The notes below the pieces were generated by a model. It was not told where the DNA came from. It saw only the letters and a program-made list of their open reading frames with translations, and did no database searches. Shown here in pieces: positions 1 through 64,000 of a DNA stretch of 64,000 bases. How positions within the stretch are numbered: the stretch's first letter is position 1; each line of letters starts with the position of its first letter. The position numbers were made by a program, and so were the translations under genes. This stretch comes from Squalus acanthias. Taxonomy: Eukaryota. The stretch spans positions 138,508,001 to 138,572,000 of the forward strand of contig CM059426.1 of assembly GCA_030390025.1 (NCBI GenBank). Direction: 5' to 3'.

Positions 1-1247
1 GCTGTGCAGGAGTGTTGGGGTTGCGGAGGGGAGTCATGAGCCAGGTGGAGAGCGGATAGCCCTTGTCTCCAACCAGCCAGCCGCAAGCTTGATGTGGTGG
101 CTGGAACACCGGTCTGGTGCAGGATGAAGACATCGTGGCTGCTGCCAGGATAGCGGGCATTCACATTGAGGATTCGCTGTCTGTGGTCGCACACCAACTG
201 GACATTAAGTGAGTGGTAGTCTTTGCGCTTACGGAAGATTTCAGGATTGTTATGCAGTGCCCGCAAAGCCACGTGGGTGCAGTCAATGGCGCCCTGCACC
301 ATGGGGAATCCCGCTATCCTGGCAAAGCCACATGCACGCTTGTCCTGCTTCTTTCTGCTGATGGGGAAGGAAATGTAGACCCCTCTCTTAATGTAGAGAG
401 CCTCTGTGACCTCCCGGATGCAGCGATGGATGGCGAACTGTGAGCTGTTACCTATATCTCCAGTTGCAGACTGGAAGAATCCGCTAGCGAAGAAATTGAG
501 GGCGACGGTGACCTTGACTGCCACTGAGAGAGCCGTCTTCATCCTGATCTGAGGCTCGAGGTCTGGTTGTAGGAGGTGGCAGAGTTCTGTGACCACCTTC
601 TTGCCTCGGAGGGTAAGGCCTCCTGTTGAGAGCCCTGATGGTCCTGCTTCTCCCTCTGGCCACATATTCCAATCTTTCTCACTGCCTGCACTCCCGCTGC
701 AGTAGATCCTGGAGGGCGAGGTCGACTGCCAGTACAGCCCCCATTAATGTAAAGAAGTGCAGCACTTTGATATTTTGTGAGAATAAATGTAACTCATTTT
801 TAGTAGCCACAACACTCCTGATACTAAACAACCATTGAATGACTGATTTAAACTGTTGCACAATGTCAAACTGACAAAGAAGCAGTGAAACAGCACTAAC
901 CTGAGAGCTGTGACTCATTACTAATGATCCCTTTAAGCAGCGACCCTGGAGCCGGCTACCGACTGCTTCACACCTCCTCTCCCTGTTGCTGTCGGGGCGA
1001 GGCGCTAAGGCAGGGAGCGGTACTCAATTTGGCAGATCGGGCGCCCAGTGAGCATTGCACGCTCATTGATGTCATGACCTGCCTGGTGCTGAAGTCCCCA
1101 GCACTAACTTGTAGTGGTGGCGCTATGGGGGGGCTGAATTTGGTGTGCGGCGCTGGATTCACCTCGCCACTGTGCTACTGCCTCAGCGCCCTGTTATCGC
1201 CCCCGCCAGGCGCTAACTGGAGGCGCTAACCTGCTGAATTTCTCCCC
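1..1247 (-). mobile_element. PIF/Harbinger DNA transposon remnant with degraded HARBI1-like DDE transposase, cut by the window edge
   Basis: Minus-strand translation gives [45 protein letters not shown] and [18 protein letters not shown] (DDE_Tnp_4 motifs). GC-rich subterminal region ends in ctgaatttctccccc near 1247. Confidence 0.85.
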
Positions 1248-2068
1248 CAACATTCCTTAACTGGTTCTATAATGGCAACACTGCATCTAGGTAACCTTGT
1301 CTCACTGCTTAGCACCTTCCATCATTAAAGGATTAAACTGTCAGCAGAGAGGACAATCATTCATGTGTACCTGGTCATGTGCTTGTCGTTCAGATCAATT
1401 CTGTTGTCTTACTTGAGAGCAGATTTCTTTAGGTCTGACATCTTGGACACTATGAGGGATAACTTACCTCTGGTACGTAAAACTGAAATCAATGGAAAGG
1501 AAACTTGGGCGGTTTCTATAGCGGGCGCCCGACCTGCATGTTTTTACACTCCAGCAGTAAATTGACAATTACTCCCTGCATTCACCCTTTTTGCCACCTC
1601 GTCCCATGCCTGTTGCACTAACCATTTCAGTGGGGAGGGGATCTAACCGTCATTCCCATACAGTGTGCTTGTCCTCTCCCTGACTTTCCAGTCAGGTTTC
1701 CAGCACCTGGTCAGTAAACCTGGCTTTCCTCACTCAATGCTCCATTCTTCACCAGTATTGCTCAGTTGACGACTGCCCTGGCTTCCCTAGCAGCATTTCA
1801 GCAGTTAAAATGGCTCATAGTTGCAGGTCTCAACTGATAGTCAGTGTTATTGATTCTGCCTCTTCACTATGTGGCCACTAAAGCATTGCTCTAGAAAACA
1901 GTAAAACCGGGGATTAACCAGCATGCTTAGCAACACTCAAAAAAATAAGGTAACTCTTAACACAGCAGTTTCTAGATATACATGTGCAGGGCTCATTGGT
2001 TTCATCCCATAATTCAGAAACACTTGTACTTAATCTGGTAGAAGCATCAACAGTCAAAAATACTTTAC

Positions 2069-2164
2069 CAGATCCGTCTGAGGGTCGTCCTTAAATCGGC
2101 TGTAATCCTCATCACTCATTGAAACCAGCACATCAGCCAAAATGCCCAGTGAAGTGGAAATTCC
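2069..2164 (-). CDS. ALPK1: ALPK1 coding exon, 96 nt ([32 protein letters not shown])
   Basis: ttacag acceptor and GTAAAG donor, phase 0-0. Matches recalled human ALPK1 [32 protein letters not shown]. Confidence 0.95.
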
Positions 2165-2722
2165 CTGTAATTACAAATAATTTAACATACATTGGTTTTA
2201 ACTCCAATTAATAGCACAAATGTCATCCTTGTTCATTTATGTTTTTTTTTTAAGTACATTCATATCTTCTACCATTTTGTACTCACACCAATATCTATAT
2301 CTGTCTCAGCACAACTTCAATTTACACAGGATCCTGGCAACATATTGGCTGTTTTAATTATAGGTAAAGGATGGAGGATAGATCTCTCGCACCAAACAGT
2401 ACAGGGAGAACCTGCTTTTCATTCACCCATGACCTGTAACTTTTAACACTACAAGGACCCATGTTCATAAAGATTTGTCAGGAAAAATAAATTACATCAT
2501 TGCATTTCACTTAAAATATGTTCTCTGTCATTTCCATTCACAACAAAAATGATCAAACTAATCACCAGTTTTTCTGTTGTAACTAAATATTCAAAATTAT
2601 TCAGCAAATTTGAGCATCCTAATGATAAATTGATGTGAAGTAATTAAGGAATGGGTCCTTAACTCAGTTGACAACTTCTTGGAGGAGACCATCCCACTGG
2701 GCAGCCAGAGCCCCTGCCTGTT

Positions 2723-5700
2723 TCATAGAGTCATAGAGTTATACAGCACAGAAAGAGGCCCTTCGGCCAGCGTGTCCGCGCCGGCCATCAAGCCCTGTCT
2801 ATTCTAATCCCATTTTCCAGCACTTGGTCCGTAGTCTTGTATGCTATGGCGTTTCAAGTGCTCATTTAAATGCTTCTTGAATGTTGTGAGGGTTCCTGCC
2901 TCTACCACCCTTTCAGGCAGTGAGTTCCAGATTCCAACCACCCTCTGGGTGAAAAAGTTTTTCCTCAAATCCCCTCTAAACCTCCTGCCCTTTATCTTGA
3001 AACTATGCCCCCTGGTTATTGACCCTCTACTAAGGGGAAAAGTTCCTTTCTATCTACCCTATCTATGCCCCTCATAATTTTGTACACCTCAATCAGGTCC
3101 CCCCTCAGCCTTCTCTGCTCTAAGGAAAACTACCCCAGCCTGTCCAGTCTCTCTTCATAGCTGAAGCGCTGCAGCCCAGGTAACATCCTGGTGAATCTCC
3201 TCTGCACCCTCTCCAATGCAATCACATCCTTCCTATAGTGTGGCGACCAGAACTGCACACAGTATTCCAGCTGTGGCCTAACTAGCGTTTTGTACAGCTC
3301 CATCATAACCTCCCTGCTCTTATATTCTACGCCTCGGCTAATGAAGGCAAGTATCCCATATGCCTTTTTAACCACCTTATCTACCTGTCCTGCTGCCTTC
3401 AGGGATCTATGTACATGCACACCAAGGTCCCTCTGATCCTCTGTCCTTCCTAGGATCCTACCATTCATTGTGTATTCCCTTGCCTTGTTAGTCCTCCCAA
3501 AATGCATCACCTCACACTTTTCAGGGTTAAATTCCATTTGCCACTGTTCTGCCCATCTGACCAACCCGTCTATATCGTCTTGTAGCCTGAGGCTTCCCTC
3601 CTCGCTATTTACCACTCCATCAATTTTCGTGTCATCTGCGAACTTACTGATCATACCTCCTACATTCATATCTAAATCATTAATGTACACTACAAACAGC
3701 AAGGAAACCAGCACCGATCCCTGCGGTACACCACTGGACACAGGCTTCCAGTCACAAAAACAACATTCGACCATCACCCTCTGCCTCCTGCCACTAAGCC
3801 AATTTTGGATCCAATGTGCCAAATTGCCCTGGATCCCATGGGCTCTTACCTTCTTGACCAGTCTCCCATGCGGGACTTTGTCAAAAGCCTTACTGAAGTC
3901 CATGTAGACTACATCAACTGCACTACCCTTATCCACACACCTAGTCACCCCCTCGAAAAATTCAATCAAATTGGTTAGACATGATCTCCCCCTGACAAAG
4001 CCATGCTGACTATCCTTGATTAATCCTTGCCTCTCCAAGTGGAGACTAATTCTGTCCCTCAGAATTTTTTCCAATAATTTCCCTACCACTGATGTTAGGC
4101 TCCTGCCTGTAATTCCCTGGTTTATCCCTACTACCCTTCTTGAATAATGGTACTACGTTAGCTGTCCTCCAGTCCTCTGGCACCTCCCCTGTGGCCAGAG
4201 AGGTTCTGAAAATTTGTGTCAGAGCCCCTGCAATCTCCTCCCTTGCCTCACACAGCAGCCTGGGATACATCTCGTCTGGGCCTGGGGATTTATCCACTTT
4301 TAAGCCCGCTAAAACCGCTAGTACCTCCTCCCTCTCAATGCTAATTTGTTCAAGTATATCACAATCCCCCTGCCTGATTTCTATGCCTACATCGTCCTTC
4401 TCTATAGTGAACACAGATGCAAAATATTCATTTAAAACCTCACCTACATCTTCCGGCTCTACACACAGATTGCCACTTTGGTCCCTAATGGGCCCTACTC
4501 TTTCCCTGGTAATCCTCTTGCCCTTAATATACTTATAAAACACCTTGGGATTTTCCTTTATTTTGCCCGCCAGTGTTTTTTCATGCCCCCTCTTCGCTCT
4601 CCTAATTTCTTTTTTAAGTACCCCCCTGCACTTTCTATACTCCTCTAGGGCTTCCACTGTTTTTAGTCCTTTGTATCTGCCAAAAGCCTCCCTTTTATTC
4701 CTAATCTATTCTTGTGTATCCCTTGACATCCAGGGTTCCCTGGACTTGTTGGTCTCACCCTTGACCTTTACGGGAACATGTTGGCACTGTACTCTCTCTA
4801 TTTCCTTTCTGAATTACTCCCACTGCTCTGATGAGGATTTTCCTACAAGTAGCTGATCCCAGTCCACTTTGGCCAGATCCTGCCTTATCATATGAAAATC
4901 GGCCTTCCCCCAATTTAGAACCTTTATTTCCGGTCCATCTTTGTCCTTTTCCATGACTACCTTAAATCTCACCGAATTATGGTCACTGTCACCAAAATGC
5001 TCTCCTACTGACACTTATACCACTTGCCTGGCTACATTCCCTAGAATTAGGTCCAGTACCGTGTATGAAAGGCTGATATTTAAAGATATTAAGTAGACGA
5101 GAATCATATATGTATAACCTCAATTATAGCCATTGACCAAATAATATTACCCATAATTACTCCTGGGTAACTAAAAAGCTAAGACTTGTTCAAAATGTAG
5201 CTGGACAGTCAAAAGCAGTTTTGACTAAGTTTTGATAACAAACAGCCACAGACTGCGAGTGAAGATTAAATCATTAAATAACATATTATAATGCTGTATA
5301 GAACTTAGAATTCGCTTAACAAAACTAATTGCAACAATATTTAAAGAATAATTAGTATAAGGACATAAAATGAAAGAGATCATGGAGATAAGGTATTTAT
5401 CTGGTCGATTAAAGTGAGATAGTCTGGATACCTCAAGACTAGTGAAGCAGCGCTGATATAGGCCCATGGTATAAAGGCCTTGTACCAGGGAAGCTAGAAA
5501 TGAAAGAGATAAAGTAAATTCCAATGGGGTGAAAAACTATAAACAAGATAACACTGAACATGGTAAAGTTGGTGGAAAAATACTGGAAAGGCGGGATGCT
5601 ACCTTAGTCTGAGTGACAATGGTATTTTGACCATTAGAACCAATTAAAAAAGGTGATTTTGTTAAAGACCATATATGGACACTGGCCAAACCAACTTTTG

Positions 5701-7372
5701 AAAAGGGTTAAAACCTCGATACTCAAAGAACAACTTCACACAGACGTACTGCGAAGACAAAGGAACAGACTTAAGACGATGTCATCTGTGTCCGAGAGGT
5801 CCAGAGACCAAGGGCTGCGAGCTACTCGTTAAAACTATCGCCTAATATTAAGTATATTATGCTGTATGCTTAATAAATCTTGATCTATTGCTCAAACATA
5901 CTGGCTGCTGCCTATTGGGGTCTTGTCCAAGAACTCAGAGATCATTAAGATCTTACAACCGCCCCCTCTCTTGTAGGACTTTCTACATGCTGGCTCAAAA
6001 AGCTCTCCTGGATGCACTTTAAGAATTCCGCACCCTCTAAGCCTTTCACACTCTGACTATCCCAGTTAATATTGGGGAAGTTGAAATCCCCTACTATTAT
6101 TACCCTATTATTTCTACACTTCTCTGAGATTTGCCTACATATCTGTTCCTCTATCTCCCCCTGACTGTTTGGGGGCCTATAGTACACTCCCAGCAAAGTG
6201 CTTGCCCCCTTTTTGTTTTTAAGTTCTACCCATATGGCCTCATTAGAGGAACCTGCTAAGATATTATCTCCCCTTACTGCAGTAATTGACTCCTTGATTA
6301 ATATTGCGACACCCCCTCCTCTTTTACACCCCCCTCTGTCTCGCCTGAAGATTCTATACCCCGGAATATTGAGCTGCCAGTCCTGCCCCTCCCTCAACCA
6401 TGTCTCTGTGATAGCAACAATATCATAATCCCATGTGTTCATCAACACCTTCAATTCATCTGCCTTACTCGCAAGACTCCTTGCATTAAAATAAATGCCA
6501 TCCAGCCTTGCCATACTCCCTTGTGCCGTTACATGTTTGCTCTGCCTTCCAGGCTGACTTGTTTTTTCCTCTATATTTGGCTGTGCATCACCCCCTACTA
6601 TAGCTCCACTCCGTCTCCCATCTCCCTGCCAAGTTAGTTTAAACCCCCCCCAACAGCACTAGCAAACCTCCCCGCAAGGATGTTGGTCCCGTTCCGGTGC
6701 AACCCGTCCGACTTGTACAGGTCCCACCTTCCCCAGAAACAGACCCAGTGATCCAGGAAACTAAAGCCCTCCCTCCTGCATCAACTCTTTAGCCACGCAT
6801 TCATCTGCTCTATCCTCCTATTCCTATACTCACTAGCACGTGGCACCAGGAGTAATCCAGAGATTACAACCTTTGAGGTCCTGCTTTTTAATCTGCTACC
6901 TAGCTCCCTAAATTCTTGTTGCAGGACCTCATCCCTCTTTCTACCTATGTCGTTGGTACCAATGTGAACCACGACCTCTGACTGTTCGCCCTCCCCCTTC
7001 AGAATGCCCTGCAGCCGCTCAGTGACATCCTTGACCCTGGCACCAGGGAGGCAACATACCATCCTGGAGTCACGTCTGCGGCCACAGAAACGCCTGTCTG
7101 CACCCCTCACTATTGAGTCTGCTACCACTATTGCCCTTCCACTCTTACTCCTCCCCCTTGTGCAGCTGAGCCACCCACAGTGCCGTGAACTTGGCTCTGG
7201 CTGCACTCCCCAGAGGAACCGTCACTTTCACCGTTTTCCAACACAGAAAAACGGTTGTTGAGTGACATGCACTCTGGGGCTTTCCTGACTACCTGCCTGG
7301 CCCCCTTCTTCTGACTGGTGGTCTCCCATTCCCTCTCTGACTGCACTTTCTTAAGCTGCGGGATGACCAGGC
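2723..7372 (-). mobile_element. CR1 LINE, near full length but frameshifted (SGNH esterase ORF1, APE endonuclease and RT ORF2), interrupted by a solo LTR
   Basis: ORF 6781..7206 (ADSIVRG...CCLPGARVKDV...HIGTND), ORF 5945..6514 (AITETWL, GDFNFP), ORF 3130..4089 (GVPQGSVL, FADD), and (tctatga)n-type 3' tail near 2723. Confidence 0.95.
5062..5957 (+). mobile_element. Solo LTR, 896 bp, inserted in the CR1 endonuclease region
   Basis: TGTATGA...TCTTACA termini, 4-bp TSD ACCG (5058-5061 and 5958-5961), AATAAA near 5872. CR1 sequence is contiguous once it is removed. Confidence 0.88.
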
Positions 7373-8626
7373 GGTAGGTCCTTTTAATATGCAAATTGTG
7401 GTCCTATGACGTACATAGGATCTGATTGCCATTTTGAGAGACACCTGCCCACGGCGCCACCTCCGCCGGGTAGGACCAAAAAAGATTAAGTTTACAATTA
7501 TTTTTGTGGGGCCAGAAGAGCAGGAGTGCTTACCTGGGCTCCACATGATTACTGTAGGCCACAGGTCACTGTCTCCCTGGGCTGCCCTCACTGTGATCGC
7601 CGACCTCCCATTGGACTGACATTGCTGCCGACTGCTTTGGCCTCCAGCCCGCTCAATTTTACAGCGTCCTGGAGCCGGCGAGTTTCAGTCGGGCATCCAT
7701 TTGACATGCGCGGTTCACCAGTAACATGGACTGGGCCTTCCACCAGCACTATTGGGCGGCAGGCTGGCTGGTATGTCACCTGACATGCTCCACTGGTTGG
7801 CCGCACGATAATTAAATTCTGCCGCATCTTAATATGTTCCTATTAGGCAATAATGATGAAGTTTTCTGTATAATAGGACTTTAGTACAAAAAACTAGCAT
7901 GAGGTGAAGCTGTGTCCTTTGTTTGGTATTATGAGAGGTAGAACTGCAGTATTAGGAACTCTAATATCAACAGCCTGCAAATTATTTATTTATGTTTTAA
8001 AGTTATGAATCCCTTTGCTTCTGCTCAGTTCCCCTTGTGTTCCAGGGCCACAGTCAGAACTGCTCCCTGACACAGAAATACATGGGACAAATCTCTGTCT
8101 AATTCTCTCAAGGCCCTGCAGCAAGACGGCTGGAACTGCCCATCGCGGCTGAAATCGGGTTGGGACCTTCATCCAGCCACTCCTGGCAATGCTTATTCAT
8201 TGGGGCTGTGACGCATTGCTCTGCCATACTGCTCTAAAAATATATAATAATATTCTCAAATGTGTAATTCTCAAAAATACAGATTTAAGAAATAAGTAAA
8301 TGGAAGAATGCTTGTGTTACACCATCATTCTACATGTGATCTGGAAGAGCAGACTAAAGTTATATGTTCCACCTGAAGCCTGACCTTGGTTCCCATGTGT
8401 TCAGCGACAGGTGTAATGAGATAGTTTCACTGAATACGTCTCAAGTCAAAATATACAATTAAACTATATTGAGTATAAGTTCACTGTAGCATTTCTTTCA
8501 AAACAGAAAAAAGCACAGCTCCAATTTTTAAGAAGTGTCATTAAAAAAAAGACACCAGATCCTCTGAAGGAATAAATCATGCTCTTTTCCAACGTATTTT
8601 ATTTTACTTTCAACTCTAAGGCTAGA

Positions 8627-8749
8627 GCCCTGAATTTCTGCAGAGGTTTTCCTGATCTGCCATTGAAAACAGCCACTTATACCATTTTTACGCGAGTTCC
8701 GCCAAAATTACGGCCGTAGATCGGGATAACCCCGCAGAAATTCAGGGCC
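8627..8749. mobile_element. Short palindromic MITE (Harbinger-type TIRs)
   Basis: gccctgaatttctgc...gcagaaattcagggc inverted ends. Related to 60435-60589 and 63501-63586. Confidence 0.7.
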
Positions 8750-8769
8750 AATATATTCAGTGAAAACAT

Positions 8770-9300
8770 ACTATTCCTAACTGTGTGTTGTGGCACTGAA
8801 ACATGAAAATCAGGAGAGTCTCGCGTCCTGTACCTGGTCTGTACTGAGAAAAGTCGTCAGAGTAGTACGGGGGAGGAAGGAGGGTTGGAACTGCTCTCAG
8901 TATATCTAGCTTAGGGAGAAGGAACAAAATGGAAGTGTAGATATGTCCTGCTCGGCAAGGATAAGATGGATCTTGGCTGTTATGCGCCCTATGATATTGT
9001 TATCCAATGACTGTTGCGCATGTGTGGATGCTGCATACAGACAGGATTAGACTCAGCAGCTATGATGCTTTTAATGATTGACTAGCCCTCAGACACTTGC
9101 ACTGTCTAGAATGACAGGTAAAAAATGACCACTTGTATGAGGTATCAAAGGACTGATGTCATCCATGTAACCAAAGGAGAGCTGCAGTCAGCTCCTTCTG
9201 GGTGGGATAGCAGAAAGTTTGAAAAAGTGTCCAGGCCTGCAGGTGAAGAATGGCCATTTAGTTGAGGGGGCCGGTGGTGCCTGTGAAACCATACTTCAGG
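8770..9300 (+). mobile_element. Old tRNA-derived SINE remnant (AmnSINE2-like, tentative)
   Basis: Degenerate similarity to copies at 25550-25720(-), 41510-41790(+) and 54760-55020(-) around the ctggtctgtgctgagttagctgatctcag motif. Confidence 0.4.
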
Positions 9301-9365
9301 AGAGGAGGGTTAAGAGAAGAAGTTCTTCAGGGAAAATTAGAAGAGGAAAAAAAATCATAACAAAC

Positions 9366-9442
9366 CTTTTTATCTGGGTGAGGAAGCTCATAAAATCCCA
9401 CAATGGAAGCCCAGATCAGCTGTGCAGCTTCATACCACAGTC
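9366..9442 (-). CDS. ALPK1: ALPK1 coding exon, 77 nt ((G)[25 protein letters not shown])
   Basis: ttttag acceptor and GTTTG donor, phase 1-0. Matches human [26 protein letters not shown]. Confidence 0.95.
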
Positions 9443-9904
9443 CTAAAATTCATCAGAAAAATAAAACAGCAACATGAAGAGGCCTCCAGATCCTTTCCCT
9501 GAATCTAGAATTCTATTTGCAGCTCAGCTGGACATATTGTACGATCACAAGCCCCAAAGTCTCACATTCTGCCCACAAAGGATCACAGTCGGTTACATTT
9601 TCTGTTTCTGGTTCCAGGAATGTTAATAACTCTGTTTTTTGGGTTTACTGATGCGATCGCTCTTCCATGTGAAATTCCACACGCTTTCTGCTGGGACCAA
9701 TCTTTCACCACCTTGGTGTTAGTACTGCTAACACAGGTTTTAGACTGTTACAGAGACCAGCTGTGGTAATTTGTTTGTGGTTTAAATGCCCTGTTGACTC
9801 TATGACATGATGTAAATATGGTGTGACATTTGAAATAGTGCAGACCTTCACGTATGCAGTAAACTTGGCTATTATTGTAAACTCATATTTGTAAGGAAAG
9901 CACT

Positions 9905-11820
9905 ACCACATCCAGTCAAGAATGGTGGCGACCTACCAGTCAGTTAACAGGAGAAGGATGTTCCATTAACATTCCCATCTTCAATTAAAGCAGAGCCCAG
10001 CATAAGTACAAGAGACAAGATTGAAGCATTTGCAAATATCTTCAGCCAAAAGTGAGAAATGAATGATCCCACTCACTCTTCTCCCACCATGATAGATGCT
10101 AGTATTGAGCCAATTCAGTTCATTCCAAGTGACATTAAAAGCAACTGAGTGCACTGGATTCTGGCAGCTGAGTGAAGGCTATGGGCCCTGACAATATCCC
10201 AGCTGCAGTGTTGAAGACCTGTGCATCAGAATTAGCCACCCCTCCAGCCACGGTGTTTCAGTGCAGCTATGATATTGTTACTGACCGACAAAAAAGATGC
10301 ATCTAGTCCAAGGGCTCATGGGGTTGGAGGTAATATATTAGCATGGATAGAGGATTGGTTAAAGGACAGAAAACAGAGAGTCAGAATAAACAGGTCATTT
10401 TCAGGTTGGCAGGGTGTTACTGGGGGGGGAGGGCGGTGGGGGGGTGGTGGGGGGTGCCGTAAGGATCACAGCTGGGGCCTCAACTATTTACAATTTATAT
10501 TAATGACTTAGCTGAAGAAACTGAGGGTTTGCTGGCAATACAAAGCTAGGTGGGAAAGTAAGCTGTGAGGAGGACACAAAGAGTCTGCAAAGGGATATAG
10601 ACAGGTTAAGCGAATGGGCAAGAAGGTGGCAGATAGAGTATAATGTGGGGAAATGTGAAGTTATTCACTTTGGTAGGGAGAATAGAAAAACAGAATATTT
10701 TTTAAATGGTTGAGAAACTTAAATGTTGGTGTTCAGAGGGATTTGGGTGTCCTTGTACACGAAACACAAAACGTTAACATGCAGGTAAAGCAAGCAATTA
10801 GGAAGGCAAATAGTATGTTGGCCTTTATTGCAAGGGGATTGGAGTACAAGAGTAAGGAAGTATTGCTGCAATTGTACAGGGATTTGGTGAGACTACACCT
10901 GGAATACTGTGCACAGTTTTGGTCTCCGTACCTAAGGAAGGATATACTTGCATTAGAGATGGTGCAACAAAGGTTCAGTAGATTGATTCCTGGGTTGAGA
11001 GGGTTGTCCTATGAGGAGAGATTAAGTAGATTGGGCCTATACTCTCTGGAGTTTAGAAGAATGAGAGGTGGTCTCATTGAAACATATAAGATTCTGAGTG
11101 GGCTTGACAGGGTAGATCCTGAGAGGCTGTTTCCCCTGGTTGGACAGTCTAGAACTAGGGGACATAGTCTCAGGATAAGGGACTGGCCATTTAAGACTGA
11201 AATGAGGAGAAATTTCTTCACTCAGAGAGTTGTGAATCTTTGGAATTCTCTACCCCAGAGTGCTGTGGATGCTTAGTCATTGACAATATTCAAGGCTGAG
11301 ATAGATAGATTTTTGGACTGTTGGGGAATTAAGGGATATGGGGATTGGGTGGGAAAGTAGAGTTGAGGTTGATGATCATCCATGATCTTATTGAATGGCG
11401 GAGCTGGCTCTAAGGGCCGTATGGCCTACTCCTGCTCCTAATTCTTACGTTCTTATGTGGTCTTGAAGCCTCCTTCCAACCATCAGTAAAGCGATGGAAG
11501 GGGTTATCAGTGCTATCAAGTGACACCTACTCACCAATATTCTGCTCACTAATGCTCAGTTTGAGCTCCACCAGAACCACTCGGCTCCCAGCACCATTAC
11601 AGCCTTGAACCAGACACTGACAGAAGAGTTGAGTGTCAGAGGAGAGGTGACAGTAGCTGCCCTCAACATCAAGGCAGTATTCGACTGAGTATGGTCCTAA
11701 CGAGCCCTGGCAAAACTGATGTCAATGGGGGTCAAAGGGAAAACCCTCCAGTGGCTGGAGTGATACCTCATACAAAGAAGATGGACATGGTTGGTGCCCA
11801 GATATCATAGCTCCAGGACA
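9905..11820 (+). mobile_element. Old LINE fragment (same family as 46305-48265) interrupted by a CR1 3' half at about 10310-11456
   Basis: 9905-10270 and 11480-11820 match the reverse complement of the 47280-48070 region. ORF 10710..11276 is a CR1 ORF2 C-terminus (LEYCAQFWSP). Confidence 0.8.
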
Positions 11821-11955
11821 TCTGTTATGCGGTACCGAACTGAGTAAGTAGGACACTTCTCAACTGGAAAGAAAAGCTCCAAATAAAATCAACTGAACAC
11901 ATCACAACATTATTCAACATGGTACCAAAGGCCTTAAATCCATCTTTGATCTTAC

Positions 11956-12042
11956 CGAGTTTTTGTAGTATTTGTCCCCTTATCTGAATACTGACAGCCT
12001 GAACCAGTGTTCGGTCACTCTTTTTCTCATAGACCCAAGTAC
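11956..12042 (-). CDS. ALPK1: ALPK1 coding exon, 87 nt ((G)[28 protein letters not shown])
   Basis: atgcag acceptor and GTAAG donor, phase 1-1. Matches human [28 protein letters not shown]. Confidence 0.95.
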
Positions 12043-12354
12043 CTGCATGTCACAATGAGTAATGAAAATGTCAGCAGCAAAAGCAAAAGCAAAATGCATA
12101 TATCAACCTGTCATGTGGTTGGTTTACTCTGCGCTAACAGCTCTGCACTTTTCAAACCAATTACAGCACATTTCAGAAAGAGATTAAATATAGGGTTGAT
12201 TTTCCTGGGCGGACACTGTTTCGGGCGGGGGGTGGGGTTGGGGCCGCGGGGAACACATTGAGTGCCGCACACCAGAAACGTACTGTGCCCCAGGAAGCAC
12301 TGGAACACATGGATTTTAATGTATTTGTGACTGAAGTCTGTGCTGGAATGTATG

Positions 12355-13317
12355 GCCTCGATATTGACAGGGGTGGCTTGCGTAGGCGGGGTGGGGGGTG
12401 GCGGGTGGCGTAATTTTGGACGGGAAACCTGGAATTTCCCCACATGCTGTGGAGTTTTAACTTTTCTCCTTGACAAGTTCCCTGCCTGGAAGTCAGCATG
12501 ATGGACAGGCTTGGCTTCCAGTAGGGCAGGGGGGACTTTGGAGCAGGCCACAGGACCAGGTAAGGAGCCTGCAGCTGCTACTGGAATCCCGGGGTGTGGG
12601 GGATCCGATCCCAGGGGGTTCTGTTCCCGGGGGTGTCCAATCCCCGACCCCGCGGGTCTTTGTATGGTGGTGGGTCTGATGGGGGGAGCTTGGGGGGCTG
12701 GGGTGATGTACTCCTGCTCCTCCTGGCCCACAAGCAGCGATGTAAAGGCACTTACCTTCTCCCTGAAGCTGTCCTTGTCTCCCTTCAGCAGCCGATAGCT
12801 GCAACGCAGGTTAAATCAGAGGCTGCCAAATCCATTAAAATATTTAAATTGCCAACCCGCCTCCTGGGAGCAGGTTGGTTGCCCTCCCTTTGTCCCACCT
12901 CTGTTAAACACAGAAGTGGGTGTGTTGGAGGCGGGTTGCGGTCAGTTTCAAGATTTTTAAAATTATAGGCGGGAATTTTCTCAAGGGAGGCGGATGTCCT
13001 CCGAGGTGGGAGGCCTGGTTTCTCGCAGGCCCTTCCGACTTTAACGGCAGGGCCTGATTTGAATGCGAGGCCTCAGATTCCCGCCTGGAGTCAGCCAGAT
13101 TGAGAGGCTGGCTGGCTGCGGGCGGGTAGGCCTCAGAAGTGAGGGGAGGCAAAACCGGAAGTGGGTGGGTTGGAGGCGGGATCAGGTCGGGAATCCCATT
13201 TTTAACACTTTAACTGCTCCCATGCTCCAAACCCACCTGTTTTTTTAGGGGAAAATTCAGGCCATAATGTCTGACCTGACCCCAACCCACTCGATTTTGG
13301 GAGTTAAACTTCACCCC
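12355..13317. mobile_element. Non-autonomous TIR element, same family as 26667-32954, with a nested MITE at about 12969-13262
   Basis: Internal sequence is co-linear with 26667-26895 plus 32488-32954. Nested piece is bounded by ggcgggaattttc...gaaaattcaggcc. Confidence 0.7.
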
Positions 13318-13499
13318 AATGCTTTTCAAGTTGAATTCCTTGATAATGTTTCTTCTTATGAAACATAGAAACATAGAAGAAACATAGAAGATAGGAGCAG
13401 GAGTAGGTCATTCGGCCCCTCGAGCCTGCTCCGCCATTTAATGAGATCATGGCTGATCATCCAAATTCAGTACCCTGTCCCTGCCTTCTCCCCAATAGA

Positions 13500-15450
13500 A
13501 TGCTCCTTTGGCAGGATACAATGACAGTAGTATGATGAGGAAGGTAAGTGTCTCCACAGTTTAATGAGGTGAGCACGGAAGTGCTGCTGTAAACTGTGGA
13601 CAGGCAGAGGGAGGTGCTGCATTAGGAAAATAGCATCAAAACAACTGGATAAAATATGTGGCAGCACATAGCTGATGAAAATCTCCAGTTGTACTATCCA
13701 ATGCACATGGATACAGTGTTGGAAGGAGTTCACTGACCTCGTCAGAAGGGGCAAGGTGTAATTGGCTGGCTATGCGCTGCATCAAGGAAATGGTGATTAT
13801 TATTTGCACCTCAGCACATTCTGTGCTTCACAGGTCCTAAAAGCCTCCTGTCTACACTCTTCTAAATCTTCTTTCACCATCACTCGTTCTCAAAGCACAA
13901 GCACGTCCGCTGTTCCAAAGCCTGAATGCCTCCTCATCTGCATGAGACACATATCAGACATAGGCTTCTTAAATGTCACTTGTATGTTTTAACCCTCATC
14001 CCCATTTTGTTTTTTACAGGGGAAAGCAAACCACAATAGAAGGTCATGATTTGCAACAGGAGGAAGGGAAGCTTCTATAAGGCACCTCCTCACTTTAAGG
14101 AGCGGGCCATATGCACACATGGAAACCGAATCACGGTTGTGGGACATGGAGAAGGATGAGGGCAATTCCCAGTAAGAGGATTGCATCTCAAGGCTCCTTT
14201 CAGAACACTGCAATATAACATCTTAACAGAAGGACTCTGATATAAATCTTTCCAGCAACAGGGGAACCATGTGACATGCTTGCATGCCACATCAGTATTA
14301 CAATTCAAAGTTCCTTTTTGTCACTTTTTGTATCTTTGCAGGGCTTTCTCAAGCTTTCAGAGACAGTTGCTTCTGGGACTCAACTGACAATTGTCCCAAG
14401 ATAAGCAGCAGCACACCTAGCACTCCGCCACTGCACTTACCCTACCCACTCACCAGCTCAGATAGACAGCATGAAGGCAGCACAACTGGTGAGTGACAGA
14501 GCATGGGTGGCTGGGATCAGGAGCAGGAGCAGGTGGAGGAAGAGGACCAGGGAGCTTCTCATTAGAGGGTGAAGTTACCTCCCTCCCCAACGGGTGACGT
14601 CAGAGATCCAGGTCTCCATGGCATGGCTCATAAGAGATTGCTCTATGCGGTTGTTGGGTAGATCGACCTAATAATTTCCAATAAATGGTGGGTAGTATGG
14701 AGGAGACCAGCAGTTGTGTGAGTGGGTGCTAAGGATTGGCTTGAAGATTGAAGATACCCTTGGACAGAATGGTAATTCCAGAGCCATCTACAGCGCAGCC
14801 TCCCAGCAGAGTGGCTAAAACGATAGCCCAACAGCTGCCATCCAGGCCTTGGATTGCACTATTGCTACATCACTGGGCATGGTTATTGATGAGCTTGCCC
14901 AAATGAGACATGAAATGGAGATGGCCTTCTGTGACGTCCTTGAATCCATTGCATCTATACACCTGCTGATAGAGGACAGAGTTACATGGAGGTTCCAAGT
15001 AGGGTTGAGATGGATGTGGCCATGGAAGTTGAGACTCCCTCTCAGGATAGCAGCACTTCCACACTAGTCCTCCACCCACCTGTAATGACTGTCCAAGAGC
15101 CAAAATGCAGGCTAGGCCAAGCTGGTCTTGCTGAAGTGGAGAGTTCACAGCCTGTAATGGGACCATCCGGCGGCCATGTTCGAAGAGGTCAAGAGCCACC
15201 TGGTTCCTAGCTCTATGTACCAGGTAAACAGTTTAGCCTCTTCCAGTCTCCAGTCAGTAGAATTTCATTTAGAAGCACTAGTATAGGCAGCTGCGCATCC
15301 AGACCATCACCATGGAAAAAGTCGGCAAGATGGAAGTCCGTGATGATAAAGAGTAGAAGGCAATGGAAAAGAAAATTGAGCAGGGTGTAAAATGGGATGC
15401 TAATTCGCTAACGCCCATTTTGTACAACTGCTGAAGTCGAATTTCACCCC
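13500..15450 (+). mobile_element. Degraded Harbinger derivative with spliced Myb/SANT-like gene remnant
   Basis: Remnant TWIQCWKEFTDLVRRGK followed by a GT donor near 13756. TIR-like gaatttcacccc near 15450. Confidence 0.55.
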
Positions 15451-15524
15451 CATGAAGTCTGTACTGTTCTATTTGTGATATTTTACTGTAGATTAACAAG
15501 GTAAACAATTTTGGGTATGCACAC

Positions 15525-17017
15525 TGCGGCTGCGATTTCGCCTACCTGGGCGGCTTCAAGGTGGGAGAGGGCGGCGGCAGGGGACGACCCCTCTGCTGCA
15601 TTGATCCCGGCAAAAAAGAAGATCTTCCCCATATGGGCCTTGTTAGGCCCGCCCTGCGCGTTTCCCGGCCCAATTAAAAGGTGCGGGTCTGGTGACGTCA
15701 CCGGATGACGCGATTCTTGCCGGTATAGTTAAAGGGGCCATGGCCCCATTTGCTGTCACTTGCAATTTCAGACAATTCAATGCTGGCAGTGTGTGCAGGT
15801 CTGAAGTATGAGCTCTCAGCGCCAAAGAGCAGTGCCTCGCTTCTCTGATGACTCCCTCCATCATCTTGTGGAGGGAGTGAGAGCATGTAGGGAGGTTCTC
15901 TTCCCTAAGGATGGTCGGAAGAGGCCTCCCCAGCAGAAGAAGGCAGCGTGGCTGCAGATAGCGCAGGAGGTAACGGGGATGTCAGTGGTGGTTCGCACCT
16001 GGGTGCAGTGCCGGAAGAGGTTCAATGATCTTCTAAGATCAGGAAAAGTGAGTATAAAGCCACACTTACCTTGATGCTGCTGTGCCTGCCATCACATCCC
16101 ACCACTCTGCATTGCCAACCCTACTCTTGCATAACGTTACTCACTCCAACATCCCTTGGACCTTCATCCATCCGGAGGGCGCTGGAGTCTCCCAGCTCTG
16201 CTCAGCGGCATGCAGATGCTGAGCCTCAGGGGGCCATCCAGGAAGAGGGCGATCCTGGAGCTGCAGGAACAAGTGCAGGAGGCTCTGACTGGTTCGTGAC
16301 CGCGGTAACTGCGAGTGTGCAGAGAATGGAGGAGTCCTTCTCCAACATGAGCACCACCGTGGTGCACTCACTGGCAACTATAGCTTCCTCTTGTTGTTGA
16401 TGCTGCTGGTGTGGCTGATCGTCATCAGATTCTGAGGACCAAGGTGAGAGAGCATAAATTGTGTCCATTCTAATGTTTGATATGGCAGGTGAAGTTGAGA
16501 TGACAGAAGCAATCTGTCAATGGTGAGATATGTTGTTCCAAGGAGGTGACAGTGAATAGAGACTTTACTCCAAACACTTCCAAACTGCATAAAACTGAAA
16601 AGTCTCTTCCAAATCCTGAAGGCTCCAGCTTCTGAGATTTGAAAGTGAACAGCTGGTAATGGTAGCTTTTTAACACTTTTGCAGCTGTCACCTATTCAAA
16701 GCAATGGAGAGTTGTTGAAAACCCGACATACTTACCTGACGTGATCCCCGAGCAACATGAACCTCATGAAAAAGTTGGAAAAATGGTTAGTAGCTGGTAA
16801 AATGCTGCTTAAATACCTTTAAACAGCCTCTTAAGTATTTCAATTGGCTGGCCCACCGCTTAGTGCTGTGTCTGCAAAGCGCAGGCAGAGCCAGCACTCA
16901 GGAAACTTACACGGAGGCGGGTTCAGAGCGGGATACCATCCCGCTGTCAATCTTTCTGATTTTGACAGCAGACTCGCCTCTGAACCTGCCCTCTGAGCGC
17001 TGGCAAAATTCAGCCCT
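15525..17017 (+). mobile_element. Internally deleted Harbinger element with Myb/SANT-like ORF (15808-16048)
   Basis: PRFSDDSLHHLVEGV...AWLQIAQEV...RTWVQCRKRFNDL (Myb_DNA-bind_5/NAIF1-like) ending at a gtgagt donor. End motif ggcaaaattcagccc. Related to 44285-46015. Confidence 0.8.
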
Positions 17018-18120
17018 GAATGTTTGGGAATAGGAGCAGACTGCAGTTCTGACTGTGGGATTCTTTGTTTTGACGGCAGGATGGATCTATTGTATGGAAA
17101 GGTGGAAGAAGGATTCCTGTCCTTTGCCAGTTGTTCGTGGCTCTGGAGAGGGCCAGACAAATATTTCAGCAGCTGTCAAAGCAGCTTGTGGTTGTTGCTC
17201 CTCTTCTGCCTCTAAATATGTCATCTCGAAAAAGATGTGGAGGAGGGTGGGTGGAACCACAGTACCAAACATGGCGTCCATCAGTGAGTGAAAAAGAGTT
17301 ACATCATTTGCAACAATTTCAGAAGATGAAAGCCCATGTTTCATTCAAGATGCCAAAAATAAAGACCTTTCTTGACAAGAGCTGCCTGTCCCTTTAAGAC
17401 AGGTAGCACATCAACAGCAGCTCTGGAAGGTATAGGGCCAGGTGTTGCTGAGAGCAGTTTGCTCCTGAACTCACCTGGTGCTAGAGCGAGTGCACAGGTC
17501 TCGGACACTTGTATGCAATCAATTTACATTAGTGCACTCGAATCAGGTGTATACTATAGGTCACCAAATAGTGGGAAGGAGACAAAGAAGCAAATTTGCA
17601 GGCAAATTAAAGAAGGATGCAAGAACTGTAGAGTAGCGATAATGGGGGACTTCAAATATCCTAATATAGACTGGGATAGTAACAGTGTAAAGGGCAAAGT
17701 TGGGGTGGAATTCCTGAAATGTGTACAAGAGAACTTTCTTGATCAGTGTGATTCCAGCCCAATGAGGAAGGTAGCAGTACTGGATCTAGTTTTGGGGAAT
17801 GAAGCAGGGCAAGTGGAGCATGTTTCAATGGGAGAGCATTTGGGAAACAGTGATCATAATATCAACAGGTTTAGAATAGTTATGGAAAAGGACAAGTTAC
17901 AATCAAACGTAAAAATACTTAACTAGAGGAGGGCTAACTTCAGTGAGGTATAAAAGGGATCTGGTCCAGGTGGATTGGAACCAAAAATTGGTAGGCAAAA
18001 CAATAATTGAACAATGGGAGGCCTTCAAAGAGGAAATAGTTCGGGTACAGAGTAGACACATTCCTATGAGGGGGAAAGGAAGGGCATCCAAAGCTAGAGC
18101 CCCCTGGATGACTAAAGATA

Positions 18121-20345
18121 TTGGCCCAGAAACTGGAGTACTTACCGCCACCCGCTTGCACTGTTATCAGGGCAAAAAATGGCAGCTGCCACTCTAGCAC
18201 CCTTCTCTAGCGTAGGACTCAGCGGTCGCCATTTTGATGAGGTCCATAGCGCTGCCGATAGCAGCGCTGGCCCTGGCGATGTAAATGAAGATAGCGTGAC
18301 ATCAGTCGGCGTGCAATGCCGGCTTGATGCCACGTCTGCGAACTACGACCTTCGCGGTGAGTTCAGTGCTGGGTCCTAAGATCGCTCTGAAAAGTGAGCG
18401 TTCAGCAGACTGACAGATACTGTCAGCACTTCTTAAAGGGACACACACATCTTACAGGTAAGTTTGCATTTAAGCTTTTGGACTGGATTTTTTTAAAATT
18501 TTATTGAAGTACTGGTTTGGTGCAATACATGTTAAAAGGTTTTTAAGTGTGCAGGGAGTGCTGCTGGACGCCTGCAAGGCCTTGGATGGTAAAGGAAGAC
18601 CTCTGATAAGACAGAAAATGCTGGAAATACTCAACAAGTCAGGCAGCATCCGTGGAGAGAGAAACAGAGTTCACGTCTCAGATCGAGATGCTGAGTATTT
18701 CCAGCATTTTCTGCTTTTATTTCAAATTTACAGTATCTGCTCACAGAGGGAAGAGGAAGACGCAGTAGAGGAAGACGCAGAAGAGGAAGATGCAGAAGAG
18801 GAGGAAGCAGAAGGAAGGATACAACCCGCACTGCCCCTTTCTGGCCAGGATATCTGAGATGGAATCATCTGCCTGCGGTACCAGGGACCACAATCTCAAT
18901 TCCCCTTTCAACATTTGTCCCCCACCTTATCTTCCCTCTGTTACTGACCACACAGCATCCGTTTGGCCACAATACTGAAATAAAAGCCACCACAAAGCAA
19001 ACTTTCCAATCCAACTTTATACATCTATCCATCCAGTATGACATCAAGAAATCAACTCATCACCCTTATGCATTCTCTTAGTGACTGTCTTGTGTGTGCC
19101 TTTGACTATCCTACTGATGTCATGCAGTGCTACCCCAGTGGCTGCAGCATGGCTGGTGGAAGGCTGCTGAGTTTTAGTGGGGGACACTGCAAATGGCCTT
19201 GCTAGTCAACCTTGAGGAGCTGGTGGCTGGGAGTTTGAAATCAAGCGATGGTGTTTCTTCTTCTTCTTCTTCTTCTTCACCATCCTTTACTTCTTCTTGG
19301 TCAACCACTGGCTGGGCAGGCTGCATTTCTTGGGTGTGTGAAATGAGGAAGGCACAAGGGTGGAGTTGTAGTGAGGGGAGGGCGGAAAGCAAGAGGTGCA
19401 TGCGAGAAGGAGGATAATGTATGAGGATACCAACATCTTGTCTCCTTTCAGCCCTGCTGCTGGCCAAGGGCTCAGCCATGCCCCTGCCAAGAATGGCCAG
19501 CACCGTCTCCTCCAAGGGAGGTGAGGTGAAGCTAGGAATGGGAAGTGTGCCTCGTGTTTGGTACAGATTGTAGGTAGGTGAGTGATTGGGTGGTGGAGGG
19601 GGGAGCCGTGCATTGAGAAGTGTGTGAGGCTAGTGATGCAGTTGGTAGGAGACAGCTTTTGACGATGCATTCACTGACCATGACCAGTGGTCTGAGGTCA
19701 TGAAGATTCTTTGTGCACTGGAGCCAGGTCGTGGGGGTGACACTGCTGGTAGTGACGGCTTCGGTGATCTGGTCCCACATCCTTCTTTCTGGAGGGCCTC
19801 CTGGCCCCTGTGGGTAGTGGACCTCTCTTCCTGTGTTGACCCCCTGCACAAAGTTGGAGTGCTGCGTGCGAGACCCTGGGTGCCCCTTCCCTGGCTTGCT
19901 GATCCATTTGTGTTCGTGCTGAAGCACTTTCCCCATTTTTTTTAGGTGCAGAAGGAATTCAGCTATACAAGCTGAAGACTCCCATTTGGGAATTCTTTTT
20001 AATGTTATTTTTTTTTCAGAAGGCTGTTGAGCTGTAAGGACTAAAAACTCACTATTTTTACATAATTTTTTTTTCATTTAGAAGGCAGTTCACCTTTAAG
20101 AAATCGACACTACTTTCTGAAATGACAGTCTCGCATTCAGAGCTGGCTGTTCATGCTGCAATGACGCTACGGCCACGCTACACTGGGGCCTCCTGCTGGG
20201 ATGAACGCCACCAGGATGGCGTTGCACAGTGAGTTTAGCACTGGGCTAATGTTAATTAGTCCCCAGCGCCAATTTTTTGGTCCTGCCAGCGCCACCATTT
20301 TCAGCGGCCGTTAAAACCAGCAGGTTTTTACCGCTATCGAATTTT
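18121..20345 (-). mobile_element. Harbinger derivative: Myb/SANT remnant on minus, probable acidic transposase C-terminal remnant on plus
   Basis: ORF 19532..20077 contains MWDQITEAV...TTWLQCTKNLHDL. CR1 reads through (actaaagatat|agaggtcaaaatg) when the insert is removed. Confidence 0.72.
18612..18740. mobile_element. Palindromic repeat remnant, probably Penelope-derived (second family)
   Basis: Perfect 22-bp inverted arms cagaaaatgctggaaatactca (18612-18633) and 18692-18713. Degenerate relative at about 58065-58200. Confidence 0.55.
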
Positions 20346-23176
20346 TAGAGGTCAAAATGAGACAGAAAAAGGAGGCTTATGACAATTGTAAGGTTCATAA
20401 TACAGTAGAGAACCAATTTGAATATAGAAAGTACAGAGGAGATCTAAAAGGTGAATAAGAGGGGCAAAGAGAGAATATGAGAATATATTAGCGGCTAACA
20501 TAAAAATGAACCCAAAAGTCTTTTATAAACATATAAATAGTAAGAGGGTAGTCAAAGGAAGGGTGGGGCCAATTATGGGCCAAAAAGGAGATATTCTTGT
20601 GGAGGCAGAGGGCATGGATGAGGTACCAAATGAATACTTTGCATCTGTCTTCAATAGAGAAGAGGATGCTGCCAATGTAGCAGTAAAGGAGGAGGCAGTA
20701 GCAATATTGGATAGGATAAAAATAGATAAAGAGGATGTACTTAAAAGGTTGGCAGTCTTCAAAATAGAAAAGTTACCCAATCTGGCCACAATCTTCCAAT
20801 CCTCCTTAGAAGAAGAAGGTGCTGGAGGACTGGAGGATTGCAAATATTACATCCCTGTTTAAGAAAGTGGAGAGGGAAAAACCCAACAATTACAGGCCAA
20901 TCAGCCTAACGTTGGTGGTGGAGAAACTTCTAGAGACAATAATCTGGGACAAAATTAATTGCCATTTGGAAAAGTATAGGCTAAAAAATAACTCAACATG
21001 GATTTGCTAAAGGCAAATCATGTTTGACTAACTTGATTGAGTTCTTTGATGAAGTCACGGAGAGGGTTGATGAGGGTAGTAGGGTTAAAGTTGTGTATAT
21101 TGACTTTCAAAAGGCGTTTGACAAAGTAGCCCAAAATAGACTTGTTAACAAAATTAAAGCCTATGGGGTTAAAAGGACAGCATGGATACAATATTGGCTA
21201 CGGGACAGAAAACAGAGAGTAGCGGTGAATGGTTGTTTTTCAGGTTGGAGGGAGGTATACAGTGGTGTTTCCCAGGGGTTGGTATTAGGACCACTGCTCT
21301 GTTTGATATATATTAATGACCTGGACTTGGGTATACGGGGCATAATTACAAAGTTTGAATATGATCCGAAACTCGGAAATGTAGTAAACAATGAGGAGGA
21401 TAGTAACAGACTTTAGGAGGCCATAGACAGAATGGTAAAATAAGCAGACACATGGCAGGTGAAATTTAATGCAGAGAAGTGTGAAGTGGTACATTTTGGT
21501 AAGAAGAATGAAGAGAGGCAATATGAACTAAATGGTACAATTTTAAAGGGGGTGCAGGAACAGAGAGACCAGGGGGTGTATGTACACAAATCTTTGAATG
21601 TGTCAGGACAAGTTGAGAAGACTGTTAAAAAAGCATTTGAGATCCTTGGGTTTATTAATAGAGGCATAGAGTACAAAAGCAAGGAAGTTATGCTAAACCT
21701 TTATAAAACACTGGTTAGGCCTCAGCTGGAGTATTGTGTTCAATTCTGGGCACCGCACTTTAGGAAGGATGTGAAGGACTGGGAGAGGGTGCAGAGGAGA
21801 TTTACTAGAATGGTATGAGGACTTCAGTTATGTGGAGAGACTTGAGAAGCTGTGGTTGTTCTCCTTAGATCAGAGAAGGCTAAGAGGAGATTTGATAGAG
21901 ATGTTCATAACCATGAATGGTTTTGATAGAGTAAATAAGGAGAAACTGTTTCCAGTGGCAGAACGGTCAGTAACCAGAGGACACAGATTTAAGGTGAATG
22001 GCAAAAAAAACAGAAGCGACATGAAGAAACATTTTTTCATACAGTGAGTTGTTGTAATCTGGAATGCACTGCCTGAAAGAATGGTGGAAGCAGATTCAAT
22101 AGTAACATTCCAAAGAATTGGATAAATACTTGAAGGGAAAGAATTTATAGGGCTATAGGGAAAGAGCAAGGGAGTCGGATTAATTGGATAGCTCTACCGA
22201 AAAGCCGGCACAGGCACGATGGGCTGAATGACCTCATTCTGCGCTGTATCATTCTATCATTCATGATTCTAGGTGCAGGCAGTTATAACCACCTGAAAAG
22301 CCATGCAGGTAAATTCAGCTGCAGTGTTTTCCAGGCACATAACGGGGTGGTTGGGGCGAGGGGGGAAAGAATAGCACCCATTTTTCAGGTGCTATTTGGA
22401 TGCTAAATTCAAGAAAATTACCCTAAATATAAATCACAGCCATTATATATCATGAGCATGAAATTAAAAATAAATACCCCATGTACCATACATAATGAAA
22501 TAAAGTTATAGATGAACAAACATAGGGAACATTTTCACCTGGAGCTAATCTACCTCTTGAGGTGGGCTCTCCAATGCAGGAAATCAAGTAGGGTCAAGGG
22601 CATAGACATGGGGCAGTTGGAAGAACCACCACAATGGAAATTGTGCCGTCCTAGGGACTGAGATGACAATCTGCCCTAGTATGAGATTACTTGCTGCACT
22701 GAGGAATATATATGATGAATGAAGTTTCAATGTTTTTCCTATTTTGTCTTACTTATGTCTCTCGCAATCATTATCTTAAACCTTATTATATTGTGATCGC
22801 TATTGCCTAGATGCTCCACTATGCTTACTTCTCTTATCTGCTCTGATTCACTTCCCATTACTAGATCCAGCAGTGATTCTTCTTCAGTTAAAAAGAAAGA
22901 TAGACTTGCATTTATATAGCACCGTTCATGATGACTGGACGTCCCAAAGCACTTTACAGCCAATGAAGTACTTTTTGAAGTGTAGTCATTGTTGTAATGT
23001 AGTTAAACCCAGCAGAAAACTAACAGACTCATTGAGACAGCGAGTCAAAATTACAGTACCTGGAAGGATTACTACACACTCCCAAAGATAAAAATAAAAT
23101 GTAAACACAATTCATTGTGTATATCTATATAACACATATATATAAAGAAGTCATTGTAACTGAAATAATCACTAAC

Positions 23177-23236
23177 CTGTGGCCCCACTGTTATTTATGA
23201 GGCTGCTCAGGATATATTCAGCTTTCAGAAGTTTAC
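23177..23236 (-). CDS. ALPK1: ALPK1 coding exon, 60 nt ((G)KLLKAEYILSSLINNSGAT)
   Basis: tgacag acceptor and GTTAGT donor, phase 1-1. Matches human KLLKAEYILSSLISNNGAT. Confidence 0.95.
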
Positions 23237-23499
23237 CTGTCAACATTTAAAAATACGAAAATCAATTTAAGAAGCATTAACAATGGAATAATTCTTGTAC
23301 AATCATCCCTTTAGACAGTAATGTTTCAGTGATAGTGGTGAGGAAAGGGACAGAACTGCTTTGAACAGGTTTGTCTAAGGTGTGCTTGCTTCATAGTGCT
23401 GAAGAGATTTTAACGAAGACTCTACCTTTTGAATCTTCATAATAACATTTCTTCTGTTTCTTGTCTATATCAAAAAATGACAAGATAATATTGGCCATT

Positions 23500-24070
23500 C
23501 AGACATTTTACCTCAACCATACAGAAAACCTGCAATCTGCCCATCATAGACATATATTTTAAATGGATCCGAGGTATTTGCCTCCATTTTCCTCCATTTC
23601 ATTTTTGTACAAGGAATTTTCTGATGTTGGTCCTCAATTTTCCTTTCACAACCTTGAATCTATACTCCCTTGTCCTACTATTGTGGTTTACCTTTAAGTA
23701 GTATTCTGGATTTTTCTTTCCTATACTATCTAGAAGACCACTTTTCTGTCGCCTCCATTCAAGGCTGAAGAGCCCATGTTTCTCCATTCTTTCCTCTGGT
23801 ACGTGGTATCAGCCTGGTGGCTCTTATTTGTACTTCCTCCAGTGCTTTATTGCTTCCTTTGTGTCTTTGCAACCAAAACTGGACATAGTGTTTGAAGTAC
23901 TGTGCACTATATTGTTTTTGCCCGCTATCTCCAACTTACTGATTTTGCGCAATGATCCAACGTCCTATTTCCCCTGTTGAGCGCTGCTGTACAGTGACTG
24001 GACCGGTTAAGTGCCAAGTCTAACAACCAAAGGTTTCTTTAAACTTCTACATTTTCTAGTTCAACACCAT
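23500..24070 (-). mobile_element. Old CR1 3' fragment
   Basis: ORF 23599..23787 (EKHGLFSLEWRR...SRTREYRFKVVKGK). Confidence 0.7.
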
Positions 24071-24699
24071 TCATGCCATTATCGTGTTGTGACAGATTGC
24101 ATGCTGGTAACAGAGCTTGCCTGATTTTCTGACCATTTAAATTAATGGATTAAAAACTAGGCTAGCTCTCTTACAGGTGTGTGATCCTCCCTGCCAATTT
24201 TCCTCTATGTGCTGTGCCCAGGCAATCCAATAATGCCCCTTTATGTTTTTCTCCTTTCTAATTGGTTATTTTCCACTTTTATTATGCAACAATTATCGTA
24301 TTACAAAAAATCCTTTCTCCCCAATCACATTCCACCGAAAATAATCTAAACAATCACGTCACAGCTAAACAAAATTCTGACCAATCAAATTTCAGTAAAA
24401 TAAATTCTTCAAAATACAGCCACTGTACCAGTGCCTCACGCACCCCACAATATTGCTACTAAAAGTAAAAGTTATGACAAACACATTAAAAATTCACAAA
24501 ATAAGCAAACTGGCTCTAACAATTTTTCCCATTTGTCTACAAACAGTAGAGCACCCTGCTGGGCCTATGAACATCCTGTAATCTTGACACATCTTTTCAC
24601 CTCATACTTCTTGATTCCTACCTGTCCAGTTGACTACTCACTGAAGTTCAACATAAACAAACAAATTGCACATGTGCAGAACTCATTTCCTTGAGGTAA

Positions 24700-25020
24700 A
24701 AGCGTAAACAGAGAAAAGAGAAAAGGAGCATAGAAGCAGAGAGGAGAGAAAGAAAGCAGGGGAGGGAGAGATGTGAAAGAAAAGAGAAAGAGGATATAAA
24801 GAGAAAGAGGAAAGCAAAAGGAGAGACAAATAACAAAGCAGAAAGAGGATGTAAGGCAGGAAGAGAAACAAAAGTGAAGGATAGGTGTGAGACTGTGTTG
24901 GAACCATAACTGGCAGATCAGGTAGGTTTGAAAGCGAAACAAATGAAGGAAGGGTGGGAGAGAAGTAGAAACAGAAGTGCAGGAAGAGAAATAATCAGAA
25001 GTGAAGGAGAAGATAGACAT
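24700..25020. repeat. GA-rich low-complexity tract
   Basis: Strongly purine-biased plus strand. Confidence 0.7.
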
Positions 25021-25805
25021 TTTTTTTGCAGACTTACTAGCATCTTTAGTTAACAGAAGCCAAAAGCCTATGAGAATTTATGGTGAGGCCCAGAACGAAA
25101 AGAAAATTGAAAAGGTGGGGCCTAGGCTGAAAAATTTTGATTAAAAGTAGTATAACTAATGATGGCCTCGGCATACACATAAGCAGGAGTTTACCTTCAA
25201 TAAATGAACTCGTGGCTTTATTTATTTATTTCAGGTGGAAACTAGGAAGATGCAGCAAGTCGACAGTGATTGCCTGAAAATACATGCATGTGGTTGAGAG
25301 GAAAAAGTGACAGATGGGCCAAGAGATATGCCAAGAGGTTTTCTTAATCTGTTTTCAATTCAATTGCACTTGAGCAGGAGGGTCAGTGGGCAAGGACCTG
25401 AGAGGGAGGAAGGGCAGCAGACAGTTAGAGGTAGGTAAAGGCTGAATGAATAAGGTGAGACAGGGCTGAAGGTGGAGAATAAAATGGATTAAGCAGAGCA
25501 GAGAAATAAGAGAGAGAAAGTATTGCAGAAACTGCAAAAAGGATTGAAACAGATACCTATTTCCAGCTGGTTTTTCCTCCTCCCCGACCCAGGGGCATTG
25601 AGACTAATTACACAGCCCTACAAATAGCCCTTCTGAGATCAGCTAACTCAGCACAAATCAGGGATTCAAGCTGGAATATTTCTGTTTATTTTAATGCATT
25701 ATGGAATGCATTGCATGGTGCAGATTCTTCAGTGATTTCTTTTTTTTTTGCCATTACAATTTTGTACTTTCAATGCTTTTCTCCTCTATCATAATAAATG
25801 GTGTC

Positions 25806-26262
25806 AGCCATGGCTCAGTGGTAGCACTCATGCCCCTGAGTCAGAAGTGTGGGTTCATGCCCCACCCTAAAACCTGAGCACATAACCTAGGCTGACATTT
25901 CAGTGCAGTATTGAGGGAGTGCTGCACCGTCAGAGGTGCCGTCTTTTGAATGGGACGTTAAACCGAGGCTCCGTCTGCCCTCTCAGCAGGACGTAAAAGA
26001 TCCCATAGCACTATTTTGAAGAAGAGCTGGGGAGTTCTCCCCGGTGTCCAGGGCAATATTTATTCCTCACCCTACATCGGATCAGATCAAAAACAGATTT
26101 TCTCATTGCTGTTTGTGGTACCTTGCTGTGCACAAATTGGCTACTGTGTTTCCTACATTACAACAGTGATTAAACTTCAAAAAGTACTTCATTGGCTGGA
26201 AAGCGCTTTGAGACGTCCTAAGGTCGTGAAAGGCGCTATATAAATGCAAGTCTTCCTTTCTT
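25806..26262 (+). mobile_element. tRNA-derived Deu-domain SINE (SacSINE1-like) with L2-type tail
   Basis: A box tggctcagtggt, B-box-like ggttcatgccc, Deu core gacgtaaaagatcccatagcactattttgaagaagagc, tail aaaggcgctatataaatgcaagt. Confidence 0.85.
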
Positions 26263-27144
26263 TAATAATAATGAATAATACTTCTTTTTATAGCATCTTG
26301 ATATATTGAAACATCCCAAAGCACTTCACACAATGAATTAATTTTGAAGTGCAGTGGCTGTTATAAAGGTAAACGTTCTTTGGTCTTGTCGTGCACCATA
26401 CCCTGGCTGAGAGAATGGACCAAGAAACTGTGCCCAAGCCTCTTACCAGTGTTGCTCTGTATCCAGCTACTAGGAGGTGTGAAAGTGCTCTGGTCTCTCA
26501 TTCCCTGTGACTTCCTATTTCTACAATGTTGCAGCTCTCAAAGGGTTAAGCCCTAAGAAGTTTAAAAAGGTAAGTGTAAGCCATGGCTCGCTGGTTGCAT
26601 TCTTGCATCTGTTGTGGATTCAAGTCCCACTCCAGAGACTGAGCACAAACTCTAGACTGACAGTCCGGCTGAATCTTGACAGGGACAGACTGTGTAGGCG
26701 GCAGGGCGGAGTTTCTGGCGGGAAACCTGGAAGTTCGGGTTTTCCCGCATGCAGTGGAATTTTGACACTACAGCGTGCGTAGTTTTGCTTTGACAGGTTC
26801 CCCACATGGAGGTCAGCCTGATTGACAGGCTTGGCTTCCAGTTGGATGGGAAGCACTCCAGAGGATACCGCAGCCGCAGGTAAGACGCCTGCTGCCAATG
26901 TTCCCTCTAATTTTTGTTTGTACTGAGCGGCCCACGAACTCCTCTGAGCCCAACTTTTTGGTCCATGGGAAAATTGTACAACAACAAAACAACAACAACA
27001 ACTTAGAGCATATATACAACAATGCAAGTAAATAAGGTTAATATTTATTCAACATTAATTACAGTTACATCATGATGGAATTTTCCCCGTCTGTATTTCT
27101 CTGTTTTCCAGTGATGGAAAATTCTGTCACGGTTGACAATCCAC

Positions 27145-29605
27145 CTCTCCTCTAACAGGTCACATTCTACCTCTCCTCACACGTCCCATTCTACCTCTCC
27201 TCACATCCCATTCTACCTCTCCTCACACGTCCCATTCTACCTCTCCTCACATCCCATTCTACCTCTCCTCACACATCCCATTCTACCTCTCCTCACACGT
27301 CCCATTCTACCTCTCCTCTAACAGGTCACATTCTTCCTCTCCTCACACATCCCATTCTACCTCTCCTCACACATCCCATTCTACCTCTCCACTCACTGTC
27401 CCATTCTACCTCTCCTCACATCCCATTCTACCTCTCCTCACACATCCCATTCTACCTCTCCTCACACATCCCATTCTACCTCTCCTCACATCCCATTCTA
27501 CCTCTCCTCACACATCCCATTCTACCTCTCCTCACTGTCCCATTCTACCTCTCCTCACACATCCTATTCTACCTCTCCTCACACATCCCATTCTACCTCT
27601 CCTCACTGTCCCATTCTACTTCTCCTCACACATCCCATTCTACCTCTCCTCACACATCCCATTCTACCTCTCCTCACACGTCCCATTCTACCTCTCCTCA
27701 CACGTCCCATTCTACCTCTCCTCACACACCCCATTCTACCTCTCCTCACACATCCCATTCTACCTCTCCTCACACATCCCATTCTACCTTTCCTCACTGT
27801 CCCATTCTACTTCTCCTCACACATCCCATTCTACCTCTCCTCACACATCCCATTCTACCTCTCCTCACTGTTCCATTCTACCTCTCCTCACTGTCCCATT
27901 CTACCTCTCCTCACTGTCCCATTCTACCTCTCCTCACACGTCCCATTCTACCTCTCCTCACACACCCCATTCTACCTCTCCTCACACACCCCATTCTACC
28001 TCTCCTCACACGTCCCATTCTACCTCTCCTCACACATCCCATTCTACCTCTCCTCACACGTCCCATTCTACCTCTCCTCTCACTGTCCCATTCTACCTCT
28101 CCTCTCACTTCCCATTCTACCTCTCCTCACACATCCCATTCTACCTCTCCTCACACATCCCATTCTACCTCTCCTCACACATCCCATTCTACCTCTCCTC
28201 ACACATCCCATTCTACCTCTCCTCACACATCCCATTCTACCTCTCCTCTCACTGTCCCATTCTACCTCTCCTCACACATCCCATTCTACCTCTCCTCACA
28301 CATCCCATTCTACCTCTCCTCTCACTGTCCCATTCTACCTCTCCTCTCACATCCCATTCTACCTCTCCTCACACACATCCCATTCTACCTCTCCTCACAC
28401 ATCCCATTCCACCTCTACTCACACATCCCATTCTACCTCTCCTCTCACATCCCATTCTACCTCTCCTCTCACATCCCATTCTACCTCTCCTCTCACTGTC
28501 CCTTTCTACCTCTCCTCACACATCCCATTCTACCTCTCCTCACACATCCCATTCTACCTCTCCTCACACATCCCATTCCACCTCTCCTCACACGTCCCAT
28601 TCCACCTCTCCTCTCACATCCCATTCTACCTCTCCTCTCACTGTCCCATTCTACCTCTCCTCTCACACCCCATTCTACCTCTCCTCTCACATCCCATTCT
28701 ACCTCTCCTCTCACATCCCATTCTACCTCTCCTCTCACATATCATTCTACCTCTCCTCACACATCCCATTCTACCTCTCCTCACACATCCCATTCTACCT
28801 CTCTTCTCACTGTCCCATTCTACCTCTCCTCACACATCCCATTCTACCTCTCCTCACACATCCCATTCTACCTCTCCTCACACTGGACCCATTCTACCTC
28901 TCCTCACACATCCCATTCTACCTCTCCACTCACTGTCCCATTCTACCTCTCCTCACACTGGACCCATTCTACCTCTCCTCACACATCCCATTCTACCTCT
29001 CCTCACACATCCCATTCTACCTCTCCACTCACACATCCCATTCTACCTCTCCTCACACATCTCATTCTACCTCTCCTCTCACACATCCCATTCTACCTCT
29101 CCTCACACATCCCATTCCACCTCTCCTCTCACATCTCATTCTACCTCTCCTCACACATCCCATTCTACCTCTCCTCACACATCTCATTCTATCTCTCCTC
29201 ACACATCCCATTCTACCTCTCCTCACACATCTCATTCTATCTCTCCTCACACATCCCATTCTACCTCTCCTCACACGTCCCATTCTACCTCTCCTCTCAC
29301 TGTCCCATTCTACCTCTCCACTCACTGTCCCATTCTACCTCTCCGCTCACTGGTCCCATTCTACCTCTCCTCACACATCTCATTCTACCTCTCATCACAC
29401 ATCCCATTCTACCTCTCCTCACACATCCCATTCTACCTCTCCTCACACATCCCATTCTACCTCTCCACTCACTGTCCCATTCTACCTCTCCGCTCACTGG
29501 TCTCATTCTACCTCTATTCACACATCCCATTCTACCTCTCCTCACACATCCCATTCTACCTCTCTGCTCACTGGTCCCATTCTACCTCTACTCACACATC
29601 TCACA
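27145..29605. repeat. Minisatellite of about 2.45 kb, 22-26-bp units with consensus cccattctacctctcctcacacat
   Basis: Roughly 100 directly visible tandem units with variant spacers. Confidence 0.97.
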
Positions 29606-30649
29606 CCTGGTCTGTTAGCCCCTCTTTCCCAACACAAGAGCTCACACTTTCAGGAGAGTAGATGAAATGCGAAAGAGCTGGGAGGATACACGCACCTTGA
29701 AAGTCTGGGCTTAGATCATAAACAACCTTAAAAATCCATTCATCTTGCCAAACAGTGAAATGAAACTCACATAATCTGGTCTCTCATCCATTATCCATTA
29801 ACCTAGACAACTTCAATTAACCTGCGGTTGCCAGGTGGTATATGTGGCTCAGTCAATGCTAAAGGTATTGGCCATGCTTCACATAAATGATCAATAACCC
29901 AATCTGCATCATAAACTTGCCCGTCAGAAAGCATTAGGTGCTCATTGAGAATGAGACTAAATCCATTTATCAACTTCACCCCAGATTATGTTTATCTGGC
30001 CAGGATGGGCTGTGCCCACTGGTTTTGTTACCTTTAGTTGTTATGGGCCTTTCTGGGCAATTCAGCTCAAGCTTGAGTCCTGGGGCATTGAGAGCTGCTG
30101 AAAGGGGAGCATTCCCAAGTCTCGCTCTAACCCAGGGCTGTCAACCAGATGTTCCGCGGGCCCGATCATCAGGGGCTGATTGGGAACTTAAAACGGCCCT
30201 GGAAAATATTCTGAAAGTGGCCCATGTCACCCATCCAATAGTAGTCTTATAACCTCATTTTCAGTAACCCTAATCCTACTTGCTCAGTTATTGTTATGGT
30301 CATTTGCAGACAAATTACAAAGAACTGACGATTTTATAGTAGTTTTATGAAATGTATTTGTAAATAGTGCTGACTGTACAATTGCATGCACTGCTTATTT
30401 ACAAAGCAACTAAAACATTAAACAAAAATAGCACCATACACATACACCAAAGTGAAAATCAGTATGTATGACATTATCTGAAAATAATAACAATACAATT
30501 GTCAGGTTATTGCAGATACAGCTCCTTGCACTATGAACTTTTCAATGATACACTATCAATGATTGCATCAGGGTCTATATGATGTAAAATGTTGTAACAG
30601 ATGAAATCATTGTTTTAAACAAAGATGGGTGCATCCGACTGTACAATAC

Positions 30650-30955
30650 TAACCCTCTGAGATATCTGTGCTCCTGCAACTCTGGCCTCTTGCGCAACCC
30701 CGATTTTAATCGCTCCACCACTGGTGGCTGTGCCTTCAGCTGCCTAGGCCCTTAAGCTCTGGGATTCCCTCCCTAAACCTCTCCGCATCTCTACCTCCTT
30801 TAAGATGCTCCTTAAGCCCTAACTCTTTGACCAAGCTCTGCTCTGATGTCTCCTTATGTGGCTCGGTGTCAAATTGTGTTTGGTAACGCTCCTGTGAAGC
30901 GCCCTGGGACATTTTACTATGTTGAAGGCGCTATATAAATACAACTTGTTGTTGT
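30650..30955 (+). mobile_element. L2 LINE 3' end
   Basis: gtgaagcgccctgggacatttt...ggcgctatataaatac followed by ttgttgttg. Similar to 57110-57395. Confidence 0.78.
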
Positions 30956-31184
30956 AGGCACTGTTGTATTGTAGGCAAACTACACTTCAAAAGTAATCAA
31001 CAAATTTTCACCATTCAGCACAGAAGCAAACCTTAGAATTGATCGCTGTTCAGGGCTGGCCTAACAAAAAAAGATGACACCTGCCCTACAGTCACACAGC
31101 AGACGGTTGGTTACCTGCACTGGTTCTGACTTCAGGGACTAGGCCTCGGTCGCATTCAATGCCATTAACTCGAGGCAAGCGGTC

Positions 31185-31300
31185 GCCTGTCGCTAGGAGA
31201 CGAGTTTTATGAGTGCCGGAAGTGCGTATCGCGGAGGGGGTCCGGATCCTGGCCCCACCCCTGGCTGTCAGTGTGTGAGGGAGAGGCGGGCGGGGCAGTG
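31185..31300. promoter_or_regulatory. CpG-rich promoter-like segment inside the hAT cargo
   Basis: ETS/GABP motif CCGGAAGTG (31216-31224), X-box-like GTCGCTAGGAGAC (31189-31201), GC box near 31285-31296, local CpG enrichment. Confidence 0.5.
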
Positions 31301-31333
31301 AGTCTGCTTCTACTAACGGATGGCTTGTTTATA

Positions 31334-31569
31334 GTGGACAAAATTGAGAGGTCGCACAACACCAGGTTATAGTCCAACAGTTTTATTTGAAATCACAAGC
31401 TTTCGGAGTTATCACTCCTTCCTCAGGTGAAGTAAATTCACCTGAGGAAGGAGTGATAACTCCGAAAGCTTGTGATTTCAAATAAAACTGTTGGACTATA
31501 ACCTGGTGTTGTGCGACCTCTCAATTTTGTCCACCCCAGTCCAACACCGGCATCTCCGCATCATGACCA
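31334..31569 (+). mobile_element. Penelope-like palindromic insertion with hammerhead ribozyme motif
   Basis: Perfect 98-bp inverted arms (31334-31431 and 31437-31534), 14-bp TSD cttgtttatagtgg (31324-31337 and 31570-31583). Confidence 0.82.
31438..31475 (+). ncRNA. Minimal type I hammerhead ribozyme (identical copy on the minus strand in the left arm)
   Basis: TCAC-CTGAGGA-A-GGAG(tgataa)CTCC-GAAA-GCTT-GTGA: conserved core, stem II, palindromic stem III, stem I. Confidence 0.75.
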
Positions 31570-31723
31570 CTTGTTTATAGTGGCCCAGTCCCGCACTTGG
31601 GCAAAGAGTGGCTGCTGAGTGTGCAGCAGGATCTCAGCACCGGGTAGGAGAGAAGCGGGAGACACGGCAGGCTGTGTGCGGGAGAATCGGGCCCAGGGTT
31701 AGAATCAGGGCCTGGGACTCTCC

Positions 31724-31786
31724 TTCCAGACCCTTGACGGGACTGGACATGTAGTAATCAGCAGTGACAATCCTCGCTGCAAACAT
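31724..31786 (-). pseudogene. REV3L: Captured fragment of the REV3L (DNA polymerase zeta catalytic subunit) first coding exon
   Basis: MFAARIVTADYYMSSPVKGLE versus recalled vertebrate REV3L N-terminus MFSVRIVTADYYMASPLQGLD. Similarity stops after codon 21 and no further REV3L exons were seen. Confidence 0.85.
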
Positions 31787-33484
31787 ACTGACCCGATCAT
31801 AATGTTGTATTTTAAAAGGAGATGGGGGAAGAAGGAAATAAAAACACCAATACACACTTGCCCATCCACTCCCCTCCCCCCCGCCAAAAAAAATTAAATG
31901 CTAACTGTCTACGTAGTGAATATTAGTGAGGTGTCTTTGCTGGTCAGGCTGAGCTGACGGTGTTATTTGATACAGATGATGATGAGGAGGCGGTGGCTGT
32001 GGGCCCGTGCAATGCCTGTACCCATGTTGCTCTCTCCCTGCCCCTCCTGCTGTAACTGCCTCCAGCCGCCTCTCTCACACACATTACACCAGTTAGCGCC
32101 CACCCCACTCTCCCTAAATCACCGCCTCACCACTAAACGTCGCTCTTAATACGGCCACTATATATTGTTGTTTTGGTTTTTATAAAGACACTCCGATTCT
32201 TTCCCCCCTCTCGCTCAGAGCCCCACCCCCTCACTCACTTTTGCCGGCTCCACTATTACTAACAGTCACTAAGGGGTGAAGCGTTTGCTCGCTGCTCCTC
32301 CATTCGCAGGCTGAGCTGCACTTTTTCCCACTCTCTTTGGCAGCTGGTTTTTGATCTCCGCCCCTCCTCCCCCCTTCCCCCACCCACCCCCCCCCCCACC
32401 CCCCATGCTCCAGCTCACTGTTGTGTGCGGCCTGTGTATTTCAGTGCGCGGGACCTTACAGATTGCTGCGCGGCCGCGGGAACACTGTCTGCTGCTACTA
32501 GTCGGAGCGTGGGGCGAGGATGTCCAATTCCCGACCCCGGGGGAGGTCCGATCCCCGACCCCGGGAGAGGTCCGATCCCCGACCCTGGGGTCCAATCCCT
32601 GACCCAGAGTGGGTGGATGTATGGGGGGGATCTGATTGGGGGGAAACTTGGGGGTCAGGGGTGAAGCCCTTACCTTCTCCCTGAAGCTGTCCTCGCCTCA
32701 CTTCAGCTGCCGGGTTTCCTGAGGCCTGGGAAACCCGGCCGGTCAGGGTTAAACCTGCAAAGCAGGTTAAATCAGAGGCTTCCAGCCTCATGAAAATATT
32801 TAATTGATCAACCTGCTGCCCACCCCTTGTCCCAACTCCATTAAACCCGCAAGTGGGCAGGTTGCAGGTGGGTTAGGGTCGGGTTTGAGATTTTTAAAGT
32901 CTTAACATTTCACCCGACCCCAACCCATCCTTTTTTGGGGGTTAAGATACAGCCTTCTAGTACTGATGGGAGTGCTGCACTGTTGGAGGTGCCGTCTTTT
33001 GGATGAGAAGTTAAACCGAGGCCCCGTCTGCCCTCTCAGGTGGACGTAAAAGATCCCATGGCGCTATTTCGAAGAAGAGCGGGGGAGTTATCCCTGGTGT
33101 CCTGGCCAATATTCATCCCTCAACCAACACATTATCACATTGCTGTTTGTGGGAGCTTGCTGTGTGCAAATTGGCTGCATCATTTCCTACATTACAACAG
33201 TGACTACACTTCAAAAGTACTTAATTGGGTGTAAAGAATTTTAGGACATCCCTTGGTCATGAAAGGCACTATATAAATGCAATCTTTCTTTCTTTTATTA
33301 TCCATGAACAGGTAAATCTACCCAAGTCATAAGCAAAGGTGCAAAATAAAATTCCTGTGGAGTGAAATCACACTGTATAATATTAGTATATGAACACTAA
33401 ACCTGTTTGTGTGAAATTCATTAGTCCACTATTTTAATGGAGATAATTTGGATTTTTTTAAATGACTGAATACCTCTGTTAAAA

Positions 33485-33770
33485 TAGAATCATAGAATCA
33501 TGGAAAGTTATATCACGGAAGGAGGCTATTTCGGCCCATTGTGTCCGCGCCGGCCAACAAAGAGCAATCCAGCCTTATCCCACTTCCCAGCTCTTGGTCC
33601 GTAGCCCTGCAGGTTAAAGCATCCCAAGTGCACATCCAAGAACTTTTTATATGTGGTTAGGGTTTCTGCCTCTACCACCCTTTCAGACAGTGAGTTCCAG
33701 ACCCCCACAACCCTCTGGGTAAAGAAATATCCCCTCAAATCCCCTCTAAACCTTCCACCAATTACTTTAG
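33485..33770 (-). mobile_element. CR1 3' end
   Basis: ORF 33526..33738 (FFTQRVVGVWNSLSERVVEA) and tail catagaatcatag. Confidence 0.88.
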
Positions 33771-34695
33771 TGGAGAGAGGAATTTAATCTGAATTATTAG
33801 CGCATTCAAACACTAACATCACACAATGTGACTTTACCCTACTAGTAGGACGGAACAAATATGACAAAGTTCCAAACTAATTGCTTTGAAAAATTAGAAC
33901 AACATAGTTTTGAATGATTCACTGTGCATTCTATTTGCTATTATCCATTTTTGTTTCATTTTCCTCGGCAGTACTTTAATGATCTGTACTGTCTTTATTG
34001 CCTGTACTTTTTTTCCAGTCAGTCTAATACAAATTGAATGGCTCCTGAGCGACCACCTTTCATTGTGGCGTTTAAGTAGCCTTTTACCTGGCTTTAGGTC
34101 TAACAAAGGCAATCAAAAAACCAGAAGAACTATATTCAGTAATGATACCGTACACTTCGCAATTTAGTAGTGTACAGAGACAACAAAGCAGTGGGCACTT
34201 TCTGCAATTCAGGTAACTACGGAGTGCGATAAAACGTATTGGGTTACTTCAATCAGCCAGCAGCTGTATTGTTTGTATAGTCAAGTGGCCTTGCTGAAAA
34301 AAATGGATGTGATGAAAGAGATAGGGAAAAACTGACAGAATACTAATCTGTTTTATTAAACTCTTGATCAGAAGTATAGCAATTCAGACATCTCTCGTTT
34401 GAAATCGCCAGGGTACATTTATGAGGGAACAAAGCCACCAATTAGTATTTTCCACACCCATTCACAATCACTCTACCCTTTTGGCTCTAAATCCCTTTCT
34501 TTCTGGGCCTTTGTGTCTGTTCAAAGGGTCAGCAGTGGGTTTGAAAAGATGGCACTATGCTCAGTGGAATGTCATTCTCTCCCCCCTCTCCCCTCCCCAT
34601 CTCAAATAGAACAAAATGTCCTCTTGATTAGTCAAGTGCTTGTTAATTGGAGTTTAGCCACGGAAACAGAGAAAGATCAACAGGAGTTACGTCAC

Positions 34696-34894
34696 CTGAA
34701 TTTACAGAGACTCGGGCCTGGCGAACAACCACCTGTGGCGCGATTGGTATTTCAAGGCGACGCTTGTGCAGGCCCTTGGCAATCTGTAGAAGTTTGCTGG
34801 ATGCATCGACCCAGTATAGAAACCTGTCAATCAAAAAGACTGTGGCAGCTGCAGAAGCATAGTCACCAACCGAGACGGAGGCTTTCAGAAAGAC
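34696..34894 (-). CDS. ALPK1: ALPK1 coding exon, 199 nt ([66 protein letters not shown])
   Basis: Lies inside ORF 34643..34972(-). ttttctctccacag acceptor and GTGAC donor, phase 0-1. Matches human VFLVDRFLY...PIAPQVVIRQARISVNSG. Confidence 0.96.
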
Positions 34895-35301
34895 CTGTGG
34901 AGAGAAAATTTTCTTTAAATAAAAAATCTCTACAGTGCAGATACGTAGAAAATTAAAAATTAAATAATTCAATCATAAGCTCTGGGTACACAAGAATGCA
35001 AAACCTTCACCGCTGCACTTGTGATGAACTGCAAATTTATCTGAATGGTGGGATGCCTTACCCTGATTAATACAATAGAAAACAGCTATTGAGAAAAAGC
35101 TTTTAAGGCACAAGAGTTCCTGTCACAACGTTAAAAAAGATTAATGATACAACACGTATATTATATGGAAAACAACATGACACTATACTTAGTGGAATGC
35201 CATCCACCGCCCCTCTCCACCCGCCCCCCCAACAGAACAAAATGCACTATCGATAATTGGAATTTAGCCATAGAAAGAGAAAGAACAATAGAAGATACAT
35301 A

Positions 35302-35463
35302 GGCGGTAATTTTGACTTCGGGCGATAGTGTAACCCGGGCGATATTGGATAAGTCGCCCCTCATACATCTCTCCCGATTTTCATTTCCATTGAGGGATGT
35401 ATAATGGCCAGCTGATCCGATATCATCCGTGTTCCACGATCGCCCAAAGTCAAAATTACCCTC
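35302..35463. mobile_element. Palindromic MITE
   Basis: ggtaattttgactt...aagtcaaaattacc inverted ends. Confidence 0.72.
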
Positions 35464-35476
35464 TGTGTATGAATTT

Positions 35477-35699
35477 ACAAAAGTGAGAAGTCGCACAACA
35501 CCAGGTTAAAGTCCAACAGCTTTATTTGAAATCACAAGCTTTCGGAGTGCTGCTCCTTCGTCAGGCTGCTCTTTCTTCACCTGACGAAGGAGCAGCACTC
35601 CGAAAGCTTGTGATTTCAAATAAAGCTGTTGGACTATAACCTGGTGTTGTGCGACTTCTCACTTTTGTCCACCCCAGTCCAACACCGGCATCTCCGCAT
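35477..35699 (+). mobile_element. Second Penelope-like palindromic insertion with hammerhead motif
   Basis: 89-bp inverted arms (35477-35565 and 35580-35668, one mismatch), 12-bp TSD tatgaatttaca (35468-35479 and 35700-35711), same 3' extension as the 31334 copy. Confidence 0.82.
35577..35613 (+). ncRNA. Minimal type I hammerhead ribozyme
   Basis: TCAC-CTGACGA-A-GGAG(cagca)CTCC-GAAA-GCTT-GTGA. Confidence 0.75.
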
Positions 35700-36325
35700 T
35701 ATGAATTTACAGACATAGGTCAACAACCAGTTTACACTTTGGTCCTGTTTTCAGTGGTGTTTGGATTATCTGGGCTGTGAATTATTATTCTGACAGAGTC
35801 TCAGAAGAACAGTGGACTGCTCAATAAACAGCAGTGGTGGCAACGTCCAAAATGAGACCTACCGAACCAACAGGTGTTGATTGCTAGTTGGATTCTTTTT
35901 TAAGTACACTTAGGATGCACCTTCAGCCAAGTCCAGCAGGAGGATGCGAGGGGCAGAGCAGAGGCATGACAAGGGCAGGGCAGGTCTATGGATGATGTTT
36001 GCATTTCAGGCAATGACCTTAACAATTGTAATGACTATTTCTGATCACCAGACATGTGAGAGCAAAAATTGACTTCTGTTTAATAATCAGGCTTTTGCTG
36101 TCCAGTTCACCTTGTCAAAATGACCATCCATTCCAGTGAAAAGCTGGACAGTTGATAACCCTGGCTTTTTGCTGTTTCAGTGCTGTTTTTGTGCAAATCG
36201 CACCAGACAATATAAATTTTAAATGAAAATAGGAGAGCTTTTTTCATTCAGTGCCTGACTGTACAGGTGCTGTACTTTGCAGAATTTTTACAATTATAAG
36301 ATAGAGTAATATTATTATTGCTAGT

Positions 36326-36600
36326 ACAACAACAACTTGCCTTTATAGTGCCTTTGACGTAGGAAAAGATCTCAAGGTACTTCGCAGAGGTGTAAGGAAA
36401 AAATGGACGCCAAGCCAAGGATGATCTTAAGAAGGGTGACCAAAAGCTTGGTCAAAGACGTGGGTTTTAAGGAGGGTCTTAAAGGAGAGGGAAGTAGATA
36501 GGTGGAAGGGATAAGGAAAGGTATTCCAGAGCATGGGGGCTAGGTGGCTGATGGCATGGCTGCCAATGGTGAGATGGAGGGCAAGGGTGAATGCACAACT
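36326..36600 (-). mobile_element. L2 LINE 3' end
   Basis: caacaacaacttg tail and ORF 36427..36618 (APMLWNTFP...FKTLLKTHVF). Confidence 0.75.
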
Positions 36601-37445
36601 CTGATAAACATACCACATTTTAGCACTACCACAATCTCAGTGCAGTGGAGGCTGAGATTCCATGGCTTCTCACACTACACTATTGGACCTGGGCTTTGCA
36701 TATAGGTTCGAACAAGCTGCGCCCTGTGTTTTAAGACTTTGAATTGTTGGTATGTATAAATGTTGGAGAATATTTCTTCATGAAGACTATTGTTCATGTA
36801 AAAGTAAATGTATAATAGTTTATGAGCTCTAGAATAGCCTGGATGTTTGTGTCAGTTGTTTGGTTATTATATTTTATTTTAAGCCGAAAGTCTGGATTGA
36901 CTTTGGAATAAAATGCACCACTCAATTATAATAGTTGTGTTGTAAGATCAGTTGTTAGACTGTGACCTGGATGCACATAACATATTAATATAACACCTTC
37001 ATTTGTTGCTATAATCAGACAATGGACAGCCAATCTATTCCTTGCTCTTTGCCAGTACCTTCAGTCAATAAAAGGATACACAAAGGCAGTGTGGACTGAC
37101 TCACCCTCCTATTTTGCTTCCTGCCCTACAGGACTACAATCCTCATCAAAAGTTTGCTAAAGTGCCACACTCAGACCCATCATAAAGAACCTGCATGCGC
37201 TTTAAACGTTTACATTTTTCTTTTTTTAATCTCTCCCACGGCCGGCGGTCTCTGAACAGAGGCTTAAAGAAGAACCAGGTTCAGAAGATCTGCTGAGGGC
37301 TATGGGTGAAGAGGAGGTTGGGTACAAGACATCCCTGGACCACATTATGGGCTAGATTTTCATCTTCATCACCTGGATGGTAATCTGGCTCGGTGGATTA
37401 CCCGCCCTTTATAGAACCCACCCGATTTTCATTCCATTGAAATCA

Positions 37446-38770
37446 GCAGCTTATCCCAGAACAAGCAGGTTTCTGCTCTTGGAAAGTTCTGTACAAGCCA
37501 ACTACTTAATCTGACCCAGCATATTGAAGATGGATTTGAACAAGGCCTAATAACTGGAGCTGTCTTTATTGACCTAGCAACTGCTTATGATGCTGTTGAT
37601 CACCGCATACTTGTGCAGGAGGTCTTTAATATGATGGAAGATGCTCGTCTTGCAGAGTTTATCCAAACTTTATTAGCAAATCGCCATTTTTTTCGTGGAA
37701 CTATGTGGTAAAAAATAACCGTTGGTGCTAGCAACGGAATGGACTCCCACAAGGTAGTGAGCTAGCACCGATACTGTTCAATATATATATCACTCAAAGC
37801 TGGACTTTTGATAGGATTGAAGTAACTCTGAGCGATGCCCTATCTGGCCTGACACAAATCCAGATAAGACACAAGTCTGTGCATTCCACCTCAAGAGCAG
37901 AGAAGCTGAACAGGAATTACATATTGGTATGGGAAAAGACTTGATCATTGTTTCAACCCTGTCTATCTTGGTGTGACATTGGATCGCACTTTGAGTTACA
38001 GGGAACAGATCATCAAGACCAAAGCTAAAGTTGGAGAAAATCTAAAGGACTAACATCCTATGAAATCTGTCTAGTTCAGTGAGGCACTGACCCAAACACT
38101 ACCAGGATTACAGCTCTAGCACTAGTTGAATATGCTTGCTCGATATGGGAACGCTCCGCCCATGCAAAGAAATTGAACTCAGTTCTTAATGCCTGCTGCC
38201 GCTGCCTTCAACCTACCGAGGTAGATGATCTTTATCTACATTTGTGTATTGCACCTCCAGAGATATTTAGAGGAACCATAGCCAGAGCTGAAAGAAACAG
38301 ACAATCTAACGATCCTAGTCTTCCATTGTGCCAGCACCATCCTGCTCAGAGTAGTGTAAAGTCGTGACGCAGCTTCCTGCACTCTGTCAATCCTCTCGAC
38401 TCCAGTGTGAAACGATGGAGAATTAACGCCCAGAGAACACATCTACAGATTAAGGCACATCGTCTGGATATCTAATCTGATGAGCATCTCCCAGCGGGAG
38501 CCTCTGAATTGTGGCCAATCTGGCAATTCCTCAACCGCTTACACACTAGTACTAGTCGATCAAATGTAGTGATGTGGGAATGGGGTTACAATGACAGTAA
38601 TTCAGTGATGCACGACTGTGGTGATGAGACGCAAAGGATGAACCATCTGTTCCACTGCCAACTCTTGACTGAGTCCTGTAATGCTACTGACCTTGCCAAA
38701 TACATTGATAATGCCAAGGCATCCGTAGCCTTGTGGCAGCGAAGAGTGTGAAATTATGATACGATGAATC
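37446..38770 (+). mobile_element. Ingi/Vingi-like LINE (5'-truncated, degraded) inserted in the centre of a palindromic MITE (37348-38855)
   Basis: LIPEQAGF, TGAVFIDLATAYDAV, NGLPQGSELAPILFNIY and C-terminal WQFLNRLHT...DCG...HLFHC. MITE arms with atagaacccacccgatttt / aaaatcaggtgggttctat flank it. Confidence 0.7.
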
Positions 38771-41700
38771 AAGTAAAAATCAGGTGGGTTCTATAAAGGG
38801 TGGGCAATCTGCCCACCAGATTACTGCCCAGCCAGTTAAGACGAAAATCTGTCCCGATGAGTACCACTGATTCAGCATTTTATACTATAACGTTTCCCTA
38901 AATTGGCCTCTACTTAGTACAACAAGGAGCCAAATTAGCAAATTTTCAGAGTTTTACATGGTTAATGTTTTATAACAAACTGAGCGGGAGGGATGATGAC
39001 AGTCGATGCTGTCATGTGGAGAATGCAGCTTTGGGGTTATGTTTAGGTTACAGAAACATCAGCATTAACCTTTGCATGGTAATTGATGCCACGTAACTGG
39101 AATTCTATACAGAAATGATTTGTTAGAAAGCTATTGTCCAGCTCTGTTAAACAGTGTATAATGTTTCTCACTTGTTACCTCTCTCCCTTTTTCACACTCG
39201 CTATCAAAATGTTTAACAGCCCAATCAATGAAATAAAGTCAAAGGCAATCTTAATGATACACGGGTTAAGAGTTGAAGCAGCCACTAAGAAGAAGAATGT
39301 AGAATTGGGTGTGAAATTGGCAGTGAAAGATTAACATCTTTATTTGATCTAGGTTTGGAATATACATGCTTTTCTAAATTAGTTAAAAAGCGGGTCAAAC
39401 AATACAAGACATAAATAATAATATAAATAGCCCTCCAAATTCAGCTGCCTGTGACAAAATTAAACTCCACACAGTAAATACGATAATTACTTTATATCTG
39501 CATTGAATCATTTGGAAATGCGTTGTTCCTACTTTGTTCACTGCGCCCCATGCCTGTCTCTTTTAAGCTATTGTGTCAGTGGCAACTCATTCCTCCTTCT
39601 TTTGGTCCATGTGAATAACCCCCTCTTCAAGCTTCATTCCACCACCGGTCCCTACCGGCAGATACCCTTTAGCTCGATTACTAATTTTAGCCGAGAATTC
39701 ACAACTGCTGCAAACCTTTTAGCATGAACTTCACTTTGCGCCTTGCCTCACACACGCATTTTATCTATCACCCAAGCATTGATTAAAGAATTTCTATAAC
39801 TGTAAATCGAAAATGATGTTATGTAAACTGATGTATATTATTCTCTAAAAACAATAACATTATTGGTATGGTTTATCTAAAGAAATGTTGCCAGGTAACT
39901 TTGGAGTTATTCATTAATAAAAACAAAATGTTAATCTTGCATGCCTCTATATTGGAGCCATAGACATATTTATCAATAAATAGTTGAGGTCTTCATTGAG
40001 AATGTTTTATAATTGCTAAAAAGTTGCTCTCAGTTGCAACAGTTTTATTTTTTCATTGATACTCTTGAATCTTAAAACTAAACCTACTAGAAGCAGGTGA
40101 ATTTCAATATTAAAGGTAAATAATGTTTCATACAACATGCTTTACAAGAAATTCTCACAACTTTTTAGCCCACATCCCATGAACGAATAAATTAAAAAAA
40201 TTCCAATGTGCTGTTTCTTGGCACACCAGGAGCATATATTGAAAAATTGACCACTCCCAGCCCGTGATTTTAGGAACATAGGAACAGGAGTAGGCCATTC
40301 AGCCGATCGAGCCTGGTCTGCCATTCAATTAGATCATGGCTGATCTGTATCTTAACTCCATTTACCCGTCATGGTTCCATAACCCTTAATACCCTTGCCA
40401 AGCAGGAGTCCGCCAGTGCCCAGCTGCAAAATTCCAGTGGTGCCATACCACTGCTCCAGCCCCAGAAGATGCAGTCGGGTATTTAAAGGGGCAGAAGAGC
40501 TCTGGAGATCAATGGAGTCTCGGGCTTGTAGGCTTCAGCAGAGACTGATAAGTGTATGGGAGCCTATATGGAGGGAGAGGCGGCTGCTACTAGGCCCTCT
40601 CCCTCCATTCCCTGATTTTGGGGTTACTACCACTTCTAGCCCAGGCCAACTGCCACCTTCCACATGGCAGTCAAAGGAAGTGATGGTAATTGGGATAAAC
40701 GGAGGGAAATCAGCCTGGGACGCAGACCGTGCTGGCATTTGCATGTAGCGGGTGGGGTAAAGATGGTCAATGGTGGTCTTGGTAGAGACACGGGGAGGAA
40801 ATACCAGGTCAGGGCGGTGAGGCGGTGGTAGGCCTCACCACCAGATTTTGCCTTAGTCTCCACTGCTATCCTGTTACATTTCAGGCAGGATCACAAAGGA
40901 GAATCCAGCTTCACCAGTCTACATTCCCAAGTCACCTGGTTAAGTGCTAGAACCGGTGTGATCAAATGGGCATGAATTCTGGACTTCACCTTCAGCCCTT
41001 CTGGACAGAGGGCATGGATGATACAAGAACCACAACCAGTCTCATTATCCCCTTGGCCCCCACTATAGGTGTGCTTAACCTGATTTCTGGAAGGCGAGAG
41101 TCATTGCGACATGCAGGTTTGCACAGTTGTCCCTGTTAGCACTGAGAAGATATCTACTTAGCAGTGGCATAGCCAATCATTCCATAATCTCTCCAAATCC
41201 AAACCAGCTAAGGCCTTAGGAAGTATCCAACTCCACAGCCAGTTCCCATGCCATTGAACATCCAACTCTCCTCCTTGCATCCAGTAAATATCCAGTCCAA
41301 TTGCTATCTGCCAGAAAATCAACACCTAGTCCTGTCCTTGTTTAACTGTCTGCATACATCTCTGTATAGTCTATGAATGCCGCTGGACTACATATACCAT
41401 ATCGCATCATTATCTGTCAATCTGTTCATTTAAAAATTTTAAAAATAGTAAATTTGGCTTTTGGTTCGAAAGTGATTTATAAAATAATTTAAAATGAATT
41501 ATTGTAGTGATCACCACGTGGTTTGGTAAGTAAATGCACTGCCCAGTACAGTACTGGGCTATACAGACCAGGAAGGCACCAGATTCAATTACTGGTCTGT
41601 CCCAATTTAGCTGCTATAATTGGCTTCAGTGCCTCTGGAATAATGAAGGAATAATCACCAGGGTCCTTGCTCCTGGTTACTATCCAGTGATTCATGCTGG

Positions 41701-42349
41701 AACGAGCACTTGTGTGAATGGTAAGAATCAATTTGGCTCTAATGCCGCCAACACCCCCACAGGTGAATATCCTATAACACTAAGACCTAGATTTTCTGAG
41801 GTGTCACTAACTGATTTCAGGCGTTACTGGGGTGGGAAGTCGGCCGGGGAGCCATTATACCAGCTCCCTGCTGAGTGCTGCCACTGCCGTGACATCGGCT
41901 GCCGAATAGGCCTGCCCTAAATGTGGGCAGGTGTATTCTAATGAGATGGTAATGACAGAACAAGCTCATCTGTTATGTTCTCCGCCATTACTGCCATAGC
42001 AACGCTGGGTGTTGGGTCTGCTGATGTACAATAGGTATTCAGTTTTGCTACTACGGGTAGTTTAATGGTCCTTTAAATTTTAAATCTCTGATTGATTCAG
42101 TTTTCAGCCTGTGAAAGTTGAAATTATTCCAATGCGGCAGCCTTCATGGTGCAGCCCAGGAGGCTAAAAATTGCTAATTAGGGTCAGTGCTGGGCAGATG
42201 GGCAGGTGCCACGCTGCCAGCGGCAATGAGTGATTGTGTTACTGATAATGAACTGCAGAGAGATATTTATATAGTTCTGTTCATTGTTGAATGAAACATT
42301 AGTAACAAAAATAAAAAGAGGTGATGTGTAGATTTCTTCCTTTCGCCCA

Positions 42350-43225
42350 GTGCCACCTCAGCTCAGTTTGTAGCACTTTTGCCTTTGAGTCAGAAGGACG
42401 TGATTTGAAGACCCACTTCTAAACTTAAGCCTTAGTTCAGTTTGAAACACTCTTGCCTCTGAGTCAGAAAATGATAGGTTCAAGCCCCAGTCCAGCATTT
42501 GAACACGTAATCTAGGTCGATACTTCAGTGCAGTACTGAGGGACTGCTGCATTGTTGGAGGTCCTGTTTTTTGGACGAGATGTTAAACTGAAGCCATATC
42601 TGCCTTTCTCAGGTGGACATAAAATGTCCCATGGCACTATTTGAAGAATAGCAGAAGAGTTCTCCCAGTGTCCGGGCCAACAGTTGTCCCTCAAGCAACA
42701 CCACCAAAAGCAGACTATCTGGTCAATTATCTCATTGATGTTTGTAGGATCTTGATGTGTGAAAATTGGCTGCCACATTTGCCTGCACTTCCAAGAACTG
42801 AATCTGCTCTTTTAAATAGAATAACCTCCTCAAATGGTGGTATTTCAACCTAATTTACTTCAAAAGTACTTCATTGGCCATAAAGTGCTGTGGGATGTCC
42901 TGAGGACGTGAAAGGTGCTACATAAATGCAAGTTTCTTTAAGCATAGAATCTCGGCTGCTACTTAAATTAAGCACTGAGGGAGTGTTGCATCATTGGAAG
43001 TTCCTTTTCTCGAATAAGGTGGTAAACCAAGGGCACACCTGCCTCTTGAAATGAATATTAAAGATCCCTCGGCACTGTTCAAAATTGGAAAATTACTGGC
43101 TGAGAGACTGTAATTTTGCATGTACCAGAAGCAGCACAGTGGAACTTTTACCCCCAATGTCTGTGAAGTGCTTTGGTGTGCTTTCAAGAACCTTGAATAA
43201 GGCATTATGGAAATGCAGGTCTTTT
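42350..43225 (+). mobile_element. Cluster of SacSINE1-like SINE copies
   Basis: Duplicated heads (tgagtcagaa), Deu core and aaatgcaag tails near 42930 and 43215. Confidence 0.75.
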
Positions 43226-43239
43226 TTATTTAGCTACAA

Positions 43240-44280
43240 AATAAGTGTCTAAGTTTCCCTTTTTGCCTTATCCTACCCTGTATGCCTCTTGGCATCCAGG
43301 GGGCTCTACTTTTGGGAACCGTCTGAACCCTCACTATCTCCTCCCACTGCTCTGACACTGATTTACCTTCAAGTAGCTGTTTCCAGTCCACTTTTGCTGA
43401 CTCACATCTCAGCTTAGTAAAATTGGCCTTTCCCCAATTGAGAACTTTTACTCTTGGTCTATCTTTGTCCTTTTCCATAACTACGCTAAATCTAACTGAA
43501 TTATGATCACTACCCCCTCTCTCTATGTAACCAAGAATGTTGAGCTGCCATTCCTGGCCTTCTTTCAGCCATGTTTCAGTAATAGCTATGATATCATACT
43601 TCCACGTGTCTATCTGTGCCCTCAGCTCATCTGCCTTATTTACTAGACTCCTTGCATTGAAGTATATACCATTAAGCACTGCCAAATCCCTTTGTTGTCT
43701 ATTTTCTAGCCTTTGTTTCCTCTGCCTTCCAAACTCACTTACTAATTTACTGCCTTCTATTTCCAGCTTTGCTTCTCTCCCTTCTGAATCTACACTCAGG
43801 TTCCCATCCCCCCGCCAAGCTAGTTTAAATCCTCTCCAACAGCACTAGCAAACCTCCCTGCCTGGGCCCATTGGGGTGCAACCCGTCCGGCTTGTACAAG
43901 TCCCATCTCCGCCAGAACCGGTCCCAATGCCTCCGGAATCTAAAGCCCTCCCTCCTGCACCATCTCTCCAGCCATGCATTCCTCTGCTCTATCCTCCTAT
44001 TTCTACTACTTTGGAGGTCCAGCTTATTAATCTCTTTCCTAGCTCCCTAAAATCTGCCTGCAGGACTTCATCCCTCTTTCTACCTATGTCATTGGTACCG
44101 ATATAAACCACGACCTCTGGCTGTTCACCCTGCCCCCTCAGAATATCCTGCAGCCACTCAGTGACATCCTTGATCCTGGCACCAGGGAGGCAAAATACTA
44201 TTCTGGAGTCACGTCTGCGGCCGCAGAAACGCCTGTCTGTTCCCCTAATTATTGAATCTCCTATCACTATTGCTTTTTTG
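43240..44280 (-). mobile_element. Internally deleted CR1 fragment (ORF1 esterase and ORF2 N-terminus)
   Basis: AIVIGDSIIRG...IGTND in ORF 43989..44495 and YFNARSL...AITETWL in ORF 43230..43685. Confidence 0.88.
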
Positions 44281-44284
44281 ACCA

Positions 44285-46015
44285 GGGGGTCAGCGGGTAC
44301 GTTTGGTGGCAGGTCGGGTGGGAAAATGTTTTTTTCCCCCAGCGGATCGGGACCCCGCTGTGAACCCGCCGCCATGCGCCCTTTCCCAATGTCGGGTCTG
44401 TCAGCGCTGAGCAGACCTGAAACGCTGCGGCGGGGGACCCAATTCAGGTAATTATGACCTTGTTTCGAGACCATTAAGAATACATTTGAGCTCACCTTTT
44501 GATTTTACGGGCTCGCCCACTGGGTCCTTGCTGCTCGGGGTTCACGTCTGTTAATCTGAGGCAGGAGTTCAGTGGCCATTGAATCAGCTGTTGAATTGAC
44601 AGCTTCAAATGTAAAGTAAAAGCTCCCACCTTACAGAGATATCTTCCCTCAGCCACAAGCTGTTCCTCACTGCATTTCCACAACAGATTCACCATGCTTT
44701 ACACAAGTCTCCATCCAGTCTGACCTCATTACCTCTCTCACCATTGACAGATCGCTTCTGTCAGCTCTACTTCACTTGCCATCTATTCCATCGGCATGGG
44801 TGCCCTTTATACTCTCTCACCTTGGTCCTCAGAATCGGACCACGATCAGCCCCAACACCAGCAGCACCAGGCACACCAGCAACACCAACAACAACACCAA
44901 CCTTCTCCACAATCACCTGATGCTGCACAGGACAGAAGGCATCAGCACCCGACCACATTGCTGCCTGTGATGCCAGGGATGGCCTCACCATGGCCAGATT
45001 TACTTCACTTGACGCGGTACACCCTGGCTGCCACATGATGCGTCAGGTTGGCACCACCCCACACCAACACCATAAAGCATCCCTACAATGTCCAAGCCAT
45101 TCCTCTCACACTCATGACCAATGAGGGGGGTACCGTTATGTCTCACCATTCACTGCAACTCACTAAGCCACTTCCAAAGGTGCCCACAAATCTGTCCAAG
45201 AATGCAAAGTGTTGAAAATAAAGGTTTCAATGTTTGACAGCACATTAACAGAAACTTTTCATGAACATTGGATAAAACACCCAAGTGCCTTCCCTTGTGT
45301 GTTGTTAGTTGGTATGATTGCACTAGGATGAGGGTGAGTGTGAGGGGTGGCTAGTAAGATGGGGATGTGATAATATAGATAGAGAGAGAGGGATAGGTGG
45401 AGGTCCAAGGTAAGTTGGTGTGAGTAAGGATGTGCAGGAGTAGGGTAGAGAAGGCAGCGTGATGGGGATGTGATGAGAGGCTCAGCAGGATGAGGTTGAG
45501 CGATCTACTAAGATCATTGAAGAGTTTTCTCCACTGCATCCAGGTTTTCCTGACCACATCCCTGCTTGTGCCCTCCTGTACAATGTGCAACCAGGCTGCA
45601 CTGATCTCCTGGGGAGGTCTCTTCCGTCCATGGGAAGGGTAGAGGACCTCCCTGCGTGCTGTGACTCCCTCCATAAGCATATGGAGGGAGTCATGGGAGA
45701 GCCTGGGTGCAGACTTGTGCTTTTGTGTAGTCATTGTCAGTGTTTGCAGCACCTCAGTGCTGTAGAACACTGACAGCACAAATGTCAAAATAAAGTTGGC
45801 CATGGTCCCTTTAAGGAAACCGGCTGATGACGCATCATCAAATGATGTCGCCAGACCCGGTTCCTCTAATTGGCCGGGAAACGCATTGGGCGGGCTTAAC
45901 AAGCCCCATTGAGGGAAATTCATTTTACAGAGCGGGATGGAGCTAGCAGCAGGGTAGGGTCCCGCACTGACGTCGCCCGCCATGGACCCACCGAGGTCAG
46001 CAAAATCGCGGTCAT
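44285..46015 (-). mobile_element. Internally deleted Harbinger element with Myb/SANT-like ORF, relative of 15525-17017 in opposite orientation
   Basis: ORF 45351..45983 (PRLSHDSLHMLMEGV...AWLHIVQ...KTWMQWRKLFNDL). Shares the LSPWSSESD(D/H)DQP segment with 16378-16470. Confidence 0.78.
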
Positions 46016-46304
46016 CATGTTTATAAAATACAGTTTTTATTTGTCAGTTGGCACAAGATTATAGATAAAAGTTTGATGAACTGCAGATGTTAGCAGATTT
46101 TTGGGTACCTTATTTTGTGCTATCTTGCTGTGCATAATATGGTTGCCATATTTGTCTAGAAAACAATAAGATATTGCAATTCAAAGTAAGTGTATTGGAG
46201 ATCTTTTACTGGTGTTTAAACAGTTTCTAAAATAAATAATTTTTTCAAAAAGGTGACTGTTAAAATTGGCCTTTATTTTACATTAGCAAACTTGGTTAGA
46301 CAGT

Positions 46305-48265
46305 TTGGTGGTGTGTGACTTGGAGGGGAATTAGTGGTGGTGGTGTTCCCATGCGCCTGCTGCCCTTGTCCTTCTAGGTGCAAGAGGTCGCGGGTTTGGG
46401 AGGTGCTGCTGAAGAAGCCTTGGCGAGTTGCTGCAGTGCATCTTGTAGATGGTACACACTGCAGCCATGGTACACCAGTGGTGGAGAGAGTGAATGTTTA
46501 AGGTGGTGGATGGGTTCCCAATCAAGCGGGCTGCTTTGTCCTGGATGGTGTTGAGCTTCTTGAGTGTTGTTGGAGCTGCACTCATCCAGGCAAGTGGAGA
46601 ATATTCCATCACACTCCTGACTTGTGCCTTGTAGATGGTGGAAAGGCTTTGGGGAGTCAGGAGGTGAGACACTCGCCACAGAATACCTAGCCTCTGACCT
46701 GCTCTTGTTGCCACAGTATTTATGTGGCTGGTCCAGTTAAGTTTCTGGTCAATGGTGACCCCCAGGATGTTGATGGTGGGAGATTCAGCGATGGTAATGC
46801 TGTTGAATGTCAAGGAGCGGTGGTTTGACTCTCGCTTGTTGGAGATAGTCATTGCCTGGCACTTGTGTGACGCGAATGTTACCTGCCACTTATCAGCCTT
46901 GGCGAGTTGCTGCAGTGCATCTTGTAGGTGCTACACACTGCAGTCACGGTACGCCGGTGGTAGAGGGAGTGAATGTTTAAGGTGGTGGATTGGGTGCCAA
47001 TCAAGTGGGCTGCTTTGTCCTGGATGGTGTTGAGCTTCTTGAGTGCTGTTGGAGCTGCACTCATGCAACGTCGTCCAGGTCTTGTTGCATGCGGGCATGA
47101 ACTGCTTCATTATCTGAGGAGTTGTGAATGGCACTGAACACTGTGCAGTCATCAGCGAACATCCCCATTTCTGACCTTATGTTGGAGGGAAGGTCATTGA
47201 TGAAGTAGCTGAATCTGGTTGGGCCTAGGACACTGCCCTGAATAACTGCTGAAGCGATGTCCTGGGGCTGTGATGATTGACCATCAACCACCACAACCAT
47301 CTTCCTTTGTGCTAGGTATGACTCCAGCCAGTGGAGAGTTTTCCCCCCCGATTCCCATTGACTTCAGTTTTACTAGGGCTCCTTGATGCCACACTCGGTC
47401 AAATGTTGCCTTGATGTAAAGGGCAGTCACTCTCACCTCACCTCTGGAATTCAGCTCCTTTCTCCATGTTTGGACCAAGGCTGTAATGAGGTCGGGAGCC
47501 GAGTGGTCTTAGCGGAACCCAAACTGGGCATCAGTGAGCAGGTTATTGGTGAGTAAGTGCTGCTTGATAGCACTGTCGATGACACCTTCCATCACTTTGC
47601 TGATGATTGAGAGTAGACTGATGGGGTGGTAATTGGCTGGATTGGATTTGTCCTGCTTTTTGTGGACAGGACATACCTGGGCAGTTTTCCACATTGTCAG
47701 ATAGATGCCAGTGTTCTAGCTGTACTTGAAGAGCTTAGCTAGAGGCGCGGCTAGTTCTGGAAAACAAGTCTTTAGTACTACAGCCGGGATGTTGTCGGGG
47801 CCCATAGCCTTTGCCGTATCCAGTGCACTCAGCCGTTTCTTGATATCACGTGGAGTGAATTGAATTGGCTGAAGACTGGCTTCTGTGATGGTAGGGAGCT
47901 AAGGAGGAGGCCGATATGGATCATCCACTTGGCACTTCTGCCTGAAGATGGTTGCAAACGCTTCAGCCTTGTCTTTTGTACTCATGTGCTGGGCTCCACC
48001 GTCATTGAGGATGGGGATATTCATGGAGCCTCTTCCTCCCGTTAGTTGTTTAATGGTCCACCACCATTCACAACTGGATGTGGCAGGACTGCAGAGCTTT
48101 GATCTGATCCATTGATTGTGGGATCTCTTAGCCCTGTCTATAGCATAATGCTTCCGCTTTTTAGCATGCATGTAGTCCTGTGTTGCAGCTTTCCCAGGTT
48201 GGCACCTCATTTTTAGGTACGCCTGGTGCTGCTCCTGGCATGCTCTTCTACACTCCTTATTGAAC
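46305..48265 (-). mobile_element. LINE of a second CR1/L2-group family (RT and C-terminus) with an internal duplication
   Basis: ORFs with QGSVLGP, FADD and STIYKAQVRSVMEYSPLAW. Confidence 0.88.
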
Positions 48266-48269
48266 CAAT

Positions 48270-50185
48270 ACTACAGAAAGCCTAGACAGTTTAGAAAGTG
48301 CAGGGGTGAAATTAGAAAGGAAGGTAGGAAAGCAAAGAGAGGGCATGAAAAAATATTGGCAAGTAAAATCAAGGAAAACCCAAAGATGTTTTATAAATAC
48401 ATGAAGAGCAAGAGAATAACTAAGGAAAGATTAGGGCCTATTAGAGACCAAAAAGGTAACTTGTGTGTGGAGACGGAAGACATGGGTATGGTTCTTAATG
48501 AATACTTTGCATGTCTTCACAAAAGAGAGGGATGATGCAGACATTGTAGTTAAGGAGGAGGAGTGTGAAATATTAGATAAGATAAACATAGTGAAAACGG
48601 AAGTATTAAGGGGTTTGAAAGTAGATAAATCGCCAGGCCCGGATGAAATGTGTCCCAGGCTGTTAAGAGAAGCAAGGGAGGAAATAGCAGACCATCATTT
48701 TCAATCCTCTCTGGCTACAGGTGTAGTGCCAGAGGACTGGAGGACTGCTAACGTTGTACCATTGCTTAAAAAGGGAGAAAGGGATAGACCGAGTAATTAC
48801 AGGCCAGTCAGCCTAACCTCGGTGGTGGGCAAATTATTGGAAAAAATTCTGAGTGACAGTATAAACTGTCATTTAGAGAGGCACGGATTAATCAAGGACA
48901 GGCAGTATGGATTTGTTAAGGGAAGGTCGTGTCTGACTAACCTGATTGAATTTTTTGAGTAGGTAAATAGGAGCGTTGACGAGGGTAGTGCATTTGTTGT
49001 AGTCTACATGGATTTTAGCAAGGCTTTTGACAAGGTCCCACATAGCAGACTGGTCAGAAAAGTAAAAACCCATGGCATCCAATGGAAAGTGGCAAGTTGG
49101 ATCCAAAATCGGCTCAGTGGCAGAAATCAAAGAGTAATGGCCGACTATATTTTTGTGACTGGAAGGCTGTTTCCAGTGGGGTTACGCAGGGCTCAGTACT
49201 AGTTCCCTGCTTTTTGTGGGATATATCAATGATTTAGATTTCAATGTAGGAGGCATGATTAAGAAGTTTTCAGATGATACAAACATTGGCCGTGAGGTTG
49301 ACAGTGATGAAGAAAGCTGTAGACTGCAGGAAGATATCAATGGACTGGTCAGGTGAGCAGAAAAGTGGCAAATGGAATTCAATCCGGAGAAGTGTGAGGT
49401 AATACATTTGGGAGGGCTAACAAGGCAAGGGAATACACAATAAATGGTAGGATACTGAGAAGTGTAGAGGAACAGAGGGACATTGGAGTGCATGTCCACA
49501 GATCGCTGAAGGTAGCAGGACAAGTAGATAAAGTGGTTAAGAAGGCATACGAGATACTTTCCTTTATTAGTCAAGGCATAGAATATAAGAGTAAGGAGGT
49601 TATGCTTGAACTGTATAAAACCCTAGTTAGGCCTCAGCTAGAGTACTGCGTACAGTTCTGGTCACCACATTACAGGAAAGATGTGATTGCACTAGAGAGG
49701 GTACAGAGGAGATTTACGAGGATGTTGCCAGGACTGAAGAATTTTAGCTGTGAGGAACGATTGGATGGGCTGGGGTTGTTTTCTTTGGAACAGAGGAGGC
49801 TGAGGGGAGACTTGATTGAGGTGTTTAAAATTATGAGGGGCCTAGATAGAGTGGATAGGAAGGGGCTATTTCCCCTAGCAGAGAGGTCAATAACCAGGGG
49901 GCATAGATTTAAAGTAATTGGTAGAAGGATGAGAGAGGAGTTGAGGAGAACTTTTTTCACCCAGAGGGTGGTGGGGGTCTGGAACTCACTGTCTGAGAGG
50001 GTGGTAGAGGCAGAAACTCTCATCACATTTAAAAAGTACTTGGATATGCACTTGAAGTGCTGTAATGTACAAGGCTACGGACCAAGAGCTGGAAAGTGAG
50101 ATTAGGCTGGAGAGCTCTTTTTCGGCTGGCACGGACATGATGGGCTGAATGGCCTCCTTCTGTGCCGTAAATTTCTATGATCTAT
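48270..50185 (+). mobile_element. CR1 LINE ORF2, 5'-truncated
   Basis: ORFs 48260..48535, 48465..48962 and 49488..50099, with tttctatgatctat tail. Confidence 0.93.
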
Positions 50186-50934
50186 GGGGGAAAAATTAGG
50201 TCGCGCCCCATTTGGGGCGCAAATATCGTCTGGACGCAAATATTAGCGCCTGGCGCTAATTATCGCCACTGACTGGAAACTTCACTTTTACCGCCCCGGG
50301 AGGTGAGTGGAGCGCTAAATCAGGCGCTGCACACCTGTCTTAAGGCGCAAAGGCCGAGCAGTGAGGCGCTAACTCAGCGCGCGAGCGCAGCGCAGCTGCT
50401 GCCAGTTAGCGAGGGAACACAGACACACTGGCGCCGGCCAGTTCTTAAAGCAGGGGGGGGGGGGGGGCAACTGTTAGGATCAGTAGGCAAAACTACCTCA
50501 CAAAGCGTTGAGTCAATGCAGAAGTCTCTCTTTCTCTCTCTCCGAATCTCTCTCTCTCTCTCTCAGAACGAGTGGTGCAAAAATGTCAACCACAGAAAAA
50601 GACAGGAAGAGGCCCCCTTTAAATAGCGCCCCCCCCAGCCCCACAGCGATTGATAGCGTTCCAGTCTTCCGGTCGTTGGATGCGCCAGGCGGTAAGGCAG
50701 GGGGCGCCACTCAATTTCCGCTCCGGGGCGCCACAAGGGCGTTGCACCATGGAATGACGTCACAATCTGCGCGCGCAGGTGGTCGCAGCGGTAAAGTTTA
50801 GCGCCGCCGCACAATCTCTAGTTAAGTTCCCGAGCGGCGCAAACATCGCTGCGCCCGGGCGTTAGCGGCTTTGCGCCCCATTAGCGCCCTCTTAAGGCGC
50901 TAACGGGAGGCGCAACCAACTGAATTTTTACCCC
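50186..50934. mobile_element. CpG-rich non-autonomous Harbinger-type element inserted in the CR1 tail
   Basis: gggggaaaaatt...aatttttacccc TIRs and 3-bp TSD TAT. Confidence 0.8.
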
Positions 50935-51963
50935 TATGTATCTATCTTAATTCTGAAAGGCCTGTGCGATCCCTTTGCTTCACACAGTGACCAGAGATGG
51001 TTCCAGTTGCGGTTTGACAGGGACGGCCCGTAGGAAACATTGCTGAATATCAGGGAACTCGCAAAGCCATACCCTCAAATGCAAGTGGGTTTTATCCATT
51101 CTCTCAGCCTTCTTCCATTTATTATCACTCCCCGAACAAAGGATTGAATGCGAGTGACTTCACCAACAAAAGGGCTTTGAATCTGGAGGAAAAGTAGCCC
51201 TCAAAGAGGGTGAAAAAATCCAAGTGGCTCTATTATTTGCACTTACACTAATTAGACATTTTTCCCGTCAACTATTCATGGCTGTAGTGAAGACAAACTT
51301 ACTGAATTACTTTCTAAAGTGTTTGCAAAAGTTTACATCTGTTTGTGTCTCTGTGAACTAAAATAAGCACTTCAGCAGCATTGTGGAAAAATCGAAGAAA
51401 GTTAGTATTGTTTGTAGTATTGTGGAATCGTGAAGAGAGGGATACATTAATGAAAGCCTTCTCAGGAAGCATTACCATTTCAAACACAGCGTCCCTCCAA
51501 ATTATGAAAGAGAAATGAGTCCTTAACTTTAAGGAAAGCTTTAAAATAGCAAAACCCTGATTAGTTACCAAAAAGGAGCAGAAGCCAGGAGCAGAGGAAT
51601 GTTAGTGGGGAGACTTGCTGCAGAGAGACTTGTAAACCAGTATCATTTAATCTGTTGCACTAATGTTCGGAATTCTGGAAGCGGGCATTGTCCTTTGTTT
51701 TCTACTCCCTTCCTGATTTCACTTCCGACATCAACACTCATTTCTCATGGACCCATCTGTGGATTCAGTAGTGGTTTACTATGTATGATTTAGCTTAGTT
51801 TTATACTCCTGCCCACTTTCTCCTGAATCTCTTCTCTGCAATTTAGTATTTAAGGATTTTATATCTAAGGGAGTGTTATTGGCTTGGGACAAGAGCATAG
51901 TGAGGCAAGAAATCAGCACAAATCTGAATTTGTGAAGTTCAGTATATTTATTTCTGGGATATT

Positions 51964-52606
51964 AGGGCTGAGTTTTCTGGCCTTGACTCCCAGGGATCAC
52001 TCACCAGGTCTTTACCCCTTTAACATAGCGCAGGAGTTCTTGCGTTGACCTGGAAGATGGAGGGGAGAGAACTTGTTCTGTCAGATGGAGGTATTCTAAT
52101 AGATGGGGGGAGGGGGGTATTCCTGGGTTCCTGCCTCATTCACCTGAACTAATGTTGCCTGGGCACTTCAGGACAGGGGGGCGGAGCTGCCCAAAGAGTA
52201 TGATGGTGTGGCCTGTAACCGACCCCCATCGACCGGAGGGTCCACGGGGGTTCTGAGGCAAGCTGAAGATTACATGGTAGGGCCCTGTTAAATAGTTTAA
52301 GCCCGTCCAAGATCATCTGATGGAATTGGAACCTTCTAACCGCCATCAGCAGCCACAAAAACCCAATCACGGACGCCACAGACACAGCTACAGGCCTGAG
52401 AGGATTGCAGATGCCCCTAATTTTGCTGGCCCCTCTGCTGGCACTAGGACCTGTCAGGAGGTGGGTCAGCGCTGCAGCTATCCCTGGACATTTAAGTGGC
52501 CCAGGACAGGAAATCCCGGCATCCAGGGGCTGGACAGTAGCAATGAATTTCGGGTCTGCTTCTCCAGTCTAGCACTGGGGTGAAGAGAGACAGGAAAATC
52601 TGCCCT
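51964..52606. mobile_element. Non-autonomous Harbinger-type TIR element
   Basis: agggctgagttttc...gaaaatctgccct ends and 3-bp TSD ATT. Confidence 0.72.
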
Positions 52607-52995
52607 ATTATGATTTACAATTCAGTTCTGGTTCTTAGTTAGATCAGTTGTAATCAGTCCAGACTAGCCTGAGCCTGCATCTTAAAATGGCTTAACCCCA
52701 TTCTCAGTTAGTACAACAATAGTTGTACTGTAACCCTCTCCTGTAATAATTTGAATCGGATTTGGCATAAATTAAGACTCAATATAAGGTTGGATTCACG
52801 CTGACCCTTATTCAGATATTTGCCAATTCACTTAACAGCAAACCTGAGGGGTAGTTATTTCTCCATTTGACCCACTGCACCTGCACCTGGTGTGACAGGT
52901 CACTGCTGTCTGACTGTGCGTAGCCATTGTCATTATTTTAACGTACAACTTTTTAACAAAAGTCAAATGCTATGTGGTACATGTATAGACTCTTA

Positions 52996-53780
52996 AGGGC
53001 TGGATTTTCTGAATGGGAAGCTTTTGGAGGCTGACTCCCACTTGTCGGGTCTCAGTCCCGCCTCCATCAGCTTCTGGCCAACCAGCGGATTTTTCCCTGA
53101 TTGACCCGGCGGGCTCAGCAGGCCAATTAGGGGGAAGTCACTGACAGAGCACGTCAACGTATGACGTGTCATCTGTCAAGAACTTTTGAAAGAAGAAATG
53201 TCATCGTTTGACAGCTCTGTGAAGCTGTCAAATACTGACATTCTGTGTAGTTTGATGAGCCCTTGTGTTCAGGACTCATCAAACCTTTCTACTCTGCAGA
53301 AATCAGTTGGCTGTTGGATCGGAGGATGCAACAGACAGTCTGTGATCTCTACAATGGAGATGTCGGGGACTCCGGCTCCACAGCGGCTGAAGGCTGTAGG
53401 TAGAAACAAAGGTAAGTTAACATTTTCTAACACTTTACACTCACCTCACATACTTACCACTCCACACTTGCACCCATCACTCACCTCTACATCGCACTTT
53501 CAGACCCCTCCGACCCCCGCAGACCTCCTATTCGCCTCCTTAACCCCGGCGGGGTTTCCCAGGTCGGGAAGCCCACACTTCAGGATGAAAAATGGGGATA
53601 ATCCTATTTTCTGCCTGTTAACTACCTGTTAACAGGCAGTTAATAGACTTTAATTCCTTCCTGCCTCCAAGGAGACGGGACCTGGGGCAGGACGGGTTGG
53701 GGGCGGGTTTGCCACCCGCCCCCAAATTCTGCAACTTTCCCGGCAGTCCTGCCTCCATAGGGCTGACAAAATCCAGCCCT
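52996..53780. mobile_element. Non-autonomous TIR element, same family as 58383-59224
   Basis: Perfect agggctggatttt/aaaatccagccct TIRs. Interior co-linear with 58383-59224. Confidence 0.82.
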
Positions 53781-55439
53781 TAAAAAACACATTTCACTAA
53801 TCCATACGTGCATTTGAAACATTCAGCCTTATTACTGTTCCGACTCAGTATGGCAGTAAACTACCATAAACTACTTAAATTATCCACCGTGAGCTAGAAA
53901 TATTTCTACATTGAAGTGTTCTGATGAAAAATCTGCACTAAAATCTGTTGATAAGAGATGTGGGGATTTCAACAGTGTGAATGTTTCATAGAGGTGACAC
54001 CATATTCTTGTTATTCAAATTTGTTTTTCTTCAAAAATTCACTTTTACACCTTAAAATGCTTTATTAGCTTAGTTCTGAAATTTAAAAGTAAAATACCGT
54101 TCAAAGAATTCATACTGTCTCTTTACTCATTTCCAATTATCTCCGAATTTTATCTGTTATGCTTCTGAAGACAAAATTTTGCAGGGTTTCCACCGATCTC
54201 CCATCTTAAATGCAGTGGGAGGCCAGTGGAACCCCCAAAGAAACAGGGAAGACCCCAACTTCCGTCCGCCCCTTACAGAGTAAATGACGGGCTGGGAGCG
54301 GAGCCAGAAGCAGGGTCTCCCTAAATTGGGAGGTCCCACTCGGGGACCTGGTGTATCAGGGTATTGAGTGAGATTAAGCCTACAGGCCTCGCCAAGAGCA
54401 TATGTGGCCCCACAGGTGAGTTTCAGGCATCGCAAGTTTAAAACAATTACTTCTGGATCAGCTCTCTCCCCATGACGGTAGCTGCCCTAGTTTTCTAGTG
54501 CATGGAGCAAGGTGGTTGCCAAAGCAATGCCCTAAGTGGCATCTCTGCTCGCTGGCCTCATGGAAATGAGGTGCCCTCCAACTGACCCAACAAACTCCAG
54601 TAAGGGTTAGTATTAGGGGGCACGAGTGGGCACGATCCCAAAACAACTACCAGGAACGTCACCCATAGAGTTTCGGGGCCAGTGTTTCTTATTAGGGTAG
54701 TTCCATGGGTGCCAGCTGCCCTCTGGTACCTTGTTCTAGTAACCATTTTTCATGTGAGAATCTAGCCAGTGTGTGTTGGAGAGCTATTTAACTAGAAGAG
54801 GCATCAAAGACAAGTTTGATCCTCTCCTCATCCTATAGCCAACTAGGTTCTCTGAATACCAGGCAAACATTGGGACACTGGATGATTTTATTCCTCCCTA
54901 GCCCAGGTGTGGCTGAGATCAACTGACTCATCATAGTTCAGGGATTAAACTTAGAACCTTTCTAGTATGTGTGACTCAGTACCACACCATGCGGTACATT
55001 CACCCACGTAGCCATTGGGAAGTCATTTATATTTTCAATAATTCCCCCCAAAATAAGAGTTTTTTTCATCTCTCTTGAGTTCTCAATATTAAATTGTATC
55101 TCATGAGTATATCCTCCATAATGTATCCTCCATTTTAACACTTGTGTGGCGATATACCAGCAGAAATAAAAAAACATATACACAGACATTATAAGAACAA
55201 ATTTACACCTTTTTCTGATATTATTGAACTAAATAAACAAATAAAACTACAAAATACAAGTTATTATTATTATGCTCAGTTGAAAACATTACAAGGATAT
55301 TAAGTGGAGTATGTCATGCTCAGCAGTGAATTTTGATAAATTATTTCCACTTATGACCCTGAAGATATCTAACAACCAATGATCTTTTGCAGATATTTAT
55401 TGTGTTTCACCGATGGCTGTGATAACTTTCTCTTTCTTT

Positions 55440-57395
55440 GTGATTGTGACCATGGTACACGATCTATCCTCATTCTCCTTCCACCTCTCTGCAGCCAGTG
55501 ACCAGATCGACAACGCTATTCTTCTCTAATGCCTCTCCTCTGTTGTCCAGCTTGATGGGATGCCACTTGTTTGGTTCCACTCTTTCCTATCTGATCATAG
55601 CCATGGCATCTCTAGCTACGGTTTCTATTCACACACCTATATTATCACCCTTGTCCTCTTCCTCTACATGCTGCCCTTTGACAACAACATCCACAGACTT
55701 AGGGTCAGCTTCTACGCGTACGCTGATGACACCAAGGTTTAACTCTGCACCACCCCTCTCAACCCCTCCACTGCCTCTGTGCTATCAGACTCCTTGTCCA
55801 ACATGTACATTTGAAGGAATTGTAACTTTCTCTAGCTAAACACTGGAGAGACCAAAGTCATTGGGGGTAATTCTAACTTAACCCGCCCAGTGGGAAACTG
55901 ATGGGATTGGGACAGCCGCCTGCTTTACATCCCCGACCCCCAGATTTACTTTCCATTAAAGCTGGGTGAGTTAGGTTAAAATTACCCCCATTTCCTTTGG
56001 CCCCCCCACCATAAACTCGATACCCACGCAACCAGTTCCACTCTATCCTGGTCACAGTCTCAGGTTGAACCTGAGGCTAGGTATTCTGCGGCGAGTGTCT
56101 CACCTCCTGACTCCCCAAAGCCTTTCCACCATCTACAAGGCACAAGTAAGGAGTGTGATGGAATACTCTCCACTTGCCTGGATGAGTGCAGCTCCAACAA
56201 CACTCAAGAAGCTCGACACCATCCAGGACAAAGCAGCCCGCTTGATTGGCACCTCATCCACCACCTTAAACATTCACTCCCTCCACCACCAGCGCACCGT
56301 GGCTGCAGTGTGTACCATCTACAAGATGCACTGCAGCAACTCGCCAAGGCTTCTTCGGCAGCACCTCCCAAACCCGCGACCTCTTCCATCTAGAAGGACG
56401 AGGGCAGCAGGCGCATGGGAACACCACCACCTCCAAGTTCACCTCCAAGTCGCACACCATCCTGACTTAGAAGTATATCGCCGATCCTTCATCGTCGCTG
56501 GGTCAAAATCCTGGAACTCCCTCCCTAACAGCACTGTGGGAGTACCATCACCACACGGACTGCAGCGGTTCAAGAAGGCTGCTCACCACCACCTTCTCAA
56601 GGGCAATTAGGGATGGGCAATAAATGCTGGCCTTGCCAACGACGCCCACATCCCATAAACGAATAAAAAAAAAACAGATTGCTTGCATCCTCAATGTCCT
56701 GTTTGACCCCAAGTTGAGTTTCCAACTGCATATCCTCTCCATCACAAAGATCGCCTACTTTCACCTCTGTTCAAATCAACTACCTCTGCCCTAATCTCTG
56801 TGCATCCTCTGCCGAAACCCTCATACACATGCCTCATCACCTCCAGACTTGGTTACTCCAATGCTCTGCTTGCTGGCTTCCCATCCTCCACCTTCCATGA
56901 ACCTCAGCTCATCCGTAACACTACTGCCGGAATCCTATCCCACACCAAGTTGCACTTGCTCATCACCCCTATCCTCGCTGACCTACTTTGGCTTCCACTC
57001 CTTCACTGTTTCAAGTTTAACATTTTTGTCTTTGCCTTTCAATCCCTCCATGGCCTCATCCTTCCTTATCTCCATAACTTCCTCCACTGTACACATCTCC
57101 CCAGCTCTCCATTGCTCTGATTCTGGCCTCTCTGCCACCTCCTCTTCCTTCACCCCACCACTGGCGGTACAGCTTTCTGCCACATTGGCCTCATGTTCAG
57201 GAATTCCCTCCCTAAACCTCCACCTCCCTCTCCTCCTGTAAGACCCTCCCTAAAACCCTTCTCGTTGACCATACTTTTGATCACCCCTTCTAATAACTCT
57301 TTTCTTTTGGCTCTGCATATATTTTCTTCACGCCTCTGTAAAACGCCTCAAGACATTTTCCTATGTTAAAAACGCTATAAAAATGCAAGTTGTTT
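55440..57395 (+). mobile_element. Degraded L2 LINE interrupted by a MITE (55863-55989, TSD ATT) and a LINE 3' end (56070-56673)
   Basis: YADDT in ORF 55560..55742, LITSRLGYSNALLAG...HITPIL-like motif in ORF 56800..57120, L2 tail near 57390. Nested ORF 56065..56610 ends in an A-rich tail. Confidence 0.8.
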
Positions 57396-58249
57396 TTGCT
57401 CTAATGTTTGAAGTAATTAAAATAATCTATGAAATTAATGCTTCTTTTCAGGTCATATTTTCCTGTGTGTTAGACCCAATGGTCCAGTACTTCAAAGCTA
57501 ACAATCATTAATGGATAGATTTTTTGAATTAGCACTCCTGACAGACAGAGCTTTGCACAATAGGAATGCACATTGGGAATTTTGGAGCGCTTGAATCTGG
57601 AGGTGATGAGGCAGGTGCACGAGGGTTTCAGCAGTGGATGCACTGAGATATGGACCGAGGTAGGCAATTTGAACAGAGGTGAATGTAGGCAATCTATGTG
57701 ATGGAGAGGATATGGAGTTGGAAACTTGGGGTCAAATAGGACACTGGGGACACAAACAGTCTGGTTCAGTCTGAGACTGTCAGCATAACCCACATGGTTT
57801 TGTATCTACTGGAAAATCATATGGGCTGCGCTGACCTCCAAGCTTTCATTCCCGAAGTGGGTCCCCATCATACAAAGCTCTGAGTCGGGAAGTCTCATTT
57901 ATAAAATCTAACATTAAATCTATGGTTAACCATTTTGGATTCTTGCAAATTAATTTGTGTTCATCGGGTGGAAGGCATGCATGCTGCAGAAATGGAACAC
58001 TTTCCCAATTTTGTCACCAGCTGTCAGATTTATAAACTCCGAGATTAAGGGGAAAAGGAAAAGAAAATTGCAAATGCTGAATATCTGAAATAAAATCAGT
58101 TTTGGAGGAGGGTCTACACCCAAAGTATCAACCCATCTTTTTGTTTTTAGGTGCTGACAGGTCTGTGTATTTTCCAGCATTTTCTGTGTTTATTTTAGGA
58201 ATATCACAGGTTAGGTGCACAATAATGCTCCTCTTATTCTTTATTTTTA

Positions 58250-60310
58250 AAATGAATTCTCGGGATATGAGCATCGCTGGCAAGGCCAGCATTCATTTCC
58301 CATCCCTAGTTGCCCTTGAGAGGTGGTGGTGAGCCACCTTCTTGAACCGCTGCAGTCCATGTGGTGAAGGTACTCACACAAAGGGGGTGATTTTGCCAAT
58401 GGGGACGCGTTGGGGGTGGGACTGCAGCTTGTCGGGTTTCAGTCCGCCTCCATCGGCATCTGGCCAACCCACACTATTTTCCCTTGATTGACCTTGTTAA
58501 GCCCGCCCAGCAGGTTTAGCAGGCCAATTAAGGGAAAGCCGGTGACAGAGAACGTCAGCCTCTGACGTTCCATCTGTCAAAAACTTTTGACAGATGAATT
58601 GTCATCGTTTGACAGCTTTGAGAAGCTGTCAAACACTGACATTCTCTGTTGTTTGGTGAGTTCTTGTACTCAAGGCTCACCAAACCTATTTCCTGAGCAG
58701 AAAGCAGATGGCTGTTGCATCGGAGAATGCAGCAGCCATTCTGTCATCTCTGCCGTGGAGATGAGGAGCCTCCGGATCTCCAATGATTGAAGCCTGCAGG
58801 AAGAAACAAAGGTTAGTAAACTTTTTCAAACACTTTTCACTCACCTCATATACTTACCTCTCCACACTTGCACCCATCACTCACCTCCACAGTGCACTTT
58901 TGGACCCCTCTCGCCCCCGCAGACCCACTGCTCGCCTCGCTGACCCTGGCGGGGTTTCCCAACGTCGGGAAGACGCACTTCTGATGGAAAATGGGGATAA
59001 TCCTCTTAACTGCCTGTTATCTACCTGTTAACAGGCAGTTAAGTGACTGCAATCCCCTTCCCGCCTCGAGGAGACGGGATCCAGCGCGGGTCGGGTACCC
59101 GCCTCCTGGGAAGATGGAATGGAGGTGGGTTGGGGGCGGGATGGGTACCCGCCCCCAGATTCTGCCATTTTCCCGGCAGTCCCGCCTCCGAACCTGGCTC
59201 CCCAGGGCTGGCAAAATCGCCCCCAATGCTGTTACGTAGGGAACTAGCGACCTGTTAGGGAGCGAGTTTCAGGATTTTGACCTAGCGACAATGAAGGAAC
59301 CAGCGATATATTTCCAAGTCAGGGTGGTGTGTGACTTGGAGGGGAACCTGGAGGTGCTGATGTTCCCAGGCACCTGCTACCCTTGTCCTTCTAGGTGGCA
59401 GAGGTCACAGGTTTGAGAAGTGCTGCCGAAGAAGTCTTCTGCCCCAAATTTTTTTTTGTTCGTTCCTGGGATGTGGGCATTGCTGGCAATGCCAGCATTT
59501 ATTGCCCATCCCTAATTGCCCTTGAGAATGTGGTGGTGAGCCACCTTCTTGAACTGCTGCAGTCTGTGTGGTGAAGGTACTTCCATAGTGCTGTTAGGGA
59601 GCGAGTTTCAGGATTTTGACCCAGCGACAATGAAGGAACGGCGATATATTTCCAAGTCAGGATGGCGTGTAACTTGGAGGGGAACTTGCAGGTGATGATG
59701 TTCCCATGCACCTGCTGCCCTTGTCCTTCTAGGTGGTAGAGGTCGCGGGTTTAGGAGTTACTGTCGAAGAAGCCTTGGTGAGTTGCTGCAATGCATCTTG
59801 TAGATGGGACACACTGCAGCCACGGTACACCGGTGGTGGAGGCAGTGAATGTTTAAGGTGGTGGATGGGGTGCCAATCAAGTGGACTGCTTTGTCCTGGA
59901 TGGTGTCGAGCTTCTTGAGTGTTGTTGGAGCTGCACTCATCCAGGCAAGTGGAGAGTATTCCATCACACTCCTGACTTGTGCCTTGTAGATGGTGGAAAG
60001 GTTTTGGGGAGTCAGGAGGTGAGACACTCGCCGCAGAATACCTAGCCTCTGACCTGCTCTTGTTGCCACAGTATTTATGTGGCTGGTCCAGTTAAGTTTC
60101 TGGTCAGTGGTGACCCCCAGGAAGTTGATGGTGGGGGATTCGGCGATGGTAATGCCGTTGAATGTCAAAGGGCGGTGGTTAGACTCTCACTTGTTGGAGA
60201 TAGTCCTTGCCTGGCACTTGTGTGACGCGAATGTTACCTGCCTCTTATCAGCCTAAGCCTAAATGCCATCCAGGTCTTGCTGCATGCGGGCATGGACTGC
60301 CTTATTATCA
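58250..60310 (-). mobile_element. Two tandem 3' ends of the second LINE family, the first split by a TIR element at 58383-59224
   Basis: gccagcatt...cccatccctaattgcccttgag occurs near 58285 and 59490. ORF 59758..60168. Inner TIRs gggggtgattttgcc / ggcaaaatcgccccc. Confidence 0.85.
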
Positions 60311-60434
60311 AACATTGTACTGTAACTCCCAATCCGAGATCAGCACCTTCTTACTGCACTTATGTGAACTGTTCTCTTTCCTACACAAGCCATTCTTACC
60401 GTCTCTGTGAGTGAGGTTGTCAACTTGAGGAGGG

Positions 60435-60589
60435 GGGGGTGGAATTTCCACGGAGGTTCTCCCGATTGCCTGCCGTAACTTTGGCTGAAGAGCAGTGGAA
60501 ATCCCGGAAGAGCAGTAATTTTCCCAGGGTTTCCACAGCCCTTCTGCCGAAGTGGAAGAACAGGAGAACCTCCACGGAAATTCAACCCT
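60435..60589. mobile_element. Palindromic MITE
   Basis: gaatttccacggaggttctcc...ggagaacctccacggaaattc. Confidence 0.7.
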
Positions 60590-61089
60590 TAGTGTCAAAA
60601 ATGTGATCGACTGGATTAAGGCTGCTCCAAGTCATTTCATGCAGGAGCCTTACAAACCAGAGAGAGGACACTTTCAAAACTATCACTCTGAAGTTGCTTT
60701 TATGTTATGCGAGACCATGCTGGCACTGACCATTGCGAAAGATCCAGCTAAAAAAAAAAGGGCAGGTCTTTTCAGCAGCCAGCCAGAGTTAATCTCTACA
60801 GGTTTACCTCGGAGCTGCAGTCAGTTGCTCGAGAACTGTATGCTAGGGAGCGTCTTCATAAAACAATTTATTGATCAATAAAATTAACATTTTCACAGTA
60901 TTCTATGTAAAGACAGTTGTTGAACGCTGATCACTTTCAGAGGCTGTAATGCCTGCTGGTGAACCTCCTTCACTGTTGTTAGGAATGATTGCATGAGTTA
61001 CTAAAGTGATATTGGGTGATTTTTAAAACAGATTTATATTTGCCGAAGAATTTGATGGCACAAGATAGCGGAGAAGTGGTTAGAAAAAT

Positions 61090-61266
61090 AGGGCCAATTT
61101 TAACCTAACCCGCCCATCGGGAAACTGAGTTGATCATGTGCAATGTTGGCTTTACACCCTGCCCAACTGGAATCAATGGAGAGTAATATTGAGCAGGATA
61201 TAAAACCAGCGTTCCACCCGATCCCATGGGTCTCCCACCCAGCGAGTTAGGTAAAAGTTTCCCCCT
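61090..61266. mobile_element. Palindromic MITE, family of 55863-55989
   Basis: aattttaacctaacccgc...gcgagttaggtaaaagtt inverted ends. Confidence 0.65.
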
Positions 61267-62920
61267 ATAGGTATTTTTATAGGTGTCTCTACCAAAAAAA
61301 AAAATTCACACGAGTTAAAAAAAAACTATAATCAGAGTACCCCCGGTAAGCCAGGGTTAAAATGTTAATGAAAACAATGTGAATTTTTGAAGTACCACTA
61401 TCCTGCATTCATGAAAAATTTACACACATTTGATCGTTTGGGATTGTGCGGTTTAATAAAAACAAAATGGATAATTAAAAGAGGAAGCATTTTTGCCTGA
61501 AATAATTGTTTAAACTCTGTAGTATGTTTTCTAACTCTATATTCATGCTTCTTCCTCCAAATGAGGGCCAAAGAATGCCTTCAGAACCAAAGCAAGTGCT
61601 CAGTGCTTTCTTAATAAAACAATTGATATCCCTAAATCTGAATACTATCACAGGTCAAAGTGCCACTCTTACTGCTGCTGTTTGCAGTTTGGAAATTCTT
61701 TTTTTTTCCACCTCTTTCTCTTTCAGAAGTACACAATGGCACTGGAATATAAATTACCAGCAGTGATTAAATAATAGTTCAAAGCCGATCGCGAGGTCTG
61801 TGGTGTTTACAAAGTATTTTTTAAGCAGCATGATGAAACATTTCAAGAAGAGACATTAACCTATGGGCTCAAGTATCAGTGAATGGTTCGAACTGGCATG
61901 AGGTTGGATTTTGGACCTGAATAGTGTGTGACCCCATGATTTGCTTTGTTTAGCTGTGGCAGCTGCGGTTATCAACAGATGTTTCGGCAATAAATAATTG
62001 GTATCATCTCAGAAAAGAGCCGTCTACCTGGGGAGAAGGCATAATACAAAAAACACGGGGTCGCTATTACTGCTGCATTAATCTCTCATATACACAGGTT
62101 TCTTGGGGAGTTTACTGCAGGTGTTTCTTCTGTGAGAAAGCCTTCTGATGCAGGCAAACTCTCTAAAGTTATAAAGCTTTTGTGTGGGATAGTGAAGGTC
62201 AGGCAGAGCTATAAATTCCTGTCTTGGAGGAACAAAAACAGCTTTACTACTTTTATAGACAACCTCCTCCCCACCCCCCGCCCAAAAAAAACATGCACAA
62301 AACATGTAACAAAACACAGTAAGACTTTAAAATGTTTTCTCCAATATGTTCACTAGCAAACTGTTTTTGGACTTAAAGTTAGTGTGGGGGAAAAAAAGGG
62401 AAACTATTTATCTGTGGCTTTGCAATGGAGAAAAAAATGACCGTAGATTCATTTTTGGGGGAAGGGTATTTTATTTGACAGATTCTGAGAGAATGTTCAG
62501 GCATCGGTTGTGGAACTAACATAGGAAAACTTTGAGCTGAATTCTGAGACAGAATGGGTTGTTTTGGTTTTGTTTGTTTAAAAAATGGGGGAGGGAAGAG
62601 ACGCTCCCTCTTTTATAATGATCCCCACGTCTGTGGCTTTCAAAATGTTTGGAATATTGGCTCATCTCCGTTCATGTGAGAGAGGTCACTTTTACTCATT
62701 AGCTTTGGCTAACAGCGTGTGTTTGGTTTCATTAAGTATAATGAGAAAGCAGGAAAATAATTTTACAAAAACTAGAGAGACACCCCTTATATAAGTTCTT
62801 GGAAATATTTAAAGATGTATTATGATGGTGTCTGGATTAAATGAGAACATATTTTGTTTTCACTTATGAATTTTTTTTTAAAGGAAATGCTTTTTTGAGT
62901 AACAGGTGCATTATTCATAC

Positions 62921-63075
62921 CAGCAGATCTGGCAGCTTCTCGCTGATGATATCTTTCAGGTTTGTTTTGTCTTCTGGGCATACTTCTTGTTTGTATTGCC
63001 ACCTCTCTGGCACAAAGGGCCACTTCATTTCCTTTGCCTGTTCCAGCAGGGTCCTCAGATCAGCAGAGAGTGAAG
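62921..63075 (-). CDS. ALPK1: ALPK1 coding exon, 155 nt ([51 protein letters not shown])
   Basis: ttcctag acceptor and GTATGA donor, phase 1-0. Matches human [32 protein letters not shown]. The start-codon exon lies beyond the window end. Confidence 0.96.
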
Positions 63076-63500
63076 CTAGGAAGGTCAAAGTTCATGTAAG
63101 GAAATCTCAAAGAAATAAAAGACACCTCAATTGCAAATGCTAAGATATGGCATCTGAAGTTGTGAAAGCACATCCACTTGAGAGTAACTACAAGCTGCTC
63201 AATCCTTACAAAAGAGTCATAATGATGGTTTGTCTGTCACCGGGTGCTTTACTATACCATGCCCTGCAGGTAAACAAACTCAATCAGCTCTTAAAAACGT
63301 TTTTAAAGGAAGTAAATCCTTTCAATGACACTCTATGCATGAAGAACCATAGCAGGAATGGAATGAGACAAAATGGTCATCAAAACACTTAGTAATGCAC
63401 ACTGTAGCAAAGTGCCTGGGATTTGTTTTAAGCAGTATTTTCCGGGGCCATTTTGTGAACTCTGCATAGCTGATAAATTTACAAATAAAAAAGAATATTT

Positions 63501-63586
63501 GGCCCTGAAATTCCACGGTGGTTTTCCCAGTCTCCTGCTGGAGTTATGGCTGGAGATCGGGAGAACTCCTGCAGAATTTCAGGGCC
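63501..63586. mobile_element. Very short MITE
   Basis: ggccctgaaattc...gaatttcagggcc perfect 13-bp TIRs. Confidence 0.7.
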
Positions 63587-64000
63587 TATGTTCTGAAGCA
63601 GTTGATTTTTTTATTTGGATGTCAGCCAGAATTCAGCAAGTATACCTTATTAGTTAAAACATATAAATCAGTGTTTGGACACTTGCTTTTACCTTGTGAC
63701 TAAGTTAATCCACTCATGCGGTGCTCATCAATAACATCCACCTACCTACTCATTACTGCTTTGCTTTGCTTTATGCACCAACCCCTCGTGCTAATGAATA
63801 AGGATGGATTAACAAAGCTAAATTCTGGCTGATTCCAAGCTAAGCTTCTTTCTTTTTTTCAAACTTTGAGTACTGAATGACTTCTATAGTTTTTAAAACA
63901 TGAACGCAAGGAGGCGGTTGAAAAAAGCCGCAAGACTGATCCCTTCTGTCAGAGGACTGAGTTATGAGGAGTGCTCCGAGAAACTGGGATTTTCAGCCTT

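Follow-up and report, generated by a model that had tools for sequence, protein, structure and literature searches.

The window, a stretch of 64,000 nucleotides from Squalus acanthias, carries ALPK1 on its minus strand (PDB matches with E 5.6e-22 and 6.3e-8), and between ALPK1 exons near 34.7-34.9 kb and 23.2 kb lies an element of 5,592 bp (26896..32487), in the intron where a preliminary description had placed it. The hAT-type termini reported there were found at both positions, CAATGTTCCCTCTAA starting at 26896 and GGGAACACTG ending at 32487, and the element is flanked as claimed by an 8-bp direct repeat, cctgctgc (26888..26895) and tctgctgc (32488..32495) on the plus strand, identical at 7 of 8 positions. 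The right end of the family core (32287..32487, minus strand) has a shortened TIR, in which the ACCTTAGA-like stretch of sister copies is absent. An empty site had also been proposed in a sister copy of the host repeat at ~12.4-12.9 kb; this copy aligns to both flanks, but its identity is only ~75% and the site is longer by 3 bases, so that it serves as an approximate empty site only. The sole stop-free frame of at least 90 aa outside low-complexity sequence of the element (104 aa) gave no Pfam match, and PDB searches with two other frames of the window returned nothing useful. This copy is old and in decay, and nothing suggests an effect of the element on ALPK1.

The element is a dead, non-autonomous cut-and-paste transposon and one of a multicopy family, to which both of its termini belong. 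A 15-bp TIR, the one shortened at the right end of the window copy, is common to 26 paired elements, 18 of which have target site duplications (TSDs) matching at 7 or more of 8 positions, all 18 different, as against 1 of 650 control cross-pairs. Homology among the copies ends at the TIRs, and the reading of the window element as a Pack-hAT holds, with the same family at many loci with distinct 8-bp TSDs. Exact TIR sites number ~2,170. Short TIRs, the 8-bp TSD and ends in common with a transposase-coding element are those of the hAT superfamily. The left TIR and subterminal region of the window copy (26896..27138, minus strand) corresponds to the 3' end of this autonomous-type element, represented at C7:31391662-31400335 (contig:position) by a copy with a broken hAT transposase, the first 254 bp of this locus being 80% identical to the left end of the window copy; the same left end adjoins transposase copies at several further loci, with the transposase just inside the end. 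The transposase relative is 46-51% identical to 11 proteins over ~96% of a 280-aa piece of the autonomous-type copy; the named ones are from teleosts, most have DUF4371 and one has PF05699. In this identity, the 8-bp TSD and the short TIR, the family resembles the DUF4371 hAT transposases (ZNF862-like), from which it differs in that no intact transposase was found: none of the 64 matches, the query excepted, covers the query without stops or breaks. A search for an autonomous partner through PF05699 led, at the 30 loci examined out of 150 matches, to other hAT families, and Pfam analysis of 74 unique frames from other elements of the family revealed no host domain.

The interior had been described as captured host gene DNA, which is correct for a REV3L piece and a CpG island (cargo C), but much of it is nested transposon DNA, comprising a second hAT, a LINE 3' end and a palindromic insertion. 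Next to the left end lies the minisatellite noted earlier (27143..29600), with a 24-bp unit in 101.7 copies; the array is expanded in the window copy, and short or long arrays of the unit occur in most family members. It is followed by block A (29601..30168), part of the 1.4-1.5 kb family core and absent from the autonomous copy, for which no TIR-free parent was recognised among the candidates scored (40 of 60 and 40 of 52). The supposed exon-like block is, at least partly, not a host exon but the terminus of a nested hAT from a second family, with the TIR CAGGGGCGGATTGGG (30169..30653, minus strand). A complete 2.13-kb copy of this second hAT with a perfect 8-bp TSD was found at C15:34046793, and other copies continue into a transposase C-terminus with a weak PF05699 match (E 0.006); a further short remnant at 32271..32286 shows where the REV3L cassette described below first inserted. 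Between the nested hAT and cargo C lies a 5'-truncated LINE 3' end with a (TTG)n tail (30654..30962, plus strand), presumably L2-like; two sister elements have the same insertion (87% and 85% identical), and the LINE beside the parent locus is 77% identical.

Cargo C (30969..31725), a CpG island with ETS-like and GC-box motifs, is the second CpG-rich promoter-like block of the preliminary description and was copied from a single-copy locus at C4:45413150-45413983. It amounts to ~520 bp, well over the 100 bp of host DNA by which Pack-TIR elements are recognised, and is interrupted by a later palindromic insertion with a 14-bp TSD (31338..31569), which is absent from a contig of a related species. 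Four elements carry it, with CCTGCTGC and CTGTGGGA among their TSDs. Its non-CpG difference from the parent is 8.7%; 10 of 29 parental CpGs have become TG or CA in the window copy, the reverse being seen at 2 of 19. No family ends were found in 30 kb around C4:45413150, and the cargo is joined at a repeat tail, which fits a DNA template switch. The parent gene was searched for as well: Pfam analysis of 199 repeat-free frames from 30 kb gave sub-threshold matches only, none was recognised by eye among the listed frames from a further 40 kb, and Rfam gave 0 matches in 4 loci.

The REV3L cargo (31726..32270, minus strand) consists of the 5' UTR and first ~20 codons, 545 bp of host DNA between family ends and likewise above the 100-bp length, and lies in the same sense as ALPK1. 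As reported earlier, the interior does hold the start of REV3L, with the ATG at 31786 and a match to Pfam REV3_N that is weak in the cargo (E 0.004, residues 1-18) and above the cut-off in the parent exon at C9:120379265 (47.8 bits). The cargo has no splice donor, core promoter or intron; of five CCAAT boxes the closest lies ~100 nt above its start, so that the cargo ends shortly before the CCAAT/GC-box cluster is reached, and the core promoter was left out of the capture. Motifs of exon 2 were not found within 7.7 kb, and a PDB search with exon 1 gave nothing useful. All six candidates of the REV3L search were scored and gave the parent and four element loci on 3 contigs, three of them complete with different TSDs (CCTGCTGC, ATCATAAG and ATTCAGTA) and one partial. 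REV3L, like cargo C, thus recurs at several loci, each with its own TSD, the pattern of a multicopy Pack-TIR and the one that the preliminary description had named as proof of mobilisation. The parent is single-copy without adjoining family ends, the only TIR match near it being an isolated one ~5.5 kb away.

At 72 of 460 columns three REV3L copies share a base that differs from the parent, which points to a single capture of REV3L. The cargo is 74% identical to the parent (BLAST), the 5' UTR differing by 23-30% and the coding part by 4-11 of ~60 bases, a disparity which is not fully explained and counts against the explanation that we consider best. In the window copy 12 of 23 parental CpGs have become TG or CA, with the reverse at 3 of 14. 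Truncation and the loss of CpGs make it probable that the cargo is methylated and has no function. The stretch occurs in none of the listed runs recorded as RNA; one putative-RNA run had no cargo piece among the matches listed and is uninformative.

How REV3L probably entered the family can be read from two sister elements. In the copy at C10:67.86 Mb, which retains both target junctions, REV3L is fused in the same sense to the 3' end of a CR1, and the copy at C4:81.88 Mb has the same fusion, with the CR1 5' break and the linker in common. The cassette, read from these two elements only, as the window copy itself has no CR1, comprises the CR1 3' end, an AT-rich linker and the 5' part of REV3L at one point of the nested hAT. 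Six cassette-free copies have the empty target ...GGAA(A/C)T(C/A)GAT-TGA-AAGGGG or close to it; in the C10 copy the CR1 tail begins after GGAAATCGAT and REV3L stops before AAGGGG, with 3 target bases lost and no flanking direct repeat. LINE template-switch chimeras have this layout, in which cellular sequence precedes the 3' end of a LINE in the same sense and the two insert as one unit, and the one-point fusion suggests a CR1 template-switch chimera later moved by the hAT. The earlier claim of REV3L capture is therefore upheld as to the REV3L start, but the CCAAT/GC-box cluster was not taken along and the piece apparently entered with a CR1 insertion. Because the linker is not clean poly(A), the single exon offers no spliced-out intron and the start site of REV3L was placed by motifs (CCAAT spacing), an RNA template is not proven. 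We consider it somewhat more probable than its opposite that the element is a dead, multicopy, non-autonomous hAT with two host pieces, of which the REV3L piece came in through a CR1 reverse transcriptase that switched to REV3L RNA and was afterwards spread by hAT transposase.

Capture of REV3L at the DNA level, by template switching at a stalled fork or during gap filling and with the CR1 either arriving later at the junction or providing the break that genomic DNA then patched, appears to us a rather unlikely alternative. The lack of a spliced junction is consistent with it, as are the apparently DNA-templated joining of cargo C and the frequency of CR1 insertions inside family elements, and both cargoes are GC-rich 5' or CpG-island DNA, as described for multicopy Pack-TIRs in the main text of PMC8277862. 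However, it needs a separate CR1 that landed in matching orientation no more than ~40 bp from the cargo edge, with 3 target bases lost in total, and the cargo boundary just before the CCAAT/GC-box cluster also speaks against it.

The combination of REV3L and cargo C occurs once in the assembly, and because this mosaic is single-copy, the claimed joint arrival of the cargo is likely but not proven. An element with cargo C only might instead have inserted into ALPK1, REV3L being copied in place from a sister by gap repair, so that the cargoes never travelled together; we regard this as doubtful. It would agree with the single-copy mosaic, with a one-base deletion at the right end that is common to the window copy and both C-cargo copies (2/2) and to none of 14 other aligned copies, and with the absence from the right end of the window copy of a mark common to the two complete REV3L copies. 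Each of these marks is a single site, however, and they also fit a window-like ancestor that gave rise to both C2 copies by losing REV3L; cargo C and the right end are more completely retained in the window copy than in those two copies, and the junction between cargo C and REV3L is already present in the related species. Segmental duplication, chance pairing of unrelated ends or misassembly, to which the shortened right TIR and the lack of a contig spanning the whole element (0 among those listed) might point, is very improbable and largely refuted, as homology among copies stops at TIRs with distinct TSDs, the parents have no family ends, and data from a second study bridge three junctions, internal or at the right, and those from the related species bridge one. 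One same-organism contig of that study spans 31683-32356, and another, from a DNA run, spans the right TSD.

The family permits a history to be proposed for an element probably loaded through a CR1. The transposase of an autonomous-type hAT was replaced by the minisatellite and block A, giving the 1.4-1.5 kb core, and the second hAT landed in this core and then lost one end. The CR1-linker-REV3L cassette came to lie at one point of the nested hAT with the loss of 3 bases, and would have arisen when one CR1 inserted, with RNA as the probable template. REV3L-carrying copies are found at different loci with different TSDs, where the family transposase may have cut and pasted them in trans. A template switch between the LINE tail of the element and the similar tail of a SINE next to the CpG island on C4 would then have joined cargo C, and a further deletion or copy-in event would have combined both cargoes in the window copy. 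As none of the 12 branches in a tree of block B was supported, the sequence of events is deduced from junctions that copies have in common. Whether two engines worked in relay in a vertebrate, CR1 reverse-transcribing the 5' end of a host mRNA into the hAT and the hAT multiplying it, nesting further elements and merging it with a CpG island from another chromosome, seems to us evenly balanced; if so, plant-style multi-gene Pack elements can be built by an RNA route and be filtered out by Pack-TIR screens. Separately, a lineage 'X' (C8:73.35 Mb and relatives) was tried as a second CR1 chimera and rejected; its ends are a separate multicopy repeat and its longest frame has no homolog among 440 candidates, so it was not counted as host cargo.

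How TIR transposons gain host DNA has yet to be settled, and vertebrates offer few multicopy cases. Among metazoan Pack-TIRs, 208 of 370 cases belong to the hAT superfamily (Tan et al. 2021, PMC8277862), only four multicopy cases being given in the main text for 100 animal reference genomes. The frog Pack-hAT-N8_XT has a 5' UTR cargo at several loci with distinct TSDs, and template switching through fork stalling or gap filling was proposed for the origin of multicopy Pack-TIRs (PMC8277862). The shark family resembles the metazoan Pack-TIRs in host DNA between TIR ends, a TIR-free parent elsewhere, hAT membership and distinct TSDs, but is older, with REV3L cargo 74% identical to its parent, and its window copy has cargoes from two chromosomes, a nested second hAT and seemingly a LINE-loaded piece. 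That screen admitted only cases with 90% identity or more and one unique parent, and it removed retroduplicates (PMC8277862). The word 'shark' is absent from its main text, and in the mostly open-access literature no paper was found on shark Pack-TIRs or LINE-loaded DNA transposons. With plant Pack-MULE, Pack-CACTA and Pack-hAT elements, as outlined in PMC8903248 and PMC6379663, the family shares constant ends, variable interiors and fragments from several loci, whereas its capture coincides with retrotransposon insertions. The route proposed there for Pack-CACTA, in which captured DNA is flanked by two neighbouring insertions, contrasts with the lack of a family end in 30 kb around the C4 parent and the isolated TIR ~5.5 kb from REV3L. 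The chimeric retrocopies made by LINE template switching described in PMC2104539 are similar in that the copy of a cellular RNA and a LINE 3' end, joined in the same sense, insert as one unit; the likely shark chimera differs in lying inside a DNA transposon, which then multiplied it, and in having a 3-base target loss instead of a flanking direct repeat. If REV3L did come through CR1, some cases of 'DNA transposon capture' would be retro-loading, missed by screens that exclude retrocopies. The family retains its intermediates, namely the core, the core with the nested hAT, the empty and the filled target of the REV3L cassette and the two-cargo mosaic, so that the order of capture can be read from them.

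The element at 26896..32487 of the window (G000:C2:138508001-138572000) is a genuine, old multicopy Pack-hAT, which is probably silent. Four features of the preliminary description were found in place: the two termini, the flanking direct repeat (a 7/8 match), the minisatellite and the start of REV3L. The ALPK1 intron location was also confirmed, the exons of this minus-strand gene on either side of the element being near 34.7-34.9 kb and near 23.2 kb. A sister copy of the host repeat, proposed to show the empty site, aligned with both flanks, but the site itself was matched only approximately.

Searches with the left and right ends returned 40 and 48 matches, from the best 40 of 630 and the best 40 of 306 candidates, respectively. 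An exact 20-base left-end pattern gave 2,170 matches versus 0 for the reversed control, and many of these matches are probably short MITEs. Among the stretches retrieved, both ends were placed for 26 elements of 0.6-10.6 kb, with one pairing with an internal right TIR excluded and one right end moved by one base. Target site duplications (TSDs) matched at 7/8 or better in 18 of the 26 (cross-pairs, 1/650) and at 6/8 or better in 21 of the 26 (cross-pairs, 10/650); two elements found later, beyond the 26, matched at 7/8 and 6/8. An autonomous-type member on contig C7 (C7:31391662-31400335, L099) carries a broken DUF4371/ZNF862-like hAT transposase with 46-51% identity to DUF4371/hAT proteins, and further broken transposase copies lie directly inside the same left end at other loci. 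Because of these copies and the TSD counts against the cross-pair control, both termini were assigned to a single hAT family, as had been supposed. Within the range of the searches, the family transposase is extinct. The C7 transposase is also about 50% identical to teleost transposases. CTTGGCTC directly follows the right TIR in both C12:44153879-44158668 and G000:C1:214139434-214140935, the left end of the latter being degenerate.

The smallest common form of the family is a core of 1.4-1.5 kb comprising the left end, the minisatellite, block A (29601..30168 in the window) and the right end. Block A is absent from the autonomous copy, and no parent for it was recognised in searches that scored 40 of 60 and 40 of 52 candidates. 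Block A is followed by an inserted second hAT element (30169..30653 in the window). A complete free-standing copy of this element, flanked by a perfect TSD, occurs at C15:34046793, and other copies run on into a transposase C-terminus. Its far end is deleted in the Pack lineage; 481 bp and a 16-bp remnant are left in the window. Next in the interior are a LINE 3' fragment (30654..30962) and a palindromic insertion (31338..31569) whose TSD is 14 bp long. Thus the interior, described as captured gene DNA, does hold two host cargoes, but is mostly nested transposon DNA. The LINE labels CR1 and L2 are provisional assignments from tail sequence and reading frame. In at least five elements, the 24/26-bp minisatellite of the core (window array, 27143-29600) has independently grown to more than 40 copies.

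All six candidates for the REV3L query were scored; they comprised the parent, the window, an element on C10 and two loci on C4. At the parent (C9:120379265) the exon is intact, spans 46 codons and carries a splice donor, and its REV3_N score exceeds the cut-off. Three of the four REV3L-carrying elements are complete and show the same TIRs and cargo at loci with different TSDs, and the C10 element contains two REV3L copies. In this element (G000:C10:67855505-67865126; L070, L071) both REV3L pieces lie within one TSD, and an internal tandem duplication has placed one REV3L copy against a second left-end segment.

The empty target of the REV3L cassette, within the nested second hAT, is visible in six cassette-free copies. 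The C10 element reads, in order, target left half, CR1 tail, CR1 3' end (about 290 bp), AT-rich linker (35-40 bp), REV3L in reverse from codon 36 into the 5' UTR, and target right half, with 3 target bases lost. The copy at C4:81.88 Mb shares this CR1 break and linker, and CR1 and REV3L lie on one strand. The closest of five CCAAT boxes lies about 100 nt above the cargo start, so the REV3L core promoter was not taken along. The cassette has the same shape as the LINE template-switch chimera described in PMC2104539. Coupling of REV3L capture to CR1 insertion is well supported, and we infer an RNA rather than a DNA template for the REV3L piece.

The second CpG-rich block, cargo C, was traced to a single-copy parent (C4:45413150-45413983) with no family end nearby; all five candidates for the CpG-block query were this parent, the window and three further elements, one of them complete. 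Cargo C sits after the tail of the LINE fragment, which is common to C-carrying elements (85-87%). The LINE beside the C4 parent differs from this fragment (77%), and the CpG island there borders on a SINE whose tail is similar. On the simplest reading, cargo C would have joined by a switch through LINE/SINE tail homology. In the parent island (G000:C4:45413339-45413700, L078), a 71-bp unit containing an ETS-like motif plus a GC box occurs four times in tandem, versus one unit in the captured copies. Copies agree against the parent at 20/369 columns for cargo C and 72/460 for REV3L; because of these shared differences, each cargo was captured once and then spread. CpG loss in the cargoes runs in one direction, parent to copy, and this is what methylated dead copies would show.

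In the window, cargo C (30969..31725) is joined to REV3L (31726..32270, minus strand) at about codon 20, and CR1 is gone. The right end has a one-base mark in common with both C-cargo copies and lacks a mark that both complete REV3L copies carry. There are two readings: a sister element may have supplied the REV3L tract by copying, or the two C2 copies may have arisen by deletion from a window-like ancestor. Travel of both cargoes as one unit, as originally proposed, is unproven because the mosaic is single-copy. A second study's DNA run from the same organism has one contig covering 31683-32356 with 4 differences and another crossing the right TSD. In related organism B, one contig runs across the C-REV3L junction with about 96% identity and has no palindromic insertion, and organism C has cargo C at about 96%; no ALPK1 linkage of these copies was found among the contigs listed. 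From these contigs, the mosaic is real and predates the split of these species.

Animal Pack-TIRs are mostly hAT; almost all are single-copy, and four are multicopy (PMC8277862). Plant Pack-TYPE elements commonly carry cargo from several loci (PMC8903248). A 2026 plant review covers template switching under LTR elements only, in the portion available (PMC13317346). Our literature search found no shark Pack-TIR case and no LINE-loaded DNA transposon. What is new here is that the family was probably retro-loaded, contains a second, nested hAT and has formed a mosaic of cargo from two chromosomes.

Unique protein-like open frames without a Pfam match occur in two other members, L072:2259-2516 (C4:81.88 Mb) and L116:5283-5546 (C4:106.5 Mb). 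The ends of another nested repeat family (L174:1490-3240, with relatives on C7, C8, C1 and C3) are multicopy, its 1.2-kb interior occurs at only about five sites, and the family could itself be a cargo carrier. A separate hAT family, e.g. at G000:C5:73156778, has many near-identical matches, with open frames about 650 aa long, and looks young or recently active.

Follow-up and report, generated by a model that had tools for sequence, protein, structure and literature searches.

An orphan REV3L-like 5′ fragment joined to an apparently opposite-facing promoter-like piece in an ALPK1 intron of Squalus acanthias

Duplications mediated by eccDNA have been described as permuted, with a donor order A-B reappearing as B-A (Takahashi and Innan 2020, PMC7188851), and small DNA circles are reported to be enriched in 5′ UTRs and CpG islands (PMC6511871). 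Penelope-like elements have been characterised by an inverted-repeat structure with a 30–40 bp extension at one end (PMC8557442). Human REV3L comprises 3,130 residues, and the initiator ATG of the mouse gene lies in exon 1 (PMC8561639); our literature search returned no publication on the length of REV3L exon 1, an upstream ATG or a head-to-head partner. Here we analysed 64,000 nucleotides of the Squalus acanthias genome (contig CM059426.1, positions 138,508,001 to 138,572,000; hereafter the window), in which an earlier note had pointed to the 5′ end of REV3L lying within ALPK1. No report of a REV3L piece inside ALPK1 was found in the literature, supplements and subscription papers lying outside the search. 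The features discussed below are collected in Table 1.

Table 1. Coordinates of the inserted unit, its subdivisions and its surroundings, as positions in the window
Feature	Position	Strand	Remarks
Next ALPK1 coding exon	23177..23236	-	In-frame join with 34696 donor
Old repeat remnants bounding the unit downstream	30715..31000	.	Self-comparison
Downstream piece d2	31050..31323	+	~270 bp, CpG peak; lower boundary approximate
Palindromic insert, 232 bp	31338..31569	.	98-nt perfect inverted arms plus 35-bp extension at one end
14-bp target-site duplication, first copy	31570..31583	.	Exact second copy 31324-31337
Downstream piece d1	31584..31723	+	140 bp, 64% GC, closes REV3 frame at TGA 31636-31634
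First 21 codons, REV3L-like frame	31724..31786	-	Pfam REV3_N positions 1-18
Presumed REV3L promoter / 5′ region	31787..32517	-	731 bp, no other copy in window
Repeat X	32518..32956	-	Related to element ~13315-12190; marks upstream breakpoint
Interspersed repeat, cut at 32959	32959..33301	.	Comparison with sibling copies
ALPK1 coding exon upstream of the fragment	34696..34894	-	~residues 89-155; phase 1 end, GT donor

TBLASTN searches with ALPK1 proteins revealed that the window is part of ALPK1 on the minus strand, with six intact coding exons that follow one another at about 63076, 34894, 23236, 12042, 9443 and 2164, bearing GT donors and AG acceptors. The exon at 34894–34696 matched human ALPK1 in the PDB (5z2c_A, E 5.6e-22) as well as named shark and ray ALPK1 proteins, with 92–100% agreement to shark ALPK1. 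Over the last five exons, the window is identical to the sawshark protein at 165 of 170 residues, to four other sharks at 161–163, to elephant shark at 146 and to alligator at 128, and none of the compared proteins is fully identical to it. The REV3L-like fragment is housed in the intron 34695–23237 (11,459 bp), both of whose bordering exons join in frame; judging from these intact exons, ALPK1 splicing presumably passes over the whole inserted unit. The same intron holds a 2.4-kb tandem array at 27143–29600, with a 24-bp unit, about 102 copies and 90% matches. Isoform X2 of ALPK1 in sawshark (P0001) and sawfish (P0006) carries nearly the same 19-residue alternative N-terminus, joined to exon 34894, which points to a conserved alternative first exon in elasmobranch ALPK1. 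This N-terminus found no match within the window (best 7/19), and the exon may lie upstream of position 64000.

Several other elements populate the window. Debris of a Harbinger-type transposase occupies 3–743 on the minus strand (DDE_Tnp_4, E 7.5e-11), and frames near 19535–20077 and 45351–46043 presumably represent the Myb-like partner protein of a Harbinger-type element, the former frame having no Pfam match. On the minus strand, 3133–7221 is taken up by a decayed LINE of CR1 type that is nearly complete and includes pieces of an esterase (GDSL/OSK), an endonuclease and a reverse transcriptase. The window's longest CpG-rich stretch (50051–51050, o/e up to 0.98) appears transposon-derived, and a 120-codon open frame of protein-like look at 60519–60881 (plus strand) has no Pfam match. 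No structured RNA family of Rfam matched the window.

The minus-strand ATG at 31786 opens MFAARIVTADYYMSSPVKGLE, followed by 29 unrelated codons and the TGA at 31636–31634 (codon 51), so that the start and the 21 codons first proposed are confirmed by the reading frame. The sole Pfam family for this peptide was REV3_N (PF24065), residues 1–18 aligning with model positions 1–18 of 50 at E 8.1e-4 and 20 bits, under the gathering score of 29.9; the match stayed at 1–18 for query peptides of 20 to 30 codons. Among 140 control peptides drawn at random from the 868 ATG-started open 21-codon peptides of the window, none matched Pfam at E ≤ 1e-3, and the one match at E ≤ 0.1 was a true reverse-transcriptase scrap inside a LINE. 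Since about 0.7 chance matches (868 × 8e-4) are expected in theory, the Pfam value is not decisive by itself. The exact start at the Met and at model position 1, the empirical control and the fit to what we take to be the vertebrate REV3L N-terminus together make chance resemblance unlikely, and they support the identification with REV3L made in the earlier note. The similarity thus runs from the initiator Met; neither a complete REV3_N domain at or above the gathering score nor any further REV3L exon accompanied it in the window.

No continuation of REV3_N after codon 21 was detected in any frame, frameshifted ones included. Apart from the fragment itself, REV3 and polymerase-B families were absent from all 97 frames of 20 or more codons around the unit, and REV3 and polymerase families were absent from 100 minus-strand frames of at least 55 codons over 1–30300, a scan that left out the tandem array (26900–29700) and in which shorter exons would be missed. 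The fragment therefore has no further REV3 exon among the frames scanned downstream, and it appears to be an orphan within the window. Its description as an orphan 5′ piece co-directional with ALPK1 is borne out by the minus-strand exons at 34894 and 23236 that flank it, although the human map positions invoked for it (6q21 for REV3L, 4q25 for ALPK1) are not directly applicable, the genome being that of a shark. PDB sequence searches with the 50- and 21-codon peptides gave nothing relevant (one chance antibody match, E 1.1). Protein searches at 89–2000 and 27–88 residues gave no match, full-length REV3L being longer than the searched range. A representative protein library returned 7 proteins, none matching at the N-terminus, and Atlas searches returned unnamed or phage clusters only; a full-text literature search with an eight-residue stretch of the peptide found no paper.

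The unit carrying the fragment extends over about 31050–32520 and is larger than the interval first given for it, 31584–32400, which missed both ends. In self-comparison, 31567–32586 and 30957–31333 are single-copy within the window. At the upstream edge, one end of repeat X is present, and its similarity stops near 32535 in a 24-bp tandem array; we take its relative at ~13315–12190 to be MITE-like and of Harbinger type. The missing part of repeat X was not found downstream of the unit, where scores stayed within those of shuffles. The neighbouring repeat at 32959–33301, presumably a shark SINE type, breaks off at 32959, and the continuation present in sibling copies was not found in 29600–32958. 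A breakpoint near 32520 with loss of target DNA fits both the truncated repeat X and the cut repeat beside it. The remnants at the downstream edge are presumably a LINE/SINE tail. Adjoining the LINE tail at the unit's lower edge is a short SINE-like scrap with an internal inverted piece (30953–31000), which may belong to that tail or be the scar of a repair.

Compositionally, the unit is uneven. The upstream block (31787–32517) has 54% GC and a CpG o/e of 0.58, against window averages of 45% and 0.36, and the highest CpG ratio of the unit is reached at 31130–31323 within d2 (61% GC, o/e 0.85). The flanks, GC-rich and promoter-like in the earlier description, are only moderately island-like, and a 200-bp CpG-island filter also lets through some 30 stretches elsewhere in the window. 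On the minus strand, the upstream block is G-rich over 32419–32020 and contains a C-rich 100 bp at 32019–31920 (skew −0.42). It also contains six ATGs, the nearest to the start lying out of frame at 31800, and a donor-like site at 32238 (minus strand, 8/9).

Beyond codon 21 the character of the DNA changes. Piece d1 is C-rich on the minus strand (G-rich on the plus strand) and has no REV3 similarity in any frame. Piece d2 contains what we take to be an ETS-type site at 31216–31223, of which the window has one further example, and, at 31189–31197, an RFX-like half site; the two motifs, picked after inspection from 11 motif families scanned, were reached by 78/5000 and 33/5000 shuffles, respectively, and both together by 2/5000. 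Minus-strand counts are 220 G and 113 C in the upstream block versus 59 G and 98 C in d1 and d2 (Fisher p 3.5e-9), and CpGs number 22 in 229 bp at the two ends of the unit versus 30 in 913 bp in its middle (p 2.4e-4), with segment limits for both tests set after looking. In d2, no donor candidate on the plus strand reaches 7 of 9.

Behind CpG-type start sites, G generally predominates on the sense strand. Combined with the observed skew, this general rule suggests a plus-facing downstream half, which in its composition and motifs resembles another promoter core with a 5′ gene end, oriented opposite to both REV3L and ALPK1. The earlier account of the unit remains right about the REV3L start; it overlooked this opposite-facing promoter-like half and the Penelope-like insert described below. 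If the lower end of d2 is placed before the upstream block, the CpG peaks are predicted to merge and the G-rich sense strands to diverge, which is the profile of a two-way promoter. The 5′ ends of two genes patched together would give the same skew and CpG profile. No plus-strand gene fed by d2 was found, the 102 frames of 55 or more codons over 33000–64000 yielding reverse-transcriptase matches only.

Two internal likenesses were evaluated. A 40-nt inverted likeness between 31260–31299 and 32092–32055 beats 300/300 shuffles, but 6 of 820 real control windows score equally and the sequence is simple; as a sign of a fold-back origin of d2 from the upstream block, the likeness is probably due to chance. 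A 20-nt direct likeness between 32506 and 31320, considered as a decayed target duplication, was reached by 35/300 shuffles and was discarded.

The palindromic insert that separates d1 from d2 is younger than the DNA it splits. A second copy, about 89% identical, lies at ~35473–35705, and both copies have near-perfect arms and a 12–14 bp target duplication of their own. Arms are more alike within one copy than between copies, indicating that they were made at insertion or homogenised. With inverted repeats and an extension at one end within the 30–40 bp range, the insert, itself non-coding, is by structure Penelope-like.

Taken together, the unit is probably, if by a modest balance, a dead, rearranged, non-processed pseudogene fragment copied at the DNA level. 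Under this reading, a stretch of promoter-type DNA of about 1.2 kb that contains the REV3L start would have been copied from elsewhere and pasted into the ALPK1 intron during break repair, and the remainder of the repeat at the upstream junction would have been lost in that event. After codon 21, the copy would switch to a second promoter or 5′ gene end facing the other way; a Penelope-like element later inserted into the unit. A REV3L source is presumed for the upstream 731 bp and is possible for d1 and d2. This window-unique DNA of 731 bp before the ATG begins mid-repeat, with the rest of that repeat missing. Homology ends inside the first domain, REV3_N, and the break at codon 21 presumably falls inside exon 1, about halfway through its coding part. 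The coding part of mouse REV3L exon 1 is presumably about 46 codons.

Within this DNA-level reading, several routes can be distinguished. A tentative one starts from a two-way REV3L promoter region, from which a small DNA circle would have been cut; having closed at codon 21, the circle would have opened again within the promoter and entered the intron with its parts permuted. Among single-source accounts, the permuted circle is the simplest. A permuted unit with an opened promoter core would be expected to have dense CpG at both ends together with a flip in skew. A patchwork of two loci is possible but ranks slightly below the circle, and a straight copy that has lost an internal stretch reaching into intron 1 is unlikely. 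Vertebrate genomes hold many such duplication scars. A dead fragment would be of little importance: it could at best mark a lineage, and it might mislead gene annotation or assays of the REV3L promoter in the shark. If the permuted order is true, the unit would neatly illustrate how a DNA circle of promoter size can reintegrate in the germline, a process so far argued mostly from larger duplications.

A DNA-level copy was also preferred over a retrocopy in the earlier note. That preference stands as the likeliest outcome, although the argument from a missing exon 2 and poly(A) does not hold: homology ends within the first domain, in what we take to be exon 1, so exon 2 would be absent under either route, and any tail would have been lost along with the 3′ part, its absence being expected in both cases. 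The opposing view sees in the unit what is left of the 5′ end of a retrocopy, or of an unspliced RNA that was retro-copied, after deletion or replacement of the 3′ part. It gains from the fact that mRNA sequence accounts for all that has been identified as REV3L (21 codons). Retrocopies are reported as common in cartilaginous fishes (14,081; bioRxiv 10.64898/2026.06.26.734816), and Penelope-like elements are described as able to retrotranspose intron-containing host genes (PMC8557442). Against it, a very long mRNA would have to have been copied in full before a second event took place, d1 and d2 are left unexplained, and neither the A-rich tail nor the flanking target-site duplication of a processed pseudogene was found around the unit, the only minus-strand AATAAA within 1 kb downstream belonging to the palindromic insert. 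In retrocopies it is usually the 5′ end that is missing and the 3′ end that survives. The lack of retro hallmarks agrees with a DNA-level copy, weakly because the 3′ part is missing, and six ATGs in 731 bp plus the donor-like site at 32238 fit genomic DNA better than one mature UTR, again weakly; we regard the retro remnant as unlikely. A little less improbable, though still doubtful, is the passenger of a DNA transposon of Helitron or Pack-TIR type, comprising the REV3L promoter, part of exon 1 and the 5′ end of a second gene, with other copies in the genome. The captures described for bat Helitrons favour promoters, 5′ UTRs and first exons and often come from several genes in succession (PMC4224331). 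Single-copy Pack-TIRs are described as arising by gap filling inside a TIR element (PMC8277862), and the unique DNA here begins inside repeat X; the Harbinger-type transposase debris in the window (DDE_Tnp_4, E 7.5e-11) points the same way. Searches for the expected ends were nevertheless unfavourable: 55 candidate pairs of inverted ends with target duplication compare with 32–73 in five control regions, so terminal inverted repeats around the unit were rejected, and the best pairs around it are SINE scraps or lack a duplication. The absence of the remainder of repeat X downstream argues against a Pack-TIR, whose two flanking element parts, terminal repeats and target duplication were not found together here. 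The end-like stretch at 31053 is at noise level, many unrelated sites sharing its score of 22, and no hairpin stands at the usual distance before a Helitron CTRR end (judged by eye, the ends of the unit being imprecise). The unit occurs once in the 64 kb, which says little about the genome.

Two further accounts would remove the insertion altogether, and we consider both highly improbable. An assembly chimera could have placed REV3L promoter reads in the ALPK1 intron, and a perfect 98-nt inverted repeat in the unit and a 2.4-kb tandem array 1.5 kb away are indeed troublesome for short-read assemblies; yet two misjoins 1.5 kb apart would be required that left the order and frame of the ALPK1 exons undisturbed on either side, whereas the window has no N and the insert has a clean 14-bp duplication. 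Alternatively, the peptide could resemble REV3L by chance, the region being a GC-rich patch native to the ALPK1 locus or one of its internal promoters. The sub-gathering Pfam score, the roughly 0.7 such matches expected among 868 peptides and the failure of every sequence and Atlas search to retrieve a REV3L protein are in keeping with this. It is opposed by the control (0/140 at E ≤ 1e-3, one true repeat match at E ≤ 0.1) and by the anchoring at the Met and model position 1, while the failed searches can be attributed to a 2000-residue limit, against 3,130 residues in human REV3L, or to insufficient power for 21 residues.

Whatever the origin of the unit, it could serve as an active, retained internal promoter yielding a short ALPK1 isoform (minus strand) or antisense RNA (plus strand), which we judge very unlikely. 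CpG is less eroded at the two peaks, at about 9–10 per 100 bp versus about 1–1.5 in neighbouring unique intron DNA, promoter motifs are intact, and the ATG and frame are unbroken over 21 codons; the minus-strand donor-like sites at 32238 (8/9) and 31114 (7/9) score equal to ALPK1's own donors. However, a young dead copy would look alike, CpG retention fitting youth as well as activity, and donor-like 9-mers of such quality are expected by chance in 0.7–1.5 kb. In a transcript joining the 23236 exon, the first in-frame Met would be at about residue 245, with more than half of the 446-residue N-terminal domain lost. Neither a start there nor the REV3 peptide occurs in any of 12 named cartilaginous-fish ALPK1 proteins whose starts were inspected, and a retroelement insertion within the unit has been tolerated. 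The suggestion that a housekeeping promoter had been given to ALPK1 finds no support, since the unit lies behind the exon ending near residue 155 and the frame stops at codon 51, yielding at most 50 residues, while the 21-residue peptide appears in no named ALPK1 protein (best 7/21 identities, 112 proteins). Least probable of all is the combined case, in which a DNA circle, derived from a two-way REV3L promoter and inserted in permuted order, would now act as a promoter within ALPK1, producing an ALPK1 isoform without most of the ligand-sensing N-terminal domain and/or antisense RNA across the upstream exons. If true, it would represent a germline-fixed microDNA that rewired an innate immune sensor, and transcription into ALPK1 would have changed the domain content of a bacterial-sugar sensor.

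Comparison with described systems helps to place the DNA-level copy that we favour. With REV3L and its REV3_N domain (PF24065), the unit shares positions 1–18, starting at the Met; positions 19–50 and all later domains are absent, the score is below the curated cut-off, and the unit is not a polymerase gene. Foreign DNA beginning inside a TIR-type repeat recalls the single-copy Pack-TIRs as described by Tan et al. (2021, PMC8277862), whereas the repeat's other half, the second end and the target duplication were not found at the shark unit. In the bat Helitron captures, as exemplified in the published account by HelibatN3 with NUBPL (PMC4224331), a portion of the first coding exon has likewise travelled with its promoter and 5′ UTR, and a joining of two genes' 5′ ends is possibly a further likeness; the shark unit is without recognised Helitron ends and without a second copy in the window.

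The CpG peaks at both ends of the unit and the skew flip at its internal junction are what a two-way promoter would give if permuted in the manner of eccDNA-mediated duplications. The published human cases are defined by donor comparison, whereas the unit is about 1.2 kb of putative promoter DNA in a shark, judged from its composition. Like non-processed pseudogene fragments and insertion-type interspersed duplications, the unit comprises a gene piece with upstream DNA, out of its locus and with a broken frame, in the intron of another gene. It differs from non-processed pseudogene fragments in retaining only 21 codons and in being joined to an opposite-facing promoter-like piece.
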